The notes under the pieces: model-generated | The model's input: only the letters and a program-made list of their open reading frames with translations | Told to the model about the DNA's origin: nothing | Databases searched by the model: none | Shown: one piece after another, positions 1-10,260 of the stretch | How positions within the stretch are numbered: the first letter of the stretch is position 1 | Layout: the number at the start of each line of letters is the position of its first letter | DNA from: a virus | DNA length: 10,260 bases | Virus genome (UHGV): UHGV-0142786 | Direction: 5' to 3' (one strand) | Position numbers and translations under genes: made by a program

Positions 1-217
1 TTAAGGCGAGTTTTCGAATCTTAAGTTTATCTTTCTGTTTCTGCTCCTCTCGTCGCCGTTTCTTCTCTGCTGCTTTTTCCGCTTTTTTTCGCTGTTTACT
101 TTGTAGTTCGAGTGCTAACTGAGTTCCGTGTTCCGGGCAGCACCACCACTGATTTGAGAATGCCGGGTGAAACCATTCCTTGCATATTTTGCATTTCCTT
201 CGCGCTGGTTTAGCCAT
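1..217 (-). CDS. ninG: NinG/Rap recombination endonuclease, N-terminal part; gene runs off the left edge of the window
   Basis: Minus-strand ATG at 217..215 overlaps the upstream stop (TAATG). Translation [72 protein letters not shown] matches my recollection of lambda NinG/Rap N-terminus. Not in the ORF track because it is truncated. Confidence 0.75.
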
Positions 218-939
218 TAAGCAGCCTCCCCTGTTACTTTCAGCATTCCGTTATCGAGCAGCTTTCTGGTCAGCCACTGTTGACCACGCCCGGTGATTTT
301 TGTGGTGAACGATATCTGTATTCCGTGATTTGTGTTGACCGCTGTTTCTTTCACTGTGAAATAGCCGCGATCCATATATTCCTGCATTGGCACATTGCGC
401 CGGGAACCTGAAGCAATAAGGATTTTGTGATCGCGCATCCACGCAAACAGTTTGTTTGGACCAATACCGACAACCTTTGCAAAGTTTCCAATCAAAATTC
501 CGCTGGCCTCGCCAACTCGATCGGCAAACTCAACTTTAGGTGCGGCAATTGCGAGCTGGTTTTCCAGTTGCATTTTCTGCTCAGCAAGATCAGCAGCAAG
601 GCGCAACGCTTCTGGTAGCGTTTTGGGGATATTAACCGCAGCTTCTTCAAGCTCTCGCCAGCGGTCAACAAGGCGAGCGGTGAATTCCGGCGACAACTGG
701 GCAACAACGACAATACTGTCTCGCTTACCTTGTTCGCCTTCGAAGACGTAATGCTCGTACTGAACATTGAACCCTAAGTTATTGATTCTTTCGGAAACCT
801 CAATTTGAGGAAGCCGGATAACACCATTTTTAGCCAGCGTTTCGATGGTACGTTTCACATTGTCATGACGCTTACCCACCAACTCAGCGATTTCAATGCT
901 TGTCATTTTGATGGCATTGCCATTTATTAACTCATTCAT
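217..939 (-). CDS. Phage regulatory protein, Rha family N-terminal domain plus KilA-C/AntA-type antirepressor C-terminal domain (Roi/Ant-like)
   Basis: 240-aa ORF. N-terminal motif [24 protein letters not shown] is typical of the Rha domain; C-terminal [24 protein letters not shown]...GYF is typical of KilA-C. Start ATGAATGA overlaps the ninF stop. Confidence 0.8.
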
Positions 940-1108
940 CGTCTTCTTCCTCGTACATTGAGCTATTCGGATCGCTCATCAGTTCTGCGCAGCAGTGCTC
1001 ACACACGTGAACTTCCAGCACATGCAGCTTTTGACCGCAGTTAGCGCACGTTAAAGCCCGCTCGACGCTTTCTTTCTGGTATTGAAGGGATTGGGATGGG
1101 CTAAGCAT
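932..1108 (-). CDS. ninF: NinF-like small zinc-binding protein (58 aa)
   Basis: Hand translation [58 protein letters not shown] with CxxC...HxxC...C cysteines; matches my recollection of lambda NinF. Below the ORF-track size cutoff. Start overlaps the stop of the upstream ORF. Confidence 0.65.
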   Translation of the reverse strand: MLSPSQSLQYQKESVERALTCANCGQKLHVLEVHVCEHCCAELMSDPNSSMYEEEDDE

Positions 1109-1466
1109 TATTGGCGTCCTGCATCATGAGAAAGACAATCATGGCGGCGCGGAGTGGGTTTTCATCTTGAGTCATATGATATGGGGTACTATCACTGCCA
1201 ACTTTTCTATGCGCTGCCTTCCATAATCCATTTTCTGGCGCTGGAATAATGCCAATTCTGTTCTCTACGATAATCGGCTCTGCGTCTGATGGGCTTTTAC
1301 AGTAATCAACCGTTTTTATTGCATAACCAGTTTCGTCATCCCACTCAACACCAACGATTGATGTTCCCAACTTTGCGATTTCGCAATCTTCGGGAGCAAA
1401 TCCACAGCAAATTGCCACTCGCTTGTTAATTTCAAAATCACTTAACTGTGAATAATCCATTGTCAT
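1101..1466 (-). CDS. Hypothetical nin-region protein (about 120 aa) between ninE and ninF, in the position of P22 NinX
   Basis: ORF 1101..1502 in the track begins in an overlap with ninE. Likely start is the ATG at 1466 (ATGA overlap with the ninE stop) or the ATG at 1460, which has better spacing to a GAGGAA Shine-Dalgarno. No recognised catalytic motif. Confidence 0.55.
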
Positions 1467-1639
1467 TTCCTCGCACGATGTCTTAACCACCGGATATCCC
1501 ACAGGTGAGCCGTGTAGTTGAAGGTTTTTACGTCAGATTCTTTTGGGATTGGCTTGGGTTTATTTCTGGTGCGTTTCGTTGGAAGGTATTTGCAGTTTTC
1601 GCAGATTATGTCGGTGATACTTCGTCGCTGTCTCGCCAC
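1463..1639 (-). CDS. ninE: NinE-like small protein (58 aa), probable GTG start
   Basis: Hand translation (M)[57 protein letters not shown] resembles my recollection of lambda NinE. Start codon uncertain: GTG at 1639 preceded by AAGGAGG. Overlaps the ninD 3' end in another frame; stop TGA overlaps the next start. Confidence 0.5.
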
Positions 1640-1779
1640 ACGTCCTCCTTTTCCTGCGGTAGTGGTAACACCCCTGTTGGTGTTCTTTCACACCGGAGAC
1701 ACCATCGATTCCAGTAAGGTTGATTTGGTCGGAAGCGGTTATCTTCTTTGCATTCACCGCACCGATAACATCGCATCAT
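1606..1779 (-). CDS. ninD: NinD-like small zinc-ribbon protein (57 aa)
   Basis: Hand translation [57 protein letters not shown] with two CxxC pairs. Length equals lambda NinD (orf57) and the ATGA overlap with the ninC stop is as in lambda. Confidence 0.6.
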
Positions 1780-2648
1780 GCAGCTTCCCTCCCGAAGTCG
1801 AAATCAAGCTGCCCTCCAAATATTTCGCATGACTCAGAACAAGAGCCGGTATCGAATCTTTTAGCTCGTACCATGTCCTGATACAGGGCTTGATAATCAT
1901 TTTCTGAATACATTTTCGCGATACCGTCCAGCGACATTCTTCCTCGGTACATAATCTCCTTTGGCGTTTCCCGATGTCCGTCACGCACATGGGATCCCGT
2001 GATGACCTCATTAAAAACACGCTGCAATCCCTCCTCATCTTTGCAGGCAAGTCCGATTTTTTGCGTTGATTTTTTAATGCAGAATATGCAGTTACCGAGA
2101 TGTTCCGGTATTTGCAAATCGAATGGTTGTTGCTTCCACCATGCGAGGATATCTTCCTTCTCAAAGTCTGACAGTTCAGCAAGATATCTGATTCCAGGCT
2201 TTGGCTTTAGCCGCTTCGGTTCATCAGCTCTGATGCCAATCCACGTGGTGTAATTCCCTCGCCCGAAATGGTCATCACAGTATTTGGTGAAGGGAACGAG
2301 TTTTAATCTGTCAGTGCAGAACGCGCCGCCGACGTATGGAGTGCCATATTTCTTTACCATATCGATAAATGGCTTCAGAACAGGCATTCGCGTCTGAATA
2401 TCCTTTGGTTCCCATACCGTATAACCATTTGGCTGTCCAAGCTCCGGGTTGATATCAACCTGCAATACGGTGAGCGGTATATCCCAGAACTTCACAACTT
2501 CCCTGACAAACCGATATGTCATTGGATGTTCACAACCTGTATCCATGAAAACGTAATACACGTCTTCACCTGCCTGTCGCTTTTGCTCCATTAGCCAGAG
2601 TAAATATGCTGACGTCCTGCCACCTGAGAAACTAACGACATTTATCAT
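1776..2648 (-). CDS. ninC: NinC, PAPS-reductase-like family protein (290 aa)
   Basis: Track ORF 1776..2666. True start taken as [17 protein letters not shown] (ATG 2648..2646), which overlaps the HNH stop as [12 protein letters not shown] resembles the PAPS-reductase/ATP-PPase P-loop. Near-identical to my recollection of lambda NinC. Confidence 0.85.
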
Positions 2649-3247
2649 GCAGCCCTGTCTCCCCATCTTGCTTTCATTGTTTCATTTGCAAATCGCCAGA
2701 ATCTTCCTTTGTGATATGAGCTTTCGCCATTACAGCAACGACTAATTGACGAACTATCAAATCCTTCTCTGACAGCATCCATAGCTGCTTCATAATAAAC
2801 CTCCTCACCAGTTTTCATGTCAGTAGAAATAACAGCTTTACTGGCAGGATGATCACCGCTAAATTTACCTAGCGATATAGGTATTCTTCCATTTTGTTTA
2901 TATCCGTGCTTTGAGTTTTCAGAATGTGATACCCATTCAAGGTTTTCAGCCCTATTGTCATCTCTTTGCCCATTTTTGTGATTAACTACCAAGCCATCAC
3001 AGAACCCTGTACAGAATGCTTTCGCAACTATCCTGTGGGCGCTGTATTTCTTACCGTATACCTTTATTTGAAGATATCCTGTCGACTTGCACTTGAATGG
3101 TTTTACGCTAGTGCCATTAATTATTTTCTTATATGGCCTCTGTCTGGTTGATGTTACTGTAACTTCCCTCGTAATAGACCTGAAATTTCCTTTATTGCTA
3201 ACCTGATAAAATGGAATCCCTTCGATATCTACCCAAACCTCAATCAT
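2645..3247 (-). CDS. HNH homing endonuclease (NUMOD4 + HNH_3 type), inserted at the 3' end of ninB
   Basis: 200-aa ORF. N-terminal EVWVDIEGIPFYQVSNKGNFRS resembles NUMOD4; HKNGQRDDNRAENLEWVSHSENSKHG is an HNH_3 motif. Own GGAGG Shine-Dalgarno. The last 9 residues KARWGDRAA equal the lambda NinB C-terminus. Confidence 0.85.
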   Translation of the reverse strand: MIEVWVDIEGIPFYQVSNKGNFRSITREVTVTSTRQRPYKKIINGTSVKPFKCKSTGYLQIKVYGKKYSAHRIVAKAFCTGFCDGLVVNHKNGQRDDNRAENLEWVSHSENSKHGYKQNGRIPISLGKFSGDHPASKAVISTDMKTGEEVYYEAAMDAVREGFDSSSISRCCNGESSYHKGRFWRFANETMKARWGDRAA

Positions 3248-3656
3248 AATTCCTCCATTCGCTAAGATGAATTGAGTTCATGGCACAATATGCTTCTATG
3301 TAGTCCATTATTTCGGATATTTTTTTTACAGATAGAGTCGCCGTACTCTCTCTGATGTTTATTAGCTCACCTTCTAACCCTGATATAATCTCAGGGTGCT
3401 GGTTGGTTGCAATTTGCCAACCAGAAACGAATAACCCCTTCCAAAACTCAATATTTCTTTCTTTTCCATGATATGTGGCCTTCTTACTTATTTCAGATAG
3501 CATCGCGTGAAGGCGTGCATTTTGCCGAATGCTGCGGTTGCGTTCCTGAATGGTTACTACGATTGGTTTGGTTGGGTCTGGAAGAATTTGCTGCACCGCG
3601 TGAATAGCGTTTTGCTGATGTGCTGGAGATCGAATTTCAAAGGTTAGTTTTTTCAT
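3240..3656 (-). CDS. ninB: NinB (Orf-family recombination mediator), mosaic and C-terminally altered
   Basis: Track ORF 3240..3674 starts at a TTG; the ATG at 3656 gives MKKLTFEIRSPAHQQNAIHAVQQILPDPTKPIVVTIQERNRS, identical to the lambda NinB N-terminus as I recall it. The rest is divergent but collinear, and it ends ...LSEWRNYD instead of ...[14 protein letters not shown]. Confidence 0.8.
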   Translation of the reverse strand: MKKLTFEIRSPAHQQNAIHAVQQILPDPTKPIVVTIQERNRSIRQNARLHAMLSEISKKATYHGKERNIEFWKGLFVSGWQIATNQHPEIISGLEGELINIRESTATLSVKKISEIMDYIEAYCAMNSIHLSEWRNYD

Positions 3657-3671
3657 GACTTCCCTCTCCCC

Positions 3672-3704
3672 CAAATAAAAAGGCCTGCGATTACCAGCAG
3701 GCCT
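3672..3704 (-). terminator. Rho-independent terminator on the minus strand between the replication genes and the nin region (tR2 analogue)
   Basis: Stem AGGCCTGC (3681-3688) / GCAGGCCT (3697-3704) with an 8-nt loop; on the minus strand it is followed by TTTTATTTG (rc of 3672-3680). Lies 30 nt downstream of the primase-helicase stop. Confidence 0.65.
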
Positions 3705-3733
3705 GTTATTAGCTCAGTGATGTAGATGGTCAT

Positions 3734-5614
3734 TTAATACTCCGTCACGTTTTCCTGTCGCCACGCCTCGTCATATTCCGATTTCGGCATATTGGCGATG
3801 TAGCTATATGGCGATCCTGATTCAAGTTGCAGGAACTGGTGCGATTGCTCATCAAGGAACAACGGGACGCCACCTTCCCAACCTTCGCCGTTACGTTGTT
3901 TTTCAAGCATCAAAACAGATGCCGGAGACGCCAGTACCTGTTCGTCCTTCTCTGACATCTTTTCACCACTCTGAACTCTCTGTAACGCTCTCTCGCGAGC
4001 CTTGTTACGCCAGATGATGAAAAGGTTGTCTGTCAGGTCTGTTATCGCTCCAGAGCCTTTTACGTCCATTTTCCCGGTTGGTTTTTCTTCGCTGTCTCCT
4101 TTTCTGGAGTGAGTAACGAGAATGACGTGGGAGTTTGTTTTGTTTTTGAAGTCACAAATCGAGTCAACAAATGCTTTCTGCCCGTTATAGTCATCGTCAC
4201 CTATGCCGCATTTCATCAGGCTGTCGATGATGAATAACTGGATCCCGTATCGGCGGCGAGCGTAGTCGAATATTTCGATCAGCCTGTCGGCTTTCGCCGT
4301 TCCGGTCAGGCCAAACACCCAAAGTCTTTCGTCATAAAATTTAAATGCAGAGTCAATTTCCAGCACTGGCGGCATCTTGCAGCACGTCGCCTGACGGGTA
4401 AGGCGCTTAAGGAGAATACCAGGCTTCAGCTCAAGTGACGCGATGCACGTCTTCACACCCTGACGCATTGCCTCAAGTGCCATATGCCCGACAACCTCCG
4501 TTTTTCCGTGACCGTTCACACCATTGACCAGCGTCAACTCTGCCTCACGGAACTGGAATTTATCTGCCAGAGATTCCCACGGTGGATTAAACAGATACTG
4601 CTGCTTGCCGTAGAAAGCGTTGATAGTGTCCTGGTAAAACTCTCGCGCGCTGTAGAGTTCTTCAGGGTCGAAGTAGGATGCCGTGCCGATGTACTGCCAG
4701 ATTTCATCCTCGGTAACACCGTTCATCAGGCATTCGTTGATGTCTTTGTACGGCAGAGTAACAAGACGGCAACGATGTTCACCGAGTCGGCTTGCGATTT
4801 CCCTTGCGGCTTCACGACCAACATCATCAACGTCCATCGAGATGAATATTTCCTCAAACCTGTCGAGATTGTGATACTCAAACTCAATCCACTGCTGCTT
4901 AGCGCCTTTCCCGCCACCAAACGGCACGGATAACGCCGAGATGCCGTATTGCGCATAGCTCATACAATCAATTTCGCCTTCGCAAAGTACAACCGCCCTC
5001 ACGCCAGCGTCCAGAGCCTGCCATCCGAACAGACAAGGTTCGCAATCACCTTCTGCCATAATGACTTTCTTCCCGTCCGGGCGCTCAGTGCTGATTCGCT
5101 TGACCTGCAACAACTCACCATCGCGTTTGTACGGAATCACCAGAGCATCCAGTTCCCGCTCTCCATTCCACACCTTGCCGCTGACAACCTCGTAGCGCTT
5201 TACGACTTCTGGCGATATGCCACGCGATTGCAGGTACTCAAGATGGGATTCTGTTCTGGTAACGTAGCGGGCGATTTTCTTGCGATCAGGTCTGGAGAAT
5301 TTCTTCTCACGTTTGGCATCGAAATGGTGATCGTCATCCTTGATACCGAGAAATGCTTTCGCTTCCTGCATAGCCTGATGCAGGTTAATTCCACGACATG
5401 CCATCCACAAATCAAGCATGTCACCGCCGTCTCCCTCAGCGAAATCAGCCCATTTTTTCTTTCCGCTAAGGTTGACCTTAAGGCTGTTTCCCTTGTCACC
5501 GTTGACGTTACCGGCAACCCACTCATGCCCCTCTTTCTTGCCGTTTGGCAACAGGTGCGGAGCCACCCTGTCAACCTGCGCCCAAAGCAGGTCGCTAAGT
5601 TCACTTGGCCTCAT
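3734..5614 (-). CDS. Bifunctional DNA primase/helicase (TOPRIM domain plus RecA-fold DnaB/T7-gp4-like helicase), 626 aa
   Basis: TOPRIM-like acidic motifs VVLCEGEIDCMSYAQ and ISMDVDDVG; Walker A GVNGHGKTE; Walker B-like LFIIDSL. Occupies the lambda P position downstream of the O-like gene. GAGGG Shine-Dalgarno 5 nt upstream. Confidence 0.8.
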   Translation of the reverse strand: MRPSELSDLLWAQVDRVAPHLLPNGKKEGHEWVAGNVNGDKGNSLKVNLSGKKKWADFAEGDGGDMLDLWMACRGINLHQAMQEAKAFLGIKDDDHHFDAKREKKFSRPDRKKIARYVTRTESHLEYLQSRGISPEVVKRYEVVSGKVWNGERELDALVIPYKRDGELLQVKRISTERPDGKKVIMAEGDCEPCLFGWQALDAGVRAVVLCEGEIDCMSYAQYGISALSVPFGGGKGAKQQWIEFEYHNLDRFEEIFISMDVDDVGREAAREIASRLGEHRCRLVTLPYKDINECLMNGVTEDEIWQYIGTASYFDPEELYSAREFYQDTINAFYGKQQYLFNPPWESLADKFQFREAELTLVNGVNGHGKTEVVGHMALEAMRQGVKTCIASLELKPGILLKRLTRQATCCKMPPVLEIDSAFKFYDERLWVFGLTGTAKADRLIEIFDYARRRYGIQLFIIDSLMKCGIGDDDYNGQKAFVDSICDFKNKTNSHVILVTHSRKGDSEEKPTGKMDVKGSGAITDLTDNLFIIWRNKARERALQRVQSGEKMSEKDEQVLASPASVLMLEKQRNGEGWEGGVPLFLDEQSHQFLQLESGSPYSYIANMPKSEYDEAWRQENVTEY

Positions 5615-5718
5615 GATTCCCTCAGATTGAGATTTTTAAACCAGAAATCGACAAACGAAATACTTAACCAGCCGTGGTTATAACCAGCGACCAGTAGCGA
5701 TTTGATTTTTGATTTCAT
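5611..5718 (-). CDS. Candidate small ORF (35 aa) between the O-like gene and the primase-helicase
   Basis: Hand translation MKSKIKSLLVAGYNHGWLSISFVDFWFKNLNLRES. AGGTGA Shine-Dalgarno upstream; stop TGA overlaps the primase ATG (ATGA). Too short for the ORF track; no homology recognised. Confidence 0.3.
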   Translation of the reverse strand: MKSKIKSLLVAGYNHGWLSISFVDFWFKNLNLRES

Positions 5719-5721
5719 GGT

Positions 5722-6582
5722 TCACCTGTCGAAAAACACGTAGCCAGTTTTCGATACGGTGATTGCGGATGATGGTTTGGATTGTGGTTGAATGGTTTCT
5801 GGCTTTTCGTCGTTCCAGCGCTGACCGTTCAGGTAGCTCGATGGTAATAACCTGTCGAATCCGAACTGCTTACCATTCCTGCATGCGATGTCTTCTGCCA
5901 GCATCGTGGCAAACTCGCTTGCCGTACCCCTGGTAGTTTTACGCCATTCCCTGAACTGTGTTCTGAATGCCGAAGCTGCGTTTTTCTTCCCGGCCTTCCG
6001 CATGCCTGCACACCAGAATATTTCCTCGAATGCCTTGTCGGTTTCTTCGTGACGGTCAGGTGATTTTTCACACTCCGTCCGAACACTTTCGGACATAGTG
6101 TTTTTATTATTTCTTTTTTCTTTTGTAATAGTTTCTTTTGTGTGTCCCTGTTTTGGTGACAGCGCTGTCACCGTTTTGGTGACACTTTTTGTCACCAATG
6201 CAGTGACATTATCACCAGAGTAGTGACACCCTTCGATTTGCCATTCCTCGATGTTCTTGTTAGGCCCGATTTGCTGGCCTTCGCGAAGGATAACCTTCAT
6301 CGCGATAAGCTCATTCTTGGCCTTGTTTACCTTCTGTCTTGGCAGCCTGGTAATTTGAGCTAACTGACTATCAGAGATGCGATCCATCTTTTTACCGTAG
6401 CCGTATGTTTTACGGCATATGGCGTGGGCAACCTTGCTCTGATTTTTCGTTAAATCTGCGCCGATAAGCTCTTCATACAGGGCATTTGCAAGACGGGTAT
6501 AACCATCTTCAACTTCTGCCACACGACGCTCCACAGGCCGTTGTGAAGGCCTTAAATGTGTTACGGTTGCAAGATTACTCAT
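5722..6582 (-). CDS. Replication initiator with lambda-O-like N-terminal iteron-binding domain and a non-lambda C-terminal domain
   Basis: 286-aa [94 protein letters not shown] aligns with my recollection of the lambda O N-terminal domain. Iterons and an AT-rich tract lie inside the gene, as in ori-lambda. Confidence 0.85.
6093..6230. repeat. Candidate replication origin inside the O-like gene: four GTGACA-type iterons plus an adjacent AT-rich tract
   Basis: Perfect 18-bp palindrome GGTGACAGCGCTGTCACC (6155-6172); GGTGACACTTTTTGTCACC (6178-6196); GTGACATTATCACC (6204-6216); GTGACAC (6223-6229). AT-rich tract at about 6093-6150. In gene orientation: iterons first, then AT-rich, as in ori-lambda. 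Confidence 0.65.
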
Positions 6583-6721
6583 GACCTTTATCCTTCTGCA
6601 TCAGCTTCACTTTTTCCAACTCAGCCCGGAATCGACCAGGCTGCCTGAAGCTGGACAGGAAGCGATCACGTAGTATGTGTTTGTGAATTTTGTCCTGGTA
6701 AGGACTGAGTTGTTTTGTCAT
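6575..6721 (-). CDS. Candidate small basic ORF (48 aa) between cII and the O-like gene
   Basis: Hand translation [48 protein letters not shown]. Strong AGGAG Shine-Dalgarno 5 nt upstream of ATG 6721; 3' end overlaps the O-like start. Lambda has no gene in this position. Confidence 0.4.
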
Positions 6722-6753
6722 AATGACTCCTGTTGATAGATCCAGTAATTCCC

Positions 6754-7050
6754 TCAGAATTGCATATCAATTTGCTTAAAATCCTCGGTGGCGGCCGGGG
6801 ATTTTTTCTTTGTGAGTCCATCAAGCGCATACTTAAAAGCCCTGCTAATCGGACTGATGTCTGATGCCATTCCGAAAGCACACAAGACCGAAGCAATAAA
6901 TCTCCAGTCCGTTCTGCTTATCTTCGATTCATGACAGCCAATCATCTTTGCCAGACCGCGCTGGGTAAGCGTTGACAGGTTGATGAGTAAATCAGTTTCA
7001 GCGCGATCAATTTCTCGCTGTGTTGGCTTGCTGTAACTTGTTTGTGCCAT
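6754..7050 (-). CDS. cII: CII-like transcriptional activator (98 aa)
   Basis: C-terminus [19 protein letters not shown] against lambda CII TNKKRPAATERSEQIQMEF; central [11 protein letters not shown] against lambda SQISRWKRDW. Lies between cro and the replication genes. Confidence 0.8.
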
Positions 7051-7135
7051 TTCTTAATATTTCCAATAGTGAATAGTTAGTTGAAAGGTATGCGTGGAAA
7101 CGCATATGGCCTTAGTTGGTCAGATATCTTGGGAC

Positions 7136-7181
7136 TCGCTTTTCAGCGACGTAGGACGAATGTCCGTTATTACAAAGAGCG
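7136..7181 (-). promoter_or_regulatory. nutR candidate: boxA-like CGCTCTTTG and boxB-like hairpin UCGCUGAAAAGCGA, 23 nt apart
   Basis: On the minus strand, boxA at 7181..7173 starts 11 nt after the cro stop; boxB hairpin at 7149..7136. Same architecture and spacing as the nutL candidate upstream of N. Confidence 0.55.
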
Positions 7182-7191
7182 GCTCCGCTTA

Positions 7192-7407
7192 TTAAGCAGC
7201 TTTGTGCTCCGGCGGGAACACATCATCAAGACTTACTTTTGCGCCTAACTTGTTTAGACACGCAACAAGAGCACGGCATGTTTTAAGGTCTGGGAAGCGA
7301 CGACCAGATTCCCAATGTCCGATAGCTCCCTGTGTGCATCCAACTGCCTTAGCAAGTGTTGTTTGAGAGATATTCAGTGACTCTCGATATTTTCGTAGGT
7401 TGCTCAT
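7192..7407 (-). CDS. cro: Cro-like HTH repressor (71 aa)
   Basis: Small HTH protein ([23 protein letters not shown]) transcribed divergently from cI, with a GGAGG Shine-Dalgarno. Confidence 0.8.
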
Positions 7408-7524
7408 ATGCCCTCCATAGTAACCACAAATAAAAAATACAATATGTACTCATTAAACACAAGCAAAAAATACACATTGTGCATGGATGGTTCCAGTACA
7501 AAGCGTAATAATAAGGACATGAAA
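7408..7524. promoter_or_regulatory. Divergent cro/cI control region (OR with PR and PRM)
   Basis: 117-bp gap between the divergent cro and cI starts. Two similar sites: AAAAAATACAATATGTAC (7433-7450) and AAAAAATACACATTGTGC (7465-7482), the second holding the palindrome CACATTGTG. Exact -10/-35 boxes not resolved. Confidence 0.55.
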
Positions 7525-8178
7525 ATGAAATGGTATGAACTGGCTAGATCCAGAATGAAAGAGCTCGGCATAACTCAAGAGAAGTTAGCCGAAGAGCTAG
7601 GTATGACGCAGGGTGGAATTGGACACTGGTTGCGCGGATCTCGTCATCCATCTCTTAGTGATATTGGTGTGGTGTTTAAATACCTTGGTATTGATAACAT
7701 ATCATTCAACCACGACGGGACATTTTCACCTGTTGGCGAATACTCATCGGCCCCAGTTAAAAAACAATATGAGTACCCTGTTTTTTCTCATGTTCAGGCT
7801 GGGATGTTCTCTCCAGAACTCAGAACCTTTACCAAAGGCGATGCGGAGAGATTGGTAAGCACAACCAAAAAAGCCAGTGACTCTGCATTCTGGCTTGAGG
7901 TTGAAGGTAACTCAATGACCGCACCAACAGGTTCCAAACCTAGTTTTCCTGACGGGATGTTAATTCTGGTTGACCCAGAGCAAGCTGTTGAGCCCGGCGA
8001 TTTCTGCATAGCCAGACTTGGTGGTGATGAGTTTACCTTCAAGAAACTGATCAGGGATAGCGGTCAGGTGTTTCTACAGCCACTAAACCCACAATACCCA
8101 ATGATCCCATGCAATGAGAGTTGTTCCGTTGTGGGGAAAGTTATCGCTAGTCAGTGGCCTGAAGAGACGTTTGGGTAG
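7525..8178 (+). CDS. cI: CI prophage repressor: HTH N-terminal domain plus LexA/S24-type autocleavage C-terminal domain
   Basis: C-terminal domain from [14 protein letters not shown] to WPEETFG is essentially identical to lambda CI as I recall it; the N-terminal domain is unrelated to lambda. Track ORF from 7408 is over-extended into the cro start. ATG 7525 has an AAGGA Shine-Dalgarno at 7 nt; ATG 7519 is the alternative. Confidence 0.85.
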
Positions 8179-8366
8179 AGGCGAAGCAGCAATTGGTTTG
8201 ATTTGGTATTGCTATTTTTTCTCTAAAGTTGTTGAGCATTTTTCCGTTAGATAAAAATAGACGCAAATTTACATGATTTTTTTGTGCTGTATTGCTTGCT
8301 GAAAGCTAGGTTTTGCGTAAACTTCAATTACTCAAATTAGAGTAAACAACATATAGGACACCCCAC

Positions 8367-8588
8367 ATGAAAAAATCTGCAAAGCACTTTTTCAGCGCTA
8401 TGGGCTCTATCCTTGACCTTTGCCCAGCAGGTAGCTACAGCGAGTATCATTCAAATGCTACAGACATCGACCTTATCAACTCAGATTGGGTTAAGGTAGG
8501 TAGTTACGTTAGAGACGCTGTAACTGATAATGAGCAGAAAAAAATCCCAAAGAAAGCTTCAAACCGCCGCCCCGAGAAATCTTGTTAA
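8367..8588 (+). CDS. Hypothetical small protein (73 aa as read), first ORF of the rex-position cassette
   Basis: AGGA Shine-Dalgarno 8 nt upstream of ATG 8367. No homology recognised. The 3' end overlaps the next ORF by 59 nt across an A7 run. Confidence 0.5.
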   Translation: MKKSAKHFFSAMGSILDLCPAGSYSEYHSNATDIDLINSDWVKVGSYVRDAVTDNEQKKIPKKASNRRPEKSC

Positions 8589-9063
8589 CCAACCAACTCC
8601 GTTAGGGCGAGTTCAAGACGGTAAAACCGAACTGCTTATAAATGAGGTCGCAAAGAACCCTCAAGTTCTTGAGCGCCTCATGGACAGGCCAGATCTAGCT
8701 GGCATCATGATGCAGGTGACTCACACTAGATCAGGGCCACTCCCAGACGCTGACGAATTAGCTAAGTACGAAAGAATATCTCCAGGATTCGCTCGCGAAA
8801 TAATGGACATGGCTAAGGCTGAGCAAAAACACAGACACGAGTATTACAAAGCAGGACAGAGGGGAGCAATTTGGCGAGATCGACTCGGACAGATCTTTGC
8901 GATGACTTCTGTCTTTGTTTTCGCAGGAATTGCTTACAAGATGATTCAGCACGAGGCTTATGGCTGGGCTACCGGGCTTCTTGGTGCTGAGTTAGTTGCT
9001 TTAACTAGCGTGTTTATAATTGGAAGAAGAGACAAACCGAATCCAAAGCAAACTAAAAAATGA
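8530..9063 (+). CDS. Hypothetical membrane protein with two C-terminal transmembrane helices, possibly DUF2335-like
   Basis: 177-aa ORF. Motif LPDADELAKYERISPGFAREIMDMAKAEQKHRHEY followed by hydrophobic IFAMTSVFVFAGIAY and WATGLLGAELVALTSVFIIG. The DUF2335 assignment is from memory and unverified. No clear Shine-Dalgarno at 8530. Confidence 0.6.
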   Translation: MSRKKSQRKLQTAAPRNLVNQPTPLGRVQDGKTELLINEVAKNPQVLERLMDRPDLAGIMMQVTHTRSGPLPDADELAKYERISPGFAREIMDMAKAEQKHRHEYYKAGQRGAIWRDRLGQIFAMTSVFVFAGIAYKMIQHEAYGWATGLLGAELVALTSVFIIGRRDKPNPKQTKK

Positions 9064-9066
9064 GAC

Positions 9067-9093
9067 AACCCGGCTTCCGCGCCGGGTTTTCTT
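9067..9093 (+). terminator. Rho-independent terminator closing the cI/rex-position operon
   Basis: Stem CCCGGC (9069-9074) / GCCGGG (9081-9086), then TTTTCTTT, directly after the stop at 9063. Confidence 0.7.
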
Positions 9094-9277
9094 TGCCTAA
9101 CGCCCCCAAAAAAACACATAACCAATTGTATTTATTTTAAAATTAATAGATACAACTCACTAAACAACGCAATTCTGATCTCTCCCTACATCGCCGAGGC
9201 AATACACCCACGCTAAAAAACAACACTATTAAATACAAAGCGTTGTAAAAAACCACCCCTCAATAGAACAAATCGTA

Positions 9278-9306
9278 TTGACCAGATAAAGTACATATCG
9301 TACTAT
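9278..9306 (+). promoter_or_regulatory. Candidate PL promoter
   Basis: TTGACC (9278-9283), 17-bp spacer, TACTAT (9301-9306), upstream of nutL and N. TACAA/TTGTA palindromes nearby at 9234-9247 and 9124-9134 may be OL sites. Confidence 0.4.
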
Positions 9307-9352
9307 TTAATCATCAGCAGGACGCTGGAAGCCAAATGGAACAGACTGGCAG

Positions 9353-9398
9353 GCTCTTTAAACAACGTCGAACACTCGACTACGTGGCTGAAAAGCCA
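9353..9398 (+). promoter_or_regulatory. nutL candidate: boxA-like GCTCTTTAA and boxB-like hairpin UGGCUGAAAAGCCA, 23 nt apart
   Basis: boxA at 9353-9361 (GGCTCTTTAAACAA resembles rrn boxA); boxB hairpin at 9385-9398. Same layout as the nutR candidate. Confidence 0.55.
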
Positions 9399-9422
9399 GA
9401 CCACCCAACCACATAAGCTGTG

Positions 9423-9472
9423 GGATGCAATGCCGAAGCAACCGGCTCAGGAGGAGCTTCGAGATTGCATCG
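9423..9472 (+). other. Long imperfect hairpin in the N leader, candidate RNase III processing or translational control structure
   Basis: GATGCAAT (9423-9430) pairs with ATTGCATC (9465-9472); CGAAGC (9433-9438) pairs with GCTTCG (9456-9461). Lies between nutL and the N Shine-Dalgarno GGGAGG (9486-9491). Confidence 0.4.
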
Positions 9473-9496
9473 CCAAAGTTTATTCGGGAGGAATCT

Positions 9497-9769
9497 ATGT
9501 CCAGAAAAACAGAATTTAAAGGCACCGCAGCTTCTCGCCGTAGAGCTCGTCGTGCAAACCTGCAAAGTCAGGAGGCGATCAGCTCTGACAAACTACACAG
9601 GCCAACCCCTTCACGAGTGGTCTTACAATGCAAACGCAAACCAGTAATGAGAGCAGAAGTAATAACACTGACAACGTTGACCAGAAAATATGAAGGCTCA
9701 ACTTGTCTTCCAAATGTAGCCATTTACGCGGCAGGCTACAGGAAATCCAAACAGCTGACAGCAAGATGA
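9497..9769 (+). CDS. N: N-type transcription antiterminator (90 aa)
   Basis: Arginine-rich motif GTAASRRRARRANLQ near the N-terminus; C-terminus LPNVAIYAAGYRKSKQLTAR resembles my recollection of P22 gene 24 (LPGVALYAAGHRKSKQITAR). Track ORF from 9425 is over-extended; ATG 9497 follows GGGAGG. Confidence 0.8.
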   Translation: MSRKTEFKGTAASRRRARRANLQSQEAISSDKLHRPTPSRVVLQCKRKPVMRAEVITLTTLTRKYEGSTCLPNVAIYAAGYRKSKQLTAR

Positions 9770-9819
9770 CTTGTGTTGGTCGCCAGAAAATGAAATTAGG
9801 CAGCAAACCACTTATTTGA
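9766..9819 (+). pseudogene. Fossil 3' end of a lambda-type N gene (17 codons), recombination scar
   Basis: Translation MTCVGRQKMKLGSKPLI resembles the lambda N C-terminus ITCSGRQKIKGKSIPLI. Starts one nucleotide before the functional N stop, in the +1 frame. Confidence 0.45.
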
Positions 9820-9827
9820 GGTGAGAT

Positions 9828-9914
9828 ATGGAAGAAGAATTTGAAGAGTTCGAAGAGCATCCTCAGGATGTGATGGAACAATACCAGGACTATCCGTATG
9901 ACTGCGACTATTGA
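9828..9914 (+). CDS. Candidate small acidic protein (28 aa)
   Basis: Hand translation MEEEFEEFEEHPQDVMEQYQDYPYDCDY. Strong GAGGTGA Shine-Dalgarno 6 nt upstream of ATG 9828. Too short for the ORF track; no homology recognised. Confidence 0.35.
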   Translation: MEEEFEEFEEHPQDVMEQYQDYPYDCDY

Positions 9915-10041
9915 TAAGAATCAATGGTGTGGGCAATACGAACGACGGCAATGATTGTCAGAGAACTTGGTAAACAGAACAACAAAGCTGCCTGATAGTG
10001 GCCTTTATTTTTGGCATAAATAACAGAATAAACACTGCACT

Positions 10042-10069
10042 GTGTATTCATTCCAACGAGTGAATACAC
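10042..10069. other. Inverted repeat GTGTATTCA / TGAATACAC with a 10-nt spacer
   Basis: Perfect 9-bp arms (10042-10050 and 10061-10069). Not followed by a T-run, so not an intrinsic terminator; could be a protein-binding site or RNA structure. Confidence 0.3.
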
Positions 10070-10131
10070 GGAGCAATGTCGCTCGTAACTAAACAGGAGC
10101 CGACTTGTTCTGATTATTGGAAATCTTCTTT

Positions 10132-10157
10132 GCCCTCCAGTGTGAGGGCGATTTTTT
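10132..10157 (+). terminator. Rho-independent terminator (tL1-like) downstream of N
   Basis: Stem GCCCTC (10132-10137) / GAGGGC (10144-10149), loop CAGTGT, then GATTTTTTAT. Confidence 0.6.
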
Positions 10158-10177
10158 ATCTGTGAGGATATGAATAG

Positions 10178-10260
10178 ATGTCAAACATCAAAAAATACAT
10201 CATTAATTACGACTGGAAAGCATCAATAGAAATTGAAATCGACCATGACGTAATGACAGA
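10178..10260 (+). CDS. Hypothetical protein, 5' end only; runs off the right edge of the window
   Basis: ATG 10178 preceded by GAGGA (10164-10168); open frame MSNIKKYIINYDWKASIEIEIDHDVMT continues to the window end. No homology recognised. Confidence 0.4.
   Translation, partial: MSNIKKYIINYDWKASIEIEIDHDVMT

Follow-up and report, generated by a model that had tools for sequence, protein, structure and literature searches.

A candidate self-operator inside roi, the gene between ninF and ninG in a lambdoid phage region of Escherichia coli

In phage lambda, ninF (42269-42439) overlaps ninG (42429-43043) and zero genes lie between them. In the 10.26-kb window studied here (the whole stretch of DNA that was analysed), which comprises the immunity, replication and nin regions of a lambdoid (pro)phage of E. 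coli, an open reading frame occupies that position. What is this gene, when would it be expressed, and on what would its product act? The initial annotation had described a 240-aa protein with Rha-N and KilA-C domains, coupled to both neighbours, inserted relative to lambda and acting as an antirepressor or a lytic-growth regulator like Roi. The gene and its neighbours have the following features.

217-939, minus strand: roi coding sequence, 240 aa, ATG start, TAA stop (open reading frame list and protein matches)
643-906, minus strand: Phage_pRha N-terminal domain, aa 12-99 (Pfam PF09669)
829-900, minus strand: putative helix-turn-helix, aa 14-37 (Pfam and weak profile matches)
256-564, minus strand: ANT/KilAC C-terminal domain, aa 126-228 (Pfam PF03374)
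932-1108, minus strand: ninF (Pfam NinF PF05810, 1.8e-12)
1-217, minus strand: 5' part of ninG, first 72 codons, cut by the window end (PF05766, 4e-18)

The gene calls and domain matches are real and above chance. Both Pfam matches exceed their gathering cut-offs: ANT/KilAC (aa 126-228) scores 113.5 bits against 25.3, with an E value of 7.7e-33, and Phage_pRha (aa 12-99) scores 36.7 bits against 29.9, with an E value of 6.3e-09 and a match that spans profile positions 1-91 of 91. The protein also matches PHROG 63, ‘anti-repressor Ant’, at 1e-99. The initial annotation had staked its domain description on such a profile search, and the description stands, for a gene on the minus strand. The overlaps between stop and start codons that it had reported on both sides are likewise evident when the junctions are read on the minus strand (GACGATGAATGAGTT for ninF-roi and GCTGCTTAATGGCT for roi-ninG). 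The ninF stop and roi start share ATGAATGA at 932-939 (letters GAC GAT GAA TGA / ATG AAT GAG), and the roi stop and ninG start share TAATG at 215-219. The lambda coordinates agree with its statement that lambda has no gene here.

The fold of the N-terminal half is seen less sharply. A profile was built from 28 N-domains for fold comparison, and its positions 2-34 (Roi aa 12-44) align weakly with Lrp/AsnC-type winged helix-turn-helix domains (E 0.07); the best winged helix-turn-helix matches all fall at E 0.07-0.1. A search of solved structures by sequence returned zero PDB matches for Roi. AlphaFold2, run with 29 close homologues aligned, gave a mean pLDDT of 36.5 and an unusable model, and the helix-turn-helix assignment is therefore based on Pfam and the weak profile matches. 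A 13-nt inverted repeat at 667-679 / 722-734 was within chance expectation (p ~ 0.29) and was dropped.

So, is the gene only Roi-like, or is it roi? The gene was first described in phage HK022, whose Roi is the founding member. The window protein is 88.4% identical to HK022 Roi over its full length (240/241 aa, tblastn), 94.2% identical to H-19B Roi, 98.8% identical to the roi product of phage CUS-3 and 100% identical to ORF48 (‘DNA-binding protein’) of Escherichia phage N7. High identity to HK022 Roi over the full length is combined with a place in the nin region, a helix-turn-helix N-half and a C-half like KilA and P1 Ant1. Judged by these sequence comparisons, the gene is almost certainly roi itself, and the resemblance to Roi proposed in the initial annotation was, if anything, understated.

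The position is equally familiar, being that of roi in H-19B and in many Stx and P22-like phages. The order ninF-roi-ninG occurs exactly in H-19B and many Stx phages, whereas HK022, N7 and CUS-3 have ninF-roi-ybcO-rusA; in HK022, H-19B, CUS-3 and N7, roi also lies between the replication genes and Q. The 1.7-kb region is matched by 432 phage records. A roi DNA match is found in 1110 of 5426 complete E. coli genomes, in 971 of them over at least 80% of the gene length, and the 90%-identity protein cluster of Roi has 2355 member sequences. Roi relatives are present in Stx-converting phages (Stx2 phage 86, PA28 and 933W-like phages). In prophage Gally of strain LF82, the ninE-to-roi region matches the window at 98.2%; work on Gally counts roi among five annotated regulators and goes no further (PMC9928086). 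Because roi is so common, ‘inserted’ amounts to a mere difference from lambda: the word holds as a contrast with that phage and fails as a claim of novelty, since ninF-roi-ninG is already annotated in H-19B and many Stx phages and is a standard roi locus. The gene is already known, very common and at its usual place, and the finding itself is ordinary.

When the gene would be expressed depends on the layout of the rest of the window, for which the relevant features are listed here.

7408-8178, plus strand: LexA-like S24 repressor (domain search)
8530-9063, plus strand: DUF2335 membrane protein (domain search)
9425-9769, plus strand: N antiterminator (PF25694, 1.5e-32)
3681-3704, minus strand: tR2-like intrinsic terminator in the gap between the primase-helicase gene and ninB (8-bp stem with 6 GC pairs, then the T-run TTTTATTT)

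On the minus strand, the replication side encodes Cro, CII, a DUF2740 protein, an O-type initiator and a 626-aa toprim/DnaB-like primase-helicase. These are followed by NinB, an HNH/NUMOD4 endonuclease, a NinC-like PAPS reductase, NinE, NinX, NinF, Roi and NinG, and most junctions within this string, from ninB to ninG, overlap. The terminator-like hairpin lies upstream of the nin string that contains roi, where lambda has tR2. A consensus-based promoter scan of positions 1-7500, which a weak internal promoter could escape, gave 8 promoter-like matches against 9.8 expected from shuffles and nothing convincing near roi; an independent roi promoter was rejected on these grounds. As far as that scan shows, roi, which overlaps ninF and ninG, would belong to the pR-operon string downstream of the terminator. 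Given the tR2-like hairpin upstream and no persuasive promoter near the gene, delayed-early, N-dependent expression from pR is a reasonable and plausible reading of the sequence: pR would transcribe roi once N antiterminates, and roi translation would be coupled to that of ninF and ninG. The proposal that roi is expressed only after induction is thus soundly reasoned, as roi shares its strand with cro-cII-O-primase, lies downstream of the terminator, and the N gene is present.

Comparison of Roi proteins shows a mosaic structure. Residues 1-20 and 67-98 hardly vary, residues 21-66 are found in 26 versions among 114 close homologues, and there are two main types of linker (aa 99-135). The KilAC part is almost identical from allele to allele, with low column entropy. 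The window allele joins an H-19B-type N-cassette to an HK022-type linker and C-domain; its identity to HK022 Roi is ~75% in the N-half and 100% from aa 111 to the end. HK022 Roi shares with it the architecture of Rha helix-turn-helix plus KilAC and the place directly after ninF in the nin region, and differs in the aa 21-66 cassette and in having ybcO/rusA downstream instead of ninG. H-19B shares the N-cassette and the overlapping ninF-roi-ninG junctions and differs in the linker. The 933W/Xuzhou21-type Roi is 82% identical, and its gene is preceded by an additional P22AR-type ant gene in place of ninF. Beyond these alleles, the Rha N-domain is found fused to KilAC, to KilA-N or to unrecognised C-terminal regions, which fits a portable DNA-binding module.

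If the N-domain binds DNA, where would it bind? A conserved symmetrical element lies ~130 nt into roi, in codons 42-50, just downstream of the recognition helix, and an IHF consensus match lies beside it.

792-816, no strand: 25-bp dyad, candidate Roi operator (symmetry conserved across relatives)
798-810, codons P44-Q45-I46-E47: inner perfect palindrome CCTCAAaTTGAGG, centred on gene nt 136
775-787, minus strand (the coding strand): IHF consensus match AATCAATAACTTA (consensus WATCAANNNNTTR), gene nt 153-165

HK022 roi has a different palindrome, CTGCAtTGCAG (HK022 34785-34795), in the same register and centred on the same nucleotide. H-19B roi has the same palindrome and IHF site as the window. 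Other palindromes in this register are CCTGCAtTGCAGG, in an E. coli allele, and TCCCCCAaTGGGGGA, in another allele. In the 933W/Xuzhou21-type allele, the inner palindrome is degenerate and the IHF consensus is absent.

The conservation of the dyad was measured across relatives drawn from one-genome-per-species contigs and viral contigs. Together with loci fetched earlier, these comprised 292 loci, which yielded 146 different DNA segments for the N-domain and, at below 80% amino acid identity, 54 representatives, from genera that include Acinetobacter, Xenorhabdus, Pseudomonas, Shewanella, Xanthomonas and Sphingobium. Dyad centres were scored with the recognition helix as anchor. At the focal centre, the 54 representatives have a mean of 5.28 complementary pairs out of 6, compared with a mean of 1.50 and a maximum of 3.24 at 183 other centres. 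Perfect 6+1+6 palindromes occur at the focal centre in 30 of the 54 and at all other centres together in 3; random synonymous codons would be expected to yield 0.6-0.7 (nominal P ~ 1e-44, with representatives treated as independent). The symmetry reaches 12 positions per side, i.e., 25 bp. In alignment A3, the paired fraction is 82.5% of cells; shuffles give 58.7%, with 0 of 500 as high, and a control with slid partners gives 30-46%. Changes on both sides are seen in 144 cells, against 52 in shuffles.

The codons tell the same story. Among the 17 members that encode P-Q-(I/F)-E, proline is CCT in 17/17, glutamine is CAA in 16/17, the third residue is ATT in 14 and TTT in 3, and glutamate is GAG in 17/17; elsewhere in those genes, P, Q, I/F and E are written with mixed codons. 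The pair counts and this synonymous fixation together show that the dyad is under selection at the nucleic acid level, superimposed on coding. There is one copy of the palindrome in the window, one in the whole N7 genome and one in the whole HK022 genome, each inside roi. Further copies with fewer than two mismatches were not found in any of the three sequences, and palindrome copies as other Roi targets were rejected on that basis. Viewed through these sequence patterns, the dyad at 792-816 is probably Roi's own operator.

The IHF match lies 10 nt downstream of the palindrome in the coding direction and is the only one in the whole window; shuffled roi holds at least one such match in ~3% of trials. 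HK022 roi has an IHF match at the same gene position (nt 153-165), with different surrounding codons. Among the representatives, the IHF consensus is present at the fixed offset in 11 of the 12 that encode ‘(K/R)INNLG’ and in 0 of the 42 others. Its presence in roi requires isoleucine to be ATC and leucine to be TTA.

Does the sequence of the dyad follow that of the helix? The half-sites fall into classes that largely match helix residues 29-31. K-R-T occurs with CCTCAA in 16 of 19 cases, K-Q-S with CCCCCA in 9 of 10, K-R-A with CCTCCA in 3 of 4 (CCTCCG in the fourth) and K-R-S with CCGCCA in 3 of 4, and K/R-V/I-S/A/T occurs mostly with CCTGCA. The window Roi has R-T at positions 30-31. The mutual information between residues 30-31 and half-site nucleotides 3-5 is 2.03 bits, compared with 0.80 bits when permuted (p < 2e-4, a statistic that treats representatives as independent). 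The type of segment that directly follows the dyad showed no correlation with the helix residues or the half-site (p = 0.84 and 0.50), so the match between helix and half-site persists despite free reassortment of neighbouring sequence. Co-inheritance contributes to the association because the two are only ~40 nt apart. It is conceivable, and we put it forward tentatively, that each Rha N-domain of the Roi type is a self-contained cassette, carrying both regulator and operator, with helix/half-site classes. Under such an arrangement, discrete dyad classes would co-vary with residues 30-31 across Gamma-, Beta- and Alphaproteobacteria, amino acids 44-47 would be largely dictated by the operator, and one subclass would add an IHF site 10 nt away.

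How, then, might Roi act? Clerget and Boccard reportedly described HK022 Roi in 1996 as a helix-turn-helix DNA-binding protein that recognises a site inside the roi gene. This site is reportedly in close linkage with one for IHF, which is said to stabilise the binding. Wild-type HK022 Roi reportedly prevents lytic growth in IHF mutants, and Roi point mutants that restore growth are said to bind the site differently. For the years after 1996, our literature search on Roi function found only annotation-level mentions. Two later papers only implicate HK022 Roi in lytic growth or describe it as inhibiting such growth (PMC3430580, PMC4587872). Similarly, phi80 Rha and P22 orf201, which gave their name to the Phage_pRha N-domain family that they share with Roi, block phage growth in IHF-deficient hosts (PMC4936722), although, unlike roi, their genes are assigned to the late operon.

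The dyad and IHF data are most simply explained together with what is reported for HK022 Roi. Roi, probably as a dimer, would bind DNA sequence-specifically through its N-terminal helix-turn-helix, and its one strong site in the phage genome would be the intragenic 25-bp dyad at 792-816. Host IHF, bound at 775-787, would bend the DNA and stabilise the Roi complex, and the resulting nucleoprotein complex may limit transcription through roi, which would amount to autoregulation. Without IHF, this control would fail, and excess or mis-acting Roi would block lytic growth, matching the phenotype reported for HK022. The variable N-cassette would set which dyad is recognised, with R-T at 30-31 paired with CCTCAA half-sites, and the near-invariant KilAC domain would be the effector part. 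Taken as a whole, roi with an intragenic operator and IHF mechanism is the explanation that we favour on balance; the autoregulatory logic within it is a possibility that we hold more loosely.

The dyad itself could be read in other ways. It might act as an RNA hairpin in the nin transcript, a signal for processing, pausing or translation control, and not as an operator. Compensatory changes do keep pairing over 12 positions, and the window element folds to -9.8 kcal/mol, but the z-score of this fold reaches only -1.65, few of the paired cells of the dyad are G-U pairs, and the arms come in a few discrete sequences that track the recognition-helix residues. HK022 Roi is also said to bind DNA within its own gene, and we regard an RNA role as quite improbable. 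Alternatively, the Roi-IHF complex could be a roadblock to pR transcription toward ninG and Q, and thus a timer of late genes. The site is indeed ~130 nt into roi, Q is reached by no other transcript than this one, and the phage genome has no second copy of the dyad. This is a rather unlikely function, however: IHF is said to stabilise binding, but Roi becomes inhibitory when IHF is missing, and a pure roadblock predicts the opposite. An operator for Roi remains our preferred reading of the dyad.

Could Roi nevertheless be a true antirepressor, the whole protein or its KilAC domain binding and inactivating a CI-type repressor? The KilAC domain is common to Roi and P1 Ant1, and it is from the latter that the antirepressor name was transferred by homology; P1 Ant1, KilA and the KilAC-only toxin CreP have a different N-domain or none, and the activities reported for them are antirepression and a block of cell division. 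The repressor in the window is a LexA-like S24 protein, self-cleaving, for which no antirepressor is needed. Because roi would be expressed only once that repressor is gone, the antirepressor reading fits poorly, and repressors of other prophages in the same cell would be the likelier target. P22 ant, under Mnt/Arc, forms its own control unit and can act while the main repressor is active. Phage N7 also has a P22-type ant gene of this separate kind; roi, by contrast, does not appear to form a separately controlled unit. The reported biochemistry of Roi is DNA binding, and reports of Roi as an antirepressor or repressor binder were not found in the accessible literature. Elsewhere in the family, phi11 gp07 and P1 KilA are cited as antirepressors in one preprint (bioRxiv 10.1101/2024.01.05.574328), whereas the authors who studied AriS of Listeria phage phi10403S call the exact function of such domains unclear (PMC9043618). 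Antirepression by Roi thus seems very doubtful.

AriS offers a different precedent. [quoted passage not shown] Its ANT/KilAC domain alone suppresses SOS, probably through RecA, and proteins with pRha plus KilAC, the architecture of Roi, are listed as a named AriS-like variant (PMC9043618). CreP blocks cell division and causes filamentation (bioRxiv 10.1101/2024.01.05.574328). By analogy, the N-domain of Roi could handle phage DNA while KilAC hits a conserved host target, either RecA/SOS or cell division, and this host effect, not autoregulation, would cause growth inhibition when Roi is over-made. Such a division of labour would suit a KilAC domain that is nearly invariant among roi alleles beside an N-part that is a swapped cassette and is fused elsewhere to other C-domains, e.g., KilA-N. 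The supporting observations were made, though, on distant homologues from Gram-positive bacteria or Acinetobacter, and a host effect is compatible with the operator and IHF mechanism rather than exclusive of it. We consider it unlikely, if less than far-fetched, that the host effect is the main role of Roi.

The finding re-identifies roi, a gene carried by roughly one in five complete E. coli genomes and by many Stx-converting phages. The dyad and IHF module are useful because roi lies immediately upstream of Q in the phages that govern the release of Shiga toxin, and the dyad is a precise target for synonymous mutation with which the role of Roi could be probed. The one part that may be new is the family-wide self-operator with its helix/half-site code, which is cheaply testable, and the natural helix/half-site pairs form a test set for how Rha-family helix-turn-helix domains read DNA. 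If true, the code would be a readable one for an uncharacterised family of phage helix-turn-helix proteins, and it would explain how autoregulation is kept when the module is shuffled onto other C-terminal effectors, whether KilAC, KilA-N or others.

The window Roi, a 240-aa protein with an N-terminal Phage_pRha domain and a C-terminal KilAC domain, is a recombinant. It joins an N-terminal cassette of the type found in phage H-19B to a linker and KilAC domain identical to those of HK022 Roi, the founding member. Among 114 close homologues, the segment spanning aa 21-66 occurs in 26 versions. The gene also carries an internal dyad, and it lies among other features of the window as follows.

Features of the window
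217-939, minus strand: roi, with mosaic segments at codons 21-66 and 99-135
775-787: IHF consensus adjoining the roi dyad
792-816: 25-bp dyad within roi, based on conservation over loci L013-L291 of Roi-type relatives
2645-3247, minus strand: HNH endonuclease of 200 aa that includes NUMOD4 and I-HmuI-like modules
3681-3704, minus strand: strong intrinsic-terminator-like hairpin, AGGCCTGC...GCAGGCCT then TTTTATTT
3734-5614, minus strand: replication module, an O-type initiator together with a primase-helicase of 626 aa that is a toprim / DnaB-like fusion
8367-9063, plus strand: a pair of ORFs separating the repressor gene from N

The dyad keeps its codon register in 54 diverse genes for Roi-type N-domains and holds synonymous sites constant; its sequence falls into classes that follow the residues of the predicted recognition helix. 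The 'KVENKQ' allele class, represented by phiXuzhou21-Stx2a (L006) and the similar loci L033, L051, L058 and L062, has a degenerate inner palindrome and lacks the IHF consensus, and its outer arms, CAACTT...AAGTTG, still hold perfect complementarity. The dyad of these alleles may reflect another binding mode or a site in decay.

Mosaicism extends to the edge of the gene, where a junction coincides exactly with the roi stop / ninG start boundary (about 210-219). Megablast matches to N7, CUS-3 and most of the E. coli prophage hits begin at position 210, and these closest relatives of the window roi encode ybcO(DUF1364)-rusA downstream of it; the ninG segment (1-216) instead finds its matches in Stx and H-19B-type phages.

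The HNH endonuclease gene overlaps its neighbours on both sides, ninB on one and the PAPS-reductase (NinC-like) gene on the other. Lambda, N7 and CUS-3 lack it at this site, and it looks like a homing-endonuclease-type insertion. The hairpin just upstream of ninB matches lambda tR2 in position. The toprim / DnaB-like primase-helicase replaces the P-type loader of lambda. Where lambda has rexAB, the repressor-N interval encodes a 73-aa protein with no Pfam match followed by a 177-aa DUF2335 predicted membrane protein, a pair that could represent a moron or an exclusion cassette.

Locus L013 lies on a 3.9-kb contig (JAEZCC010000011.1) assigned to a MAG labelled Bacillota bacterium. Its Roi shares 92% identity with the E. 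coli protein, and the contig most likely belongs to an enterobacterial phage and was binned wrongly. The Roi-type N-domain is also joined to C-terminal regions that are not KilAC, as in Xenorhabdus lircayensis (L057), L035, L038, L047, L061 and others: in one case the partner is a KilA-N domain, and in several it matches no Pfam family. Given these varied fusion partners, the Roi-type N-domain is a shuffled module.

What the first reader, a model, noticed from the sequence alone, without database searches (positions are those of the whole stretch)
2645..3674. Free-standing HNH homing endonuclease inserted into the 3' end of ninB, reusing the last nine ninB codons
The NinB-like ORF matches lambda NinB at its N-terminus but ends ...LSEWRNYD*, whereas lambda NinB ends ...[14 protein letters not shown]. 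The HNH ORF starts 8 nt before that stop with its own GGAGG Shine-Dalgarno and ends ...[12 protein letters not shown], followed by the ATGA overlap with ninC as in lambda. The insertion junction is therefore after the EW codons: the endonuclease gene landed inside ninB and its reading frame exits through the native ninB tail. This is a seen-in-sequence footprint of endonuclease invasion of a recombination gene.
Basis: partly seen in the sequence, partly recalled or inferred. Interest (0 to 1): 0.65.

Follow-up and report, generated by a model that had tools for sequence, protein, structure and literature searches.

The report
HNH endonuclease cassette replacing ninB's middle
A prophage recombination gene (ninB) carries an 855-base foreign cassette holding a homing-type HNH endonuclease gene that has no stop codon of its own and ends in the last nine codons of the resident ninB; it is real and neat, but a new example of a known kind of selfish element.

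Summary
On the minus strand, ninB (3656-3240) ends ...LSEWRNYD*. An I-HmuI-like HNH gene (3247-2645) starts 8 nt before that stop behind a GGAGG. It ends ...KARWGDRAA*, and its last 30 nt match the last 30 nt of lambda ninB at 29/30. It then overlaps ninC by ATGA.

What differs from lambda is a replacement, not a simple insertion. Lambda ninB codons 43-137 (284 nt) are replaced by an 855-nt cassette (3530-2676) that holds the 3' two-thirds of a different ninB allele plus HNH codons 1-191. The 'EW' shared with lambda is coincidental: window S132-E133 aligns with lambda S128-D129.

The same cassette is 98-99.8% identical in about 20 phage backbones whose flanks differ. It has identical junctions in ninC- and dam-type backbones. 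It occurs in 77 of 5,426 complete E. coli genomes, against 1,307 with the lambda-type allele.

HNH relatives down to 47% identity always follow an Orf-family gene, and two other HNH lineages use the same slot.

Most likely this is a free-standing homing endonuclease cassette. It is flanked by short conserved arms and translationally embedded in the nin operon. No cleavage has been tested.

The parts
3240..3656 (-). ninB/orf gene, 138 aa. It is mosaic: codons 1-42 are lambda-like, and codons 43-138 belong to a different ('type II') allele that ends WRNYD*.
   Evidence: Pfam NinB E 1e-40. 49% identity to lambda NinB, with the alignment ending at window E133 = lambda D129. Nucleotide homology to lambda covers only 3733-3531.
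3531..3593 (-). Left conserved arm: a 63-nt stretch of ninB (codons 22-42) that is nearly identical in lambda, P27, SEN22 and the window. The left edge of the cassette lies at its 3' end.
   Evidence: Three-way nucleotide comparison. Homology of HNH-less ninB to P27 and L017 ends at ninB nt 126.
2676..3530 (-). The 855-nt cassette: type II ninB codons 43-138 plus HNH codons 1-191. It stands in place of lambda ninB codons 43-137 (284 nt).
   Evidence: No lambda nucleotide similarity here. 98-99.8% identical across about 20 backbones whose flanks are 56-99% (ninB 5' part), 83-93% (tail) or unrelated (downstream).
3252..3256 (-). GGAGG Shine-Dalgarno of the HNH gene, lying inside the ninB codons W134-R135.
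   Evidence: Read directly from the sequence. The same TGGAGR-N-TAT-R-ATG layout occurs in front of three different HNH lineages.
2645..3247 (-). HNH endonuclease ORF, 200 aa, I-HmuI-like (NUMOD4 + HNH_3 + C-terminal DNA-binding region). It overlaps the ninB stop by 8 nt and has no stop codon of its own.
   Evidence: Pfam. PDB 1U3E E 4e-14, query residues 55-186 aligned. PADLOC HEase E 1e-26, residues 5-190. H90, N102 and N111 invariant. dN/dS 0.08 against P27.
2645..2674 (-). The last nine codons plus stop of a lambda-type ninB (KARWGDRAA*), now read as the C-terminus of the HNH protein. This is the right conserved arm. It contains the purine-rich GGGGAG (2664-2659) upstream of the ninC ATG.
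   Evidence: 29/30 identical to lambda and contiguous with the ninC homology block. Its variants partly follow the downstream gene. It lies outside every HNH profile or structure alignment.
1776..2648 (-). ninC (PAPS-reductase-like). Its ATG overlaps the HNH stop as ATGA.
   Evidence: 99.4% identical to lambda ninC. Pfam PAPS_reduct. Lambda annotation.

Best explanation
This is a free-standing, I-HmuI-like HNH homing-endonuclease gene. It travels as an 855-nt cassette together with the 3' two-thirds of its own (type II) ninB allele.

Shown:
- The cassette sits between two short segments shared with HNH-less lambda-type ninB genes: 63 nt of the 5' part of ninB and the last 30 nt of ninB.
- In each backbone it stands in place of ninB codons 43-137.
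- The HNH ORF starts from a GGAGG and an ATG that overlap the end of the shortened ninB. It has no stop of its own and runs in frame through the resident ninB's last nine codons to the ATGA.

Inferred:
- The tail is retained because it carries the ribosome-binding region and start codon of the downstream gene (ninC here; dam in other backbones). Reading through it keeps stop-start coupling in the nin operon.
- The tail has no role in the enzyme itself.
- During co-infection, or infection of a lysogen, the endonuclease nicks or cuts the HNH-less (lambda-type) locus. Repair from the HNH-bearing copy then co-converts the whole cassette, with crossovers in the two conserved arms. This would be 'intronless homing' as in T4 MobE/Seg.
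For: Enzyme type:
- NUMOD4 + HNH_3; I-HmuI 1U3E E 4e-14; PADLOC 'homing endonuclease' E 1e-26.
- Catalytic His and metal-binding Asn are invariant across relatives at 55-99% identity.
- Purifying selection: dN/dS 0.08 against P27, and dS saturated with dN 0.14-0.44 in distant pairs.

Cassette:
- Lambda homology stops at 3531 and resumes at 2675.
- Against P27, the core is 98.6% identical while ninB codons 1-42 are 84.5% and the tail 86.7%.
- The same pattern holds in about 20 backbones with unrelated downstream genes.
- Junctions are identical in a dam-type backbone: P27 against the HNH-less E. coli 14EC047 locus, with homology resuming 31 nt before the ninB stop and ending at ninB nt 126.

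Presence/absence:
- In complete E. coli genomes the lambda-type ninB middle is in 1,307 genomes and the cassette in 77.

Tail is outside the enzyme:
- Homologues in other contexts end ...WRFA*.
- Tails range from 2 codons (SEN22) to 22 codons (L093).

Mobility of HNH genes into this slot:
- In L093 a different HNH_3+AP2 gene follows a complete ninB, yet ends in the last 22 codons of another ninB allele. That is 89% nucleotide identity to L164 over 549 nt running into the next gene.
- Three HNH lineages use the same start layout behind type II ninB.
- 54 of 55 IMG/VR relatives at 47% identity or more sit directly after an Orf-family gene; 0 of 22 more distant relatives do.

Known precedent: free-standing HEGs mobilise themselves and flanking DNA (PMC2790892 abstract), and nuclease genes mark exchange boundaries in phages (PMC10448857).
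Against: - No cleavage activity or target site is known.
- No HNH-free copy of the type II ninB allele was found anywhere. It was absent from 77 E. coli genomes, about 65 phage records, and 32 of 32 IMG/VR loci at 56% identity or more. Within that clade the pair looks stably co-inherited rather than actively invading.
- The cassette is a minority allele, about 5% of ninB loci in E. coli, and is not sweeping.
- Discrete, highly conserved modules bounded by short conserved sequences are typical of lambdoid nin regions with or without a nuclease. Ordinary recombination could therefore explain the distribution.
- The residue matching I-HmuI Asp74 is Asn in all members.
- The linkage of HNH to type II ninB is uninformative, because the two ninB middles share no homology in which a crossover could occur.
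Confidence: 0.6

Rival explanations
1. Functional partnership. The HNH nuclease is a domesticated working partner of the Orf-family recombination mediator. It would be a two-gene version of the NinB-HNH fusion proteins of Gram-positive phages: the nuclease makes nicks or breaks and NinB loads RecA or Red-beta there. The cassette would then spread by ordinary mosaic recombination because it is useful, not because it is selfish.
For: - All 54 intact relatives at 47% identity or more lie directly after an Orf-family gene. This includes very divergent NinBs and DUF1367 (phrog_319, annotated NinB/Orf), where a shared nucleotide target is implausible.
- No type II ninB lacks an HNH gene.
- Purifying selection is strong.
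- NinB+HNH fusions are documented (PMC2034487; DUF968 in PMC4118853). One of them, PhiNM1 Gp16, is a RecA-dependent nuclease that benefits the phage (PMC12817073).
- The type II NinB lacks the counterpart of the lambda Orf 130-146 helix end, which contributes to DNA binding.
Against: - The architectures are those of homing endonucleases with their own DNA-binding modules: NUMOD4/I-HmuI-like, and HNH_3+AP2. They are not the small zinc-finger HNH of DUF968.
- Three unrelated HNH lineages are interchangeable in the slot.
- Most NinB genes have no HNH gene: 1,307 against 77 E. coli genomes.
- Two loci keep an intact HNH behind a frameshifted ninB (A8 to A7), and one has the HNH cut by IS5.
- Remnants of another ninB allele's tail point to insertion history.
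Confidence: 0.22
2. Passive mosaic module. A single illegitimate recombination once joined the 3' end of an HNH gene to codon 138 of a lambda-type ninB. The resulting block now moves only by general recombination (Red or RecA) between conserved nin-region boundary sequences. The endonuclease would play no part in its spread, and the shared codons would be an accident that was tolerated.
For: - Right-hand junctions differ between lineages: 2, 9, about 16 and 22 retained ninB codons.
- Tail variants are recombinant mixtures: APC_JM3.2 has a hybrid tail.
- Many nin genes end ...AA* with an ATGA overlap.
- Many HNH-less NinB relatives have naturally short C-termini, so type II ninB need not have been truncated.
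- The lambda-type ninB module is equally well conserved across backbones.
Against: - The HNH ORF is intact in all 80 E. coli copies, each covering at least 80% of the query at 95% identity or more.
- It is under purifying selection over deep divergence, which implies an activity that matters.
- Repeated occupation of the same slot by different HNH lineages is hard to ascribe to chance.
Confidence: 0.15

Closest known systems
I-HmuI (Bacillus phage SPO1 intron-encoded HNH homing endonuclease, PDB 1U3E)
   Same: The sequence aligns over HNH residues 55-186 to 36-170 of the 174-residue chain, E 4e-14. The order of domains is the same: HNH core, then a C-terminal DNA-binding region, with a weak Pfam I-HmuI_NUMOD-like hit. 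The catalytic His (H90 = H75) and the Asn (N111 = N96) are conserved; the residue roles are from memory of the I-HmuI structure paper.
   Different: It is free-standing in an operon, not inside a group I intron. Asn replaces I-HmuI Asp74. It has an N-terminal NUMOD4 and a 13-14 residue C-terminal extension beyond the conserved ...WRFA end of the enzyme, the last nine residues of which are encoded by the neighbouring gene's remnant. Activity is untested.
T4-type free-standing homing endonucleases with 'intronless homing' (MobE, SegG and others; PMC2790892, PMC2988022)
   Same: A free-standing nuclease gene sits next to a diverged allele of a conserved phage gene. The mobile unit includes flanking host-gene sequence (co-conversion). 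There is a discrete presence/absence polymorphism between related phages.
   Different: This ORF has no stop codon of its own. It is spliced translationally between ninB and the next gene, sharing codons with both ends. It occurs in temperate lambdoid phages. Homing has not been demonstrated.
NinB-HNH fusion proteins (DUF968; S. aureus PhiNM1 Gp16) (PMC2034487, PMC4118853, PMC12817073)
   Same: An Orf-family recombination mediator is physically linked to an HNH nuclease.
   Different: Those are single polypeptides with a small zinc-finger HNH, found in Gram-positive phages. Here there are two ORFs in different frames, and the nuclease is a homing-type HNH_3 with its own DNA-binding domains. 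There was no DUF968 hit.
Phage epsilon34 gene 31 (EaE N-terminus fused in frame to an HNH homing endonuclease; PMC2629481)
   Same: In a P22-like phage, an HNH homing-endonuclease ORF is joined in frame to a fragment of a resident gene.
   Different: That fusion is at the N-terminus and in the early-left operon. Here the borrowed codons are at the C-terminus and come from ninB.
Nuclease genes at boundaries of genetic exchange in ICP1 phages (PMC10448857)
   Same: The HNH gene lies exactly at a mosaic boundary: the ninB allele changes on one side and the downstream gene varies on the other.
   Different: A different phage group and different nuclease families. In lambdoid nin regions almost every gene boundary is a mosaic boundary anyway.

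Membership tests
HNH homing endonuclease, I-HmuI-like | HNH (beta-beta-alpha-metal) core with the catalytic His and metal-binding Asn | tested here: met
   Pfam HNH_3 E 8e-12. H90, N102 and N111 align with I-HmuI H75, N87 and N96 and are invariant in 5 relatives. The Asp74 position is Asn.
HNH homing endonuclease, I-HmuI-like | Extended DNA-binding modules flanking the nuclease core (NUMOD-type) | tested here: met
   NUMOD4 E 1.5e-13. I-HmuI_NUMOD-like scores 19.3 bits, below the 27-bit cut-off, but the PDB alignment runs to residue 170 of 174, and phrog_3855 'HTH DNA binding protein' matches residues 134-188.
HNH homing endonuclease, I-HmuI-like | Presence/absence polymorphism at a fixed site between otherwise homologous genomes | tested here: met
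   Junctions are identical against HNH-less lambda (ninC backbone) and against E. coli 14EC047 (dam backbone). However, the HNH-less allele carries a different ninB middle, and no empty copy of the type II allele was found.
HNH homing endonuclease, I-HmuI-like | Site-specific cleavage or nicking of the endonuclease-less allele, and biased inheritance | not testable with these tools
   Needs an enzyme assay and phage crosses.
Free-standing HEG with co-conversion ('intronless homing') | Not inside an intron or intein; the adjacent host gene differs between HEG+ and HEG- genomes; the mobile unit has discrete ends in flanking homology | tested here: met
   It is a separate ORF. Type II versus lambda-type ninB from codon 43. 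Core 98-99.8% identical against variable flanks in about 20 backbones.
NinB/Orf recombination mediator (upstream gene) | NinB (RAGNYA) core domain | tested here: met
   Pfam NinB E 1e-40, profile positions 2-129 of 131. dN/dS 0.06-0.17.
NinB/Orf recombination mediator (upstream gene) | Lambda-like end of the C-terminal helix (residues 130-146, including R132, W137, R140, W141) | tested here: not met
   The alignment ends at window E133 = lambda D129, followed by the unrelated WRNYD. Many HNH-less NinB relatives also have short tails, so this is within the family's range.
NinB-HNH fusion (DUF968 / Gp16 type) | A single polypeptide with an N-terminal Orf-like domain and a C-terminal zinc-finger HNH | tested here: not met
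   There are two ORFs in different frames with an 8-nt overlap. No DUF968 hit; the HNH is the HNH_3/NUMOD4 type. No conserved frameshift site: the stop position and context differ between lineages.

The most novel reading that the evidence does not exclude
The slot behind Orf-family genes may be more than a parking place for selfish nucleases. It could be a conserved two-gene 'nick-and-load' recombination module. A site-specific HNH nickase, swappable between at least three lineages, would create the lesion. The adjacent NinB/Orf mediator would load RecA or Red-beta on it. This would be the split, Gram-negative counterpart of the NinB-HNH fusion nuclease Gp16, and it would make endonuclease-driven exchange a direct cause of mosaicism in the lambdoid nin region.
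Probability: 0.15. Interest if true: 0.7.

Novelty: new member of a known kind. Interest (0 to 1): 0.45.

Why it matters
Lambdoid phages are the textbook case of genome mosaicism, yet what starts the exchanges is still debated. This locus is a compact, naturally biallelic case: 77 cassette-bearing against 1,307 lambda-type E. coli genomes. A homing-type nuclease sits exactly between two short conserved arms inside a recombination gene.

Lambda genetics makes it easy to test three things: whether a nuclease drives allele replacement, how long the co-conversion tracts are, and whether 30-63 nt arms are enough.

It also shows how a nuclease gene can be inserted into a tightly coupled operon without polar damage. 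It borrows the neighbour's last codons, the ribosome-binding region and the ATGA stop-start.

For annotation, the short NinB and the odd C-terminus of the 'NUMOD4 domain-containing protein' are real features and not errors.

Tried and rejected
1. 'Insertion right after lambda's E136-W137' is rejected. Pairwise and multiple alignments put window S-E opposite lambda S128-D129.
2. I searched for an HNH-free copy of the type II ninB allele, using a synthetic empty-site query against phages and complete E. coli genomes, and IMG/VR loci. None was found.
3. 'Type II NinB was truncated by the insertion' cannot be claimed. Many HNH-less NinB relatives have equally short C-termini.
4. 'All HNH tails are ninB remnants' holds only in part.
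   - It is solid for the window and P27 (nucleotide identity) and for L093.
   - It is marginal for L007/L008 (profile E 0.04-0.12 in a 20-sequence search).
   - It is unsupported for the Pantoea tail.
   - SEN22 shares only about 5 nt with the P22 ninB end.
5. A programmed +1 frameshift making a NinB-HNH fusion is rejected. The HNH frame is open for only about 10 codons upstream, there is no slippery or prfB-like site, and the stop position and context differ between lineages.
6. Linkage of HNH to type II ninB as evidence for self-protection is uninformative. The two ninB middles share no nucleotide homology in which a crossover could separate them.
7. The genome-contig scan with the single HNH protein returned one distant hit only and was of no use.
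8. Literature searches found HNH boxes drawn in ninR maps (PMC4118853) and NinB-HNH fusions. They found no description of this cassette, its junctions or the shared codons. The library does not hold most subscription-journal papers.
Full report
**What is there**

All genes in this part of the window are on the minus strand.
- ninB runs 3656-3240, taking the lambda-equivalent ATG; the mechanical ORF starts at a TTG at 3674. It gives a 138-aa NinB/Orf protein (Pfam NinB, E 1e-40) ending LSEWRNYD*.
- The next ORF, 3247-2645, encodes a 200-aa protein with NUMOD4 and HNH_3 domains.
- Its ATG lies 8 nt before the end of the ninB stop. GGAGG (3256-3252) sits four nt upstream of the ATG.
- The protein ends ...[15 protein letters not shown], and its TGA overlaps the ninC ATG as ATGA.
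- Lambda NinB ends ...[14 protein letters not shown].
- At the nucleotide level, the last 30 nt of the HNH ORF match lambda's last 30 nt of ninB at 29/30. They belong to one 976-nt block of 99.4% identity that continues through ninC.

**What differs from lambda**

Nucleotide homology to lambda covers window 3733-3531 at 98%. That is the ren-ninB spacer plus ninB codons 1-42. It also covers 2675-1700. Nothing between 3530 and 2676 is detectably similar.

That 855-nt interval holds ninB codons 43-138 of a different allele, called type II here, which is 49% identical in protein to lambda overall. It also holds HNH codons 1-191. It stands where lambda has 284 nt (ninB codons 43-137).

BLASTP and a 21-sequence alignment place window I-H-L-S-E opposite lambda V125-K126-W127-S128-D129. 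The codons W-R-N-Y-D (TGG AGG AAT TAT GAT) encode the Shine-Dalgarno sequence and start codon of the HNH gene.

The event is a cassette replacement, not an insertion into an otherwise lambda-like ninB.

**The cassette is a discrete unit found in many backbones**

Against Stx phage P27, identity by segment is:

| Segment | Identity to the window |
|---|---|
| type II ninB part | 98.6% |
| HNH part | 98.6% |
| ninB codons 1-42 | 84.5% |
| 30-nt tail | 86.7% |

In P27 the downstream gene is dam, not ninC.

Across about 20 distinct backbones (phage records and IMG/VR contigs) the core stays 98-99.8% identical to the window. Meanwhile ninB codons 1-42 range from 56% to 99%, the tail from 83% to 93%, and the downstream DNA is often unrelated.

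A 63-nt stretch (window 3593-3531) is nearly identical in lambda, P27, SEN22 and the window. The 30-nt tail is conserved, with variants that partly follow the downstream gene, including a hybrid tail in APC_JM3.2.

An HNH-less counterpart also exists for the dam backbone. In E. coli 14EC047, a lambda-type ninB is followed by dam. Its homology to P27 ends at ninB nt 126 and resumes 31 nt before the ninB stop. These are the same two junctions as in window versus lambda.

In 5,426 complete E. coli genomes, the lambda-type ninB middle is in 1,307 and the HNH segment in 77. The type II ninB segment is likewise found in 77 genomes at at least 80% coverage, and in every listed record its match breaks off at the HNH junction, so no empty type II site was seen.

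**The enzyme**

- The protein aligns to I-HmuI (PDB 1U3E) at E 4e-14, over residues 55-186.
- It matches a PADLOC 'homing endonuclease' model at E 1e-26, over residues 5-190.
- It matches PHROG HNH families.
- H90, N102 and N111 align with I-HmuI H75, N87 and N96 and are invariant in relatives at 55-99% identity. The position of I-HmuI Asp74 is Asn in all of them.
- dN/dS against P27 is 0.08. In distant pairs dS is saturated while dN is 0.14-0.44, so the gene is under purifying selection.
- Homologues outside this genomic context end ...W(R/K)(F/Y)A*. All profile and structure alignments stop before residue 191. The nine borrowed residues are therefore an appendage and not part of the fold.

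**Comparative picture**

- Every type II NinB relative at 56-99% identity carries an HNH gene overlapping its stop. This covers Salmonella SEN22, Yersinia kristensenii, Pantoea and metagenomes: 32 of 32 IMG/VR loci plus those reached through protein look-ups.
- None of the 48 more distant relatives has an adjacent HNH gene, and many of those have naturally short C-termini. I therefore cannot say that type II NinB was truncated.
- Of 55 IMG/VR homologues of the HNH protein at 47% identity or more, 54 sit directly after an Orf-family gene, and one is cut by IS5. The Orf-family genes are NinB of very different types, or DUF1367, which PHROGs files as NinB/Orf. None of the 22 more distant homologues sits there.
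- Two other HNH lineages occupy the same slot behind type II ninB with the same TGGAGR..TAT.ATG start layout. One is an HNH_3+AP2 protein (L007, L008, L093, L095). The other is a third type (L205).
- The clearest mobility footprint is L093. There ninB is complete, yet the HNH_3+AP2 gene behind it ends in the last 22 codons of a different ninB allele. That stretch is 89% identical in nucleotides to L164 over 549 nt, running into the next gene.
- Retained tails vary between lineages: about 2 codons in SEN22, 9 here, about 16 in L007/L008 (only marginal statistical support), and 22 in L093.

**Most likely mechanism**

- Shown: the anatomy, the cassette boundaries, the polymorphism, and the enzyme family.
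- Inferred, translation: the tail is kept because it holds the purine-rich ribosome-binding region (GGGGAG, 2664-2659) and the ATG of the downstream gene. Reading through it in frame ends translation exactly at the ATGA, which preserves stop-start coupling in the nin operon. In one of the other two frames the HNH ORF would run on into NinC; in the other it would stop four codons into ninC (read from the sequence).
- Inferred, spread: the nuclease nicks or cuts the HNH-less locus during co-infection. Repair from the cassette-bearing copy co-converts the whole 855 nt, with crossovers in the 63-nt and 30-nt arms, as in T4 'intronless homing' (PMC2790892, PMC2988022).

I put this at about 0.6.

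**Rivals**

1. A working partnership between the nuclease and the Orf-family mediator, about 0.22.
   - It is supported by the strict adjacency to Orf-family genes that are too divergent to share a nucleotide target.
   - It is also supported by known NinB-HNH fusions (PMC2034487, PMC4118853) and by the RecA-dependent nuclease Gp16 (PMC12817073).
   - Against it: the homing-type architectures, the interchangeability of three HNH lineages, and two loci with a frameshifted ninB but an intact HNH gene.
2. A passive mosaic module created by one illegitimate join and spread by general recombination, about 0.15.
   - It is supported by the variable right junctions and by the generally modular nin region.
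   - Against it: long-term purifying selection, and repeated occupation of the slot.

**Known or new**

The gene pair is already annotated in public records: 'NinB' plus 'HNH endonuclease', 'HNH homing endonuclease' or 'NUMOD4 domain-containing protein'. HNH boxes also appear in published ninR maps (PMC4118853).

In the searchable literature I found no description of the cassette boundaries, the shared codons or the multi-lineage slot. That library is incomplete.

This is a new, well-delimited member of a known kind, the free-standing homing endonuclease cassette. Its unusual feature is translational embedding. Its practical attraction is that it sits in lambda-type phages, where it can be tested directly.

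Noticed in passing
window 3681-3704 (minus strand): A strong intrinsic-terminator-like hairpin (AGGCCTGC...GCAGGCCT followed by TTTTTATTT) lies between the primase/helicase gene and ninB. It falls inside the stretch that is 98% identical to the lambda ren-ninB spacer, so it is probably the tR2 equivalent.
   Followed up: partly
L093 2409-3061 (IMG/VR 3300028585_000033); L164 583-650: A complete ninB is followed by an HNH_3+AP2 endonuclease gene whose last 22 codons are the tail of a different ninB allele. The locus therefore holds two ninB tails in tandem, separated by the nuclease gene.
   Followed up: yes
L205 1895-2400 (IMG/VR 2737471838_000004): A third HNH lineage (MVDWHYYFEYREGFLYWK...) overlaps the stop of a type II-like ninB (ends STWRVYNG*) by the same 8 nt. 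It ends ...YWGQ* with a TAATG overlap.
   Followed up: partly
L040 about 1290-2500 (also held as L190): An IS5-type transposase (326 aa, MSHQLTFADSEF...) is inserted in the HNH gene near codon 46. This is the only disrupted copy seen among about 30 close IMG/VR copies.
   Followed up: partly
window 3327-3320 (A8 run in ninB); L200 and L202: ninB contains an A8 homopolymer. Two IMG/VR copies have A7, which frameshifts NinB (ends ...KKYPK*) while the HNH gene behind stays intact. This could be a real inactivation or a sequencing error.
   Followed up: partly
L041, L042, L044, L045, L051 (positions 2044-2493): HNH relatives at 63-69% identity follow a 149-aa DUF1367 protein (phrog_319 'NinB/Orf') instead of NinB, with a 7-nt gap rather than an overlap. 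The L041 HNH ends ...DERMAA*, as in Salmonella phage SEN22, where the upstream gene is NinB.
   Followed up: partly
L019 1996-2508 (protein P0006): A third kind of ninB 5' end (MKCVKYHLTNESIRYNAIQYLRTCDLDIIVEFKQRNRS) is joined to the same type II core at the same codon 42/43 junction. ninB is thus internally mosaic at this point in at least three combinations.
   Followed up: partly
window 2666-2646: An in-frame ATG in the ninC reading frame lies 18 nt upstream of the canonical ninC start, inside the ninB-derived tail, giving the 296-aa ORF listed mechanically. The same sequence is present in lambda.
   Followed up: no
window 217-1640 and L042 3082-4543: The genes downstream of ninC in the window are a NinD/NinE-like gene, a small Cys-rich ORF and a 240-aa antirepressor-like protein ([25 protein letters not shown]...). 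They recur nearly identical directly behind the DUF1367-linked HNH gene in L042, another sign of module shuffling around this slot.
   Followed up: no

Follow-up and report, generated by a model that had tools for sequence, protein, structure and literature searches.

How does a lambdoid prophage replicate when its initiator resembles lambda O and no P gene follows it? This question is raised by a stretch of 10,260 nucleotides from the viral genome UHGV-0142786 (the window), in which positions 3734-6582 (minus strand, 2849 bp) carry an initiator gene, a 35-aa ORF and a primase-helicase gene, in that order. The three genes lie after cII and before ninB, in the place of O, ori and P in lambda. 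As in ES18 and mEp043, the interval between cII and ninB holds an initiator with a characteristic C-terminal domain (Cdom), a small ORF resembling ES18 gp60 and a primase-helicase of 625-640 aa. We found no P-type loader between the initiator and ninB, where only the 35-aa ORF and the primase-helicase reside, and a tblastn search for lamP gave no match in 80 near-identical viral loci. An Rfam scan of the window gave no match.

The locus is the replication module from the early-right region of a lambdoid prophage and belongs to the type annotated in ES18, epsilon34, g341c, mEp043 and Sf101. Two deposited sequenced phage genomes, those of mEp043 and Sf101, carry a copy at ∼99% identity (98.8-98.9% at the nucleotide level across the entire 2849 bp), and copies occur in 298/5426 complete E. 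coli genomes. The module is not new: public annotation (ES18 record, AY736146) already gives both the gene arrangement and its interpretation, and for that reason its value as a discovery is small. Full-text literature searches found no experimental study of this module type.

The initiator gene (5722-6582, minus strand, 286 aa; identified from the ORF list, Pfam and BLASTP) encodes an N-terminal origin-binding domain, a linker specified by the iterons and an AT-rich tract, and a C-terminal domain that is not lambda's. An earlier note on this DNA had called the N-terminal domain lambda-O-like, and the Pfam search bears this out: Phage_rep_O (PF04492) matches aa 20-114 (6241-6525, minus strand) with an E-value of 1.2e-37 and 128.8 bits against a gathering cut-off of 28.7, all of profile positions 1-95 being covered. 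BLASTP aligns lambda O with 49% identity over about aa 1-157 (E 2e-42). This winged-helix domain is the presumed iteron binder. At the nucleotide level the initiator gene is 98.9% identical to the gene for 'DNA replication protein O' of mEp043 and Sf101, and the N-domain is 100% identical to that of the PhiR12_1 O gene.

Four 19-bp palindromic iterons, located by a pattern search at 6210-6228, 6190-6208, 6166-6184 and 6143-6161, lie within the initiator gene and share the consensus TGTCACC-N5-GGTGACA. Their start-to-start spacing in the gene direction (20, 24 and 23 bp) is that of lambda, whose annotated iterons start at 39034, 39054, 39078 and 39101 in the lambda record, and they align column for column and colinearly with the lambda and ES18 origins. 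When up to 3 mismatches are allowed, TGTCACCN5GGTGACA occurs five times in the window against 0.38 expected; four of the five matches form this cluster, and none of 200 shuffled windows reached five. The adjoining AT-rich tract (6100-6142, 81% A+T), a presumed DNA-unwinding element, is one of the window's most AT-rich 43-bp segments, is purine-rich on the gene strand and is identical to the AT-rich segment of lambda ori at 33 of 34 bases. Just past this tract is an inverted repeat with 14-bp arms (6070-6083 and 6088-6101) that are 86% complementary; lambda ori presumably carries a palindrome at the equivalent position. These features support the iterons at 6143-6228 and the AT-rich tract as a putative origin, in agreement with the earlier note, which had placed an internal origin here with iterons of the GTGACA type that differ from lambda's. 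Judged by sequence, the origin geometry and the AT-rich DNA are essentially those of lambda and the iteron arms alone differ, hence we propose that the origin specificity is different as well.

The C-terminal domain is the presumed partner-recruiting module (Cdom, aa 160-286, 5725-6105, minus strand), and we examined it by exhaustive phmmer searches and an AF2 model. No Pfam family matched it. The model is a helical bundle with a core pLDDT of about 88, and the folded core spans aa 179-259 (5806-6048). The window protein carries the motif AFEEIFWxAGMRKxGKK, which continues for a further 20 residues, and a more general form of the domain's motif is FExFWxAGxRKxxKxxA...FGFDxLHPxTYLNGxRWxDE, with a helical core of ∼80 residues. 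The exhaustive search yielded 367 cluster representatives at 50% identity, and its members carry at least six kinds of origin-binding N-domain. Look-alike motifs, FWSGNVLSPAKLRDKW and a second of 17 residues, and the pairing of Rodentibacter Cdom proteins with P homologues prompted a comparison of Cdom with the C-terminal end of lambda O. BLASTP gave no alignment to lambda O beyond aa 157, hhalign of lambda O against a 117-sequence profile gave a probability of 5.9% confined to the wHTH part, and a profile-profile comparison of Cdom with the lambda O C-terminal end gave 0.4%. A remote homology of the two is thus rejected at the sequence level, in line with the earlier claim that this half of the protein is unrelated to the P-binding half of lambda O.

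Cdom is co-inherited with the primase-helicase. The primase-helicase gene directly follows the initiator in 20 of 21 genome loci with a Cdom identity of 44% or more to that of the window, the exception being a 73-aa fragment. It is likewise downstream in 77/77 viral contigs with enough downstream DNA (80 in total), a scan with a single Cdom sequence that returned near-identical copies only and is uninformative on diversity. Natural domain swaps separate the parts of the module further. PhiR12_1 joins the window-type N-domain and iterons to a lambda-type C-terminal end, followed by ren and by a P that is 97% identical to lambda P. ES18 joins a lambda-type N-domain and iterons to Cdom, gp60 and the primase-helicase. 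Shiga-toxin (Stx) phages have an HTH_36 N-domain followed by the same Cdom, the small ORF and the primase-helicase; their Cdom is 87% identical over aligned aa 143-286, with one residue differing from aa 177 on. All swap junctions fall in conserved AT-rich DNA, and the AT-rich tract of the window is the recombination joint, where homology to the versions in ES18, Stx phages and PhiR12_1 begins or ends. Because Cdom always accompanies the primase-helicase in them and the lambda-type C-terminal end always accompanies P, the swaps support the prediction of the earlier note that the phage would use its own primase-helicase in place of P and DnaB.

The Cdom and primase-helicase genes are adjacent, and therefore their co-inheritance could partly reflect linkage. 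Cdom may then make no contact with the primase-helicase. The gp4-like enzyme would load itself on the AT-rich DNA once this is unwound, an ability of ring-opening T7-type SF4 helicases, and Cdom would have another role, for example in forming oligomers, handling ssDNA or contacting a host factor. Co-inheritance would follow from the two genes being neighbours on the right-hand side of a recombination hotspot. With contiguous genes and every junction in AT-rich DNA to their left, linkage alone predicts the pairing, and T7 gp4 needs no separate loader. The genome scan of partners also rejected the idea that Cdom is specific to primase-helicases: more distant members adjoin DnaB-type helicases, DnaC/IstB-like loaders (ATPases) or lambda-P homologues, the last in Rodentibacter, so that the family has four partner classes, and 24 of 64 loci have no recognised helicase or loader nearby. 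Yet the Cdom subfamily tracks the partner, members at least 44% identical standing with the primase-helicase and distant branches with DnaB, IstB-like or P-like proteins, and the lambda-type C-terminal end pairs with P even behind a window-type N-domain. This pattern mirrors the classical specificity of the O C-terminal end for P, and we regard a Cdom without contact to its neighbour as unlikely.

The primase-helicase gene (3734-5614, minus strand) encodes a 626-aa bifunctional protein of the T7 gp4/Twinkle type, assigned from the ORF list, Pfam, a phmmer search of the PDB and a match to phrog_239 (E 3e-171). The phmmer search aligned T7 gp4 (5ikn) to query aa 192-539 with an E-value of 2.6e-23, and Twinkle with 6e-14; the identity to gp4 is about 23%. 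The SF4 (DnaB/gp4-like) helicase domain occupies aa 355-594 (3833-4552, minus strand), where AAA_25 passes its cut-off of 27 with 28.0 bits and DnaB_C, at 23.9 bits, falls short of its own, also 27. The alignment with T7 gp4, which covers gp4 aa 75-444, takes in GxGKT, D464 and H502; Walker A (GVNGHGKT, aa 365-372, 4499-4522), Walker B (D464) and H502 are conserved with T7. The arginine in 'DLRGSG' of T7 gp4 aligns with Lys519 ('DVKGSG') and nearby R536 is invariant; we take the arginine finger of T7 gp4 to be R522. The earlier description of a 626-aa protein with a TOPRIM domain and a Walker A/B helicase is therefore confirmed, both folds being present.

The TOPRIM catalytic core (aa 209-296, 4727-4990, minus strand; Toprim_2 E 3e-12) contains E212-G-E214-x-D216, D261-x-D263 and K290-D291-x-N293, and the T7 alignment covers the corresponding motifs EGEID, DxD and KDxNE. 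Across a set of 58 homologues (identity 42% or higher), no substitution occurs at E212, E214, D261 or D263, and D216 is retained in 56 and D291 in 57. Upstream lies an N-terminal domain resembling a zinc-binding domain (ZBD; aa 1-95, 5330-5614, minus strand), recognised by homologue alignment and Foldseek. It has none of the four zinc ligands, C73 is the single Cys in aa 1-100, and none of its columns is a conserved Cys or His among the 58 homologues. In a weak alignment the CxxC of Aquifex DnaG lands on D57..E60, and a G/W/D signature is strongly conserved. The AF2 model of aa 1-320 (pLDDT 92.8) matches the fold of T7 gp4 primase, DnaG and Twinkle, and 1nui, 2au3 and 5guj are among the structures matched; Foldseek returned the ZBD and RPD of 2au3 at E 1e-12 and the ZBD of 1d0q at E 7e-3. 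Because the ZBD-like domain has lost all zinc-binding cysteines, primase competence of the 626-aa protein is probable rather than certain; in T7 gp4, template-directed priming depends on the ZBD.

The absence of the four ligands across the whole family, the name 'twinkle protein' given by JGI to relatives and the presence of human Twinkle among the top Foldseek matches of aa 1-320 would suit a protein that is a replicative helicase only, its primase half a relic as in metazoan Twinkle and its primers made by host DnaG or transcription, but we judge this very improbable, as the conserved TOPRIM residues and the high conservation of the zinc-less N-domain argue for retained catalysis. Metazoan Twinkle has lost the TOPRIM acidic residues. 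DnaG, moreover, docks on the N-terminal domain of DnaB, which gp4-type helicases lack, and a Pfam search of the 626-aa protein gave no match to that domain (PF00772).

Between the two large genes is a conserved 35-aa ORF (MKSKIKSLLVAGYNHGWLSISFVDFWFKNLNLRES; 5611-5718, minus strand), a homologue of ES18 gp60 (phrog_21848, E 4e-26) that the earlier note had overlooked. Its stop codon overlaps the start of the primase-helicase gene (ATGA). The ORF is kept in 15 diverged modules and missing from three otherwise intact ones, and because of these three a role as an obligatory loader is weakened.

We consider replication by the phage's own primase-helicase the best explanation of this early-right module, with a probability of roughly 75%. 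Once repression by cI ends, transcription running rightward through cro-cII would express three translationally packed genes. The O-like initiator would bind the four iterons in its own gene through the Phage_rep_O domain, and the resulting nucleoprotein complex would destabilise the adjoining lambda-like AT-rich tract. Cdom, in place of the P-binding half of lambda O, would then bring a hexameric primase-helicase of the T7 gp4 kind to the opened DNA, perhaps aided by the 35-aa protein. As this enzyme would both unwind the DNA and lay primers for host Pol III, we propose that the phage needs no P-type loader and probably none of host DnaB, DnaC and DnaG.

A broader generalisation is tentative and, in our view, rather doubtful. 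Cdom may be an undescribed, Pfam-less domain for recruiting replisome partners whose subfamilies set the partner (gp4-like primase-helicase, DnaB-type helicase, DnaC/IstB-like loader or lambda-P-like loader), an analogue and not a detectable homologue of the lambda O C-terminal end, and the 35-aa protein may be a new accessory factor that loads the zinc-less primase-helicase.

The module versions indicate that lambdoid phages exchange origin specificity (N-domain and iterons) independently of replisome-recruitment strategy (C-domain and partner), with crossovers in the conserved AT-rich DNA of the origin. In Shiga-toxin phages the type of replication region has been linked with lysogen stability and toxin output (PMC8951638 and others). 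Since these phages carry versions of the module, a possible independence from host DnaB and DnaG is of some practical interest.

The closest described system is ES18 gp59-gp60-gp61 (AY736146), with the same three-gene order, Cdom, 35-aa ORF, primase-helicase and an origin inside the initiator gene, at 88% nucleotide identity over window positions 3738-6155. Its record likens gp59 to lambda gpO and the rep_origin to lambda ori, and calls gp61 a putative primase/helicase resembling T7 gene 4. Modules of this type also occur in epsilon34, g341c and vB_SosS_Oslo. ES18 has a lambda-type N-domain and lambda-type iterons (ATCCCTC...GAGGGA), whereas the window has the 49%-identical variant of the N-domain and TGTCAC...GTGACA iterons. 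Coliphage mEp043 and Shigella phage Sf101, annotated with 'DNA replication protein O' and 'DNA primase/helicase', share the N-domain and iterons and show essentially no difference from the window.

Lambda itself shares the N-domain family, the four equally spaced inverted-repeat iterons inside the initiator gene and the near-identical AT-rich tract; it differs in the iteron arms and the C-terminal half, and in place of its P and ren the window has the small ORF and the primase-helicase. The Stx phages Min27, phi24B and Stx2a_F451 are 96-98% identical at the nucleotide level over window positions 3734-6106 (Cdom, small ORF and primase-helicase), but their HTH_36 N-domain comes with its own GC-rich repeats and a LAGLIDADG intein of ∼340 aa splits the helicase P-loop. 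From the text of PMC8951638, this HTH_36 and primase region is probably the Eru5 type of that paper.

With T7 gp4 and Twinkle the window enzyme shares the succession of a ZBD-like domain, a TOPRIM RNA-polymerase domain and an SF4 helicase. Like metazoan Twinkle it is without the Cys4 of the ZBD, but it keeps the catalytic TOPRIM residues. Replication of T7 begins at promoter-primed origins, and unlike T7 gp4 the window enzyme serves a temperate lambdoid phage whose initiator binds the origin.

Gene calls and domain searches show that the window spans the immunity and early-right genes of a lambdoid prophage, whose early-right operon runs on the minus strand. The plus strand carries N (9425-9769), a gene for a predicted 177-aa DUF2335 membrane protein (8530-9063) and a cI-type repressor gene (7408-8178). 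The minus strand carries genes for a cro-like HTH protein (7192-7407), cII (6754-7050), DUF2740 (6575-6721), a 286-aa O-like initiator (5722-6582), a 35-aa ORF (5611-5718), a 626-aa primase-helicase (3734-5614), NinB (3240-3674), a NUMOD4/HNH endonuclease (2645-3247), a PAPS-reductase-like protein (1776-2666), NinD (1606-1779), NinE (1463-1639), NinX (1101-1502), NinF (932-1108) and a Rha/KilAC antirepressor (217-939). As mechanically listed, the ORFs of cI and cro are directly contiguous, which leaves the OR operators and promoters no room; cI probably starts at an internal Met instead. The DUF2335 gene sits between cI and N, a position often occupied by exclusion genes in lambdoid phages, and the A+T content of the window peaks just downstream of it (~9108-9125). 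Individual blocks of the window are each common, and at most 62% of it is covered in one place by any complete E. coli genome; its mosaic of immunity, replication and nin regions is therefore not represented among those genomes. Three RefSeq matches (NC_019706, NC_027398 and NC_028696; hits H2, H5 and H8) list a "tail protein" that persists when the query is reduced to 6107-6582, so the feature probably corresponds to the DUF2740-type ORF that precedes the initiator gene, and the label looks like an annotation error.

The initiator contains a Phage_rep_O domain at aa 20-114 (Pfam, E 1.2e-37) and shares 49% identity with lambda O across aa 1-157, with no BLASTP similarity to lambda O beyond aa 157. 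Four 19-bp palindromic iterons lie inside its gene, reading on the gene strand TGTCACTACTCTGGTGATA (6210-6228), TGTCACTGCATTGGTGACA (6190-6208), TGTCACCAAAACGGTGACA (6166-6184) and TGTCACCAAAACAGGGACA (6143-6161). A pattern scan of the window gave five matches where 0.38 were expected, four of them in this group, and none of 200 shuffles reached five, pointing to a real, non-random origin cluster. The start-to-start spacing in the gene direction, 20, 24 and 23 bp, is exactly that of the annotated lambda iterons. Directly after the iterons is a 43-bp tract of 81% A+T, the first 34 bases of which match the AT-rich segment of the lambda ori at 33 of 34 positions, and then an inverted repeat with 14-bp arms. 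Aligned with MAFFT, the lambda and ES18 origins are colinear with that of the window iteron by iteron and differ in the iteron arms only. The earlier note had described both ORFs at these positions, a lambda-O-like N-domain and an internal origin with an AT-rich tract and iterons unlike those of lambda, and all of this is borne out.

The 626-aa protein, which the same note had called a TOPRIM plus Walker A/B helicase, has both folds: Pfam places Toprim_2 at aa 209-296 and AAA_25/DnaB_C at aa 355-594, and the protein matches T7 gp4 structures (E 2.6e-23, aa 192-539) and Twinkle (E 6e-14). AlphaFold2, run on aa 1-320 with 54 homologues, gave a model (mean pLDDT 92.8) that Foldseek matched in the PDB to the Aquifex DnaG ZBD+RPD (2au3, E 1e-12), human Twinkle, the primase fragment of T7 gp4 (1nui), RNA-polymerase domains of DnaG and, on its own, the zinc-binding domain of DnaG (1d0q, E 7e-3, target TM-score 0.60). 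The order of domains is thus ZBD-like domain, TOPRIM primase, SF4 helicase. The ZBD-like domain has one cysteine only, and among 58 homologues (42-100% identity) it has no conserved Cys/His column and a nearly invariant G/W/D signature, NGKxxGxEW..GS..GE.G.SL.V.L.G.K.W.DFA.G..GDLLDLW; in a weak alignment (E 1.4) the Aquifex DnaG CxxC falls on D57..E60. The TOPRIM residues E212, E214, D261 and D263 are invariant in 58/58 homologues, D216 is retained by 56 of them and D291 by 57, and they align with the T7 motifs EGEID, DxD and KDxNE, which argues for a working primase active site. Walker A (GVNGHGKT, aa 365-372), Walker B D464 and H502 also align with T7 gp4; opposite the arginine of its DLRGSG lies K519.

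The C-terminal domain of the initiator (aa 160-286, hereafter Cdom) matched no Pfam family and falls into PHROG families that carry a replication-initiator annotation. Profile comparison brought no match to lambda O: a profile of Cdom proteins aligned with it at a probability of 5.9%, confined to the wHTH, and the Cdom profile with that of the lambda O C-end at 0.4%, consistent with the claim that this half is unrelated to its lambda O counterpart. Searched exhaustively with phmmer, 1.84 billion cluster representatives yielded 367 relatives at E <= 1e-3, nearly all with the domain C-terminal in proteins of 240-360 aa. Across 116 aligned homologues (117 rows counting the query fragment) Cdom is fused to N-terminal domains of the types HTH_36 (19), DUF1376 (12), Phage_rep_O (11), DnaD_N (7), Lin1244_N (4), DUF6291 (2) and others, and it keeps a nearly invariant core, F..FW.AG..K..K..A...F ... 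F...L..D...R ... FGFD.L.P..YLN..RW.D. Its AF2 model is a four-helix core (pLDDT ~83-92 across domain aa 20-100) that matches, in BFVD, the C-ends of phage "replisome organizer", RepA-like, DUF1376 and DUF6291 proteins.

Scanned against GTDB genomes, the Cdom alignment picked out 64 loci, whose downstream ORFs we classified. Twenty-one, all in Enterobacterales and including Xenorhabdus, Providencia and Arsenophonus, are at least 44% identical to the window Cdom; in 20 of these a primase-helicase follows immediately (17 intact, 3 pseudogenised), the sole exception being a 73-aa Cdom fragment. The 35-aa ORF is also present in 15 of these modules and missing from 3 intact ones. Distant Cdoms precede DnaB-type helicases with DnaB and DnaB_C domains (8 loci), IstB/DnaC-like ATPases (6), lambda-P homologues (4, e.g. 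Rodentibacter, Phage_lambda_P E 3.6e-41) and, in Chryseobacterium, a Cys4-containing Toprim-helicase; 24 of the 64 loci had no recognisable partner among the downstream ORFs. The DnaB-type, IstB/DnaC-like and lambda-P partners rule out Cdom as a device specific to primase-helicases. Cdom and partner genes being neighbours, their co-inheritance at close range may instead reflect linkage, a rival reading. Because distant Cdoms precede such varied partners, Cdom is best seen as a putative generic recruitment module whose partner is set by subfamily. One uncultured Roseovarius MAG (OX638333, loci L134-L138) carries five copies of a 245-aa distant-Cdom gene on one chromosome, in two alternating downstream contexts.

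In the Stx phages Min27 (L003:1827-4409) and Stx2a_F451 (L005:1501-4407) an intein, an in-frame insert of ~340 aa that carries LAGLIDADG-like motifs, interrupts the primase-helicase at its Walker A loop (GHGK / ACPLNEP...VATHN / TEVV); IMG/VR loci L049 and L055 have an insert of the same size. In L013 (4492-4986), L016, L032, L041 and L074, modules otherwise identical, a free-standing 164-aa NUMOD4/HNH-type homing endonuclease gene lies between the 35-aa ORF and the primase-helicase. Intein and free-standing gene together mark the replication module as a hotspot for selfish homing elements. In the nin region of the window, the 200-aa NUMOD4 + HNH_3 + I-HmuI-like gene between ninB and the PAPS-reductase-like gene is probably another homing endonuclease. 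The Min27 record (EU311208) appears to contain frameshifts: its "O" reads on into a different frame of the C-domain, and its primase-helicase is divided between "P" (860 aa) and "ORF31 putative DNA primase". Both genes are intact in Stx2a_F451. The name "P" is wrong for the gene so labelled in Min27 and phi24B, which encodes a primase-helicase.

BLAST against phage genomes found the full 2849-bp module in mEp043 and Sf101 (98.8-98.9% identity), sequenced phages that carry this very module, and in SEN22 (91%). The window, mEp043 and Sf101 combine the window-type N-domain and iterons (TGTCAC...GTGACA) with Cdom, the 35-aa ORF and the primase-helicase. PhiR12_1 has the same N-domain and iterons (100% identical over 6110-6582) with a lambda-type C-end, P (97% identical to lambda P) and ren; lambda joins its own N-domain and iterons to that C-end, P and ren. 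ES18, epsilon34 and g341c, which match 3738-6155, place lambda-type N-domain and iterons before Cdom, gp60 and primase-helicase, and the Stx phages Min27, phi24B and Stx2a_F451, with matches restricted to 3734-6106, have HTH_36 and their own GC-rich repeats before Cdom, the 35-aa ORF and primase-helicase. The one-sided matches all switch at the conserved AT-rich DNA (a 14-residue coding segment), so N-domain plus iterons form one exchangeable unit and C-end plus partner another. Within the compared phages, the C-domain type predicts the partner perfectly.

The arrangement is already known, and the earlier note's reading restates existing annotation. In the ES18 record (AY736146), gp59 is annotated "similar to phage lambda gpO", an internal rep_origin "similar to lambda ori" and gp61 "putative primase/helicase; similar to phage T7 gene 4"; gp60 is given as unknown. 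The epsilon34 paper says the same and places origin specificity in the N-terminal part (PMC2629481). Stx-phage replication regions have been typed as "Eru" classes, HTH_36 and primase combinations included (PMC8044961, PMC8951638), and a survey from 2025, covering 314 lambdoid phages of Enterobacterales, makes mention of replication protein types (PMC12315714). We find the module in 298/5426 complete E. coli genomes; our literature search found no paper testing its mechanism. Modestly new are the definition of the Cdom family with its partner switching, the clean natural swap series, PhiR12_1 included, and a primase ZBD that is zinc-less yet conserved.

The comparisons support the interpretation of a module that brings its own primase-helicase instead of P. 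By homology to lambda, an O-some-like complex would most likely assemble on the four iterons and open the lambda-like AT tract. On comparative evidence, Cdom would then most likely bring in the gp4-like primase-helicase that the phage itself encodes, perhaps with the 35-aa protein assisting, and the fork would progress independently of P, DnaB, DnaC and DnaG. In the classical lambda/phi80/82 hybrids, O-ori and O-P specificity reportedly follow the same logic as these natural swaps.

Follow-up and report, generated by a model that had tools for sequence, protein, structure and literature searches.

The two very short open reading frames that flank the replication initiator gene O of the virus UHGV-0142786, ORF48 and ORF35, are on comparative sequence evidence genuine protein-coding genes, each under purifying selection. 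We think it probable that both are small genes of the replication operon, with translation coupled to that of the following gene and accessory roles in the replication module. They lie in the window, the stretch of 10,260 nucleotides that was analysed, where the original prediction had placed, exact to the base, a basic 48-aa ORF with an AGGAG Shine-Dalgarno (SD) sequence and an overlap with the O start, and a 35-aa ORF with an AGGTGA SD and an ATGA overlap with the primase start (Table 1). Its description of both as unannotated holds for the ORF track of the window but not for other records, which carry DUF2740, orf48 or hypothetical-protein annotations. The practical value of the result is modest: an evolutionary test confirms two very small frames of a classic phage operon as genes.

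Locus layout and gene families

The genes cII, ORF48, O, ORF35 and primase-helicase follow one another in this order, tightly packed and all on the minus strand; both small ORFs would belong to the early replication operon that a lambdoid prophage transcribes rightward from pR. O begins within the last codons of ORF48, giving an 8-nt overlap (ATGAGTAA), and may have its own SD, AAGGA, which lies within ORF48 and 8 nt before the O start. Its stop codon lies inside the ORF35 SD; GGTGA or GAGGT is common 5' of the ORF35 ATG among homologues. Within O, the iterons are followed, reading along the coding (minus) strand, by an A+T-rich stretch (about 6100-6141), and the corresponding site carries an ori annotation in the records of ES18 and P22.

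Table 1 Features of the cII to primase-helicase region, in coordinates of the window
Feature	Position	Strand	Basis and remarks
T7-gp4-like primase-helicase (Toprim + DnaB-like ATPase)	3734..5614	-	Toprim_2 E 3e-12; AAA_25 and DnaB_C matches; ATG 5614-5612; own SD GAGGG 5623-5619
ORF35, 35 aa, PHROG 21848 (ES18 gp60 / epsilon34 gp51 / g341c gp46)	5611..5718	-	phrog_21848 E 4.4e-26; ATG 5718-5716, stop TGA 5613-5611; between O and primase-helicase
ORF35 SD AGGTGA	5722..5727	-	Read from sequence; 3-nt spacer to ATG; includes O stop TGA
Replication initiator O	5722..6582	-	PF04492 E 1.2e-37; start 6582-6580, stop TGA 5724-5722
Four lambda-type ori iterons, ~19-20 nt each	6143..6228		Repeat search, families D1, D2 and I1, I2; inside O
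ORF48, 48 aa, DUF2740 (P22 orf48 / HK620 hkaW / PHROG 1913)	6575..6721	-	PF10872 and phrog_1913 profile matches; ATG 6721-6719, stop TAA 6577-6575; between cII and O
Inferred -10 hexamer CATAAT of oop promoter pO	6719..6724	+	Oop-strand alignment with lambda and P22
ORF48 SD AGGAG	6727..6731	-	Read from sequence; 5-nt spacer to ATG
Lambda OOP antisense RNA homologue	6732..6808	+	Ends inferred, gap-free alignment to lambda 38675-38599; terminator hairpin 6778-6805, then T run
cII gene	6754..7050	-	PF05269 E 3.5e-34; upstream of ORF48, 32-nt spacer between

ORF48 encodes a basic protein (pI 10.2; 12 K+R against 6 D+E) that matches PF10872 with 95.7 bits (cut-off 27, E 1.2e-27; its residues 6-48 cover all 43 positions of the profile) and phrog_1913 with E 3.4e-27, and is 83% identical to P22 orf48. 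By these matches it is the already catalogued P22 orf48/DUF2740 gene and not a new one. PGAP names the copy in a near-identical prophage 'DUF2740 family protein', and annotation as DUF2740 or orf48 is routine elsewhere; roughly 1800 E. coli genomes have matches to the ORF48 region. P22, HK620, HK022, VT2-Sakai, ES18, epsilon34, g341c and others carry annotated homologues of one or both ORFs. PHROG and RefSeq phage records call DUF2740 a 'tail protein'; this label, very unlikely to be right for a 48-aa early-operon protein, looks like an error that has spread from record to record.

ORF35 too is already catalogued in related phages, as ES18 gp60, and is not new. Residues 1-34 align with positions 1-34 of the 35 in phrog_21848, tblastn finds homologues in 44 phage records, and several phage records annotate it as a hypothetical protein. 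Searches of Pfam and NCBIfam gave no match, and the family is without a model in either. Protein databases contain hardly any members (4 clusters among 5.8 billion). Its DNA is present in 292 of 5426 complete E. coli genomes, and PGAP annotated it in none of 25 sampled E. coli records nor in one near-identical prophage record. ORF35 is in this sense an annotation gap.

The AF2 model of ORF48 is a helical hairpin (helices 7-23 and 30-44, pLDDT 78) built from a shallow alignment and consisting of simple helices; a Foldseek search with it returned no match. That of ORF35 is a single helix (pLDDT 80), weak because it was built from 5 near-identical sequences, and the variable, small or polar residues 19-21 suggest that a helix-turn-helix hairpin is equally possible. 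A sequence-profile search against solved structures gave no similarity for either ORF, and no structural or sequence relative with known function was found. The searchable literature yielded no experiment on either protein: orf48 appears in positional mentions only, and nothing was found on DUF2740, hkaW or ES18 gp60.

Selection on the two reading frames

An open frame in a single sequence is weak evidence for a gene of this size, since the estimated chance of openness is about 0.19 for 35 codons and about 0.10 for 48; the decisive evidence is comparative. Across about 15 Enterobacterales genera, ORF35 has 33 distinct DNA versions, all of exactly 35 codons with no in-frame stop; all 149 complete related loci carry it intact. 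Its dN/dS is 0.20 in frame (0.18 for core codons 3-30) against 0.97 and 1.70 off frame (about 1.0-1.9), pN/pS is 0.33 against 0.97 and 1.54, and variability peaks at the third codon position (0.40, compared with 0.16 at the second). An alignment of 18 sequences is gap-free, with K2, K6, L9, G12, G16 and V23 invariant. Conservation is strongest in residues 2-16, the N-terminal half that holds a GYNHG block, and the last two residues are the most variable.

For ORF48, dN/dS is 0.34 overall and 0.25 at codons 11-43, with off-frame values of about 1.0-1.4. The narrow-alignment locus search returned 96%-identical loci only, and diverse copies were taken from other locus sets. The frame is intact in 148 of 148 complete related loci, five of which have a 47-aa form shorter by one codon. 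Third-position variability and off-frame dN/dS of at least 1 place the constraint on the protein for both ORFs.

The conservation test that the original prediction proposed thus finds both frames under purifying selection and their stop/start overlaps with the downstream gene conserved, and the frameshifts or stops in related phages that it had named as a refutation were sought in about 150 related loci per ORF and not found. It had left a choice between real micro-proteins and coupling leaders; the synonymous excess, present in frame and in neither of the other two frames, favours real proteins.

The overlaps themselves are well kept. Both ORFs have the stop/start geometry of a coupled pair (ATGAGTAA and ATGA), which is retained in relatives; elsewhere homologues of the two ORFs use ATGA, TGATGA, TAATG or TAGTG, and overlap or adjacency of ORF35 with the primase gene is maintained in 22 diverse homologues. 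The final KGHE of ORF48 is encoded by ...AAAGGTCATGAG and the LR of ORF35 by CTGAGG. The last residues of both peptides are, judged from these codons, fixed by the downstream SD and start; the conservation of L32-R33 in ORF35 is explained by the primase SD CTGAGG. These overlaps and imposed C-termini are what would be expected of pure coupling leaders, which serve only to bring ribosomes to O and the primase-helicase, their peptide sequences being irrelevant. We nonetheless regard that explanation as highly improbable, as amino acids are conserved far past the overlaps while synonymous sites vary (the core values given above), and ORF35 keeps its invariant residues and fixed length across genera. 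Coupling of real proteins may not be obligatory, because O and the primase-helicase each have their own SD.

An alternative form of leader would act in cis as a nascent peptide, through exit-tunnel stalling or termination control that tunes translation of O or the primase. With 35 aa, ORF35 would roughly span the ribosome exit tunnel; it is constant in length and always ends at the primase start. The C-terminal two residues of ORF35 are, however, its most variable, and its conservation is N-terminal, unlike that of known arrest peptides, where it is C-terminal; the critical residues are not placed as in a SecM/TnaC-type arrest leader. With ORF48 predicted to form a helical hairpin and no known effector, we consider nascent-peptide control improbable, and genuine small proteins remain the preferred reading.

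The cII-oop-ORF48 junction and constraint on nucleotides

The first 10 codons of ORF48 differ from the rest of the gene: pS is only 0.077 and there is no coding signature. Roughly this segment is constrained as DNA, because pO and the ribosome-binding site lie there, and not as protein. On the opposite strand the candidate -10 hexamer CATAAT is the complement of ATTATG, which holds the ORF48 start codon, and in the P22 record the annotated oop promoter extends over the start of orf48; pO has been described at this junction (PMC3349717). The adjoining RNA is assigned as a homologue of lambda OOP on sequence homology, the -10 hexamer and an intrinsic terminator within the cII 3' end, to which it is antisense. 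It has a fold energy of -24.1 kcal/mol (z -2.6), and an Rfam search matched no family, oop included.

Alignment with lambda and P22 shows CTGGATCTATCAACAGGAGTCATTATGAC to be identical to lambda at the ORF48 SD region. The ORF48 ribosome-binding site and start codon are the block that lambda uses for O, and its other strand aligns with the -10 region and start of the lambda oop promoter. Lambda and the window are nearly identical in the cII 3' end, the oop RNA with its terminator, the pO -10 and the SD and ATG block. They differ in what the start codon opens: in lambda it opens O directly, whereas here it opens ORF48 and O begins 140 nt later. Lambda has no gene at either position, as the original prediction had stated and as our comparison confirms; it is naturally without the orf48 gene (PMC3349717). 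Lambda works without ORF48.

Constraint on DNA at the ORF48 start raises the question of whether both frames are by-products of nucleotide-level conservation, whether of a promoter, an RNA structure or protein-binding DNA. For ORF35, a single-sequence fold of the mRNA gives a long hairpin (z -2.7), and Asn14 is encoded by AAC in 21 of the 22 homologues aligned and by AAT in none, the remaining one having a Cys codon there. Conserved RNA structure at ORF35 was rejected, as the consensus over the 22 homologues is negligible (-3.5 kcal/mol, covariation term -0.24), and no Rfam family matched. Together with the third-position variability, the off-frame ratios and the lack of frameshifted copies in about 150 loci, this leaves us giving almost no credence to an explanation by nucleotides alone; selection on the proteins is the reading we retain.

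Possible roles and relation to known phages

The arrangement of a cII-like gene and oop followed by a 47-48 aa ORF that overlaps the start of an O-like initiator recurs in P22 and in Klebsiella, Citrobacter and Erwinia loci. Where a 168-aa gene has been inserted after cII, DUF2740 still overlaps the initiator. ORF48 thus stays joined to the initiator gene despite the insertion, so that it probably acts with the initiator. We propose that ribosomes ending ORF48 would feed translation of O, and that the basic helical hairpin probably works with the origin-binding initiator. In other loci the ORF48 slot is filled by ORFs of 46-55 aa with an HKNxxRDRF motif, almost all of which overlap or abut the initiator start.

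ORF35 is seen only directly upstream of this T7-gp4-like primase-helicase family, whatever initiator precedes it (O-type, HTH-type or other). The pair occurs in Escherichia, Salmonella, Shimwellia, Pantoea, Xenorhabdus, Morganella, Arsenophonus, Providencia, Rosenbergiella and Phaseolibacter. Of 26 full-length primase loci of different genera, 21 have ORF35, as does every close viral contig. It is missing from the other five full-length relatives, in one case through a clean deletion that distinguishes two otherwise similar Xenorhabdus prophages (L019 and L020), so that it is dispensable at least for prophage persistence. Distant Burkholderiales helicase-domain matches (L034-L039) are helicase-only genes with no ORF35. 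A C-terminal tail of O (13 protein letters) is kept across different initiator types. ORF35 is probably a small accessory partner or modulator of the primase-helicase, co-produced with it by translational coupling, and would share one exchangeable module with the O tail, which probably recruits the helicase. Its clean deletion from some relatives suggests that it is helpful, not essential. Linkage with a neighbouring gene is in itself no proof of physical or functional interaction. The tight linkage of ORF35 to the primase-helicase and of ORF48 to O may bear on how lambdoid replication modules assemble.

Two possible fusions were sought and rejected. In the window ORF35 is in the frame of O (TGA ACC ATG), as would be needed for stop read-through, but relatives do not keep this relation, their two ORFs being 2, 4 or 7 nt apart. 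For a frameshift or Rosetta-stone fusion of ORF35 to the primase, a full HMMER scan gave one 131-aa read-through of O tail and ORF35 (Arsenophonus-like) and two chance matches to repeat proteins.

Both ORFs could be real proteins and still have 'moron-like' functions unrelated to replication, ORF48 acting through CII or FtsH on the lysis-lysogeny decision, for example, and ORF35 in host take-over or anti-defence. Small phage proteins made early often act on the host, ORF48 directly follows cII and oop, the HKNxxRDRF motif persists upstream of initiators of different types, and both ORFs are dispensable in some relatives. We nevertheless hold such functions to be unlikely. DUF2740 follows the initiator and not cII when those two separate, and ORF35 is tied strictly to one helicase family within the module of O tail and primase. 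At E up to 1, neither ORF matched any PADLOC model or the CIII family in Pfam, and CIII is encoded by a gene of its own in a near-identical prophage.

Within the preferred reading of replication accessories, a more specific proposal is tentative, possible but short of what we would expect. ORF35 might be a dedicated 35-residue micro-subunit of the primase-helicase, missed by gene callers in hundreds of genomes, whose GxxxG-like GYNHG block packs helices and which might bridge the initiator tail to the helicase or gate its loading. In parallel, ORF48 and the HKNxxRDRF family might be a general small partner of lambdoid initiators.

The closest known systems are phages in which these genes are already catalogued. 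P22 orf48, HK620 hkaW and HK022 orf48 are DUF2740 proteins (83-96% identity, full-length HMM match) in the same slot after a cII-like gene and oop, with the same 8-nt ATGAGTAA overlap and the oop promoter over the 5' end. P22 differs in having gp12 (DnaB-like) after the initiator where the window has the primase-helicase, and otherwise in nothing substantive. HK97 gp53 and ES18 gp58 (53-54 aa), like the 46-55 aa HKNxxRDRF ORFs, occupy the ORF48 slot and overlap the initiator, and most share the SD block; the HKNxxRDRF ORFs look like distant DUF2740 relatives (20-43% identity), and ES18 gp58 has no evident similarity to ORF48. With lambda P, which recruits the helicase and binds the C-terminal domain of O, ORF35 would be comparable in position only: it lies directly after O, in the module that starts with the O tail. 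P has 233 aa against 35, there is no sequence similarity, and these phages carry their own helicase. ES18 gp60, epsilon34 gp51 and g341c gp46 are the counterparts of ORF35, which shares 97% identity with ES18 gp60 and 71% with the epsilon34 type; all are 35-aa proteins encoded between the initiator and a T7-gp4-like primase-helicase with a stop/start overlap, and the window copy shows no difference from them.

Gene order and signals at the two junctions

The window is a lambdoid prophage immunity and replication region whose early rightward operon runs on the minus strand. ORF48 (48 codons, cII/O junction) and ORF35 (35 codons, O/primase-helicase junction) lie exactly where the original prediction placed them, and the signals it ascribed to them are present in the window sequence. 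ORF48 has an AGGAG Shine-Dalgarno (6731-6727) 5 nt ahead of its ATG, encodes a basic protein (computed pI 10.2) and holds the O start codon (6582-6580) within its last codons, in the overlap ATGAGTAA. The AGGTGA of ORF35 (5727-5722), which includes the O stop codon, is 3 nt ahead of the ATG; the ORF35 stop and primase start combine as ATGA, and the primase Shine-Dalgarno, GAGGG, is located within ORF35. The two small frames are closely packed with O and the primase in one chain.

Features of the replication region
Feature	Coordinates	Strand	Remarks
cI-like repressor	7408-8178	+	
cro-like gene	7192-7407	-	
oop homologue	~6732-6808	+	gap-free alignment to lambda; opposite cII 3' end
oop terminator	6778-6805	+	strong
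cII	6754-7050	-	PF05269
ORF48	6721-6575	-	
O-like initiator	5722-6582	-	PF04492
iterons	6143-6228		four, ~19-20 nt (TGTCACC...GGTGACA), within O gene
A+T-rich stretch	~6100-6141		after iterons on coding (minus) strand
ORF35	5718-5611	-	
Toprim/DnaB-like primase-helicase	3734-5614	-	
third micro-ORF	3653-3733	-	26 aa, MTIYITELITGLLVIAGLFIWGRGKS

In the window O and ORF35 share a frame, separated by TGA ACC alone (5719-5724, minus strand), so read-through would yield a fusion. A single database protein (P0050, 131 aa) has a fusion of this type. The shared frame is probably incidental, since the spacing varies among relatives.

The third micro-ORF begins right at the primase-helicase stop (TAAATG) and ends just past the first ATG (3656) of a 144-aa ORF (3240-3674), whose counterpart in MB46, a near-identical E. 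coli prophage, is annotated as recombination protein NinB. With a GRAVY of 1.15, its peptide is hydrophobic and resembles a transmembrane segment. Shimwellia and Pantoea have similar peptides after the primase; most other relatives do not.

Selection on the two frames

By our estimate a given frame would stay open by chance over 35 codons with a probability of roughly 0.19, and over 48 codons with one of roughly 0.10, so that the verdict rests on comparison with relatives. Among 18 distinct DNA versions of ORF48, including P22, Klebsiella, Citrobacter, a Pseudescherichia MAG and an Erwinia phage, synonymous change is in excess in frame, with a Nei-Gojobori dN/dS of 0.34 against 1.13 and 1.03 in the other frames; for codons 11-43 the values are 0.25 against 1.38 and 1.27. 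All 33 distinct versions of ORF35 are exactly 35 codons long with no in-frame stop; in-frame dN/dS is 0.20, the other two frames give 0.97 and 1.70, and variability is highest at third codon positions. An 18-sequence ORF35 alignment is free of gaps, with K2, K6, L9, G12, G16 and V23 invariant and a GYNHG block. In all homologues compared the ORF35 stop overlaps the primase start or comes close to it, the junction reading ATGA, TGATGA, TAATG or TAGTG, with a 4-nt gap in one phage. ORF48 is intact in 148/148 complete related loci and ORF35 in 149/149; the disrupted copies named in the original prediction as contrary evidence appear in neither set.

On this comparative evidence both frames are shown to be conserved coding genes under purifying selection. 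That they are pure leaders is disfavoured, as the selection pattern speaks against it. Cis-acting nascent peptides are possible, but the location of the conservation does not fit. Constraint by DNA- or RNA-level elements applies at the ORF48 5' end only. There, codons 1-10 carry no coding signature among the 18 versions and synonymous diversity is just 0.077, which fits DNA-level constraint by the promoter pO and the ribosome-binding site. For ORF35, no conserved RNA structure was found behind the conservation (alifold consensus energy -3.5 kcal/mol). Of 22 diverse homologues aligned, 21 have AAC as the ORF35 Asn14 codon (5677-5679, minus strand) and one has a Cys codon, while AAT never occurs; TATAACCACGG at this site is nearly invariant as DNA, a small excess of synonymous conservation.

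In the P22 reference annotation the oop promoter spans the start of orf48, and the terminator of oop falls within the 3' end of c1. Window and lambda align without a mismatch over the block CTGGATCTATCAACAGGAGTCATTATGAC; it is the O initiation region in lambda, whereas in the window it opens ORF48. The inferred pO -10 hexamer, CATAAT (6719-6724, plus strand), is the complement of ATTATG, which holds the ORF48 start codon. The alignment thus shows that the ORF48 start shares DNA with sequence aligning to lambda pO. Judged by the same alignment, 6732-6808 is clearly homologous to the OOP antisense RNA of lambda; no Rfam family matched it.

Families and distribution

ORF48 belongs to Pfam DUF2740, with a full-length match of 95.7 bits (cut-off 27), and also matches PHROG 1913; its near-identical MB46 copy carries the PGAP name 'DUF2740 family protein'. 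A tblastn search places it in 127 phage records, among them P22 (orf48), HK620 (hkaW), HK022, VT2-Sakai and Stx2 phages, and the protein database searched has 42 clusters of it, drawn from Escherichia, Salmonella, Citrobacter and Klebsiella. The AF2 model is a helical hairpin (pLDDT 78), for which neither fold nor sequence search found a PDB relative. DUF2740 still overlaps the initiator in a Citrobacter prophage where an inserted gene of 168 aa follows cII. Pantoea, Xenorhabdus, Arsenophonus, Rosenbergiella and other distant prophages have ORFs of 46-55 aa in the slot, almost all overlapping or abutting the initiator start and most sharing an HKNxxRDRF motif and the leader CAGGAGTAATTAT. ES18 and HK97, in contrast, have an apparently unrelated 53-aa ORF there. 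PHROG 1913 and several RefSeq phage records (e.g. NC_002371, NC_019706, NC_070949) call DUF2740/orf48 a 'tail protein'; for an early-operon product of 48 aa the name looks like an annotation error that has been passed along.

ORF35 matches PHROG 21848 (E 4e-26) and nothing in Pfam, NCBIfam or PADLOC. ES18 gp60 ('function unknown') shares 97% identity with it, and epsilon34 gp51, g341c gp46 and the Min27/phi24B type share 71%; phages SaltyDalty and Fraca carry versions of ~50% identity at the same position behind different initiators. In a scan of one genome per species, 21 of 26 full-length primase-helicase relatives (66-99% identity) have a 35-codon ORF directly upstream, in genera including Shimwellia, Pseudocitrobacter, Intestinirhabdus, Pantoea, Xenorhabdus, Morganella, Arsenophonus, Providencia, Rosenbergiella and Phaseolibacter. 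The other five lack it, and comparison of two related loci (L019, L020) reveals a clean deletion. Its strict linkage to one primase-helicase family is mildly notable. So is its consistent lack of annotation in the RefSeq records inspected: its DNA is present in 292/5426 complete E. coli genomes, yet in 25 rows sampled down the match ranking only flanking genes are annotated under the match, and the stretch is bare in MB46. Protein databases scarcely contain the family: a set of 5.8 billion proteins has 4 clusters of it, and one of 1.8 billion has 3 true representatives.

Replication module and comparison with lambda

We propose that translation of ORF48 would be coupled to that of O, and ORF35 to the primase, with each small peptide acting with the replication protein encoded downstream. 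Coupling may be partial, because O and the primase each have a Shine-Dalgarno of their own. Accessory functions unrelated to replication are a less likely possibility.

About a dozen residues at the C-terminus of the initiator, ITVSK(S/T)GYVF(F/I)(D/N)R (5722-5760, minus strand), are kept ahead of ORF35 and the primase and persist where the rest of the initiator is of a different type (L024 and L029, among loci L008-L033). Two Xenorhabdus prophages (L023, L025) lack both this tail and ORF35. It therefore seems that O tail, ORF35 and primase-helicase are exchanged as one unit. Conservation of the tail despite other initiator types suggests a putative helicase-docking peptide that also marks the module boundary. 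Stx phages of the Min27 and phi24B type have an initiator that is apparently split over two frames (Min27 L005, 1022-1797): the annotation of an HTH-type N-terminal part runs to 1690, and an O-type C-terminal part with the GYVFFDR tail lies in another frame (1516-1797). Possible causes are a frameshift, a fault of sequencing or annotation, or decay of the gene.

By their sequence, the iterons and A+T-rich stretch inside O constitute a predicted lambda-type origin; 'terminator-like' pattern-scan matches at 6154-6184 were rejected, being the iterons themselves. In lambda, the O C-terminal domain pairs with P, to which the tail/ORF35/primase unit would be analogous. The overall finding is sound but ordinary, of known genes rather than new ones: both were annotated long ago in GenBank phage records, and they belong to the existing families DUF2740 and PHROG 21848. 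Lambda itself has no gene at either position (PMC3349717).

Follow-up and report, generated by a model that had tools for sequence, protein, structure and literature searches.

The nut sites of lambda are composed of a boxA (CGCUCUUA), a spacer of 9 or 8 nt without a hairpin and a boxB with the pentaloop GAAAA (GAAGA in nutL), and the spacer is contacted by NusA and not by N (PMC2724277). In P22 the boxB loop GACAA has a looped-out C that touches the N peptide (PMC12550061). For H-19B, a nutR with two hairpins, the site employed by the Sen laboratory, has been described that is active with H-19B N and NusA both in vitro and in vivo (PMC3526286, PMC4499122), and the spacer of the H-19B site is footprinted by NusA and Rho (PMC3526286). 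The same elements as those considered here are labeled putative nutR and nutL in the records of VT2-Sakai (GenBank AP000422), 933W and HK106, in VT2-Sakai under the names "putative N-utilization rightward/leftward". The hairpin-spacer architecture was reportedly dissected in H-19B by Neely and Friedman in 2000, who are said to be the source of the "reducer" role of such a spacer hairpin, and boxA, NusB and S10 are said to be dispensable for H-19B N action.

Here we analyzed a stretch of 10,260 nt of the virus genome UHGV-0142786 (the window). Two elements in it are very probably nut RNA sites (nutR and nutL) of a lambdoid prophage that belongs to the lineage of VT2-Sakai and H-19B, their working status being predicted. 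The analysis shows their sequence and position, their homology to known sites, that both hairpins covary and that the loop type goes with the N type. The finding, although real, is ordinary and not new, given that sites of this type were previously annotated (VT2-Sakai) and experimentally studied in the relative H-19B.

Results

Position and gene context

A sequence-only reading of this DNA had placed a nutR on the minus strand and a nutL on the plus strand, and all of the elements were recovered in the sequence at these places and on these strands (Table 1). According to the ORF map and Pfam, nutR lies between cro and cII past pR on the minus strand and nutL lies between pL and N on the plus strand, i.e. 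both have the early-transcript placement of nut sites. This gene layout agrees with the annotated records of VT2-Sakai, 933W and HK106, and none of the genes N, cro, cI and cII is disrupted. The proposed identity of the sites and the strand and gene assignments are supported by gene positions, the presence of a cognate N, the annotation of these three phages and conservation. On the transcribed strand of both sites, boxB is preceded by a boxA resembling CGCUCUUUA. The boxB element itself is a short stem-loop (5-bp stem) with a purine-rich loop of the GNRA type (GAAA) and compensatory changes among relatives, and a spacer hairpin of the H-19B type is flanked by ACAAY (ACAAC in nutL and, with one mismatch, AUAAC in nutR) and UACG.

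Table 1. Features of the early region in the window, in order of position.
Feature	Position	Strand	Sequence or product	Remark
cII	6754..7050	-	98 aa, Phage_CII	first gene past nutR and tR1
tR1-like region	7081..7106	-		VT2-Sakai annotation mapped via 98% identical alignment
nutR boxB	7136..7149	-	TCGCTGAAAAGCGA, UCGCU-GAAA-AGCGA	5-bp stem, GNRA tetraloop
nutR spacer	7150..7172	-	UAAUAAC + hairpin + UACG	23 nt; ACAAY/UACG flanks kept family-wide
nutR spacer hairpin	7154..7165	-	GGACattcGTCC, GGAC-AUUC-GUCC	pair probability 0.97-0.98
nutR boxA	7173..7181	-	CGCUCUUUG (9-mer of the sequence-only reading, CGCTCTTTG)	homologous base starts VT2-Sakai nutR feature
cro	7192..7407	-	71 aa, HTH_3	upstream of nutR, pR transcript
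cI repressor	7522..8178	+	218 aa, HTH_3 + Peptidase_S24	
pL-like promoter	9278..9306	+	TTGACC-17-TACTAT	aligns with VT2-Sakai "putative major leftward promoter"
nutL boxA, nutR register	9352..9360	+	GGCUCUUUA	homologous G starts VT2-Sakai nutL feature
nutL boxA, register of the sequence-only reading	9353..9361	+	GCTCTTTAA	
nutL spacer	9361..9384	+	AACAAC + hairpin + UACG	24 nt
nutL spacer hairpin	9367..9380	+	GTCGAacacTCGAC, GUCGA-ACAC-UCGAC	pair probability 0.88-1.0
nutL boxB	9385..9398	+	TGGCTGAAAAGCCA, UGGCU-GAAA-AGCCA	
Third hairpin past nutL boxB	9409..9423	+	CCACA-UAAGC-UGUGG	predicted fold
N antiterminator gene	9497..9769	+	90 aa, arginine-rich motif GTAASRRRARRANLQ	Pfam N_peptide PF25694
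Intrinsic-terminator-like hairpin + T-run	10130..10151	+		3' of N

The tR1-like region has its homologue in VT2-Sakai, annotated there as "putative rho dependent terminator for pR transcript", and contains a hairpin (AUGCGU-UUCC-ACGCAU, 7090-7105, minus strand) that is present in the predicted fold. On the other side, transcription from pL probably starts at about 9313, some 40 nt upstream of the nutL boxA, and the terminator-like hairpin 3' of N would be the first target of N-modified RNA polymerase on this transcript. Hairpins are also seen in relatives at the position of the third hairpin 3' of nutL boxB (e.g. CCAAAG-UGAR-CUUUGG).

The predicted N protein matched Pfam N_peptide with 112 bits (E = 2e-32) and shares 42% identity with H-19B N, the C-terminus being conserved, and a PDB sequence search with N gave nothing at E <= 10. 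No family was matched in an Rfam scan of positions 6900-9800 at E <= 1, Rfam having no nut model. The literature search found no experiments on exactly this N/nut pair, VT2-Sakai N and nut included, and no relevant description of a natural GAAA-tetraloop boxB. As no complete E. coli genome matches more than 62% of the window, the window is a mosaic.

Neither motif was unusual when taken alone (GCTCTTT, 3 occurrences in the window with 2.0 expected; GCTGAAAAGC with one mismatch permitted, 3 occurrences with 1.1 expected). The combined pattern GCTCTTT-N15-35-GCTGAAAAGC had 2 matches in the window and 0 in 200 dinucleotide shuffles. This result, together with the right positions, the covariation across genera, the linkage to N and the intact genes, speaks against chance or relic motifs without function, an explanation that we consider most unlikely.

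Comparison with described nut sites

The nut regions of the window are 97-98% identical to those of VT2-Sakai and are essentially the same element; the Stx1/Stx2 phages of Morioka V526 and the PA-series phages were grouped with VT2-Sakai as the same type. VT2-Sakai agrees with the window in boxA, in the spacer hairpin of nutR, in having a GAAA boxB and an N of 90 aa, and in the order of the genes, and its annotated features begin at the same boxA bases. The two differ by one substitution in the nutR spacer (AAUAAC in the window, AACAAC in VT2-Sakai), in the nutL spacer (24 nt with the loop ACAC in the window, one base less, 23 nt with the loop CUC, in VT2-Sakai) and in the genes between cI and pL.

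The nutR of H-19B, 933W and HK97 has 92.6% identity to that of the window, and this group, together with HK106, has the same spacer hairpin (GGACAUUCGUCC), UACG linker, UCGCU/AGCGA stem and tR1 region. Both nutR sites span 46 nt from boxA through boxB, and the N proteins of the H-19B group and the window have N-terminal and C-terminal segments in common. However, boxB has a GACAA pentaloop in H-19B, 933W and HK106, the N motif of the group is GNSRSRRRERLKAKAL instead of GTAASRRRARRANLQ, H-19B N is 127 aa long compared with 90 aa, and in H-19B nutL the spacer measures 43 nt and holds two hairpins and boxA is degenerate (CGCACUACU), whereas in the nutL of the window the spacer is 24 nt long and boxA is near the consensus. 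Given that the loop is GAAA and not the P22-like GACAA at both window sites, the window represents a sister specificity class, the VT2-Sakai type. In Salmonella-phage nutR sites boxA is degenerate or missing. Judging from the near-consensus boxA, the NusB dependence of the window class may differ from that of H-19B.

The order of boxA, spacer and boxB is the same as in lambda, but the spacers are longer and hold a hairpin and boxB has a tetraloop instead of a pentaloop; the nutR boxA differs little from that of lambda (CGCUCUUA) and that of rrn (UGCUCUUUA). For the P22 type, a prophage of E. albertii (L179) served as the example. Its leader, between the start of pL transcription and the end of boxA (…GGCAGGCUCUUUAA), is homologous to the nutL leader of the window and the C-terminus of N (…CLPNVALYAAGYRKSKQLTAR) is common to both, whereas the P22-type spacer measures 9 nt and lacks a hairpin, and the P22 type has the boxB CGCGCU-GACAA-AGCGCG and the N motif GNAKTRRHERRRKLAIER. 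The nutL boxA with the following ACAA also resembles the rrn boxA-spacer UGCUCUUUAACAA (PMC2724277), as seen when the E. coli rrn antiterminator boxA-spacer (UGCUCUUUAACAAUUUA) is set beside window nutL (GGCUCUUUAAACAAC), and in some relatives nutL (UGCUCUUUAAACAAC) approximates the rrn boxA and spacer start. Antitermination in rrn requires neither N nor boxB, whereas in the window boxA is followed by a hairpin and boxB, with an N gene downstream.

Spacer length and spacer hairpin

The spacing between boxA and boxB had been reported as an identical 23 nt at the two sites. With both sites read in a common register, nutR has a spacer of 23 nt and nutL one of 24 nt, and the distance from GCTCTTT to GCTGAAAAGC is 26 and 27 nt, respectively; the apparent identity arose because the two boxA 9-mers had been read one base out of register (C-GCTCTTT-G and GCTCTTT-AA). 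The nutL length is moreover polymorphic in relatives. Among 80 loci with N at least 97% identical, nutL is 46 or 47 nt long and its spacer 23 or 24 nt, since the loop of the hairpin varies (CTC, ACAC, ACTC, ATC and GCAC), and in close relatives the loop is the only part of the nutL spacer hairpin that differs.

The short hairpin noted in each spacer was robustly predicted (pair probability 0.88-1.0). In nutR its sequence is identical in H-19B, 933W and HK106, and compensatory variants (GGCC/GGCC and GGGC/GUCC) occur in relatives, while other genera have the stems GGUGA/UCACC, GAUUCA/UGAAUC and GAUUCC/GGAAUC at the nutL spacer position. The elements are thus conserved in related prophages, many related phages having kept a common module of boxA, ACAAY, hairpin, UACG and boxB, which was found in eight enterobacterial genera (Escherichia, Salmonella, Enterobacter, Citrobacter, Atlantibacter, Kluyvera, Klebsiella and Tatumella). 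In the covariation analysis of the spacer hairpin, 99.2% of cells were paired, compared with at most 58% in slid controls, and 3/4 pairs had compensatory changes. The number of double-change cells was 54, compared with 14.1 +/- 3.8 after shuffling (0/500 shuffles reached 54), where many of the loci counted are close relatives and the counts are of non-independent events.

When folded, the hairpin (12-14 nt) leaves 10-11 single-stranded nt, close to the 8-9 nt of lambda, and it probably serves as a length "reducer" that folds away the extra bases. The long spacing had been taken as a sign of a distinct N/boxB recognition mode. Given that the extra length is accounted for by a covarying hairpin, the long spacer is no pointer to a new reading of boxB, and the spacer is the part contacted by NusA in lambda and by NusA and Rho in H-19B. 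Furthermore, one hairpin spacer type occurs with two boxB loops and two N motif classes, and spacing is therefore not a marker of the recognition mode.

An explanation that we consider unlikely is that the hairpin is specifically recognized by NusA, by N or, within the tR1 rut site, by Rho, and that the long spacer alters complex assembly. The nutL hairpin argues against this, as its stems and loops vary freely (CUC, ACAC, ACUC, GAGA, GUAA and UGGAU) with pairing alone kept, which favours a role of structure over one of sequence. In Rahnella (L188) and E. albertii (L179), natural sites with a GAAA or GACAA boxB have a short spacer and no hairpin and lie beside related N genes, and deletion of the dyad reportedly had little effect in the work of Neely and Friedman. 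On the other hand, the AUUC loop of the nutR hairpin is almost invariant, the ACAAY and UACG flanks are under strong conservation, the spacer of H-19B nutR is footprinted by Rho and by N+NusA alike (PMC3526286), and there is also a match between ACAUUC and the spacer of lambda nutR, CACAUUCCA, in which AUU is critical for NusA binding (PMC2724277).

Linkage of the boxB loop to the N motif

Compensatory changes were found in 3/5 pairs of the boxB stem among relatives, counted on a tetraloop-only alignment (the MAFFT alignment puts the tetraloop/pentaloop gap at the 3' end) in a set preselected for a 5-bp stem, in which 100% pairing is by construction. The closing pairs of nutL boxB in relatives are U-A, A-U and C-G, i.e. 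compensatory. The loop was GAAA in 79/79 nutL and 74/74 nutR sites of loci with a window-type N, and GACAA in 74/74 nutL and 73/73 nutR sites of loci with an H-19B-type N; the boxA of H-19B-type sites is CGCTATTTT. In all 148 of 148 loci, many of them close relatives and not independent events, the loop type followed the arginine-rich motif of N. This linkage persisted within the same cro and cII sequence clusters and also between loci with flanks at least 97% identical. The two nut sites of a locus thus have the same loop type, which changes together with the N motif; in Atlantibacter both sites have GCAA, a concerted change. There does seem to be a distinct recognition class, but its hallmarks are the GAAA tetraloop and the linked N motif, not the spacing.

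We tentatively propose, at somewhat less than even confidence, that the VT2-Sakai-type N/nut is a separate, non-cross-reacting antitermination class with a true GNRA boxB (GAAA/GCAA) and no looped-out base. The arginine-rich motif that would read the GNRA loop has the consensus G-[ST]-[AS]-[AS]-x-RRR-x-[RQ]-R-[AS]-x-LQ. Under this proposal the same phage backbones would host this class alongside the GACAA class, with recombination between the two, and the class switch in nutR would consist of a single-nt loop indel offset by a 1-nt spacer indel, keeping boxA-to-boxB at 46 nt.

RNA folding

RNA structure prediction supported the spacer hairpins at both sites and, in nutR, a centroid structure with two hairpins, but boxB of nutL was absent from the minimum-energy fold. 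In the equilibrium fold of nutL, a helix between boxA and the 3' strand of boxB displaces boxB (-17.1 vs -12.8 kcal/mol, a difference of 4.3). The probability of boxB was about 0.55 in nutR and about 0 in nutL, and the z-scores of the short-RNA folds were modest (-1.1 for nutR and -2.9 for nutL). Because equilibrium folding disfavours boxB in nutL, boxB formation must, according to the folding model, depend on co-transcriptional folding or N binding.

A further possibility is that the combination of a consensus boxA with a GAAA boxB makes the nut RNAs of the class bistable through boxA:boxB pairing, so that they act as switches in which boxA pairs with the boxB loop and 3' strand and times N/Nus assembly. 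We consider such a switch very improbable. The alternative fold of nutL is indeed more stable, with a boxB probability of about 0, and the boxB probability of VT2-Sakai-type nutR sites is 0.01-0.5. Positions 1-4 of boxA equal positions 2-5 of the boxB 5' strand at both sites (GGCU in nutL and CGCU in nutR), and the effect is limited to the class that pairs a consensus boxA with a GAAA boxB. However, consistent covariation is absent, with the boxA/boxB match broken in UGCUCUUU variants, Atlantibacter and Tatumella, and the G at position 1 of the nutL boxA is also present in the P22-type leader with a different boxB. Furthermore, the GCUCUUU/AAAAGC complementarity is an automatic consequence of a consensus boxA and an A-rich loop, and local closure of boxB should be kinetically favoured during transcription. 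The boxA:boxB helix was rejected as a conserved feature since no covariation maintains it.

Discussion

Binding, Nus-factor needs, the reducer role and antitermination itself are inferred. In the proposed mechanism, the pR (minus strand) and pL (plus strand) transcripts would each carry boxA, then the hairpin-holding spacer and then the boxB hairpin. The N-terminal arginine-rich motif of the 90-aa N would contact the GAAA-tetraloop boxB, the spacer would be taken by NusA and the consensus-like boxA would probably be bound by NusB/S10. The spacer hairpin most likely tucks in 12-14 nt, the ACAAY and UACG flanks being left as an effective single-stranded spacer of 10-11 nt. The complex would loop to RNA polymerase and allow read-through of tR1 before cII, of the terminator past N and of later terminators. 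The boxB loop would be the specificity determinant fitted to the N motif class, and the GAAA of the window may be regarded as the GACAA of H-19B and P22 less its looped-out C.

The gain for biology is small, as the sites were known from VT2-Sakai. For annotation, the analysis confirms the orientation and the early-operon structure of the prophage and identifies a 90-aa "hypothetical protein" of hundreds of E. coli genomes as the antiterminator N. There is a modest comparative value in a natural case of RNA loop/peptide co-evolution, with GAAA and GACAA boxB loops matched to the N motif class, and in a covarying "reducer" hairpin with good support. The loop/peptide pair or the hairpin could serve as a compact model of RNA-protein specificity switching, and the finding bears on early gene expression in Shiga-toxin phages.

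Identity and distribution of the nut sites

The window contains a lambdoid immunity and early region in an orientation opposite to that of the usual lambda map. All nut motifs quoted in a sequence-only reading of this DNA were found exactly as given, and the identity of nutR and nutL is well supported. The short nut pieces taken singly were of unremarkable frequency in the window; the composite GCTCTTT-N15-35-GCTGAAAAGC had two matches (0/200 shuffles).

Positions of the nut elements and neighbouring features in the window
Feature	Position	Strand	Remark
NinB	3240-3674	minus	
Primase-helicase	3734-5614	minus	
O	5722-6582	minus	
cII	6754-7050	minus	
nutR boxB	7136-7149	minus	
nutR spacer	7150-7172	minus	
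nutR spacer hairpin	7154-7165	minus	
nutR boxA	7173-7181	minus	
cro	7192-7407	minus	
cI	7522-8178	plus	
73-aa ORF	8367-8588	plus	without Pfam match
DUF2335 gene	8530-9063	plus	predicted membrane protein, 177 aa; overlaps 73-aa ORF
Terminator	9067-9088	plus	strong bidirectional hairpin, 3' of DUF2335 gene
pL-like promoter	9278-9306	plus	
nutL boxA	9352-9360	plus	
nutL spacer	9361-9384	plus	
nutL spacer hairpin	9367-9380	plus	
nutL boxB	9385-9398	plus	
Third hairpin	9409-9423		CCACA-UAAGC-UGUGG
N, 90 aa	9497-9769	plus	Pfam N_peptide PF25694, E = 2e-32
Intrinsic terminator	10130-10151	plus	

VT2-Sakai and many Stx1/Stx2 phages matched 71% of the region's length at 96.8% identity, and the nut regions proper were 97-98% identical to those of VT2-Sakai. 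In the VT2-Sakai record (GenBank AP000422) the features 'putative N-utilization rightward' and 'leftward' begin precisely on the boxA bases homologous to those of the window, and both sites are also annotated in the 933W and HK106 records. The window nutR is 92.6% identical to that of H-19B, 933W, HK97 and HK106; the H-19B site, a standard template in experiments, has been used for antitermination in vivo and in vitro (PMC4499122). The window nut sites are members of a known, already annotated kind, and the pL-nutL-N block was present in 772 of 5426 complete E. coli genomes.

In the RefSeq E. coli matches (H94-H98) N carries the label 'hypothetical protein' despite its strong N_peptide match. 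N and nutL 100% identical to those of the window were also found on two contigs of a 'Segatella copri' metagenome-assembled genome (L169, JAJXBQ010000280.1, and L180), which are almost certainly pieces of enterobacterial prophages that were binned wrongly. Between cI and pL (8367-9088) the cargo is unlike that found there in VT2-Sakai, and it makes up most of the 29% of the query that phage matches left uncovered. Cargo in the nin region (1776-3247, minus strand) includes a PAPS-reductase-like protein of 296 aa and a 200-aa protein whose E. coli matches are labelled NUMOD4 domain-containing, and a Toprim/DnaB-type primase-helicase replaces lambda P.

The boxB loop follows the class of N

The sites were compared among 80 loci with the window-type N, 80 with the H-19B-type N, 22 further loci from one genome per species and four Salmonella/Enterobacter phages. 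The boxB loop of the window is a true GNRA tetraloop, GAAA, whereas H-19B and P22 have a GACAA pentaloop, the C of which is looped out onto the N peptide in P22 (PMC12550061). Loop type tracked the class of the N arginine-rich motif with zero exceptions: loci with the window-type motif (GTAASRRRARRANLQ) had GAAA at 79/79 nutL and 74/74 nutR sites, and those with the H-19B-type motif (GNSRSRRRERLKAKAL) had GACAA at 74/74 and 73/73, respectively. N and nutR are separated by more than 2 kb of mosaic immunity region, and both N types occur within each of four cro-end clusters and one cII-start cluster; within shared cro/cII clusters the nutR loop matched the N type at 148/148 and 142/142 loci. Cross-class pairs were found with nutR flanks at least 97% identical. 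The nutR cores of loci L042 and L151 differ by one boxA base, a 1-nt indel and a substitution in the spacer and the single loop C, with two more substitutions directly 3' of boxB, and a distance of 46 nt from boxA start to boxB end is shared by the GAAA and GACAA classes. The 1-nt loop indel is balanced by a second 1-nt indel, of opposite sign, in the spacer's 5' part. Related N motifs (GSAAGRRRERRAALQ and similar) in Salmonella, Enterobacter, Klebsiella, Kluyvera, Citrobacter and Tatumella phages go with GAAA at both nut sites, and Atlantibacter has GCAA at nutR and nutL alike. These comparisons give good, though indirect, grounds for regarding the sites as functional and the loop as the specificity determinant; this remains a case of the known rule that every N has a boxB of its own.

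The distance from N start to nutR boxA was about 340 nt in a few IMG/VR loci (median about 2.1-2.5 kb), which suggests either deletion of the cI-cro immunity region or a mis-hit of the pattern.

Length and structure of the spacer

The sequence-only reading had described an identical 23-nt spacing at both sites, using boxA 9-mers (CGCTCTTTG and GCTCTTTAA) that are off register by one base. The distance from GCTCTTT to GCTGAAAAGC is 26 nt in nutR and 27 nt in nutL, and in a common register the spacers are 23 and 24 nt. Among 80 IMG/VR loci with N at least 97% identical (one locus without match), nutL was 46 or 47 nt long and the difference lay in the hairpin loop only (CTC in 34 loci, ACAC in 33, ACTC in 10, ATC and GCAC in one each). 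Since loop length varies in relatives, the identical 23 nt is no conserved property; with this detail excepted the observation is real.

The proposal that the long spacer implies a distinct mode of N/boxB recognition was not supported. Once the hairpin has folded, 11 nt stay single-stranded in nutR (UAAUAAC and UACG) and 10 nt in nutL (AACAAC and UACG), and the lambda spacers are 9 nt (CACAUUCCA) and 8 nt (AAAAUUAA) (PMC2724277). One type of hairpin spacer was found with two boxB loops and two N classes, and related N genes occur with short spacers lacking the hairpin in Rahnella (UGCUCUUUA-AGAAGAC-UGCGCU GAAA AGCGCG) and in a P22-type locus of E. albertii (9 nt), so length is no argument for new recognition.

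A recurrent module was seen at both nut positions: a boxA ranging from consensus to absent, ACAA(C/U), a hairpin, UACG and boxB. The hairpin stems vary by site and genus with pairing always kept (GGAC/GUCC, GGCC/GGCC, GUCGA/UCGAC, GGUGA/UCACC, GAUUCA/UGAAUC, GAUUCC/GGAAUC). In 31 distinct nut cores the outer four pairs were 99.2% paired (slid controls, at most 58%), with compensatory changes at three of the four and 54 double-change cells against 14.1 ± 3.8 in shuffled data, a value reached by 0/500. Compensatory pairs were also seen in the boxB stem (closing pair U-A, A-U, C-G; next pair G-C, C-G, A-U), a less independent result as that set was chosen for pairing.

The dyad symmetry of the nut spacer was reportedly analysed by Neely and Friedman (in Molecular Microbiology 38:1074, from 2000), who are said to have found that breaking one dyad arm inactivated the site and that compensatory changes or deletion of the dyad did not, hence the idea of a 'reducer'. 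The H-19B N reportedly needed NusA and not NusB or S10, and boxB is said to have been required and boxA dispensable. The spacer hairpin fits such a structural reducer. In nutR it may have a more specific role, in NusA or Rho binding; the AUUC of its loop hardly varies and is similar to the lambda nutR spacer.

Predicted boxA:boxB pairing

Spacer hairpins were robust in RNAfold predictions. However, boxA (NGCU-C-UUU) is complementary to the GAAA loop and 3' strand of boxB (nutL 9352-9398, nutR 7136-7181; locus L001 and many of L005-L084), and sites with both a consensus boxA and a GAAA boxB, the only class to do so, were predicted to favour, at equilibrium, a long boxA:boxB helix capped by the spacer hairpin. 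For the window nutL the predicted energy of this form was -17.1 kcal/mol and that of the two-hairpin form -12.8 kcal/mol, with a boxB probability of about 0; the probability was about 0.55 for the window nutR, about 0.01 for VT2-Sakai nutR with flanks and 0.9-0.99 for relatives without consensus boxA. No consistent covariation maintaining the boxA:boxB helix was seen among the compared loci. The helix is probably incidental to the presence of both a consensus boxA and an A-rich loop, and would be overridden by co-transcriptional folding and N binding.

Variation within the family

A third hairpin recurs 8-12 nt 3' of nutL boxB with differing stems (the window; H-19B, L002, upstream of N; L165-L168, L173 and L189), such as CCAAAG-UGAR-CUUUGG in H-19B and Salmonella phages and CCAAAGC-GUGA-GUUUUGG in Tatumella, and could be a boxC-like or processing element. 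The window boxA is near consensus at both sites. Before the ACAAC-hairpin-UACG-boxB core boxA is unrecognisable in many members (nutR of L165, L166, L168 and L172; nutL of H-19B and 933W), for example Salmonella phage S135 (...ACACCCCACAAC). As boxA is recognisable in some members and absent in many, dependence on NusB/S10 may differ within the family. What is new is slight and confined to the comparative evidence for a GNRA-tetraloop specificity class and its one-base switch relative to the H-19B class.

Follow-up and report, generated by a model that had tools for sequence, protein, structure and literature searches.

A cI repressor of the VT2-Sakai/2851 immunity type, mosaic relative to lambda CI, in a lambdoid prophage sequence

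The cI locus of the virus genome UHGV-0142786 raises the question of whether its repressor is a new hybrid, in which the autocleavage and oligomerisation part of lambda CI sits on a foreign DNA-binding domain, or belongs to an immunity type that is already known. To answer it we compared the gene, its neighbours and its operators with those of lambda and other phages across a stretch of 10,260 nucleotides, here called the window. Taken together, the data are very probably best explained by a cI immunity repressor of a VT2-Sakai/2851-type lambdoid prophage, mosaic relative to lambda.

The cI gene and its two segments

The maximal open reading frame on the + strand runs from the first ATG, at 7408, to 8178, and the start annotated within it varies among records: ATG 7483 is the PGAP start (231-aa product), ATG 7519 the start in the phage 2851 annotation (MKMKWY, 219 aa) and ATG 7525 that in the VT2-Sakai annotation (MKWY, 217 aa), all of them in frame. 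The three variants are all present in public databases according to an exact-sequence look-up, where both the 231-aa and the 217-aa form occur on at least 1000 contigs each. A sequence-only reading of the locus had taken the whole of 7408-8178 as the gene; the frame is indeed there on the + strand, but its first ATG lies too far upstream and is no credible cI start, because it sits directly beside the start codon of cro, a gene read the other way, and precedes all three OR operators. The plausible starts are 7519 and 7525, and residues of the window CI are numbered here from ATG 7519. The features of the gene are as follows.

7519..8178, + strand: cI repressor gene, 219 aa from ATG 7519 (Pfam and exact-sequence match)
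7519..7767, + strand: non-lambda segment, residues 1-83, HTH_3 domain and first part of the linker (alignment, BLASTP)
7768..8175, + strand: lambda-type segment, linker with cleavage site and S24 domain, residues 84-219, equivalent to residues 101-236 of mature lambda CI
7798..7803, + strand: autocleavage site codons Ala94-Gly95, equivalent to lambda Ala111-Gly112 (invariant in the multiple alignment; 3BDN alignment)
7912..7914, + strand: codon of the catalytic nucleophile Ser132, equivalent to lambda Ser149 (alignment)
8041-8043, + strand: codon of the general base Lys175, equivalent to lambda Lys192 (alignment)

Pfam profiles placed an HTH_3 domain at residues 11-58 (41.0 bits against a cut-off of 23, E 1.9e-10) and a Peptidase_S24 domain (PF00717) at residues 87-209 (99.7 bits against a cut-off of 23.3, E 1.1e-28), the latter profile being covered in full (1-116). 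From residue 84 to the end (YEYPVF...ETFG) the protein was identical to the wild-type lambda cI product (NC_001416, NP_040628) at 135 of 136 positions, which bears out the near residue-for-residue match that had been noted from the sequence; the sole amino acid change is W129L in lambda mature numbering (ERWVST to ERLVST). In a phmmer search against all PDB chains this segment aligned to the lambda repressor structures 3BDN, 8GMU, 2HO0, 1KCA and 1F39 with E-values of 1e-65 to 1e-96, and its likeness to lambda far exceeds chance. At the DNA level 383 of 408 nt (93.9%) were the same as in lambda cI, and 24 of the 25 nucleotide differences in 7768-8175 were synonymous. The resulting values (dS 0.335, dN 0.003, dN/dS 0.009) indicate that the segment is under very strong purifying selection. 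Furthermore, Ala94-Gly95, Ser132 and Lys175 were invariant in the multiple alignment. Phage 434 cI ends in the same sequence, matching the final 38 nt of the gene at 100%.

The DNA-binding part of the protein gave a different picture, with residues 1-83 identical to lambda at 17 of 83 positions (20%) in the multiple alignment, so that it is not the lambda domain that marks the imm lambda group. This domain is about 16 residues shorter than that of lambda and has no N-terminal arm, and its candidate recognition helix reads TQGGIGHW. It had been described as unrelated to lambda's, a description that goes too far: both are HTH_3 domains in Pfam, BLASTP of the N-terminal part against lambda gave 30% identity over 50 aa (E = 8e-8), and the lambda repressor N-terminal domain was among its best relatives in the PDB (E 4.5e-4), all of which points to a distant homologue. 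The same PDB sequence search returned no close solved structure for the domain, the best E-values being about 1e-4 to 1e-3. P22 C2 was barely detectable as a relative (E 0.4), and the nearest non-identical relatives were the repressors of the Salmonella phages L, ST64T and SPN9CC (about 48-55%), while the segment itself was 100% identical in 56 phage records. Acidic residues of helix 2 appear to be kept (QEKLAEE in the window, QESVADK in lambda); in lambda CI, the acidic residues of this helix contact sigma.

Position of the junction and direction of the exchange

The boundary between the two segments was located by a three-way DNA alignment, in which identity to lambda was 7-16 of 30 nt per 30-nt bin up to 7770 and 26-30 of 30 from 7771 on, collapsing again past the stop codon. 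At about 7768, DNA identity to lambda thus rises from some 40% to 94%, and on this alignment the left junction is at 7768 ± 10 nt, equivalent to lambda residue ~101 in the inter-domain linker and 10 residues ahead of the Ala-Gly cleavage site. The right boundary of lambda likeness is the cI stop codon itself. A recombination junction inside cI near the domain boundary, as had been proposed from the sequence, was therefore found where it was expected. The differences from lambda are unevenly spread, 21 of them in 7768-8025 and 4 in 8026-8175, which hints at a possible additional internal exchange.

The synonymous divergence of the lambda-type segment argues for an old allele and not for a recent cross with lambda, and on these data the exchange is ancient. 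In this regard, the Salmonella phage SPN9CC is informative, since its CI (also found in g341c and 103203_sal4) is a full-length collinear relative which has the same N-terminal type (MxWYxxA...) and a lambda-type C-terminal domain, 48% and 80% identical to the window CI, respectively. The SPN9CC C-terminal domain is 81% identical to lambda and is thus equidistant from lambda and the window. Because this relative has the same pairing of domains, the pairing predates the window allele, and either the lambda or the VT2-Sakai lineage could have donated the C-terminal domain. The pairing seen in the window could even be the older one, with the lambda lineage having taken its C-terminal domain from the window lineage. 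The equal distance of the SPN9CC domain from both speaks for this direction, but the data would also fit if a lambda-type allele had later converted a C-terminal domain like that of SPN9CC, and all lambda-immunity phages examined (lambda, HK97, SfI, HK544 and mEp234) share that domain; we consider this direction a real possibility, albeit one that we are inclined to doubt. HK97, SfI, HK544 and mEp234, which carry the lambda-type segment at 90% nucleotide identity or more, were also considered as further hybrids and dropped, as their N-terminal parts are 98-100% identical to lambda and they are full-length lambda-immunity repressors.

Operators, immunity specificity and induction

The regulatory features around cI were mapped with the VT2-Sakai record AP000422, whose six 'putative operators' all have counterparts in the window, three identical and three with one mismatch.

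7192..7407, - strand: cro, 71 aa, HTH_3 type (Pfam HTH_3, E 4e-12)
7434..7462, - strand: candidate pR, TTGTGT, 17-nt spacer, TATTTT, driving cro ('putative major rightward promoter' in AP000422)
7435..7451, no strand assigned: putative OR1, AAATACAATATGTACTC, one mismatch to the VT2-Sakai operator and a perfect match to the operator pattern; overlaps the spacer and -10 of candidate pR
7468..7484, no strand assigned: putative OR2, AAATACACATTGTGCAT, identical to the VT2-Sakai operator; adjoins the -35 of candidate pRM
7484..7512, + strand: candidate pRM, TGGATG, 17-nt spacer, AATAAT ('putative maintenance promoter for cI' in AP000422)
7494..7510, no strand assigned: putative OR3, CAGTACAAAGCGTAATA, one mismatch to the VT2-Sakai operator; overlaps the spacer and -10 of candidate pRM
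9067..9098, + strand: intrinsic terminator ending the cI-moron operon, upstream of OL (scan; VT2-Sakai 'terminator for pRM transcript' conserved)
9231..9247, no strand assigned: putative OL3, AAATACAAAGCGTTGTA, identical to the VT2-Sakai operator
9264..9280, no strand assigned: putative OL2, TAGAACAAATCGTATTG, one mismatch to the VT2-Sakai operator; overlaps the pL -35
9278..9306, + strand: pL, TTGACC, 17-nt spacer, TACTAT, driving N (consensus scan; AP000422 annotation)
9289..9305, no strand assigned: putative OL1, AAGTACATATCGTACTA, identical to the VT2-Sakai operator; overlaps the pL spacer and -10
9497-9769: N gene (Pfam N_peptide, E 2e-32)
7028..7041, + strand: candidate CII-binding site for pRE, TTGCTGTAACTTGT, at the start of cII (position and VT2-Sakai annotation)

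The putative operators are 17-bp pseudo-palindromes of the AATACA-N3-TGTATT type with the half-site A(A/G)TACA. A degenerate operator pattern matched 18 times in the window against 3.9 expected, and none of 200 shuffles reached 18, an enrichment that is partly circular since the pattern was built from the same sites that it tests. From centre to centre, neighbouring operators are spaced by 33 and 26 bp at OR and by 33 and 25 bp at OL. On the + strand both regions, separated by 1.8 kb, have a gap of 16 bp between the first two sites and one of 8-9 bp between the second and the third. They are thus colinear, whereas the lambda operators have centres 24/23 and 24/20 bp apart in a mirror arrangement; spacing and orientation therefore differ from those of lambda's annotated sites. 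The half-sites also differ from that of lambda, which we take to be TATCACCG. Cro showed the same departure from lambda: it gave no alignment and no detectable similarity to lambda Cro, and it was identical to VT2-Sakai Cro at all 71 residues. Both operators and Cro had been called non-lambda on the sequence alone, and on both counts the comparisons agree; neither the lambda operators nor the lambda-type Cro that go with the imm lambda group are present. In addition, Cro carries the helix motif TQGAIGHW, so that CI and Cro have TQGxIGHW in common, as would be expected if both read the same operators.

The positions of these sites allow a regulatory scheme to be proposed. By homology, CI dimers would bind the six 17-bp operators, namely the three OR sites that separate cI from cro and the three OL sites ahead of pL and N, and would thereby repress pR, which overlaps OR1 only, and pL, which overlaps OL2 and OL1. 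From their location, occupancy of OR2 would activate pRM and occupancy of OR3 would repress it. Candidate pR and pRM have weak hexamers, below the threshold of the consensus scan. Transcription from pRM is predicted to begin at or beside ATG 7519, so that the cI mRNA may be leaderless, like that of lambda; if +1 is at 7519, OR2 and OR3 are centred at about -43 and -17, compared with -42 and -19 in lambda. Transcription from pRE would run on the + strand through cro into cI. The TTGC-N6-TTGC pattern of the CII box was not enriched across the window. A Shine-Dalgarno-like AAGGA lies at 7513-7517 and would be well placed for ATG 7525 on the longer pRE transcripts. The protein surfaces are identical to those of lambda, in which CI binds cooperatively to adjacent operators about 24 bp apart and forms octamers that loop OL to OR. 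Because spacing and orientation of the operators differ, the pairing rules of cooperative binding in lambda may not transfer, and colinear OR and OL with 33-bp and 25-26-bp spacings may give a switch logic unlike that of lambda. The locus can be seen in this respect as a natural experiment, in which the oligomerisation and cleavage module of lambda works with other operators, another spacing and another orientation.

An immunity specificity distinct from that of lambda is plausible, since the recognition helix differs, the N-terminal arm is absent and the operators differ. The alternative, that operators are cross-recognised or that oligomers are mixed and give partial cross-immunity with lambda, finds a physical basis in the single residue of 136 (W129L) by which linker and C-terminal domain differ, which makes heteromers plausible, but the HTH domains are only 20-30% identical, the window CI is without lambda's N-terminal arm, and the half-sites are not the same. 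Cross-immunity with lambda is attributed to Fattah et al. (2000) in the part of PMC10742460 that cites that study. Against it stand the electrophoretic mobility shift data of PMC10742460, in which lambda CI bound the VT2-Sa operators with an apparent Kd of 3.7-6.4 µM, compared with 0.35 µM on its own OR1 and 0.21 µM on its own OL1 in the same assay; the values on the operators of another, unrelated Stx phage were 3.7-7.7 µM, and the binding to VT2-Sa operators looks like weak, low-specificity binding. Overall we judge overlapping immunity to be unlikely. As linker and C-terminal domain are kept, with 1 of 136 residues changed despite a dS of 0.33, co-resident CI subunits of the VT2-Sakai and lambda types could form mixed dimers or oligomers, a prediction to which we likewise attach a low probability. 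If true, mixed oligomers would couple the stability or induction of two nominally heteroimmune prophages, and they could account for the cross-immunity ascribed to Fattah et al. in that part of PMC10742460.

A distinct specificity, as the sequence argues for, would be combined with lambda-like induction. Because residues 84-219 match lambda 101-236 at 135 of 136 positions, the functions of the lambda C-terminal part can be extended to the window CI: this segment would supply dimerisation and dimer-dimer cooperativity, and RecA*-stimulated self-cleavage at Ala94-Gly95 by Ser132 and Lys175 would make the prophage SOS-inducible in the manner of lambda. SOS-inducibility is probable on this homology. 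Induction could instead proceed chiefly via an antirepressor and not via CI self-cleavage, given that a KilAC-domain antirepressor-like protein, named from the RefSeq annotation of matching genomes, is encoded at 217-939 on the - strand. This is quite improbable, since the repressor retains an intact cleavage site and Ser/Lys dyad together with the complete lambda linker and C-terminal domain, all under strong purifying selection. Moreover, in lambda the linker and C-terminal region alone suffice for RecA-stimulated cleavage, as seen with constructs of CI residues 101-229 (PDB 2HO0/2HNF). The study of RecA and Stx2 in PMC5552940 deals with EDL933, which has another immunity type.

A known immunity type among known systems

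The sequence-only reading had implied that the hybrid was new, an implication that did not survive comparison of the full-length protein. The window CI was identical in amino acid sequence to that of the Stx2c phage 2851 (CAQ82008.1, 'repressor protein CI [Enterobacteria phage 2851]') and matched the VT2-Sakai/Sp5 CI (BAA94122.1) at 216 of 217 residues, with Ser versus Gly near the C-terminus as the one difference. The 771-nt stretch was 97.5-97.8% identical, over its full length, to cI in 60 phage records, which include VT2-Sakai, Stx1-converting phage, Stx2 II, 1717, YYZ-2008, Nil2 and the PA-series phages. Additionally, the DNA of OR and the N-terminal domain (7408-7767) was found in 776 of 5,426 complete E. 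coli genomes (about one in seven), including O157:H7 strains and CFT073, and several chromosomes of chicken and human E. coli carried 7100-9400 at 100% identity. A recent recombinant between lambda and another phage with a new immunity combination, for which only the near-identity of the C-terminal segment to lambda as a protein would speak, is extremely improbable and can be considered refuted by the synonymous divergence (dS 0.335, 25 nt differences from lambda) and by the wide earlier occurrence of the gene, found at full length in phages sequenced since 1999 and reflected in the 776 E. coli genomes.

The hybrid is therefore a long-known and very common immunity type, because it is identical to phage 2851 CI; in published terms, the window repressor is the already known VT2-Sakai/2851 type, that is, a Clade I Stx-phage CI. 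The CI of Eru2/Eru3 Stx phages, VT2-Sakai included, has been grouped as 'Clade I', which of the clades lies nearest to lambda CI; it shares 61% identity with lambda CI overall and has HTH_3 and S24 domains (PMC8951638). Homology between VT2-Sa and lambda CI that is high in the C-terminal part and low in the N-terminal part was reported by Fattah et al. (2000), according to the part of PMC10742460 that refers to it. The mosaic relation to lambda CI was thus published in 2000 and re-catalogued in 2022, and carries little weight as a discovery. The identification assigns the window to the VT2-Sakai/2851 immunity type and, going by repressor and operators, leads one to expect homoimmunity between the prophage and many Stx2 phages of E. 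coli O157:H7. No stx gene was found within the window.

The likeness to VT2-Sakai extends beyond cI, with cII identical at 93 of 98 and N at 88 of 90 residues and the OL/pL/nutL/N region 94% identical. Between cI and OL, VT2-Sakai has H0093/H0092, whereas the window has two other genes, which follow cI at the place that rexAB takes in lambda.

8367-8588: 73-aa ORF, phrog_26284
8530-9063: DUF2335 membrane protein, phrog_3996, category 'moron'

This insert differs from that of VT2-Sakai and from that of lambda. The replication and nin genes, which lie left of cII, are of types other than those of VT2-Sakai, which has HK022-type O/P replication, whereas that of the window is of the toprim primase-helicase type. 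Among the phage and E. coli genomes of the searched collections, none covered 80% or more of the 10.26-kb window, and as far as these comparisons reach the window joins known modules in a combination that is new.

Among related repressors, lambda CI has the same HTH_3 and S24 architecture as the window CI and the same gene order around it, cII-cro-OR-cI-(moron)-OL-N. SPN9CC CI presumably has a different immunity specificity, given that its identity to the window is 48% in the N-terminal and 80% in the C-terminal part. The C2 repressors of the Salmonella phages L and ST64T also combine HTH_3 and S24 domains like the window CI, with a C-terminal domain only 47% identical to it. More distantly, LexA and UmuD belong to the same S24 fold family and have the Ala-Gly site and Ser/Lys dyad of the window CI; the protein was also considered as a LexA and rejected, its 40.8 bits against the LexA equivalog cut-off of 110.95 placing it with the phage repressors.

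Operator layout at OR and OL

The two putative operator clusters flanking the immunity repressor gene cI are organized in the same way:

7421-7530, plus strand: putative OR cluster, with three sites separated by 16 bp and then 8-9 bp, followed by a -10
9217-9326: putative OL cluster, in the same order as OR and colinear with it, ending in a plus-strand -10

Centre-to-centre distances between operators are 33/26 bp at OR and 33/25 bp at OL. Both clusters are colinear on the plus strand, whereas in lambda OR and OL are mirror images with spacings of 24/23 and 24/20 bp. As a consequence of this colinear layout, the close OR operator pair lies over candidate pRM, which drives cI, and not over pR. 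Additionally, weak overlapping matches to the operator pattern, with two mismatches, were found at 10027-10048 (AATAAACACTGCACTGTGTATT), downstream of N and distant from both OL and OR; these probably occur by chance.

The cI start codon and C-terminal domain

Public records place the start of this single cI gene at three different codons, 7483, 7519 and 7525, which give products of 231, 219 and 217 aa, respectively. Two signals lie close to these positions:

7507-7512: candidate pRM -10 (AATAAT)
7513-7517: AAGGA, at a spacing that suits ATG 7525

Given this candidate -10, ATG 7519 would be the 5' end of a leaderless cI mRNA.

Differences from lambda cI are unevenly distributed, with 21 within 7768-8025 and only 4 within 8026-8175. 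In addition, at 8146-8152 the window is identical to lambda (GCTAGTCAG), whereas the Stx phage VT2-Sakai carries GCCGGCCAA, a Ser versus Gly difference, and the final 38 nt of the gene are identical to phage 434 cI. All these data suggest additional small exchanges within the C-terminal domain.

Sequences flanking OL

Where lambda has rexAB, between cI and OL, the window carries a different insert (8367-9098):

cI-OL insert: 73-aa ORF (phrog_26284), overlapping the DUF2335 gene
cI-OL insert: DUF2335 membrane protein, 177 aa (phrog_3996, category 'moron')
9067-9098: intrinsic terminator, after the DUF2335 gene

Lambda and VT2-Sakai carry genes unrelated to these two at this position. Between pL and N, within the nutL leader region, there is a 26-codon ORF (9337-9417; MEQTGRLFKQRRTLDYVAEKPDHPTT), which is conserved in VT2-Sakai except for a 1-nt indel.

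Chromosomal copies and neighbouring modules

Region 7100-9400 matches several E. coli chromosomes of chicken or human origin in two pieces about 1.3 kb apart, with an IS3-family transposase annotated between them, in or adjoining the cI region. Furthermore, IS100 and IS3 elements interrupt the neighbouring replication gene P in E. coli strain Z1323CEC0004, and many of the chromosomal copies are therefore probably defective prophages.

Two further modules are present, the protein names in the nin region following the RefSeq annotation of matching genomes:

1776-3247, minus strand: nin region, encoding a PAPS-reductase-family protein of 296 aa together with a NUMOD4/HNH-like endonuclease of 200 aa
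3734-6582, minus strand: replication module, with a 286-aa initiator-like protein and a 626-aa toprim primase/helicase

Since no record covering at least 80% of the window was found among the phage and E. coli collections, this combination of modules may be uncommon. Despite the shared immunity region, VT2-Sakai carries HK022-type O/P whereas the window carries the toprim-type replication module.

Follow-up and report, generated by a model that had tools for sequence, protein, structure and literature searches.

Genes and promoters at the locus

The window, the whole stretch of 10,260 nucleotides analysed here (virus genome UHGV-0142786), contains the following genes, promoters and terminator.

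7192..7407, minus strand: cro, 71 aa (Pfam HTH_3, E=4e-12), recognition helix TQGAIGHWE
7434..7462, minus strand: PR, -35 TTGTGT (7462-7457) and -10 TATTTT (7439-7434), from a hexamer search
7484..7512, plus strand: PRM, -35 TGGATG, 17-nt spacer, -10 AATAAT
7519..8178, plus strand: cI repressor, 219 aa, HTH N-terminal and Peptidase_S24 C-terminal domains
9067..9088, plus strand: rho-independent terminator of the cI-moron (PRM) transcript, with homologues in lambda and VT2-Sakai
9278..9306, plus strand: PL, TTGACC, 17-nt spacer, TACTAT
9497..9769, plus strand: N antiterminator, 90 aa (Pfam N_peptide, E=2e-32), first gene of the PL operon

The features of a lambda-type switch are present, namely divergent cI and cro genes, three operators over PR and PRM, and a second operator cluster over PL upstream of N. 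The repressor (HTH_3, E=2e-10; Peptidase_S24, E=1e-28) is of the LexA-like kind, with an HTH N-terminal domain joined to a self-cleaving S24 C-terminal domain. The listed open reading frame that starts at 7408 over-extends cI upstream.

A stock promoter scan detected PL but not PR or PRM, which were identified by a relaxed hexamer search together with conservation. When nine sequences from five genera were aligned, the -35 (TTGC/TTGT) and -10 of PR stood out as conserved islands, and the -10 shares bases with the AAATACA half of OR1. PR and PRM coincide in position with two AP000422 features, the 'putative major rightward promoter' and the 'putative maintenance promoter for cI'. Transcription from PRM is predicted to begin at about 7519, so that the cI mRNA would be leaderless, as it is in lambda. 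For PL, the start lies at about 9313 (ATCAGCAGGACGC, as in lambda), and the region of the transcript start aligns with lambda PL.

Six operators of one 17-bp family

Six 17-bp pseudo-palindromes were found in two clusters; they are listed without strand, with their position weight matrix (PWM) scores and their mismatches to the published VT2-Sakai operators (PMC10742460 Table S1).

7435..7451: OR1, AAATACAATATGTACTC, the first OR instance of the initial annotation; 18.5 bits, one mismatch
7468..7484: OR2, AAATACACATTGTGCAT, the second OR instance; 15.2 bits, exact match
7494..7510: OR3, CAGTACAAAGCGTAATA, overlapping the PRM spacer and -10; 17.3 bits, one mismatch
9231..9247: OL3, AAATACAAAGCGTTGTA, the OL instance of the initial annotation; 15.7 bits, exact match
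9264..9280: OL2, TAGAACAAATCGTATTG, overlapping the PL -35; 18.1 bits, one mismatch
9289..9305: OL1, AAGTACATATCGTACTA, occupying the PL spacer and -10; 20.3 bits (the top score), exact match

The sites follow the consensus nA(A/G)TAC(A/G)-N3-(C/T)GTA(C/T)Tn, in which positions 5-6 (AC) and 12-13 (GT) are invariant among all six, and are spaced at 33 and 26 bp in OR and at 25 and 33 bp in OL. In leave-one-out PWM scans, every held-out operator ranked between first and eighth of 10,244 positions (OL1 first, OR1 sixth, OR2 eighth). Six hits of at least 15 bits are present in the window, and even one such hit occurred in 3.8% of shuffled windows.

The initial annotation had proposed AAATACA and its complement as an operator half-site, on the basis of four strings. 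All four are present: AAAAAATACAATATGTAC from 7432, AAAAAATACACATTGTGC from 7465, TTAAATACAAAGCGTTGTAAAA at 9229-9250, and CAATTGTATTT, which had been placed at 9124-9134 and lies one base away at 9123-9133. Three of the four instances do supply operator half-sites, as the outer halves of OR1, OR2 and OL3, in which the common version AAATACA(A) is found; AAGTACA is the other version. The fourth does not, and OR3, OL2 and OL1, which overlap PRM and PL, had been overlooked. The proposed 8-mer core AAATACAA has also to be replaced: it occurs three times against 0.48 expected (a count of three was reached in 4/200 shuffles), it is missing from the second OR site, where the letters are AAATACAC, and the conserved core is TAC(A/G)-N3-(C/T)GTA instead. 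The earlier model is thereby corrected: the 17-bp family has six sites, and one of the proposed instances is spurious.

The 7-mer itself is over-represented and clustered at OR and OL, in agreement with what had been proposed. On both strands of the whole window it occurs six times (7435, 7468, 9231 and 10193, and on the complementary strand 9127 and 3043), against 1.76 expected, and six or more were reached in 0/200 dinucleotide shuffles. The copies at 3043 and 10193 lack an operator-like context, the top overlapping 17-mers scoring -6.6 and -1.1 bits, respectively. Away from the operator zones the density is 0-0.4 per kb, both in the window and in six related loci of E. coli type, so the motif is not similarly frequent across AT-rich DNA, and its clustering at OR and OL exceeds an effect of AT-richness.

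Conservation and co-variation in relatives

The operators were compared among loci from Escherichia, Salmonella phage L, Erwinia, Rahnella and Pantoea. Measured from cro, operator-like 17-mers lie in most loci of these five genera at approximately -36 to -43, -70 to -76 and -95 to -102; Erwinia and Rahnella each have one OR site below the threshold, and the OR2 match is weak in some relatives, such as Louie at 8.9 bits. The offset of OR1 from cro is fixed across genera, the position of OR2 is conserved, and the OR3 half CGTAATAAT is invariant in the nine aligned sequences. Spacing is also kept, at 33-34 bp for OR1-OR2, 26 bp for OR2-OR3 and 25 bp for OL1-OL2 within an OL cluster that is retained across genera, while the spacers between the sites diverge.

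The operator core changes together with the protein that would read it. The enterobacterial Cro helix (T/S)QGAIGH goes with TAC...GTA sites, whereas in Pseudomonas relatives the helix Q(A/G)R(I/L)SN goes with CAC...GTG sites at unchanged offsets. Judged from these sequence comparisons, the cross-genus conservation and the co-variation of helix and operator core strongly support the six-site model.

The immC region of Salmonella phage L / ST64T (c2 repressor, Cro) has the same operator family and layout; its sites, TAATACATTTCGTACTA and AAGTACATTTTGTATTG among them, are spaced at 34/26 bp in OR and 25/30 bp in OL. Its Cro is 69% identical to the one described here, with an identical TQGAIGH helix, and its repressor carries TQGAIGHWL in the HTH where TQGGIGHWL is found here. 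The phage L repressor is 48% identical overall, with a non-lambda C-terminal domain, and the genome backbone is P22-like.

A known immunity type

The initial annotation had suggested that the repressor and its sites would define a new immunity specificity. This is contradicted by the identity of the components. The cI protein is 100% identical to cI of the Stx1-converting phage AP005153 (95-97% to Louie and 720R6), and Cro is likewise 100% identical to its AP005153 counterpart (99% to Louie, 720R6 and phiKp_30); the same full identity holds for Stx2 phage II. Against the VT2-Sakai OR1-3/OL1-3 set published in PMC10742460, the six 17-mers show 0, 0, 0, 1, 1 and 1 mismatches, the single-base variants being at position 17 of OR1, the centre of OR3 and position 11 of OL2. 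Matching sites are already carried as 'putative operator' by AP005153 and AP000422, along with PR, PRM and PL, in GenBank annotation dating to 1999-2003. The OR region was present in 776 of 5,426 complete E. coli genomes (~14%), and this immunity type includes many Stx phages. On sequence grounds, repressor, Cro and operators together make up a switch of the ordinary, already known VT2-Sakai / Stx-phage immunity type, which has little weight as a discovery.

The group comprises VT2-Sakai (Sp5), AP005153, Stx2 phage II, Stx2 phage 1717, Nil2, 2851 and the PA-series PST1 phages, and corresponds to the cI2c-cro4 type of Smith et al. 2012. Between the window and this group, the cro-OR-cI and OL-PL-N DNA is 93-96% identical and the positions of PR, PRM, PL and the terminator are alike. 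Differences are found elsewhere. The segment from cI to the terminator encodes a DUF2335 membrane protein and contains a 73-aa ORF where the Stx phages have an H0093-type ORF; the replication module has a toprim primase-helicase and differs from that of the group; and, unlike in the Stx-phage relatives, no stx genes are in view in the window. When complete E. coli genomes were searched with the whole window, none covered at least 80% of it, indicating that the prophage is a mosaic.

These operators are graded 'predicted' or 'putative' in PMC4587872 and in GenBank notes. Neither footprinting nor EMSA of the cognate repressor was found in the searchable literature, which gave predictions and EMSAs with lambda cI only, and neither Sakai nor VT2 is mentioned in the Koudelka 'hair-trigger' paper. 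The sole binding data are those of PMC10742460, in which the heterologous lambda cI bound these operators in EMSA with a low-micromolar apparent Kd. The specificity of the PWM, the five-genus footprint and the helix-operator co-variation indicate that the long-annotated 'putative' VT2-Sakai operators are very probably real. A by-product is a clean operator consensus; the apparent lack of a footprint by the cognate protein bears on work on Stx-prophage induction.

Comparison with lambda and proposed working of the switch

Lambda shares the architecture described here, with 3+3 operators of 17 bp over PR/PRM and PL, a leaderless-type PRM, and OR2 adjoining the PRM -35. The C-terminal domain of cI is nearly identical to that of lambda cI; over residues 84-219, two positions set it apart from the lambda repressor chain 3BDN (W to L in ERWVST, and RDSG here for RGSG in the chain). 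In contrast, the N-terminal DNA-binding domain is distant from lambda's (E=5e-4 to 3e-3; about 1e-3 against 1LMB/1LLI), the operator half-site is A(A/G)TACA rather than TATCACCGC, and Cro is of an all-helical HTH_3 type, unlike lambda Cro. The lambda OL region diverges from the window between about 9186 and 9311. With a weak N-terminal match and A(A/G)TACA-type operators, the region does not belong to lambda immunity (imm-lambda).

We consider it very likely that the window contains a lambdoid immunity region of the VT2-Sakai/Stx1-phage/Stx2-II/1717 group, in which a 17-bp pseudo-palindrome present six times is read by cI and Cro. By analogy with lambda, and in keeping with the geometry of the sites, cI dimers at OR1 would cover the -10 of PR and shut it off, and dimers at OL1 and OL2 would do the same for PL by covering its spacer, -10 and -35, so that both lytic operons would be silenced. 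OR2, centred at about -43 from the PRM start, adjoins the weak PRM -35, and cI bound there could activate transcription of cI; helix 2 retains the acidic residues aligned with E34 and D38 of lambda. Occupation of OR3, which overlaps the PRM -10, could provide negative autoregulation; the order of occupancy is likewise predicted from lambda. The lambda-like C-terminal domain would be expected to support dimerisation, cooperativity both pairwise and through OL-OR looping, and RecA-stimulated self-cleavage. The same sites are presumably read by Cro, as its recognition helix is near-identical.

In lambda, the operators are spaced at 24/23 bp in OR and 24/20 bp in OL. The OR1-OR2 distance of 33 bp here is therefore unlike the 24 bp of lambda, and the details of lambda cooperativity may not transfer. 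As the OR1-OR2, OR2-OR3 and OL1-OL2 spacings are conserved across genera and the cooperativity domain is lambda-identical, it could be imagined that the switch is wired unlike that of lambda, for example with OR2-OR3 in place of OR1-OR2 as the lambda-like close pair of OR, and/or that the sequence at 9117-9133 serves as an auxiliary site; we regard this as unlikely.

The site at 9117-9133

The fourth instance of the motif is contained in the following 17-mer.

9117..9133, no strand: pseudo-site CATAACCAATTGTATTT, containing CAATTGTATTT; 10.5 bits

This sequence could be read as a genuine, weak seventh operator ('OL4'), giving for example extra looping or a control point where the PRM transcript ends. 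All leave-one-out models placed it first among sequences other than the operators (PWM scores of 8-11.6 bits), its letters include the invariant AC and GT and a perfect TTGTATTT half, and the chance of such a hit within that particular 136-bp segment is ~0.8%. However, a hit of at least 10.5 bits was found somewhere in 34% of shuffled 10-kb windows, the site is 114 bp from the centre of OL3, and it has C at position 7, where A or G is invariant. Its distribution also argues against a role in this immunity. The 17-mer is identical in lambda (L006, 414-430), the N-terminal domain of whose repressor differs, and it is part of a terminator-to-OL spacer homologous to that of lambda and common to heteroimmune phages; ~90 bp around it are ~89% identical in lambda, SfI, BP-4795 and H19-B-type phages of other immunities. 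Conversely, Louie, 720R6 and phage L have all six operators and lack both this spacer and an equivalent of 9117-9133. Contrary to what had been proposed, the instance is thus not immunity-specific; from the sequence comparison it is probably not an operator, and a seventh operator here seems improbable. The site may overlap an IHF or upstream pL element of lambda; a search of the IHF and pL literature on the lambda-shared spacer gave nothing usable.

The second-best pseudo-site, at 10033-10049 (8.4 bits), lies in a conserved hairpin downstream of N and was rejected as within the range of chance.

Other readings of the motif

AAATACA / TGTATTT could instead reflect promoter or AT-tract features (-10-like TATTT, -35-like TTGTAT or UP-like A-tracts) rather than a repressor element. 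The motif complement TGTATTTT at OR1 does supply the PR -10 (TATTTT), and the regions that bear the motif are AT-rich. At OR2 and OL3, however, the motif lies outside any promoter hexamer; its register within the 17-bp dyad is constant, with a conserved partner half, and in the Pseudomonas relatives its core changes in step with the recognition helix of Cro. Together with its scarcity outside the operators, this makes such a reading very improbable, and the motif is better regarded as part of the six repressor sites.

It is still harder to credit that the operator is a 14-bp dyad, TACAA-N4-TTGTA, resembling the 434-like ACAA...TTGT, since the perfect 5+5 palindrome TACAAAGCGTTGTA at 9234-9247, whose arms the initial annotation had singled out in OL3, is 3 bp off the register that aligns the six sites and all relatives, has this spacing at OL3 alone among the OR and OL sites, reads AAATACAAAGTGTTATA as the OL3 of one relative (L009), and is broken in Louie and 720R6, where an arm is TTATA yet the 17-mer register retains its G12 and T13.

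Operator sites and the proposed half-site

Six putative operator sites were located in the window, between cro and cI (OR) and upstream of N (OL), and were compared with the published operators of VT2-Sakai.

7435-7451: OR1, AAATACAATATGTACTC, 1 mismatch to the published site
7468-7484: OR2, AAATACACATTGTGCAT, exact match
7494-7510: OR3, CAGTACAAAGCGTAATA, 1 mismatch
9231-9247: OL3, AAATACAAAGCGTTGTA, exact match
9264-9280: OL2, TAGAACAAATCGTATTG, 1 mismatch
9289-9305: OL1, AAGTACATATCGTACTA, exact match

These putative operators are supported by three independent checks: PWM specificity, a phylogenetic footprint and protein-DNA co-variation. In leave-one-out PWM scans every held-out operator ranked 1st to 8th of the 10,244 window positions, and the window contained six hits of at least 15 bits, while one or more such hits were found in just 3.8% of shuffled windows. 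The twelve half-sites give the consensus nA(A/G)TAC(A/G)n, with A at position 2 in 11 of them; AC at positions 5-6 and GT at positions 12-13 of the opposite half are invariant. No footprint by the cognate repressor on these operators was found in our literature search.

The initial annotation had proposed an AAATACA-type motif as the operator half-site. All of its quoted strings are present in the window, and its sole coordinate slip concerns CAATTGTATTT, which lies at 9123-9133 and not at 9124-9134. AAATACA was counted 6 times where 1.76 would be expected, a number reached in 0 of 200 shuffles, and AAATACAA 3 times where 0.48 would be expected; in the second OR copy the sequence is AAATACAC. 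As AAATACA is over-represented and its density outside the operator zones is only 0-0.4 per kb in the window and six related loci, the clustering cannot simply be explained by AT-richness. The half-site was read correctly: AAATACA(A) is one version of it and makes up the outer arm in OR1, OR2 and OL3. The resulting operator model was incomplete, missing OR3, OL2 and OL1, the sites which overlap PRM and PL, and it included one spurious instance. The TACAA/TTGTA dyad suggested within OL3 is off the family register; its arm is TTATA in phages Louie and 720R6, where the family G12 and T13 are kept.

The spurious, fourth instance lies in the 17-mer at 9117-9133 (CATAACCAATTGTATTT), the top non-operator PWM match (10.5 bits). 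A match of this strength occurs somewhere in 34% of shuffled windows, and lambda carries an identical 17-mer (locus L006, 414-430). The surrounding spacer, from the terminator to OL, is about 89% identical in heteroimmune phages (lambda, SfI, BP-4795 and the H19-B type), and it is absent, with no counterpart of the 17-mer, from Louie, 720R6 and phage L, in which all six operators are present. Therefore, this match is most likely coincidental or has an immunity-independent role.

Window positions 9095-9190, running from the terminator towards OL, have homologues (about 89%) in the lambda rexB/terminator-to-OL3 spacer and in the equivalent spacer of many heteroimmune lambdoid phages. Immunity-specific DNA in the OL part extends only from about 9186 to about 9311, past which sharing resumes at the PL transcript start CATCAGCAGGACGC.

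A known immunity group

Across the cro-OR-cI and OL-N segments, the window shares 93-96% identity with a large group of Stx phages: VT2-Sakai, the Stx1-converting phage AP005153, Stx2 II, 1717, Nil2, 2851 and the PA series. Three 17-mers at OR and another three at OL are marked 'putative operator' in the records AP005153 and AP000422, which also mark PR, PRM, PL, a PRM-transcript terminator and nut sites, and the same six sequences are given as VT2-Sakai operators in PMC10742460 (Table S1). Passages in PMC4587872 and PMC10742460 credit the predicted operators of this group to Fattah et al. 2000. Published EMSAs on VT2-Sakai-type sites used lambda cI, with an apparent Kd of 3.7-6.4 µM (PMC10742460), and PMC3430580 lists the cI type as cI2c, its C-terminal domain being in common with lambda. 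A new immunity specificity, as had been suggested from the motif, finds no support: the window cI and Cro are 100% identical to their AP005153 counterparts, and among 5,426 complete E. coli genomes 776 contain the OR region. The motif observation is real, but the immunity system is already known.

The same E. coli-phage immunity region was found on contigs of a 'Segatella copri' MAG (JAJXBQ010000280) and a 'Bacillota' MAG (JAEZIN010000021), with Cro 99-100% identical to that of the window; the OR-OL distance is 1.85 kb in both the former contig and the window. These contigs, in non-enterobacterial MAGs, are probably mis-binned. In the sewage-isolated Klebsiella phage phiKp_30 (LC768498, 700-1180), OL2-like and OL1 sites come within some 200 bp after cro and OR1, and the annotation shows no cI gene, as though the repressor gene had been lost by natural deletion.

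Conservation and co-variation across genera

The footprint was built from loci encoding Cro relatives (61-100% identical), taken from phage records and one genome per species, in Escherichia, Salmonella phage L, Erwinia, Rahnella and Pantoea. In most loci of these five groups, matching 17-mers are placed, relative to the start of cro, at about -36 to -43, -70 to -76 and -95 to -102, with one OR site each below threshold in Erwinia and Rahnella, and a second cluster has an OL1-OL2 spacing of 25 bp. Centre-to-centre spacings are kept across genera (OR1-OR2 33-34 bp, OR2-OR3 26 bp and OL1-OL2 25 bp in the window and comparison loci L003, L007 and L009-L014), and the inter-operator spacers diverge. 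Further conserved islands are the PR -35 (TTGC/TTGT) and the PRM -10 (TAATAAT).

The enterobacterial Cro helix, (T/S)QGAIGH(W/Y)E, is paired with adjacent TAC...GTA sites, whereas Pseudomonas relatives (L015-L040) have a changed recognition helix, (T/S)Q(A/G/T)R(I/L)SNYE, and adjacent CAC...GTG operator-like 17-mers such as TATCACGTAATGTGCTT. These lie about 38-42 bp and about 780-885 bp upstream of cro, at offsets as in the enterobacterial loci. Helix and operator co-vary cleanly here. The window cI helix, TQGGIGHWL, is essentially that of Cro, which is what recognition of common operators by the two proteins would predict.

Window layout and predicted switch

The window covers a lambdoid prophage's early region, in the opposite orientation to the lambda map.

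6754-7050, minus strand: cII
7192-7407, minus strand: cro
between cro and cI: 111-bp control region
7519-8178, plus strand: cI
8367-8588: accessory ORF 1, 73 aa, no Pfam match
8530-9063: accessory ORF 2, 177 aa, DUF2335, predicted membrane protein
9067-9088: rho-independent terminator
between this terminator and N: AT-rich control region
9497-9769, plus strand: N
7462-7457 and 7439-7434, minus strand: PR, -35 TTGTGT and -10 TATTTT
7484-7489 and 7507-7512: PRM, -35 TGGATG and -10 AATAAT, 17-nt spacer
9278-9283 and 9301-9306: PL, -35 TTGACC and -10 TACTAT, 17-nt spacer

The ORF listed from 7408 is cI over-extended upstream; the true start codon is the 7519 ATG, with AAGGA before it, and the PRM transcript should start at about this ATG. 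The accessory ORFs stand where Stx phages have an H0093-type ORF, and are presumably expressed from PRM in the lysogen.

The PR -10 sits within the AAATACA half of OR1, OR2 adjoins the PRM -35 (centre about -43) and OR3 lies over the PRM -10. OL1 occupies the PL spacer and -10, OL2 overlaps the PL -35, and PL would start at about 9313, within ATCAGCAGGACGC, a sequence common to lambda. By analogy with lambda, cI would repress PR and PL, activate PRM from OR2 and repress its own synthesis via OR3.

Over residues 84-219, the cI sequence is that of the lambda cI C-terminal domain (chain 3BDN) at all but two positions: W to L in ERWVST (Louie and 720R6 cI retain the W) and a second substitution, where the chain has RGSG and the window RDSG. 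The N-terminal domain is related to that of lambda only distantly. The protein is a lambda repressor with its N-terminal domain swapped, and in our alignment acidic residues appear to be kept at the positions of lambda E34 and D38. The C-terminal domain may provide cooperativity and looping as in lambda, and RecA-stimulated self-cleavage may likewise occur. Although cI carries the cooperativity domain of lambda, the operator spacings differ: 33/26 bp (OR) and 25/33 bp (OL) in the window, and roughly 24/23/24/20 in lambda.

The window is a mosaic, and no complete E. coli genome covers at least 80% of it. Its Sakai-type immunity region is joined to a replication module of the toprim primase-helicase type, to genes of the PAPS-reductase-like and HNH/NUMOD4 kinds, and to ninB and a KilAC antirepressor. 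Downstream of PL, a nutL-like element (9362-9402) comprises GCTCTTTAAACAA, which resembles boxA, and the hairpin TGGCTGAAAAGCCA, which resembles boxB and has a GAAA loop, at roughly the position equivalent to the 'putative N-utilization leftward' site of AP000422. Downstream of the N region, an inverted repeat at 10033-10070 (GTGTATTCA...TGAATACAC) has a pseudo-operator match (8.4 bits) in its left arm, a 17-mer kept in Louie, 720R6 and phiKp_30; the repeat resembles a terminator or an RNA hairpin.

Follow-up and report, generated by a model that had tools for sequence, protein, structure and literature searches.

The DNA analysed here (the window, 10,260 nt of the virus genome UHGV-0142786) belongs to a lambda-like E. 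coli prophage that carries an uncharacterised two-gene cassette in place of the rexA-rexB exclusion genes (Table 1). In the nucleotide alignment with lambda, identity extends up to the cI stop codon, is lost there, and comes back at the t_imm hairpin, with the segment at 8179-9066 substituting exactly for rexA-rexB. Hence, the first-pass annotation of this DNA, which had assigned the gene pair to the rexAB position, was literally correct at the nucleotide level, and all the elements that it described are found in the sequence where it had located them. Moreover, as it had maintained, what follows cI is not rex. Here, BLASTP compared ORF2 with RexB at an E-value of 11 and ORF1 with RexA at 1.6, and no Pfam Rex family was matched either, for which reason homology of the cassette to RexA or RexB was rejected. 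The same slot is known with other cargo as well: lambda has rexAB there, and HK544, CL707, 2B8, and ev099 have a NYN-domain gene.

Table 1. Positions of the cassette features and flanking elements in the window.
Feature	Position	Strand	Details
cI repressor	7483..8178	+	Pfam HTH_3 and Peptidase_S24; left boundary of the cassette
AT-rich spacer, 188 bp	8179..8366	+	G+C 34%, against 46% for the window
Candidate cassette promoter	8296..8323	+	TTGCTG (8296-8301), 16 nt, TAAACT (8318-8323)
Short inverted repeat	8330..8343	+	ACTC-N6-GAGT, just 3' of the candidate -10
Shine-Dalgarno of ORF1	8355..8358	+	AGGA, 8 nt 5' of the ATG at 8367
ORF1, 73 aa	8367..8588	+	phrog_26284, a family without a Pfam model
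ORF1/ORF2 overlap, 59 nt	8530..8588	+	ORF2 in the +1 frame relative to ORF1
ORF2, 177 aa, DUF2335 protein	8530..9063	+	Pfam PF10097; RefSeq WP_000087627.1
DUF2335 signature	8743..8892	+	ORF2 residues 72-121 (Pfam alignment)
Predicted membrane hairpin of ORF2	8881..9030	+	TM1 ~118-140, loop HEAYGW, TM2 ~144-167
Intrinsic terminator	9067..9095	+	Hairpin and T-run; lambda t_imm homologue; right boundary of the cassette
PL-like promoter (context)	9278..9306	+	TTGACC, 17 nt, TACTAT; region homologous to lambda oL/PL
N antiterminator (context)	9497..9769	+	Pfam N_peptide, E 2.2e-32

On its left side, the cassette adjoins a hybrid cI (start taken from RefSeq WP_001302016.1), in which a non-lambda HTH N-terminal domain is joined to a lambda-type S24 C-terminal domain. 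The protein as a whole is 71% identical to lambda cI, and its last ~137 residues differ from it only in a leucine in place of the lambda tryptophan (AER-L/W-VS), so that the CI C-terminal domain, earlier described as lambda-identical, is nearly but not entirely so. On its right side, the clean terminator that had been proposed is indeed present, with a G+C-rich stem of 8 bp (6 G-C pairs) in the hairpin at 9067-9088 and a T-run behind it. This hairpin aligns with the one found just 3' of lambda rexB, and the homology runs on toward PL. In lambda, rexA and rexB are co-transcribed with cI, and the interval from cI to N is a hotspot for prophage exclusion genes. No terminator was found on the plus strand between cI and the cassette, and thus, by analogy with cI-rexA-rexB of lambda, the cassette would by default be expected to be co-transcribed with cI in the lysogen. 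Furthermore, a search of positions 7000-10260 against Rfam (both strands, E ≤ 1) returned no match and hence no known small RNA or antisense antitoxin in this region.

Between cI and ORF1 lies the AT-rich spacer that had been described before, which travels with the cassette, as the sequence shared with a prophage that has another cI allele already begins at 8148. A promoter-like non-coding block is kept in five of the seven aligned cassettes (the window, L003, L008, L022, and L023), and among three of these (the window, L003, and L022) the dS of ORF1 is ~0.9-1.5. The candidate promoter itself was not called by a consensus scan because its hexamers are weak. In diverged copies, an inverted repeat is found at the same position but with other stems (TCAAC...GTTGA and ACTCA...TGAGT), and, judging from the sequence, the repeat at 8330-8343 is possibly an operator or a 5'-UTR hairpin. 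The GAGG/AGGA upstream of ORF1 is likewise retained among the homologues.

ORF1, ORF2, and their overlap

ORF1 agrees with its earlier description as a small soluble ORF with a good Shine-Dalgarno, as it is preceded by AGGA and has no hydrophobic segments. Its core is acidic (pI 5.1), and the AF2 model (pLDDT 78) predicts a helix-loop-helix made up of residues 2-18 and 33-59. While ORF1 matches phrog_26284 (E 1.5e-39, covering 1-65 of 65 profile positions), no meaningful match was found in Pfam, NCBIfam, or PADLOC, and none of 72 ORF1-family members matched Pfam. At E ≤ 1e-3, the family comprises 79 cluster representatives with the shared motif AMGSILDxxPxxxY...D...I..DW..VG, conservation being confined to residues ~1-56. 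ORF1 founds a small-protein family without a Pfam model. Some of the ORF1-family proteins (P0166, P0211, and the Bacteroidales copies) carry an N-terminal membrane anchor of their own. The exact ORF1 sequence was found on 815 contigs, and ORF1 is absent from the RefSeq annotation. Accordingly, calling the two ORFs unrecognised suits ORF1 but not ORF2, which RefSeq names "DUF2335 domain-containing protein", and there are PHROG families for both. Between diverged copies, the dN/dS of the ORF1 core is 0.17-0.36, purifying selection acts on ORF1 and ORF2 alike, and homologues of both ORFs extend to 47% identity and lower, from which we conclude that the cassette is more than a chance arrangement. 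That ORF1 is a chance ORF was ruled out by its conservation, its dN/dS, and the HMM survey described below.

ORF2 is a clear member of DUF2335, with a Pfam score of 63.8 bits (E 1.4e-17) at residues 72-121; membership is taken as a score above the curated gathering threshold (here 25), and the match spans the full 50-position model. The Pfam comparison that had been suggested for this protein was thus positive, and the conserved motif that had been quoted, PGFAREIMDMAKAEQKHRHEY, is present as the core of DUF2335. In PHROGs, ORF2 belongs to phrog_3996, annotated "membrane protein" and categorised as "moron" (E 9.4e-43, over 6-147 of 152 positions). Together with residues 69-71, the signature reads GPLPxxxELxxYExxxPGxAxEI..MA..EQ.HRH, and across 77 DUF2335 sequences P70 and P72 are invariant, with G69, L71, Y80, P85, H101, and R102 being nearly so. 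The protein is basic (pI 10) and has a disordered N-terminus (+6 within the first 30 residues), its predicted layout continuing with a cytoplasmic helical region, a C-terminal two-helix membrane hairpin, and a basic tail, in an N-in/C-in topology. The two C-terminal transmembrane helices of the original description are modelled by AF2 at a pLDDT above 90, as an unbroken helix at residues 87-140 and another at 144-167 (pLDDT 93-96 for residues 121-160). The KD-19 maximum is 1.78 (residues 147-165), and TM1 is only moderately hydrophobic. PDB sequence searches with the ORF1 and ORF2 family profiles gave no match below an E-value of 0.27, and a Foldseek search of the PDB with the ORF2 model gave none. 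Homology to SieA was rejected, ORF2 having neither its three transmembrane segments nor its FxRYPxEAxxFNK motif.

Comparison with defence-system models was less productive, since neither protein had a match in PADLOC-DB v2.0.0 at E ≤ 1. Among 77 DUF2335 members, there were two marginal single-member matches (E 0.002-0.003), which we took as chance. An NCBIfam search also gave nothing meaningful. In the literature, we found no paper on function, exclusion, abortive infection, or toxicity of a DUF2335 cassette and nothing useful on PF10097 or COG5346; nor do the Panacea and NetFlax papers, with their supplements, list DUF2335 as a PanT toxin family. References to "DUF2335" as a phospholipase or Tle1-like lipase, in papers on T6SS effectors and T4BSS, evidently are slips for DUF2235 (Tle1) and were set aside as irrelevant.

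The overlap of the two genes, which is absent from the earlier account, is a recurrent feature, in that most homologous pairs overlap by 8-74 nt and just two pairs have a gap (55-73 nt) instead. Within the overlap zone, the ORF2 N-terminus is conserved and the ORF1 tail variable, with substitutions falling at ORF2 third positions. Also located here is an A7 run (8538-8544), and it could be argued that ORF1 is no separate gene, but either a chance ORF or a part fused to ORF2 by frameshifting or slippage at this run, seeing that RefSeq leaves ORF1 unannotated, that ORF2 lies in the +1 frame, and that in locus L046 an A10 run links the two reading frames. We regard this as highly improbable. ORF1 has its own start and Shine-Dalgarno and a motif that holds across phyla under the dN/dS given above, the ATG and basic N-terminus of ORF2 are conserved, and L046 is a truncated and decayed locus. 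Moreover, L007, L008, and distant pairs have no A-run, yet keep both ORFs separate. Frameshifting or slippage was therefore rejected, as both ORFs and the ORF2 start are conserved and the A7 run is not.

Pairing across phyla and the Panacea fusion

Using a purpose-built ORF1 HMM, we surveyed 51 DUF2335 loci and found an ORF1-family gene directly upstream of, or overlapping, the DUF2335 gene in 50 of them, with one match each. Included in the survey were Enterobacterales prophages, Pseudomonas phage MD8, Staphylococcus phage E72, Klebsiella phage RAH1, E. coli prophages of the Uetakevirus type, and MAGs of Desulfobacteraceae and Bacteroidales. Conversely, when the ORF1 profile alone was used, a DUF2335 gene came next downstream of all four ORF1-family proteins found. 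The ORF1 family is thus an obligate partner of DUF2335 across phyla, and the co-orientation, overlap or spacing of at most 100 nt, and cross-species pairing by which toxin-antitoxin genes are recognised are all seen in the cassette.

As for the genomic settings, chromosomal copies form isolated two-gene inserts among housekeeping genes, as in L053, where the pair separates efp from kdsB, and in L044, where it neighbours recJ. Those of temperate phages occupy moron positions, E72 and MD8 having an integrase next to the pair, and RAH1 and ZX5 antirepressors. In the Uetakevirus-type E. coli prophages, the pair is situated between the antirepressor and tailspike genes, analogous to the sieA region of P22. 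In the decayed locus L046, ORF1 is retained and the membrane part of DUF2335 is gone. A related pair, with an ORF2 of ~28% identity, is present on at least 1000 E. coli contigs, and a locus scan of genome contigs gave five loci.

More conspicuously, the 238-aa protein P0163 combines a SocA_Panacea domain (PF13274, E 1.3e-21) with a C-terminal ORF1-like domain, and its gene shares 8 nt with the start of a DUF2335 gene (153 aa). This fusion occurs in one lineage only (three contigs), and, according to Pfam, neither the ORF1 of the window nor the 72 family members contain a Panacea domain. Panacea antitoxins have been shown experimentally to bind and neutralise diverse toxins, including transmembrane ones that depolarise the membrane (PMC8832971). 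The fused domain is hence suggestive of an antitoxin function, short of proof. Overall, the original reasoning about a small protein acting together with a membrane protein gains from the obligate pairing and from this fusion, but finds no echo in homology to known defence proteins.

Possible functions of the pair

Our preferred reading, to which we assign a probability of roughly 0.4, is that the cassette is a lysogen-expressed module of toxin-antitoxin-like design, with a membrane effector and a small neutraliser, that probably acts in abortive infection or exclusion. ORF2 would enter the inner membrane via its C-terminal helical hairpin, leaving the conserved N-terminal domain in the cytoplasm, and we infer that as the effector it would be toxic when unrestrained, probably by compromising membrane integrity or potential. 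ORF1, the small acidic two-helix protein, would bind the cytoplasmic part of ORF2 and so keep it inactive. Translation should yield an excess of ORF1, which has a good Shine-Dalgarno, over ORF2, whose start lies within ORF1 and has none. In the lysogen, transcription would come from read-through of cI (PRM) to t_imm, as for lambda rexAB, and probably in addition from the conserved promoter of the cassette. The prophage would likely benefit in that superinfecting phages are excluded or their infections aborted, and would incidentally be stabilised as well. The cassette would then act like RexAB by means of unrelated proteins.

Several observations speak for this toxin-antitoxin-like design, including the charge complementarity of the two proteins (pI 5.1 for the ORF1 core and 10 for ORF2), the replacement of rexAB in its own slot, the obligate pairing, the Panacea fusion, the purifying selection, and the promoter-like block. 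The isolated two-gene inserts, the moron sites, and the decayed L046 also make for a genomic picture like that of toxin-antitoxin systems. On the other side, neither the ORF1 model nor the family searches revealed the DNA-binding domain that is usual for type II antitoxins, the long gene overlap is atypical of toxin-antitoxin pairs, TM1 is of moderate hydrophobicity, the Panacea fusion is confined to a single lineage, PADLOC gave no match, and DUF2335 is unnamed among PanT toxins. In addition, the near-invariance of GPLP...Y...PG...HR suggests a specific interaction or a catalytic role of ORF2, rather than that of a simple pore-former. A wider proposal, which we put forward as possible though on balance doubtful, is that the ORF1 family and DUF2335 together constitute an undescribed multi-phylum toxin-antitoxin or abortive-infection family, spread largely by temperate phages, with a new membrane effector and a neutraliser or sensor. 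The ORF1 domain would then act alone, membrane-anchored, or fused to Panacea, and the pair would serve as a RexAB substitute in lambdoid phages.

Other functions were weighed against the same evidence. Blocks to phage genome entry that do not kill the cell are exemplified by P22 SieA, T4 Imm, and HK97 gp15, and an inner-membrane ORF1-ORF2 complex might bar incoming genomes in such a non-toxic manner, the cell surviving. An ORF2 hairpin in the inner membrane, the PHROGs label "moron", and the location in exclusion or moron slots (that of rexAB and the P22-sieA-like one of Uetakevirus) would all suit such a role. Yet only ~6 residues (HEAYGW) are predicted to be exposed to the periplasm, nearly all conserved residues are cytoplasmic, and the hallmarks of SieA are missing from ORF2. 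Moreover, the occurrence of the pair in Gram-positive phages and between housekeeping genes fits poorly with a block specific to an injection machinery, and the Panacea fusion indicates neutralisation of a toxin, all of which makes us consider non-toxic superinfection exclusion unlikely. That same fusion, with an antitoxin domain as the partner, also counts against the pair having a non-toxic accessory membrane function in signalling or anchoring, for instance as a tether for a small regulator that affects induction, envelope stress, or physiology. For this, one could cite the highly conserved cytoplasmic motif, which resembles a binding site, the membrane-anchored ORF1-family copies (P0166, P0211, and those of Bacteroidales), and the position after an antirepressor gene in phages of the RAH1 and ZX5 types. 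However, the searches with ORF1 and ORF2 revealed neither a regulatory nor a DNA-binding domain, and distribution as a mobile two-gene islet argues against integration into a host pathway. We rate such an accessory role as rather unlikely.

A pure addiction or stabilisation module, namely a toxin-antitoxin pair that retains the prophage or islet and has no anti-phage role, would share the toxin-antitoxin-like evidence with our preferred reading, and scattering over chromosomes as two-gene inserts is what selfish cassettes of this sort typically show. Nevertheless, the pair is strongly enriched at moron sites expressed in lysogens, the exclusion site of lambda among them, and at such sites many toxin-antitoxin systems have turned out to act in defence. 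Addiction alone thus seems to us a decidedly unlikely explanation, even though addiction and defence are not mutually exclusive.

Lambda has rexAB, the oldest known phage-exclusion system, between cI and N, and what other phages carry in this slot offers a direct route to new defence mechanisms. Nor is the pair a local matter, since phages of Staphylococcus, Pseudomonas, and Klebsiella carry it too, as do chromosomes from several phyla. If the toxin-antitoxin-like reading is true, DUF2335 would gain a function, genome annotation would gain a missing small gene (the ORF1 skipped by RefSeq), and a compact two-protein model would become available in which a small soluble protein gates a membrane effector. 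Should that reading fail, the strict pairing of ORF1 with DUF2335 would still need explaining.

Comparison with known systems

By family, ORF2 belongs clearly to DUF2335 (PF10097) and phrog_3996, and ORF1 to phrog_26284, all of uncharacterised function. The obligate pairing is recorded in neither the Pfam nor the PHROG entries, and the reach of phrog_26284 is limited to close enterobacterial relatives of ORF1. Among known pairs, SpoIISA-SpoIISB of Bacillus subtilis consists of a membrane toxin and a 56-aa protein antitoxin that binds its cytoplasmic domain. Here, the likeness would be one of analogy, namely a small soluble protein neutralising a membrane toxin. In contrast, the gene order is reversed, SpoIISA has three N-terminal transmembrane helices, and the sole Pfam match of ORF2 is DUF2335. 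With P22 SieA and other injection blockers, the cassette has in common that these are small prophage-expressed inner-membrane proteins in moron slots, and the Uetakevirus-type copy of the pair even lies near the tailspike and antirepressor genes, like sieA in P22. SieA, however, is encoded by a single gene and has three predicted transmembrane segments and a cytoplasmic FxRYPxEAxxFNK motif (PMC10883804), none of which applies to the cassette.

A closer resemblance is seen with PanA-PanT (PMC8832971), in which an antitoxin-like gene likewise precedes one for a transmembrane protein with a charged N-terminus and C-terminal helices, the genes are overlapping or closely spaced, and both phages and chromosomes of various phyla carry such systems. 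In one relative of the cassette, the ORF1 domain is itself fused to Panacea, whereas the ORF1 of the window has no such domain, and DUF2335 is not named in that study or its supplements. As the validated membrane PanT clusters have no conserved-domain match (PMC8832971), they probably represent families different from DUF2335.

Lambda RexA-RexB shares with the cassette the identical slot between the cI stop codon and t_imm, the orientation along with cI, and the make-up of two genes for one cytoplasmic and one inner-membrane component, lysogen expression being presumed here. Rex acts against rII-type phages by depolarising the membrane. In lambda, pLIT serves as an internal promoter for rexB, and the promoter-like element inside the cassette may be its counterpart. 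There is no sequence similarity between the two systems, and RexB has four membrane helices and RexA 279 residues, as opposed to a two-helix hairpin and a 73-aa partner in the cassette. Finally, the Rex model has the channel activated by the soluble component, whereas the Panacea fusion suggests that in the cassette this component would instead restrain the effector.

The rexA-rexB slot

A lambdoid prophage's early region makes up the window, whose plus strand follows the leftward direction of lambda. In an alignment with lambda, DNA identity continues up to the cI stop codon, is then broken, and restarts exactly at the hairpin after lambda rexB (t_imm), from where it extends toward oL/PL. Positions 8179-9066 therefore precisely replace rexA-rexB, and the rexAB placement proposed in the first-pass annotation holds to the nucleotide. 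Also as proposed there, what follows cI is not rex; homology to RexA or RexB was rejected, as sequence comparison revealed no resemblance in either ORF1 or ORF2. The accompanying claim of a CI C-terminal domain identical to that of lambda up to its stop stands apart from one residue (L for W), while the DNA-binding domain differs. The cI gene is a natural hybrid of a near-lambda S24/dimerisation domain and an unrelated HTH domain, a make-up that demonstrates recombination within the repressor gene.

The slot is variable, in that relatives with both flanks in common (HK544, CL707, 2B8, and ev099) hold an NYN-domain gene. Of 5,426 complete E. coli genomes, 21 have the identical cassette, where the cI allele preceding it takes at least two forms and the adjacent N gene also varies; since the common stretch (8148-9102) lies amid such differing neighbors, the cassette moves as a unit that includes spacer and terminator. 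A DUF2335 protein 100% identical to ORF2 is also encoded on a 3.5-kb contig (L009, JAJXBQ010000280.1) from a MAG labelled Segatella copri, together with an ORF1-family gene that scores equally to the window-identical copies; this contig almost certainly comes from an Enterobacterales prophage and was binned there as a contaminant.

Elsewhere in the window, the NUMOD4/HNH_3 gene of the nin region is homing-endonuclease-like and overlaps both of its neighbors, ninB and the PAPS-reductase-like gene, by a few bases. The replication module (3734-6582, minus strand) combines Phage_rep_O with a 626-aa Toprim_2/AAA_25/DnaB_C primase-helicase, unlike lambda O/P; in E. coli SLK172 (L001), the module next to the same cassette is O/P/ren of lambda type, and IS3 and IS100 insertions are present. 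Directly downstream of N is a small, very acidic ORF (MEEEFEEFEEHPQDVMEQYQDYPYDCDY, 9829-9915), and in the identical prophage (L001), RefSeq places a short fragment of the Ral family at about 9924-9995.

Features of the window, with the parts of the cassette listed beneath it
Feature	Position	Strand	Remarks
Rha/KilAC antirepressor	217-939	-	
NinF, NinX, NinE		-	
PAPS-reductase-like gene		-	
NUMOD4/HNH endonuclease	2645-3247	-	
NinB		-	
Toprim/DnaB-like primase-helicase	3734-5614	-	
Phage_rep_O protein		-	
CII		-	
Cro-like HTH protein	7192-7407	-	
cI	7483-8178	+	HTH_3 plus Peptidase_S24
Cassette	8179-9093	+	
Spacer	8179-8366	+	188 bp, 34% G+C
ORF1	8367-8588	+	73 aa, AGGA 8 nt upstream
ORF2	8530-9063	+	177 aa, Pfam DUF2335
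Terminator	9067-9088 (hairpin)	+	G+C-rich hairpin then T-run
PL-like promoter	9278-9306	+	
N	9497-9769	+	Pfam N_peptide, E 2.2e-32

The two genes and their products

Each element that the first-pass annotation had listed, namely the spacer, the small ORF with its Shine-Dalgarno site, the motif-bearing protein, and the terminator, is present at the coordinates given there, and to these we add a 59-nt overlap that places ORF2 in the +1 frame. The ORF2 start lies inside ORF1 and has no obvious Shine-Dalgarno site, whereas ORF1 has one, which would favor an excess of ORF1. A terminator between cI and the cassette was looked for and none was found, nor were Rfam families found in the cassette region. 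A non-coding block, TTGCTG-16 nt-TAAACT (8296-8323), and a short inverted repeat downstream of it (8330-8343) are conserved together in five of seven aligned cassettes, with ORF1 dS between some block-bearing ones (window, L003, and L022) reaching ~0.9-1.5; we consider them a candidate promoter and operator of the cassette's own.

Against Pfam DUF2335, ORF2 scored 63.8 bits (threshold 25) over residues 72-121, which span the motif quoted earlier, so the suggested HMM check gave a match well above threshold. Homologs of ORF2 (47-93% identity) occur in Enterobacter, Cronobacter, Kluyvera, Pectobacterium, Pantoea, and uncultivated viral contigs, and Citrobacter also has ORF1 homologs. All long-contig loci examined (Cronobacter, Pectobacterium, and the contig with 47% identity) have a 73-74-aa ORF1 homolog after a cI-like repressor, and its overlap with the DUF2335 gene, here as well as in the viral contigs, is about 41-62 nt. 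Conservation in ORF1 covers the first ~56 residues (AMGSILDxxPxxxY...D...I..DW..VG) but not the tail, which lies in the overlap; the basic N-terminus of ORF2 is conserved. The dN/dS of the ORF1 core is 0.17-0.36 between diverged copies, and substitutions in the overlap are concentrated at third codon positions of ORF2. Judged by such sequence patterns, both ORFs are real genes. RefSeq annotates only ORF2, while PHROGs has both (phrog_26284 for ORF1 and phrog_3996 for ORF2).

The predicted ORF1 fold consists of two helices (2-18 and 33-59; pLDDT 78) with an acidic core, and no transmembrane segment is present, in keeping with the soluble protein expected. Some ORF1-family proteins (L012, 1189-1455; L013, 309-554; P0166; P0211) have their own N-terminal hydrophobic segment, and the small partner is thus probably membrane-anchored in those lineages. 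In ORF2, a basic, disordered N-terminus and a helical cytoplasmic region with a near-invariant GPLP...Y...PG...HR signature accompany a predicted membrane part that agrees with the two C-terminal transmembrane helices recognized before: one long helix extends into TM1, a loop of 6 residues connects this to TM2, and the tail is basic. The modeled topology is N-in/C-in with almost no periplasmic exposure. There is no Pfam model for the ORF1 family. PDB sequence searches with both family profiles yielded no solved structure for either protein, and Foldseek of the ORF2 model against PDB yielded no fold match.

Pairing of ORF1 with DUF2335

Searching phage genomes by tblastn, with ORF2 as the query, identified distant DUF2335 genes in Klebsiella phage RAH1, E. 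coli Uetakevirus ZX5, Staphylococcus phage E72, and Pseudomonas phage MD8, and before each of them lies a small ORF that overlaps it. The ORF1 profile returned 79 matches (E<=1e-3) from 1.84 billion cluster representatives, nearly all of 60-90 aa and with a common motif. When an HMM built from 74 of these matches was compared with all ORFs of at least 35 aa in 51 DUF2335 loci, exactly one ORF matched in 50 of them, always lying directly before the DUF2335 gene or overlapping with it; these include ORFs missed by the depositors' annotation (RAH1 and P. aeruginosa) and extend to one MAG each of Desulfobacteraceae and Bacteroidales. L013, the sole miss, does have a small ORF upstream, and its C-terminal motif is similar. 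Conversely, a DUF2335 gene follows each of four proteins (P0163, P0172, P0166, and P0162) that were picked solely by the ORF1 profile search. The pairing is obligate across phyla. In E. coli, the Uetakevirus-type pair is encountered very often: P0045, its DUF2335 protein, occurs on at least 1000 contigs, and the index of the assembly collection has it in 2,240 blocks.

In P0163 (238 aa), a SocA_Panacea domain (PF13274, E 1.3e-21) precedes the ORF1-like domain, and the gene overlaps by 8 nt that of a 153-aa DUF2335 protein; judging by a kaiA gene nearby, the setting is a cyanobacterial chromosome. Experiments have established Panacea-domain proteins as antitoxins that bind diverse toxins, and three of nine validated partner toxins are membrane-depolarising transmembrane proteins (PMC8832971). 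The pair also forms isolated two-gene islets amid housekeeping genes (efp/kdsB in L053; beside recJ in L044), and in temperate phages it takes moron positions adjoining integrase or antirepressor genes, or the rexAB slot of the window. A decayed locus (L046) retains the ORF1 domain intact but no longer has the membrane part of DUF2335; at its equivalent junction (about 4100-4115), an A10 run brings the ORF1 domain and DUF2335 N-terminus into one frame, and slippage at such homopolymers may now and then fuse the two genes or uncouple them. In Klebsiella phage vB_Kpn_RAH1 (L031, 3959-4399), the DUF2335 pair is inserted among tail genes alongside an antirepressor and a predicted lipoprotein, whose signal peptide has an LAGC lipobox; this may represent a second, exclusion-type moron. 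The record leaves the ORF1-like gene (3284-3481) without annotation.

Interpretation and relation to known systems

The cassette is a real, sharply bounded feature, and more general than the first-pass annotation could see; new are the obligate cross-phylum pairing, the Panacea fusion, and the nucleotide-exact rexAB substitution. In the best-supported model, a toxin-antitoxin-like module would be expressed in the lysogen, with the DUF2335 protein as a membrane effector kept inactive by ORF1, and most plausibly would serve in abortive infection or exclusion. We put this at about 0.4 only, as every functional step is a deduction. A non-toxic block to DNA entry seems unlikely, being weakened by the near-zero periplasmic exposure of ORF2 and by the occurrence of the pair across phyla and in chromosomes. 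An unrelated accessory membrane function is rather doubtful, and a pure addiction module more doubtful still. A programmed frameshift at an A7 run within the overlap (8538-8544) was rejected because the run is not conserved, and it is highly improbable that ORF1 is an artefact or a frameshift fusion. For the toxin-antitoxin-like module, then, a defence role of the kind first suggested is reasonable but unproven, and we infer a prophage moron of toxin-antitoxin/abortive-infection type made from uncharacterised families.

As for known systems, ORF2 is a DUF2335 member that falls in neither the Rex nor the SieA family, and the recommended defence-database check placed it in none of the PADLOC families. 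The literature searched assigns DUF2335 no function. Mentions of a "DUF2335 phospholipase" or Tle1-like protein in T6SS and T4BSS effector papers are evidently slips for DUF2235, and as the latter is the lipase family, functional hints from text searches for DUF2335 are misleading. Because the window ORF1 lacks a Panacea domain, the cassette is not PanAT in the strict sense, though its relative P0163, which has one, is. The cassette would act like RexAB while being built from unrelated parts.

What the first reader, a model, noticed from the sequence alone, without database searches (positions are those of the whole stretch)
9497..9819. Mosaic N gene with a fossil lambda-type N 3' end immediately downstream
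The functional N ORF ends with a P22-gp24-like tail (...LPNVAIYAAGYRKSKQLTAR). Overlapping its stop, the +1 frame encodes MTCVGRQKMKLGSKPLI, which resembles the lambda N C-terminus (ITCSGRQKIKGKSIPLI). This looks like a replaced N gene that left its original 3' end behind.
Basis: partly seen in the sequence, partly recalled or inferred. Interest (0 to 1): 0.55.

Follow-up and report, generated by a model that had tools for sequence, protein, structure and literature searches.

The report
Leftover N-gene tail after N
Just after this phage's antitermination gene N lie the last 17 codons of a different, lambda/phage-21-type N gene, a common and ordinary scar of the gene swapping that builds lambda-like phages.

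Summary
N (9497..9769) is a complete P22-gp24/HK97-family antiterminator. One base before its TGA stop, a 54-nt stretch (9766..9819) reads MTCVGRQKMKLGSKPLI*.

- **Match:** the stretch matches the 3' end of the in-frame N genes of phage HK544 at 53/54 nt and phage 21 at 52/54 nt. Lambda itself matches at only 32/54 nt (11/17 aa).
- **Continuation:** the similarity runs on to the window end, 487/494 nt identical to lambda imm21 (orf28, ral, ea10).
- **Joint:** the 90 nt to the left are no more similar to 21/lambda N than shuffled sequence, so this is a sharp recombination joint. N's stop codon is supplied by the relic (GTG ACT read as G TGA CT).
- **Spread:** the same joint is in HK97, 933W, VT2-Sakai and mEp234, and in 638 of 5,426 complete E. 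coli genomes.
- **Related relics:** relics of about 21, 37 and 85-93 nt follow other genes (nun and small ORFs) in related phages.
- **No independent function seen:** the ATG comes from a synonymous AGG/AGA change (GTG in 31 of 58 copies). There is no Shine-Dalgarno sequence, slippery site, RNA structure or Rfam match.

It is most likely a non-coding relic that also serves as a shared homology patch. This is ordinary lambdoid mosaicism.

The parts
9278..9306 (+). pL-like early leftward promoter (TTGACC, 17 nt, TACTAT) that drives N and the relic
   Evidence: Consensus scan. It coincides with the operator and promoter features annotated in Stx1 phage AP005153.
9353..9380 (+). nutL-like site: boxA-like GCTCTTTAAA (9353-9362) and boxB hairpin GTCGA-ACAC-TCGAC (9367-9380)
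   Evidence: Read directly from the sequence. The hairpin is picked up. The position matches the nutL annotations of related phages. Function was not tested.
9497..9769 (+). Resident N antiterminator gene, 90 aa, of the P22 gp24/HK97 family, ending ...YAAGYRKSKQLTAR; its TGA stop is at 9767-9769
   Evidence: Pfam PF25694 N_peptide, E = 2.2e-32, residues 1-90. BLASTP to P22 gp24 E = 1e-12 and to HK97 N E = 6e-24. A GGAGG Shine-Dalgarno sequence precedes ATG 9497.
9766..9767 (+). Recombination joint. To the left is gp24-type N; from T9767 rightward is 21/HK544-type sequence. The TGA stop of N is read from the relic's GTG ACT codons.
   Evidence: Alignments. Matches of in-frame-N phages start at query position 56. 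The 90 nt to the left show no similarity above shuffles.
9766..9819 (+). Relic of the last 17 codons plus stop of a lambda/21-type N gene (MTCVGRQKMKLGSKPLI*), in the -1 frame relative to N
   Evidence: 53/54 nt identical to HK544 N, 52/54 to phage 21 N and 32/54 to lambda N. The same sequence is in frame in 48 IMG/VR loci and out of frame after gp24-type N in 55.
9818..9824 (+). Shine-Dalgarno GAGGTGA of the next gene, overlapping the relic's stop codon
   Evidence: Read directly from the sequence. The motif TGAGGTGA[G/T]ATATG is shared ahead of most of the at least 10 different downstream genes; some classes carry variant spacers.
9828..9914 (+). orf28 homologue, a 28-aa acidic ORF, 27/28 identical to lambda orf28
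   Evidence: Translation and comparison with lambda orf28. No Pfam match.
9898..9995 (+). ral pseudogene. A 103-bp frameshifting internal deletion at 9929/9930 leaves MTATIDKNQWCGQYERRQ*, and the ral C-terminus (AIRTTAMIVRELGKQNNKAA*) sits in another frame.
   Evidence: Alignment with lambda imm21 and phage 2B8. Block coordinates and translations.
9987..10151 (+). Two terminator-like hairpins with T runs (9987-10002 and 10130-10151), downstream of ral and before ea10 (ATG 10178)
   Evidence: Scan. The sequence is identical to lambda imm21 here.

Best explanation
The 54 nt at 9766..9819 are a non-functional relic: the last 17 codons of a lambda/phage-21-type N gene.

Origin (inferred). An ancestor carried an in-frame 21-type N followed by orf28-ral-ea10. 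A recombination event with no detectable flanking homology put an immunity/pL/nutL/N module with a gp24 (HK97)-type N in place of everything to the left of the final 17 codons. The joint fell so that the incoming N ends on a TGA read out of the old codons GTG ACT.

Present state (inferred). The relic is transcribed from pL as part of the spacer between N and orf28, but it is not needed as a peptide. It persists for three reasons:
1. Nothing selects for its removal.
2. Its 3' end abuts or overlaps the ribosome-binding site of the next gene.
3. It stays identical to the 3' end of intact N genes in co-circulating phages. That gives a roughly 65-bp homology patch (relic plus Shine-Dalgarno sequence plus ATG) across which immunity/N modules and left-arm accessory modules are reassorted by ordinary homologous recombination. 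This also keeps the patch homogenised.

Shown: the sequence identity, the sharp joint, the frame, the prevalence, and the nested series of independent relics. Inferred: the order of events, the lack of function, and the role as a crossover patch.
For: - **Identity and collinearity:** 53/54 nt to HK544 N, and 487/494 nt to lambda imm21 from 9767 to the window end.
- **Sharp joint:** the 90 nt to the left of the joint are no more similar to 21/lambda N than shuffles, p > 0.08 in all 30 comparisons. The two N types belong to different Pfam families, PF25694 and PF11438.
- **Coding state is ancestral:** the same 17 codons are in frame in lambda, 21 and HK544 N.
- **Independent truncations:** in related IMG/VR phages the same N 3' end is truncated to 85-93 nt after nun, 93 nt after an 88-aa Cys-rich ORF, 53-55 nt after gp24-type N, 37 nt once, and about 21 nt after a 74-aa ORF. 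There are also internally deleted copies. This is the pattern expected of eroding relics.
- **P22 lacks it:** P22 itself has no relic after gene 24. About half of the tail-type N genes sampled lack it too, so N does not require it.
- **No sign of independent expression or a cis element:** the codon in the relic frame is GTG in 31, ATG in 26 and GTA in 1 of 58 copies, tracking the synonymous AGG/AGA choice in N's last codon. There is no Shine-Dalgarno sequence upstream. The RNA fold z-score is 0.10. Rfam gives only one sub-threshold match (S15 leader, E = 0.84) lying outside the relic. No promoter or terminator lies in it.
- **Reassortment across the patch:** every upstream class is found with several downstream classes. 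The patch is a low-diversity island, pi 0.024 against 0.10 in the adjacent N tail; 2/53 against 7/27 common variable sites, Fisher p = 0.006.
Against: - **Unexpected conservation:** the relic is less polymorphic than the synonymous sites of the functional N tail beside it. Free neutral drift would not predict this. I explain it by homogenisation against intact N genes, or by recent spread, but constraint at the nucleotide level is not excluded.
- **Possible translation:** a start codon (ATG or GTG) is present in 57 of 58 copies and overlaps N's stop, so some reinitiation cannot be ruled out from sequence alone.
- **Weak test of peptide selection:** there is too little variation to test it. I counted 1 synonymous and 4 non-synonymous variant types by eye from the sequences listed.
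- **No experiment** was possible.
Confidence: 0.82

Rival explanations
1. Selected boundary (linker) sequence. The N 3' end plus the Shine-Dalgarno sequence and ATG is actively maintained because it targets homologous recombination between modules. This is the Susskind-Botstein/Clark 'boundary sequence' model. On this reading the relic is kept for that role rather than being mere debris.
For: - It is a near-invariant island between two highly variable flanks.
- It is shared by at least 5 upstream gene classes and at least 10 downstream sequences in many combinations.
- The boundary-sequence model is an accepted possibility for lambdoid phages (PMC3233612; PMC2327257).
- 'Boundary sequence' features are annotated in related records.
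Against: - Reassortment and homogenisation follow from any shared patch, without selection for recombination.
- The relic is truncated to different lengths and internally deleted in different lineages, and it is absent after about half of tail-type N genes.
- Second-order selection on a 50-bp patch would be weak.
Confidence: 0.1
2. The 3'-most part of the relic is retained because it is the translation-initiation leader of the downstream gene (orf28 or its alternatives). The rest hitch-hikes.
For: - The relic's stop overlaps the GAGGTGA Shine-Dalgarno sequence, 6 nt ahead of ATG 9828.
- The only part common to all relic classes is the last roughly 20 nt plus the Shine-Dalgarno sequence.
- Most of the different downstream genes start at the same ATG after the shared Shine-Dalgarno sequence.
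Against: - The region shows no predicted structure (z = 0.10).
- Some downstream modules use a different spacer directly after the TGA, for example TGAGAGGAATTAATATG and TGAGGACTGATACATG, so the leader is not strictly required.
- This would explain only about 20 of the 54 nt.
Confidence: 0.3
3. Translated micropeptide. Ribosomes terminating at N's TGA reinitiate at the overlapping ATG/GTG and make a free 17-aa peptide. It would correspond to the extreme C-terminus of lambda/21-type N, which belongs to the RNA-polymerase-binding part of N (my own knowledge, not tested here).
For: - There is an ATGA stop-start overlap in the window.
- A start codon is present in 57 of 58 copies.
- The relic frame is intact in most copies.
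Against: - The start codon is inherited (Val GTG in intact N) or created by a synonymous change in N.
- There is no Shine-Dalgarno sequence.
- Non-synonymous variants (G to D, L to S, S to I, M to I), shorter relics and internal deletions are tolerated.
- P22 and many tail-type N genes lack it.
Confidence: 0.04
4. In-situ truncation instead of replacement. The gp24-type tail and the 21-type C-terminus are diverged homologues, and a frameshift in an ancestral long N created the early stop. On this reading the 17 codons were orphaned within the same gene lineage.
For: - A by-eye, in-frame resemblance of I-Y-(AAG)-Y-R-K-P in the L200 tail to I-Y-Y-R-K-P in 21-type N.
- L200/L202 carry a 21-type N body, a gp24-type tail and the relic.
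- L142 has a diverged first 17 nt of the relic at the same position.
Against: - There is no DNA similarity above shuffles to the left of the joint.
- BLASTP finds no alignment between P22 gp24 and phage 21 N.
- Identity jumps from background to 98% within one nucleotide, which indicates a recombination joint.
- P22 has nothing relic-like after gene 24.
Confidence: 0.06
5. A programmed -1 frameshift at the end of N yields an N protein carrying both C-terminal modules (…KQLTAR-MTCVGRQKMKLGSKPLI).
For: Only the geometry: the relic is open in the -1 frame right at N's last codon.
Against: - There is no slippery heptamer.
- The junction varies (AGG, AGA or AAA; TGA or TAA).
- There is no downstream stimulatory structure.
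Confidence: 0.01

Closest known systems
The N-to-next-gene junction of coliphage HK97 (NC_002167) and of Shiga-toxin phages 933W, VT2-Sakai and Stx1 phage AP005153
   Same: - The joint is identical: ...CAGCAAG(G/A)|TGACTTGTGTTGGTCGCCAGAAAATGAAATTAGGCAGCAAACCACTTATTTGAGGTGA.
- All have a gp24-type N tail, and all leave the relic unannotated.
   Different: - HK97 has GTG rather than ATG in the relic frame.
- The gene after the relic differs: gp45 in HK97, ORF b61 in the Stx phages, and orf28-ral here.
- HK97 and 933W carry the 127-aa N variant, whereas the window and the VT2-Sakai type carry the 90-aa variant.
Intact N genes of phage 21 (lambda imm21, OM418625), HK544 (EF120455) and lambda (NC_001416)
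   Same: - The last 17 codons and the stop are the same sequence: 52-53/54 nt for 21 and HK544, and 11/17 aa for lambda.
- In 21 and HK544 they are followed by the same Shine-Dalgarno sequence, orf28 and ral.
   Different: - There the 17 codons are in frame with a full N (ARM, NusA-binding and RNAP-binding parts). Here they are cut off from any N body and lie in the -1 frame of an unrelated N family.
Mosaic 'novel joints' and 'boundary sequences' of lambdoid phages (the Hendrix/Juhala illegitimate-recombination model and the Clark/Susskind-Botstein linker model)
   Same: - There is a sharp transition between unrelated and near-identical sequence at a gene boundary.
- A short conserved stretch is shared by phages whose flanking modules differ. 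The concepts are summarised in PMC3233612 and PMC2327257.
   Different: - The joint lies 51 nt inside a former coding region, so a recognisable piece of the replaced gene survives.
- I did not find this particular relic described in the papers I could search. The HK97/HK022 genome paper was not available.
Longer N relics after nun (the HK022 Nun type) in uncultivated phage contigs
   Same: The same 21-type N 3' end is left behind after a gene occupying the N position.
   Different: - These relics are 85-93 nt long and are preceded by an intrinsic terminator-like hairpin.
- They represent an independent joint.
- HK022 itself lacks the relic: a terminator and then IS903 follow nun.

Membership tests
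Relic (pseudogene fragment) of a lambda/21-type N gene | Nucleotide-level identity to the 3' end of intact, in-frame N genes | tested here: met
   53/54 nt to HK544 N, 52/54 to phage 21 N and 32/54 to lambda N.
Relic (pseudogene fragment) of a lambda/21-type N gene | Collinear continuation into the sequence that follows N in those phages | tested here: met
   487/494 nt identical to lambda imm21 from 9767 to 10260, covering orf28, ral and ea10.
Relic (pseudogene fragment) of a lambda/21-type N gene | Cut off from the rest of the gene: no N body in frame upstream, and an abrupt loss of similarity | tested here: met
   The relic frame is open for only 26 codons upstream and overlaps N in another frame. 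The 90 nt to the left of the joint are no more similar than shuffles.
Relic (pseudogene fragment) of a lambda/21-type N gene | No function of its own (not translated, no cis role) | not testable with these tools
   There are only indirect signs: no Shine-Dalgarno sequence, a variable start codon, no structure, no Rfam match in the relic, and erosion in other lineages.
P22 gp24 / HK97-type N antiterminators (Pfam PF25694), for the resident gene 9497..9769 | Full-length match to the family profile, including the arginine-rich motif and the ...YAAG(Y/H)RKSKQ(L/I)TAR tail | tested here: met
   PF25694 E = 2.2e-32, residues 1-90 on profile positions 5-100. Alignments to gp24 and HK97 N.
P22 gp24 / HK97-type N antiterminators (Pfam PF25694), for the resident gene 9497..9769 | A cognate nutL (boxA plus boxB hairpin) between pL and N | tested here: met
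   pL at 9278-9306; boxA-like at 9353-9362; hairpin at 9367-9380. Antitermination activity was not tested.
Lambdoid 'boundary sequence' / recombination linker | A short conserved sequence shared by phages whose modules on both sides differ | tested here: met
   pi is 0.024 in the relic, against 0.10-0.32 in the flanks. Upstream and downstream classes are reassorted.
Lambdoid 'boundary sequence' / recombination linker | Crossovers actually occur there, and the sequence is maintained for that reason | not testable with these tools
   This needs phage crosses or much larger population data. Erosion and absence in many lineages argue against selection for it.
Translationally coupled small ORF (micropeptide gene) | A conserved start with a ribosome-binding context, and purifying selection on the peptide | tested here: inconclusive
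   A start codon is present in 57 of 58 copies, but by descent or as a synonymous by-product. There is no Shine-Dalgarno sequence. Variation is too low to measure selection, and non-synonymous variants and truncations exist.
Programmed -1 ribosomal frameshift site | A slippery heptamer plus a downstream stimulatory structure, conserved | tested here: not met
   The junction reads CAGCAAG(A/G)TGACT with variable codons. The fold z-score is 0.10.

The most novel reading that the evidence does not exclude
The last 17-30 codons of N, plus the following ribosome-binding site, may be more than debris. There are two versions of this reading:
1. The stretch is a selectively maintained recombination linker that lets immunity/N modules and left-arm accessory modules trade partners.
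2. In relic-bearing phages it is expressed by stop-start coupling at ATGA/GTGA as a free 17-aa copy of the RNA-polymerase-contacting end of lambda-type N.

Either version would explain why an 'orphaned' sequence is less polymorphic than the synonymous sites of the working gene next to it.
Probability: 0.08. Interest if true: 0.55.

Novelty: new member of a known kind. Interest (0 to 1): 0.25.

Why it matters
This is a clean, datable example of how lambdoid phages are assembled. A whole antiterminator of one family was dropped onto the remains of another, with the stop codon borrowed from the old gene. The leftover then serves as common ground for further exchanges.

It has three practical uses:
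- **Annotation.** The 38-aa and antisense 'hypothetical proteins' called over this stretch in some records are very likely spurious. N starts at 9497, not 9425.
- **A lineage marker.** The joint marks the HK97/Stx-phage early-left region and is present in about 12% of complete E. coli genomes.
- **A test bed.** It is small and well defined, so it could help decide between the illegitimate-recombination and boundary-sequence models of phage mosaicism.

It does not reveal a new mechanism or a new gene.

Tried and rejected
- **Chance resemblance: rejected.** The match is 53/54 nt and belongs to a 494-nt block at 98.6% identity.
- **Relic belongs to a known downstream gene: rejected.** The known small gene, orf28, begins at 9828.
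- **RNA element: nothing found.** Rfam at E <= 1 gave only one sub-threshold match outside the relic (S15 leader, 10126-10252, E = 0.84). The fold z-score was 0.10. No promoter or terminator lies in the relic.
- **Graded homology ('shoulder') or an ancient frameshift linking the gp24-type tail to the 21-type C-terminus: not supported.** DNA shuffle tests gave p > 0.08, and BLASTP of gp24 against 21 N found nothing. A short I-Y..Y-R-K-P resemblance remains unexplained.
- **A recalled claim that HK022 carries an N relic after nun: wrong for HK022 itself.** There, a terminator and then IS903 follow nun. Nun-bearing relatives in IMG/VR do carry it.
- **Selection test on the peptide: uninformative,** because variation is too low.
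- **Literature searches:**, plus look-ups, found no description of this relic. Juhala et al. 2000 and Plunkett et al. 1999 are not held, so prior mention cannot be excluded.
- **Species-wide scan for the joint:** it found only Escherichia albertii and two likely contaminant contigs.
- **Not used:** the large protein databases and structure prediction, because the question is settled at the DNA level.

Full report
**1. What is in the sequence**

The window is the immunity and early-left region of a lambdoid (pro)phage. On the + strand it carries, in order:
- a cI-type repressor at 7408-8178 (HTH_3 plus Peptidase_S24);
- two accessory ORFs, one of them a DUF2335 membrane protein;
- a terminator at 9067-9088;
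- a pL-like promoter at 9278-9306;
- a boxA-like sequence and a boxB hairpin at 9353-9380;
- the N ORF.

N runs from ATG 9497, behind GGGAGGAATCT, to TGA 9767-9769. It encodes 90 aa ending CLPNVAIYAAGYRKSKQLTAR. An ATG at 9766 overlaps that stop. It opens MTCVGRQKMKLGSKPLI, which ends at TGA 9817-9819. The frame, however, is -1 (+2) relative to N, not +1.

**2. Is it more than chance?**

Yes. The 54 nt match the 3' ends of intact N genes as follows:

| N gene | nt identity | aa identity |
|---|---|---|
| Phage HK544 | 53/54 | 16/17 |
| Phage 21 | 52/54 | 15/17 |
| Lambda | 32/54 | 11/17 |

- The match is the left edge of a block. From 9767 to the window end, 487 of 494 aligned bases equal lambda imm21. 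The block runs through the Shine-Dalgarno sequence GAGGTGA, a 28-aa ORF that is 27/28 identical to lambda orf28, then ral, two terminator-like hairpins and the start of ea10.
- To the left of 9767 the similarity vanishes. The 90 nt before the joint score no better against 21, HK544 or lambda N than shuffled sequence does (p > 0.08 in all 30 comparisons).
- In a junction-spanning megablast, phages with an in-frame N match from query position 56, which is window 9767, and no further left.

**3. What the resident N is**

It is not an internal patchwork.
- It matches Pfam PF25694, the P22 gp24-type N family, over residues 1-90 (E = 2.2e-32). HK544 N matches the lambda family PF11438 instead.
- It aligns with P22 gp24 end to end (38% identity, E = 1e-12) and with HK97 N (E = 6e-24).
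- Its 'P22-like tail' is simply the normal C-terminus of this family. P22 gp24 and phage 21 N give no BLASTP alignment at all.

The mosaic joint therefore lies at the stop codon of a complete gene of one N family. What follows is the tail of a gene of the other family. The stop codon itself belongs to the relic: intact N reads ...GGT GTG ACT TGT..., and the resident N reads ...AG(A/G) TGA.

**4. The same thing elsewhere**

- P22 has no relic after gene 24; that gene ends ...GCGAGGTAAGGTATT.
- HK97 has exactly the same joint, with GTG instead of ATG. So do 933W, VT2-Sakai, the Stx1 phage AP005153 and mEp234.
- A 119-nt query across the joint is covered at 80% or more in 129 phage records and in 638 of 5,426 complete E. 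coli genomes.
- A scan of one genome per species found the joint only in Escherichia albertii, plus two contigs that look like contamination or mis-binning.
- None of the curated records annotates the relic as a gene. One automated record calls the 38-aa TTG-start frame a hypothetical protein, and another calls an antisense ORF.

**5. A survey of uncultivated phage contigs**

I ran two exact-word scans of IMG/VR. One was anchored in the relic and one in the gp24-type tail.

Of the tail-type N genes found from the tail side, about half are followed directly by the relic. The rest are followed by other sequences.

The N 3' end occurs in the following settings:

| Setting | Loci | Length of N 3'-end homology |
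|---|---|---|
| In frame in intact N genes | 48 | whole 3' region compared |
| After gp24-type N | 55 | 53-55 nt, one locus 37 nt |
| After a Nun gene with its own terminator-like hairpin | 9 | 85-93 nt |
| After an 88-aa Cys-rich ORF | 7 | 93 nt |
| After a 74-aa ORF | 6 | about 21 nt |

- Some copies also carry internal deletions.
- HK022 itself has no relic after nun.
- There are hybrid N genes too. One type has a 21-type body, a gp24-type tail and the relic (L200, L202). Another has a P22-type N-terminus joined to a 21-type C-terminus (L029).
- This nested series of independent truncations is what eroding leftovers of one ancestral arrangement should look like. The coding state is ancestral, because lambda, 21 and HK544 all read these codons in frame.

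**6. Signs of function, looked for and not found**

- **Start codon.** Among 58 relic-bearing copies the first codon in the relic frame is GTG in 31 (the ancestral Val codon), ATG in 26 and GTA in 1. This follows the synonymous AGG/AGA (once AAA) choice in N's last codon.
- **Ribosome binding.** There is no Shine-Dalgarno sequence upstream and no slippery heptamer.
- **RNA.** The RNA of 9740-9850 folds no better than shuffles (z = 0.10). Rfam at E <= 1 reports only one sub-threshold match, an S15 leader at 10126-10252 (E = 0.84), outside the relic. No promoter-like or terminator-like site lies in the relic.
- **Peptide variants.** Non-synonymous changes occur in relic copies (G to D, L to S, S to I, M to I).

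**7. One feature needs explaining**

In the tail-anchored sample the relic is an island of low diversity.
- Mean pi is 0.024, against 0.10 in the 27 nt of N just before it and 0.32 just after the next gene's ATG.
- It has 2 of 53 common variable sites against 7 of 27 (Fisher p = 0.006).

A freely drifting old relic should vary at least as much as synonymous sites.

Upstream gene classes and downstream gene classes are found in many combinations across this patch. The same 53 nt are also nearly invariant in intact N genes.

My preferred explanation is that the relic, the Shine-Dalgarno sequence and the ATG act passively as a shared homology patch. Recombination with co-circulating phages, including those where the sequence is a working N terminus, both shuffles the flanks and keeps the patch uniform. 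This fits the two accepted models of lambdoid mosaicism. One is illegitimate joints filtered by selection. The other is homologous exchange at short conserved boundary sequences (PMC3233612; PMC2327257). Whether the patch is selected for that role cannot be decided here. Its erosion and frequent absence argue against it.

**8. Verdict**

- Three refinements apply. The donor is of the phage-21/HK544 type. The resident N is a whole gp24-family gene rather than a chimera. The feature is common and sits in well-known genomes published from 1999-2000 onward.
- I found no paper describing it in the searchable library. The genome papers most likely to mention it are not held.
- It is a new, or at least not demonstrably described, member of a well-known kind: a relic at a mosaic joint. 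Interest is modest.

Noticed in passing
window 9898-9995: ral is a pseudogene here. A 103-bp internal deletion at 9929/9930 shifts the frame, leaving MTATIDKNQWCGQYERRQ*. The Ral C-terminus (AIRTTAMIVRELGKQNNKAA*) remains in another frame. Phage E212 has a similar but not identical deletion; phage 2B8 and lambda imm21 are intact.
   Followed up: partly
window 9425-9769: Records for Stx phages annotate this N as 114 aa from ATG 9425. The ATG at 9497 has a GGAGG Shine-Dalgarno sequence and aligns with the start of HK97 N and with the Pfam profile, so 90 aa is the likely product.
   Followed up: partly
window 9579-9881 (- strand) and 9703-9819 (+ strand): A 100-aa antisense ORF is annotated as hypothetical 'ORF B54' in AP005153. 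The 38-aa TTG-start frame over the relic is annotated as a hypothetical protein in PQ657771. Both look like annotation artefacts of this joint.
   Followed up: no
window 8367-9063: Two ORFs lie between cI and the tIMM terminator, in the position of lambda rexA/rexB. One is 73 aa with no Pfam match. The other is 177 aa with a DUF2335 membrane-protein domain. They are possible prophage-expressed accessory or exclusion genes.
   Followed up: no
L200 and L202 (IMG/VR), N region: These N genes have a 21-type body up to ...SLGSLRCKKA. An approximately 85-nt gp24-type tail cassette (DECSGSICLPNVAIYAAGYRKPKQLTAR*) follows, and then the 17-codon relic. Both flanks of the cassette are 21-type. This could be a snapshot of how the tail was introduced.
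   Followed up: partly
L013, L040, L058, L068, L069, L087, L097, L102, L120 (IMG/VR): Nun genes of the HK022 type are followed by a terminator-like hairpin and an 85-93-nt relic of the 21-type N 3' end. HK022 itself (L211) instead has a terminator-like hairpin and then IS903 after nun.
   Followed up: partly
L050, L056, L059, L083, L092, L093, L110 (IMG/VR): An 88-aa Cys-rich ORF (MTSKQVSYKCYCPLCGRKF...HINDYHPK...), with its own terminator-like hairpin, sits in the N/nun position ahead of a 93-nt N relic. Its function is unknown, and these loci show no N-like arginine-rich protein at that position.
   Followed up: no
L142 (IMG/VR), just after N: This relic sits at the same position but follows a TAA stop. 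Its first 17 nt differ at 9 positions without indels (it reads SCTVHQKMKLGSKPLI). It is either an older diverged relic partly overwritten from CCAGAAAATG onward, or a third allele of the N C-terminus.
   Followed up: no
L160 (IMG/VR): A 54-aa ORF (…WWERIYFRSKPLI*) reads in frame into the last five codons of an internally deleted long N relic. A new small gene is borrowing the old N stop.
   Followed up: no
window 9766-9830 and the equivalent stretch in IMG/VR loci: The relic is less polymorphic (pi 0.024) than the synonymous sites of the adjacent functional N tail (pi 0.10). I explain this tentatively by homogenisation through recombination, but it is not proven.
   Followed up: partly

What the first reader, a model, noticed from the sequence alone, without database searches (positions are those of the whole stretch)
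9828..9914. Strongly acidic 28-aa micro-ORF with a near-consensus Shine-Dalgarno just downstream of N
MEEEFEEFEEHPQDVMEQYQDYPYDCDY has about 12 acidic residues and no basic ones; GAGGTGA lies 6 nt upstream of the ATG. Highly acidic small phage proteins often act as DNA mimics or inhibitors of host nucleic-acid-binding proteins. This is inference from composition alone.
Basis: inference. Interest (0 to 1): 0.4.

Follow-up and report, generated by a model that had tools for sequence, protein, structure and literature searches.

The report
Phage lambda orf28 acidic micro-gene
The 28-codon acidic ORF is a real, conserved gene, the counterpart of phage lambda's long-annotated but uncharacterised orf28, and it almost always sits against a gene that helps phages escape host restriction enzymes, which gives a testable clue to its function.

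Summary
Window 9828-9914 (+) encodes MEEEFEEFEEHPQDVMEQYQDYPYDCDY (12 acidic residues, no K/R). GAGGTGA lies at 9818-9824, and the ORF starts 58 nt after an N-type antiterminator gene.

It is not new. It matches lambda orf28 (lambdap47, NC_001416 34271-34357) at 27 of 28 residues and belongs to PHROG 16060, function unknown. In this window ral is dead, with a 103-nt frameshifting deletion.

It is a real gene. In sequences collected through Ral, not through the ORF:
- 42 of 45 unique variants keep it.
- Variable sites fall 6/5/19 on codon positions 1/2/3.
- pN/pS is 0.18, against 0.16 for ral and 1.3-2.8 in other frames.
- Indels are in frame, and an SD is kept although upstream DNA is unalignable.

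Of 85 unique ORF-anchored contexts:
- 64 have intact Ral.
- 12 have a Ral remnant.
- 6 have an unrelated Lar-family restriction-alleviation gene whose stop the peptide's start overlaps.
- 3 have neither.

My best reading is an accessory micro-protein of the restriction-alleviation module. This is inferred, not shown. DNA mimicry is untested. Interest is modest.

The parts
9278..9306 (+). pL-like sigma-70 promoter (TTGACC, 17 nt, TACTAT) that would drive N, the micro-ORF and what follows
   Evidence: Consensus scan only. It sits where VT2-Sakai annotates its major leftward promoter and operators upstream of N.
9497..9769 (+). N-type antiterminator gene (90 aa, 933W/H-19B type), upstream neighbour in the same operon
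   Evidence: ORF list. phrog_271 'anti-termination protein N-like' at E 6e-26. Corresponds to the annotated N of VT2-Sakai.
9783..9819 (+). Remnant of the 3' end of another N allele (reads RQKMKLGSKPLI*). Its TGA sits inside the micro-ORF's Shine-Dalgarno
   Evidence: In BTP1 and many IMG/VR contigs a full N gene ends ...KPLI* with its stop 8 nt before the micro-ORF ATG. In the window the same tail follows the 933W-type N stop.
9818..9824 (+). Shine-Dalgarno GAGGTGA of the micro-ORF
   Evidence: Sequence. A purine-rich SD (GAGG, AGGG or AAGG) 5-9 nt before the start is kept in all 20 distinct upstream variants listed. DNA further upstream differs at 66% of positions.
9828..9914 (+). The finding: orf28 ortholog, a 28-codon acidic micro-protein gene (MEEEFEEFEEHPQDVMEQYQDYPYDCDY)
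   Evidence: Matches lambda orf28 (lambdap47) at 27 of 28 residues. phrog_16060 at E 3.6e-18. pN/pS 0.18, with variable sites 6/5/19 by codon position.
9886..9889 (+). AGGA inside the micro-ORF (codons Gln20-Asp21), 8 nt before the ral ATG. A possible ral ribosome-binding site
   Evidence: Sequence. CAGGA is invariant in the aligned variants. It is also kept in Lar-linked copies that have no ral, so it cannot be explained by ral alone.
9898..9995 (+). ral pseudogene. ATG at 9898 overlaps the micro-ORF by 17 nt. A 103-nt internal deletion (junction about 9929/9930) shifts the frame, giving MTATIDKNQWCGQYERRQ* (stop 9952-9954). The out-of-frame C-terminal remnant ...WAIRTTAMIVRELGKQNNKAA* runs to 9995
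   Evidence: Alignment with lambda, 2B8 and BTP1 (A1). The same deletion occurs in phage ECP1 and in 18 unique IMG/VR stretches.
9907..9928 (+). Small hairpin ACTATTGAT-AAGA-ATCAATGGT that contains the micro-ORF stop codon and ral codons 4-10. Weak candidate for a translational-coupling element
   Evidence: Predicted in most single-sequence folds. It is the best-kept helix of a weak consensus structure (-7 kcal/mol), with one compensatory change and one G-U change in 13 sequences. Not established.
9987..10012 (+). Terminator-like hairpin plus T-run at the end of ral. It closes the variable gene slot that holds the micro-ORF
   Evidence: Scan. A similar GGCTGC...GCAGCC plus T-run follows the peptide gene directly in the Lar-linked modules.

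Best explanation
Shown: the ORF is the ortholog of phage lambda orf28 (lambdap47), differing only at Y26C. It lies in the early leftward (pL) operon, 58 nt after N, with no intrinsic terminator predicted between them. It has its own strong Shine-Dalgarno, and its last 17 nt overlap the start of ral. The amino-acid sequence itself is under purifying selection about as strong as that on Ral, so it is a protein-coding gene and not a chance ORF. Inferred: the product is a 3.6-kDa peptide with charge about -12. It has an acidic Phe-containing N-terminal half (EEEFEEFEE), an invariant His-Pro, and a Tyr/Asp tail (YQDYPYDxDY). I think it most likely works as an accessory of the phage's restriction-alleviation module. 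Ral and the unrelated Lar protein are small Cys-rich proteins believed to push type IA restriction-modification enzymes such as EcoKI towards methylating unmodified phage DNA. The peptide would be made at the same moment and from the same mRNA stretch, through start/stop overlap with ral or lar. It would act by binding either these proteins or the same host enzyme on a basic, nucleic-acid-binding surface. Ribosomes finishing the micro-ORF probably also help load the ral start, as a secondary cis effect. In this window ral is a pseudogene, so only the peptide can be made. Whether it still does anything alone is open. My confidence is above 0.95 that this is orf28, about 0.9 that it is a selected and translated gene, and about 0.35-0.4 for the link to restriction alleviation. 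The score given is for the whole statement.
For: Identity:
- Lambda annotation and translation.
- phrog_16060 at E 3.6e-18 over the full 28-residue profile.
- The lambda sequence is on record in NCBI and UniProt.

Real gene, using sequences collected through Ral and not through the ORF:
- 42 of 45 unique stretches keep an intact 23-30-codon ORF. In 41 of these the ral ATG is in the same place and the overlap is 17 nt.
- Variable sites in the non-overlapping codons 2-23 fall 6/5/19 on codon positions 1/2/3 (chi-square p 0.002).
- pN/pS is 0.18, against 2.76 and 1.29 in the other sense frames and 2.0 and 2.8 in the two open antisense frames.
- ral in the same sequences has pN/pS 0.16.
- Mean pairwise nucleotide difference is 0.66 upstream and 0.15 inside the ORF.
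- Length changes are in frame, for example 23 codons with a GTG start in Kluyvera.
- An SD is kept in all variants.

The peptide, not ral's ribosome-binding site, is what is conserved:
- Nine contigs have the peptide gene and no ral. There, 16 variable sites fall 0/3/13 on codon positions 1/2/3.

Link to restriction alleviation, in 85 unique contexts found through the peptide only:
- 64 have intact Ral downstream.
- 12 have a Ral remnant.
- 6 have a Lar-family gene upstream. It matches Pfam PF14354 at 36.6 bits against a cutoff of 28.6, and its stop overlaps the peptide's start (GTGGGTGA).
- 3 have neither.
- The pairing also holds for much more diverged Ral proteins (L310, L318, L049, L315; PF11058).

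Background:
- Ral and Lar are both believed to enhance de novo methylation by EcoKI, by an unknown mechanism (PMC3177214; PMC12707154).
[quoted passage not shown] That fits an accessory, host-dependent function (PMC10695390).
Against: - No experiment on orf28 function was found in the searchable literature.
- Translation was not checked directly. The lambda ribosome-profiling paper is not held.
- The N-to-ral junction is a recombination hot spot with very diverse upstream neighbours, so adjacency to Lar could come from insertion at that junction and not from shared function.
- Lar of the Rac prophage has no such peptide next to it.
- Distant Ral homologs in phages GZMU_E2010 and W5_chr3 have none either.
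- Each gene can be lost without the other. ral is deleted or broken with the peptide gene intact in 18 of 18 unique deletion alleles. The peptide gene is broken with ral intact in L239 and L270, and replaced by another ORF in L260.
- From background knowledge, which I could not verify here, Ral was defined genetically as the 66-codon ORF.
Confidence: 0.4

Rival explanations
1. Stand-alone early effector unrelated to restriction. The acidic peptide binds some other host or phage protein, such as a nucleic-acid-binding protein, a protease adaptor or the Arg-rich N protein. It sits next to ral or lar only because that junction of the pL operon is where small accessory genes accumulate.
For: The peptide gene stays intact in all 18 unique ral-deletion alleles. 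It is under clear purifying selection in contigs with no ral. Three contexts have neither Ral nor Lar (L311, L324, L325). Upstream neighbours are highly diverse. The same operon encodes other small host-directed peptides, Kil and CIII.
Against: 82 of 85 peptide-anchored unique contexts have Ral, a Ral remnant or Lar directly overlapping or abutting the peptide gene. This includes two unrelated protein families with the same reported activity. A random neighbour would not be expected to be joined by start/stop overlap in both arrangements.
Confidence: 0.3
2. Double-stranded DNA mimic in the manner of Ocr or ArdA. The carboxylates imitate the phosphate backbone and block the DNA-binding groove of a type I enzyme or another DNA-binding protein.
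For: 12 acidic residues in 28, with 10-13 acidic and at most one basic residue in all 17 distinct 28-residue variants. Genomic association with anti-restriction genes.
Against: The known DNA mimics I am aware of are folded proteins or dimers of roughly 50-170 residues (background knowledge). A 28-residue peptide could imitate only a few base pairs. The conserved positions are mostly aromatic or His/Pro (F8, H11, P12, M16, Y19, Y22, Y24, Y28), not a periodic acidic pattern. There is no similarity to any solved structure or family. Nothing here tests binding.
Confidence: 0.12
3. Pure leader ORF. Only the act of translating it matters, to deliver ribosomes to the overlapping ral start or to open the small hairpin at 9907-9928. 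The peptide has no function of its own.
For: The 17-nt overlap with the ral ATG is kept in the 41 Ral-anchored variants whose ral ATG is in the same place. Where the micro-ORF is replaced (L260), another ORF overlaps ral by ATGA. A hairpin spanning the stop codon recurs.
Against: A sequence-independent leader should evolve with pN/pS near 1. The observed value is 0.18, equal to Ral itself. The peptide is equally conserved where no ral follows and where ral is dead. ral has its own AGGA 8 nt upstream of its ATG. The consensus RNA structure is weak, at -7 kcal/mol with one compensatory pair.
Confidence: 0.08
4. Chance ORF kept only because lambdoid phages share nearly identical DNA in this module.
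For: Most database copies are 95-100% identical in DNA. Short ORFs are frequent here. PGAP does not annotate it in the two E. coli RefSeq regions I inspected.
Against: Diverged copies from Providencia, Kluyvera and IMG/VR keep frame, length and SD. They change mainly at third codon positions.
Confidence: 0.02

Closest known systems
Phage lambda orf28 (lambdap47, NP_040623.1; PHROG 16060)
   Same: 27 of 28 residues identical. Same length, same SD context, same position before ral with the same 17-nt overlap.
   Different: One substitution, Y26C, which is T3A in the overlapping ral frame. In lambda sieB lies between N and orf28, whereas here a 933W-type N is 58 nt upstream. Here ral is a deletion pseudogene.
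Ral (Pfam PF11058) and Lar/RalR (Pfam PF14354) restriction-alleviation proteins
   Same: Same operon position and physically overlapping genes. Co-occurs with one or the other in 82 of 85 peptide-anchored contexts. Small, early-expressed and non-essential.
   Different: No sequence relationship. Ral and Lar are 60-99-residue Cys-rich proteins, while the micro-protein has no conserved Cys and is extremely acidic. Any role of the peptide in restriction alleviation is inferred, not shown.
Ocr, ArdA and other DNA-mimic anti-restriction proteins (background knowledge)
   Same: Strong negative charge, phage or mobile-element origin, early expression, possible target in type I restriction-modification.
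   Different: Those are folded proteins several times larger, with charge patterns matching B-DNA. There is no homology, and the conserved residues here are mainly aromatic.
T4 Stp, a 26-residue peptide that modulates a type I restriction enzyme (EcoprrI); lambda Kil and CIII small peptides (background knowledge; Kil and CIII also)
   Same: Precedent that phage peptides of 26-54 residues act directly on host enzymes, including a type I restriction-modification enzyme. Kil and CIII lie in the same pL operon.
   Different: As I recall it, Stp is not acidic. I ran no sequence comparison with Stp. Kil and CIII have different targets.
Upstream or leader ORFs used for translational coupling
   Same: Stop/start overlap with the downstream gene. 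A different ORF takes the same place in L260.
   Different: The peptide sequence is strongly constrained, and it persists without a downstream partner.

Membership tests
lambda orf28 / PHROG 16060 | Sequence match to the family profile over its whole length | tested here: met
   phrog_16060 at E 3.6e-18, residues 1-28 on profile 1-28. 27 of 28 residues identical to lambda orf28.
lambda orf28 / PHROG 16060 | Position in the pL operon between N (or sieB) and ral, with its stop overlapping the ral start by 17 nt | tested here: met
   Window coordinates, lambda annotation and alignment A1. ral is present only as a deletion remnant.
lambda orf28 / PHROG 16060 | Translated into a peptide in infected or induced cells | not testable with these tools
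   Indirect support only: a conserved SD and a protein-type substitution pattern. The lambda ribosome-profiling paper is not held.
DNA-mimic anti-restriction proteins (Ocr/ArdA type) | Homology or fold similarity to a known mimic | tested here: not met
   No hit among PDB sequences at E up to 10. No hit in Pfam, NCBIfam or PADLOC. At 28 residues it is below the 30-residue minimum of the structure-prediction tool.
DNA-mimic anti-restriction proteins (Ocr/ArdA type) | Acidic surface that competes with DNA for a DNA-binding protein | not testable with these tools
   Only composition is known: 12 acidic residues, charge about -12.
Restriction-alleviation module (Ral/Lar partners) | Consistent genomic coupling to a restriction-alleviation gene | tested here: met
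   82 of 85 peptide-anchored unique contexts. 42 of 45 Ral-anchored unique stretches. Lar and Ral assignments by Pfam above the curated cutoffs.
Restriction-alleviation module (Ral/Lar partners) | Effect on restriction or modification by a type IA system | not testable with these tools
   No published test was found. [quoted passage not shown]
Sequence-independent leader ORF for translational coupling | Overlap of its stop with the downstream start | tested here: met
   The 17-nt overlap is kept in the 41 variants whose ral ATG is in the same place.
Sequence-independent leader ORF for translational coupling | Peptide sequence free to vary | tested here: not met
   pN/pS 0.18. Fourteen of 28 positions are invariant across 17 distinct peptides. 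The peptide is conserved without ral.

The most novel reading that the evidence does not exclude
orf28-family peptides are dedicated partners of two unrelated restriction-alleviation proteins, Ral and Lar. One possibility is a minimal acidic/aromatic nucleic-acid mimic that docks on the type I methyltransferase together with them. Another is that the peptide holds in check the DNA-directed activity of Lar/RalR-type proteins. Either would make it the smallest known anti-restriction component, hidden in the best-studied phage.
Probability: 0.2. Interest if true: 0.6.

Novelty: already known. Interest (0 to 1): 0.3.

Why it matters
The ORF has been in the lambda annotation for decades and is catalogued as a PHROG of unknown function, so the sighting itself is not new. 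What this work adds is modest but usable.
- The peptide is as constrained as Ral.
- It survives where ral is deleted.
- It is fused by overlap to either of two unrelated restriction-alleviation genes.

The mechanism of Ral and Lar is still described as unknown (PMC3177214). If the peptide takes part, past experiments that cloned or deleted 'ral' with or without the overlapping micro-ORF would need re-reading. One example is the delta-orf28-ral strains of PMC2327257. It is also a reminder that the annotations I inspected often leave it out. PGAP omits it in the two RefSeq E. coli regions examined, and the P22 and BTP1 records do not annotate it. The region occurs in 882 of 5426 complete E. coli genomes.

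Tried and rejected
- The search for homologous proteins refuses queries under 40 aa. The representative-library search and structure prediction need at least 30 aa and accept only window sequences, so neither could be used.
- tblastn of the peptide against phages returned only 5 hits, probably because the low-complexity filter masks the acidic half. I switched to degenerate DNA patterns.
- The first Ral-based scan of IMG/VR returned only lambda-identical loci. The GTDB scan was dominated by lambda DNA in unrelated assemblies. Patterns that exclude lambda-type Ral solved this.
- Antisense gene: rejected. The two open antisense frames have pN/pS of 2.0 and 2.8, and the third has stops in 22 of 24 sequences.
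- Structured RNA: no Rfam family in 9000-10260 apart from one chance-level hit. The consensus fold of 13 diverse sequences is weak.
- Rac prophage: no orf28-like ORF beside ralR.
- Literature: no functional study of orf28 was found. The lambda ribosome-profiling paper and the lambda review were not held.
- I considered a programmed frameshift fusing the micro-ORF to Ral but did not pursue it. I saw no slippery site, and ral has its own ATG and AGGA.

Full report
**1. The observation**

Window 9828-9914 (+) is an ATG-to-TGA ORF of 28 codons encoding MEEEFEEFEEHPQDVMEQYQDYPYDCDY. It has 8 Glu and 4 Asp, no Lys or Arg, one His, and a computed charge of about -12. GAGGTGA lies at 9818-9824. The ORF begins 58 nt after the stop of a 90-codon gene (9497-9769). 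That gene is an N-type antiterminator, matching phrog_271 at E 6e-26 and corresponding to the annotated N of VT2-Sakai. A pL-like promoter lies at 9278-9306, and no terminator-like site is predicted between N and the ORF. Taken alone it is not remarkable, because 29 ORFs of at least 20 codons overlap this 1.26-kb stretch.

**2. What it is**

The region matches 398 phage records. In the lambda reference genome the same ORF is annotated as orf28 (lambdap47, NP_040623.1, complement 34271-34357). Lambda encodes MEEEFEEFEEHPQDVMEQYQDYPYDYDY, which differs from the window at one residue, Y26C.

- The ORF matches PHROG 16060, a 28-position profile of unknown function, at E 3.6e-18.
- It has no hit in Pfam, NCBIfam, PADLOC or among PDB sequences.
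- The exact lambda peptide is on record in NCBI and in UniProt. UniProt entry Q38269_LAMBD labels it 'Ral(Restriction alleviation66)'.
- The region is present in 882 of 5426 complete E. coli genomes.
- In the two RefSeq regions I inspected, PGAP annotates only the neighbouring Ral gene.
- The P22 and BTP1 records also leave it unannotated, although P22 encodes the identical peptide.

**3.

In lambda the last 17 nt of orf28 overlap the start of ral, the restriction-alleviation gene. The window has the same ral ATG at 9898. Alignment with lambda, 2B8 and BTP1 shows a 103-nt internal deletion (A1). It shifts the frame, giving MTATIDKNQWCGQYERRQ* followed by an out-of-frame C-terminal remnant that runs to 9995. 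ral is therefore a pseudogene here while the micro-ORF is intact.

The same deletion allele is present in phage ECP1, which does annotate the micro-ORF. It also occurs in 18 unique IMG/VR stretches, and the micro-ORF is intact in all 18. I estimate that about 11% of random substitutions would destroy this ORF, and only about nine substitutions are seen among these alleles. This retention alone is therefore not significant.

**4. Is it a gene?**

To avoid selecting for the ORF itself, I collected relatives through Ral, using the pattern CKLDAECMV, which excludes lambda-type Ral.

- Of 45 unique stretches, 42 carry an intact ORF of 23-30 codons in the same place. In 41 of them the ral ATG is in the same place and the overlap is 17 nt.
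- The three exceptions are a nonsense codon (L239), a deletion of the 5' half (L270) and replacement by another ORF (L260).
- Across 24 unique 87-nt sequences (23 from the scan plus lambda), variable sites in codons 2-23, which do not overlap ral, fall 6/5/19 on codon positions 1/2/3 (chi-square p 0.002).
- pN/pS is 0.18 in this frame. It is 2.76 and 1.29 in the other two sense frames, and 2.0 and 2.8 in the two antisense frames that lack stops.
- ral in the same sequences gives 0.16.
- Mean pairwise nucleotide difference is 0.66 in the 45 nt further upstream, 0.34 over the SD region and 0.15 inside the ORF. Every upstream variant keeps a purine-rich SD.
- Length differences are in frame. The Kluyvera copy has 23 codons and a GTG start, and the Providencia copy has 28 codons.
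- Invariant positions across 17 distinct peptides are E6, E7, F8, H11, P12, D14, M16, Y19, Q20, Y22, Y24, D27 and Y28.

It is a protein-coding gene whose peptide sequence matters. Direct evidence of translation could not be checked, because the lambda ribosome-profiling paper is not held.

**5. Context as a clue to function**

I scanned IMG/VR with two patterns taken from the peptide only. This gave 85 unique contexts with enough flank:

| Context | Unique contexts |
|---|---|
| Intact Ral downstream | 64 |
| Ral remnant downstream | 12 |
| Lar-family gene upstream | 6 |
| Neither | 3 |

- Three further Lar-linked copies lie at contig edges.
- The Lar-family gene matches Pfam PF14354 at 36.6 bits against a cutoff of 28.6. 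Lar is unrelated to Ral in sequence.
- In the Lar-linked modules the peptide most likely starts at a GTG 6 nt after GGGAG, giving 26 codons, MGEDEFEEHPDDDMSQYQDYPFDYDY. That start overlaps the Lar stop (GTGGGTGA).
- No ral follows in these modules. A terminator-like hairpin comes straight after the peptide gene.
- Among these nine contigs, 16 variable sites fall 0/3/13 on codon positions 1/2/3. The peptide is therefore selected where ral is absent. The conserved YQDY segment cannot be explained as ral's ribosome-binding site.
- The pairing with Ral also holds for much more diverged Ral proteins (L310, L318, L049, L315; PF11058).

Ral and Lar are both believed to enhance de novo methylation by the type IA enzyme EcoKI. 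The mechanism is described as unknown (PMC3177214; PMC12707154).

Limits to this argument:
- The N-ral junction is a recombination hot spot with many different upstream neighbours.
- Lar (RalR) of the Rac prophage has no such peptide beside it.
- Distant Ral homologs in phages GZMU_E2010 and W5_chr3 have none.
- Either gene can be lost alone.

**6. Most likely mechanism**

Shown: the gene is early, pL-driven and SD-equipped, its peptide is constrained, and it is coupled by overlap to a restriction-alleviation gene.

Inferred: the peptide is an accessory of that module. It would be made together with Ral or Lar, and would act on them or on the same host enzyme through a basic surface. Ribosomes terminating at its stop probably also help ral initiation. 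A small hairpin at 9907-9928 spans the stop codon, but support for it is weak, with one compensatory change in 13 sequences and a consensus energy of -7 kcal/mol.

I put about 0.35-0.4 on the link to restriction alleviation. The rivals are:
- A stand-alone effector with another target (0.3).
- A true double-stranded DNA mimic (0.12). It is disfavoured by the peptide's size and by the aromatic character of the conserved residues.
- A sequence-independent leader ORF (0.08), contradicted by pN/pS and by persistence without ral.
- A chance ORF (0.02).

**7. What is known**

The only published facts I could find are these:
- orf28 is listed as a hypothetical protein.
- Laboratory lambda strains deleted for orf28-ral are viable (PMC2327257).

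No functional study turned up.

**8. Verdict**

The feature is real and is already known as an annotated ORF of unknown function. Interest is modest. The added value is evidence that this overlooked micro-gene is as constrained as Ral and travels with two unrelated restriction-alleviation genes, which gives simple decisive experiments.

Noticed in passing
window 9898-9995: ral is a pseudogene, with a 103-nt internal deletion between short TGG-containing repeats that shifts the frame. The same allele circulates in phage ECP1 and in 18 unique IMG/VR stretches, with further point changes in the remnant.
   Followed up: yes
window about 10070-10158 (terminator hairpin 10130-10151): The ral-ea10 intergenic region is 99% identical to lambda's. 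It should therefore encode the Hfq-dependent sRNA LPR1/PreS, which ends at tL2a and up-regulates host dnaN (bioRxiv 10.1101/2024.10.31.621285; PMC12197685). The exact 5' end was not mapped here. Rfam has no model that hits it.
   Followed up: partly
L001 1927-2178 (VT2-Sakai H0090); same slot as window 9828-9995: Stx phages such as VT2-Sakai and PA4 carry a different 83-codon gene (phrog_2471, unknown function) in place of orf28 plus ral. The exchange joints lie at the shared SD/ATGGAA start and at the shared ...AAGGCTGCCTGA end. The slot behaves as a swappable cassette.
   Followed up: partly
window 9783-9819: The stretch between the 933W-type N stop and the micro-ORF reads RQKMKLGSKPLI*. This matches the C-terminus of other N alleles, whose stop lies inside the micro-ORF's SD (BTP1 and many IMG/VR contigs). 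It looks like a fossil of an N-allele replacement.
   Followed up: partly
L307, L313, L314, L319, L320 (about 40 nt after the peptide stop): In the Lar-peptide modules the next gene encodes a 24-28-residue hydrophobic peptide, for example MISTGNYIFGWLVIGVLMGLGFIAGG, with its own GGAGG SD. Function unknown.
   Followed up: no
L260 (IMGVR_UViG_2851013770_000001): Here the micro-ORF is replaced by an unrelated 66-codon ORF (MAKITFGFCGAEK...). It uses the same SD, and its stop overlaps the ral ATG (ATGA). It has no Pfam hit.
   Followed up: no
L006-L021, L024, L026, L027, L029 (GTDB genome contigs): Contigs with 100% lambda-identical ral appear in assemblies of Pseudoxanthomonas, Nocardioides, Shewanella, Paenibacillus, Bradyrhizobium and others. 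Many are short and low-coverage or are about 48.5 kb long. This most likely reflects lambda DNA contamination of those assemblies.
   Followed up: no
lambda orf28 protein record: UniProt entry Q38269_LAMBD carries the orf28 sequence under the name 'Ral(Restriction alleviation66)'. This looks like a label carried over from the overlapping gene.
   Followed up: no
PMC10695390 supplementary files 3 and 6: The crRNA oligo listed for lambdap46 (ral) is identical to the one listed for lambdap49 (N). The raw 'ral' well shows an efficiency of plating of about 2e-4, while the main table gives ral as 1.1. This is a possible mix-up in that dataset. It does not affect orf28.
   Followed up: no
L318, L323, L049, L325 (upstream of the peptide gene): Other small Cys-rich ORFs precede the peptide gene in some contigs. 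Two types were seen, CPWC...CxCxxC and CPVCG...C. Neither reaches the Lar Pfam threshold. They could be further zinc-ribbon partners.
   Followed up: partly
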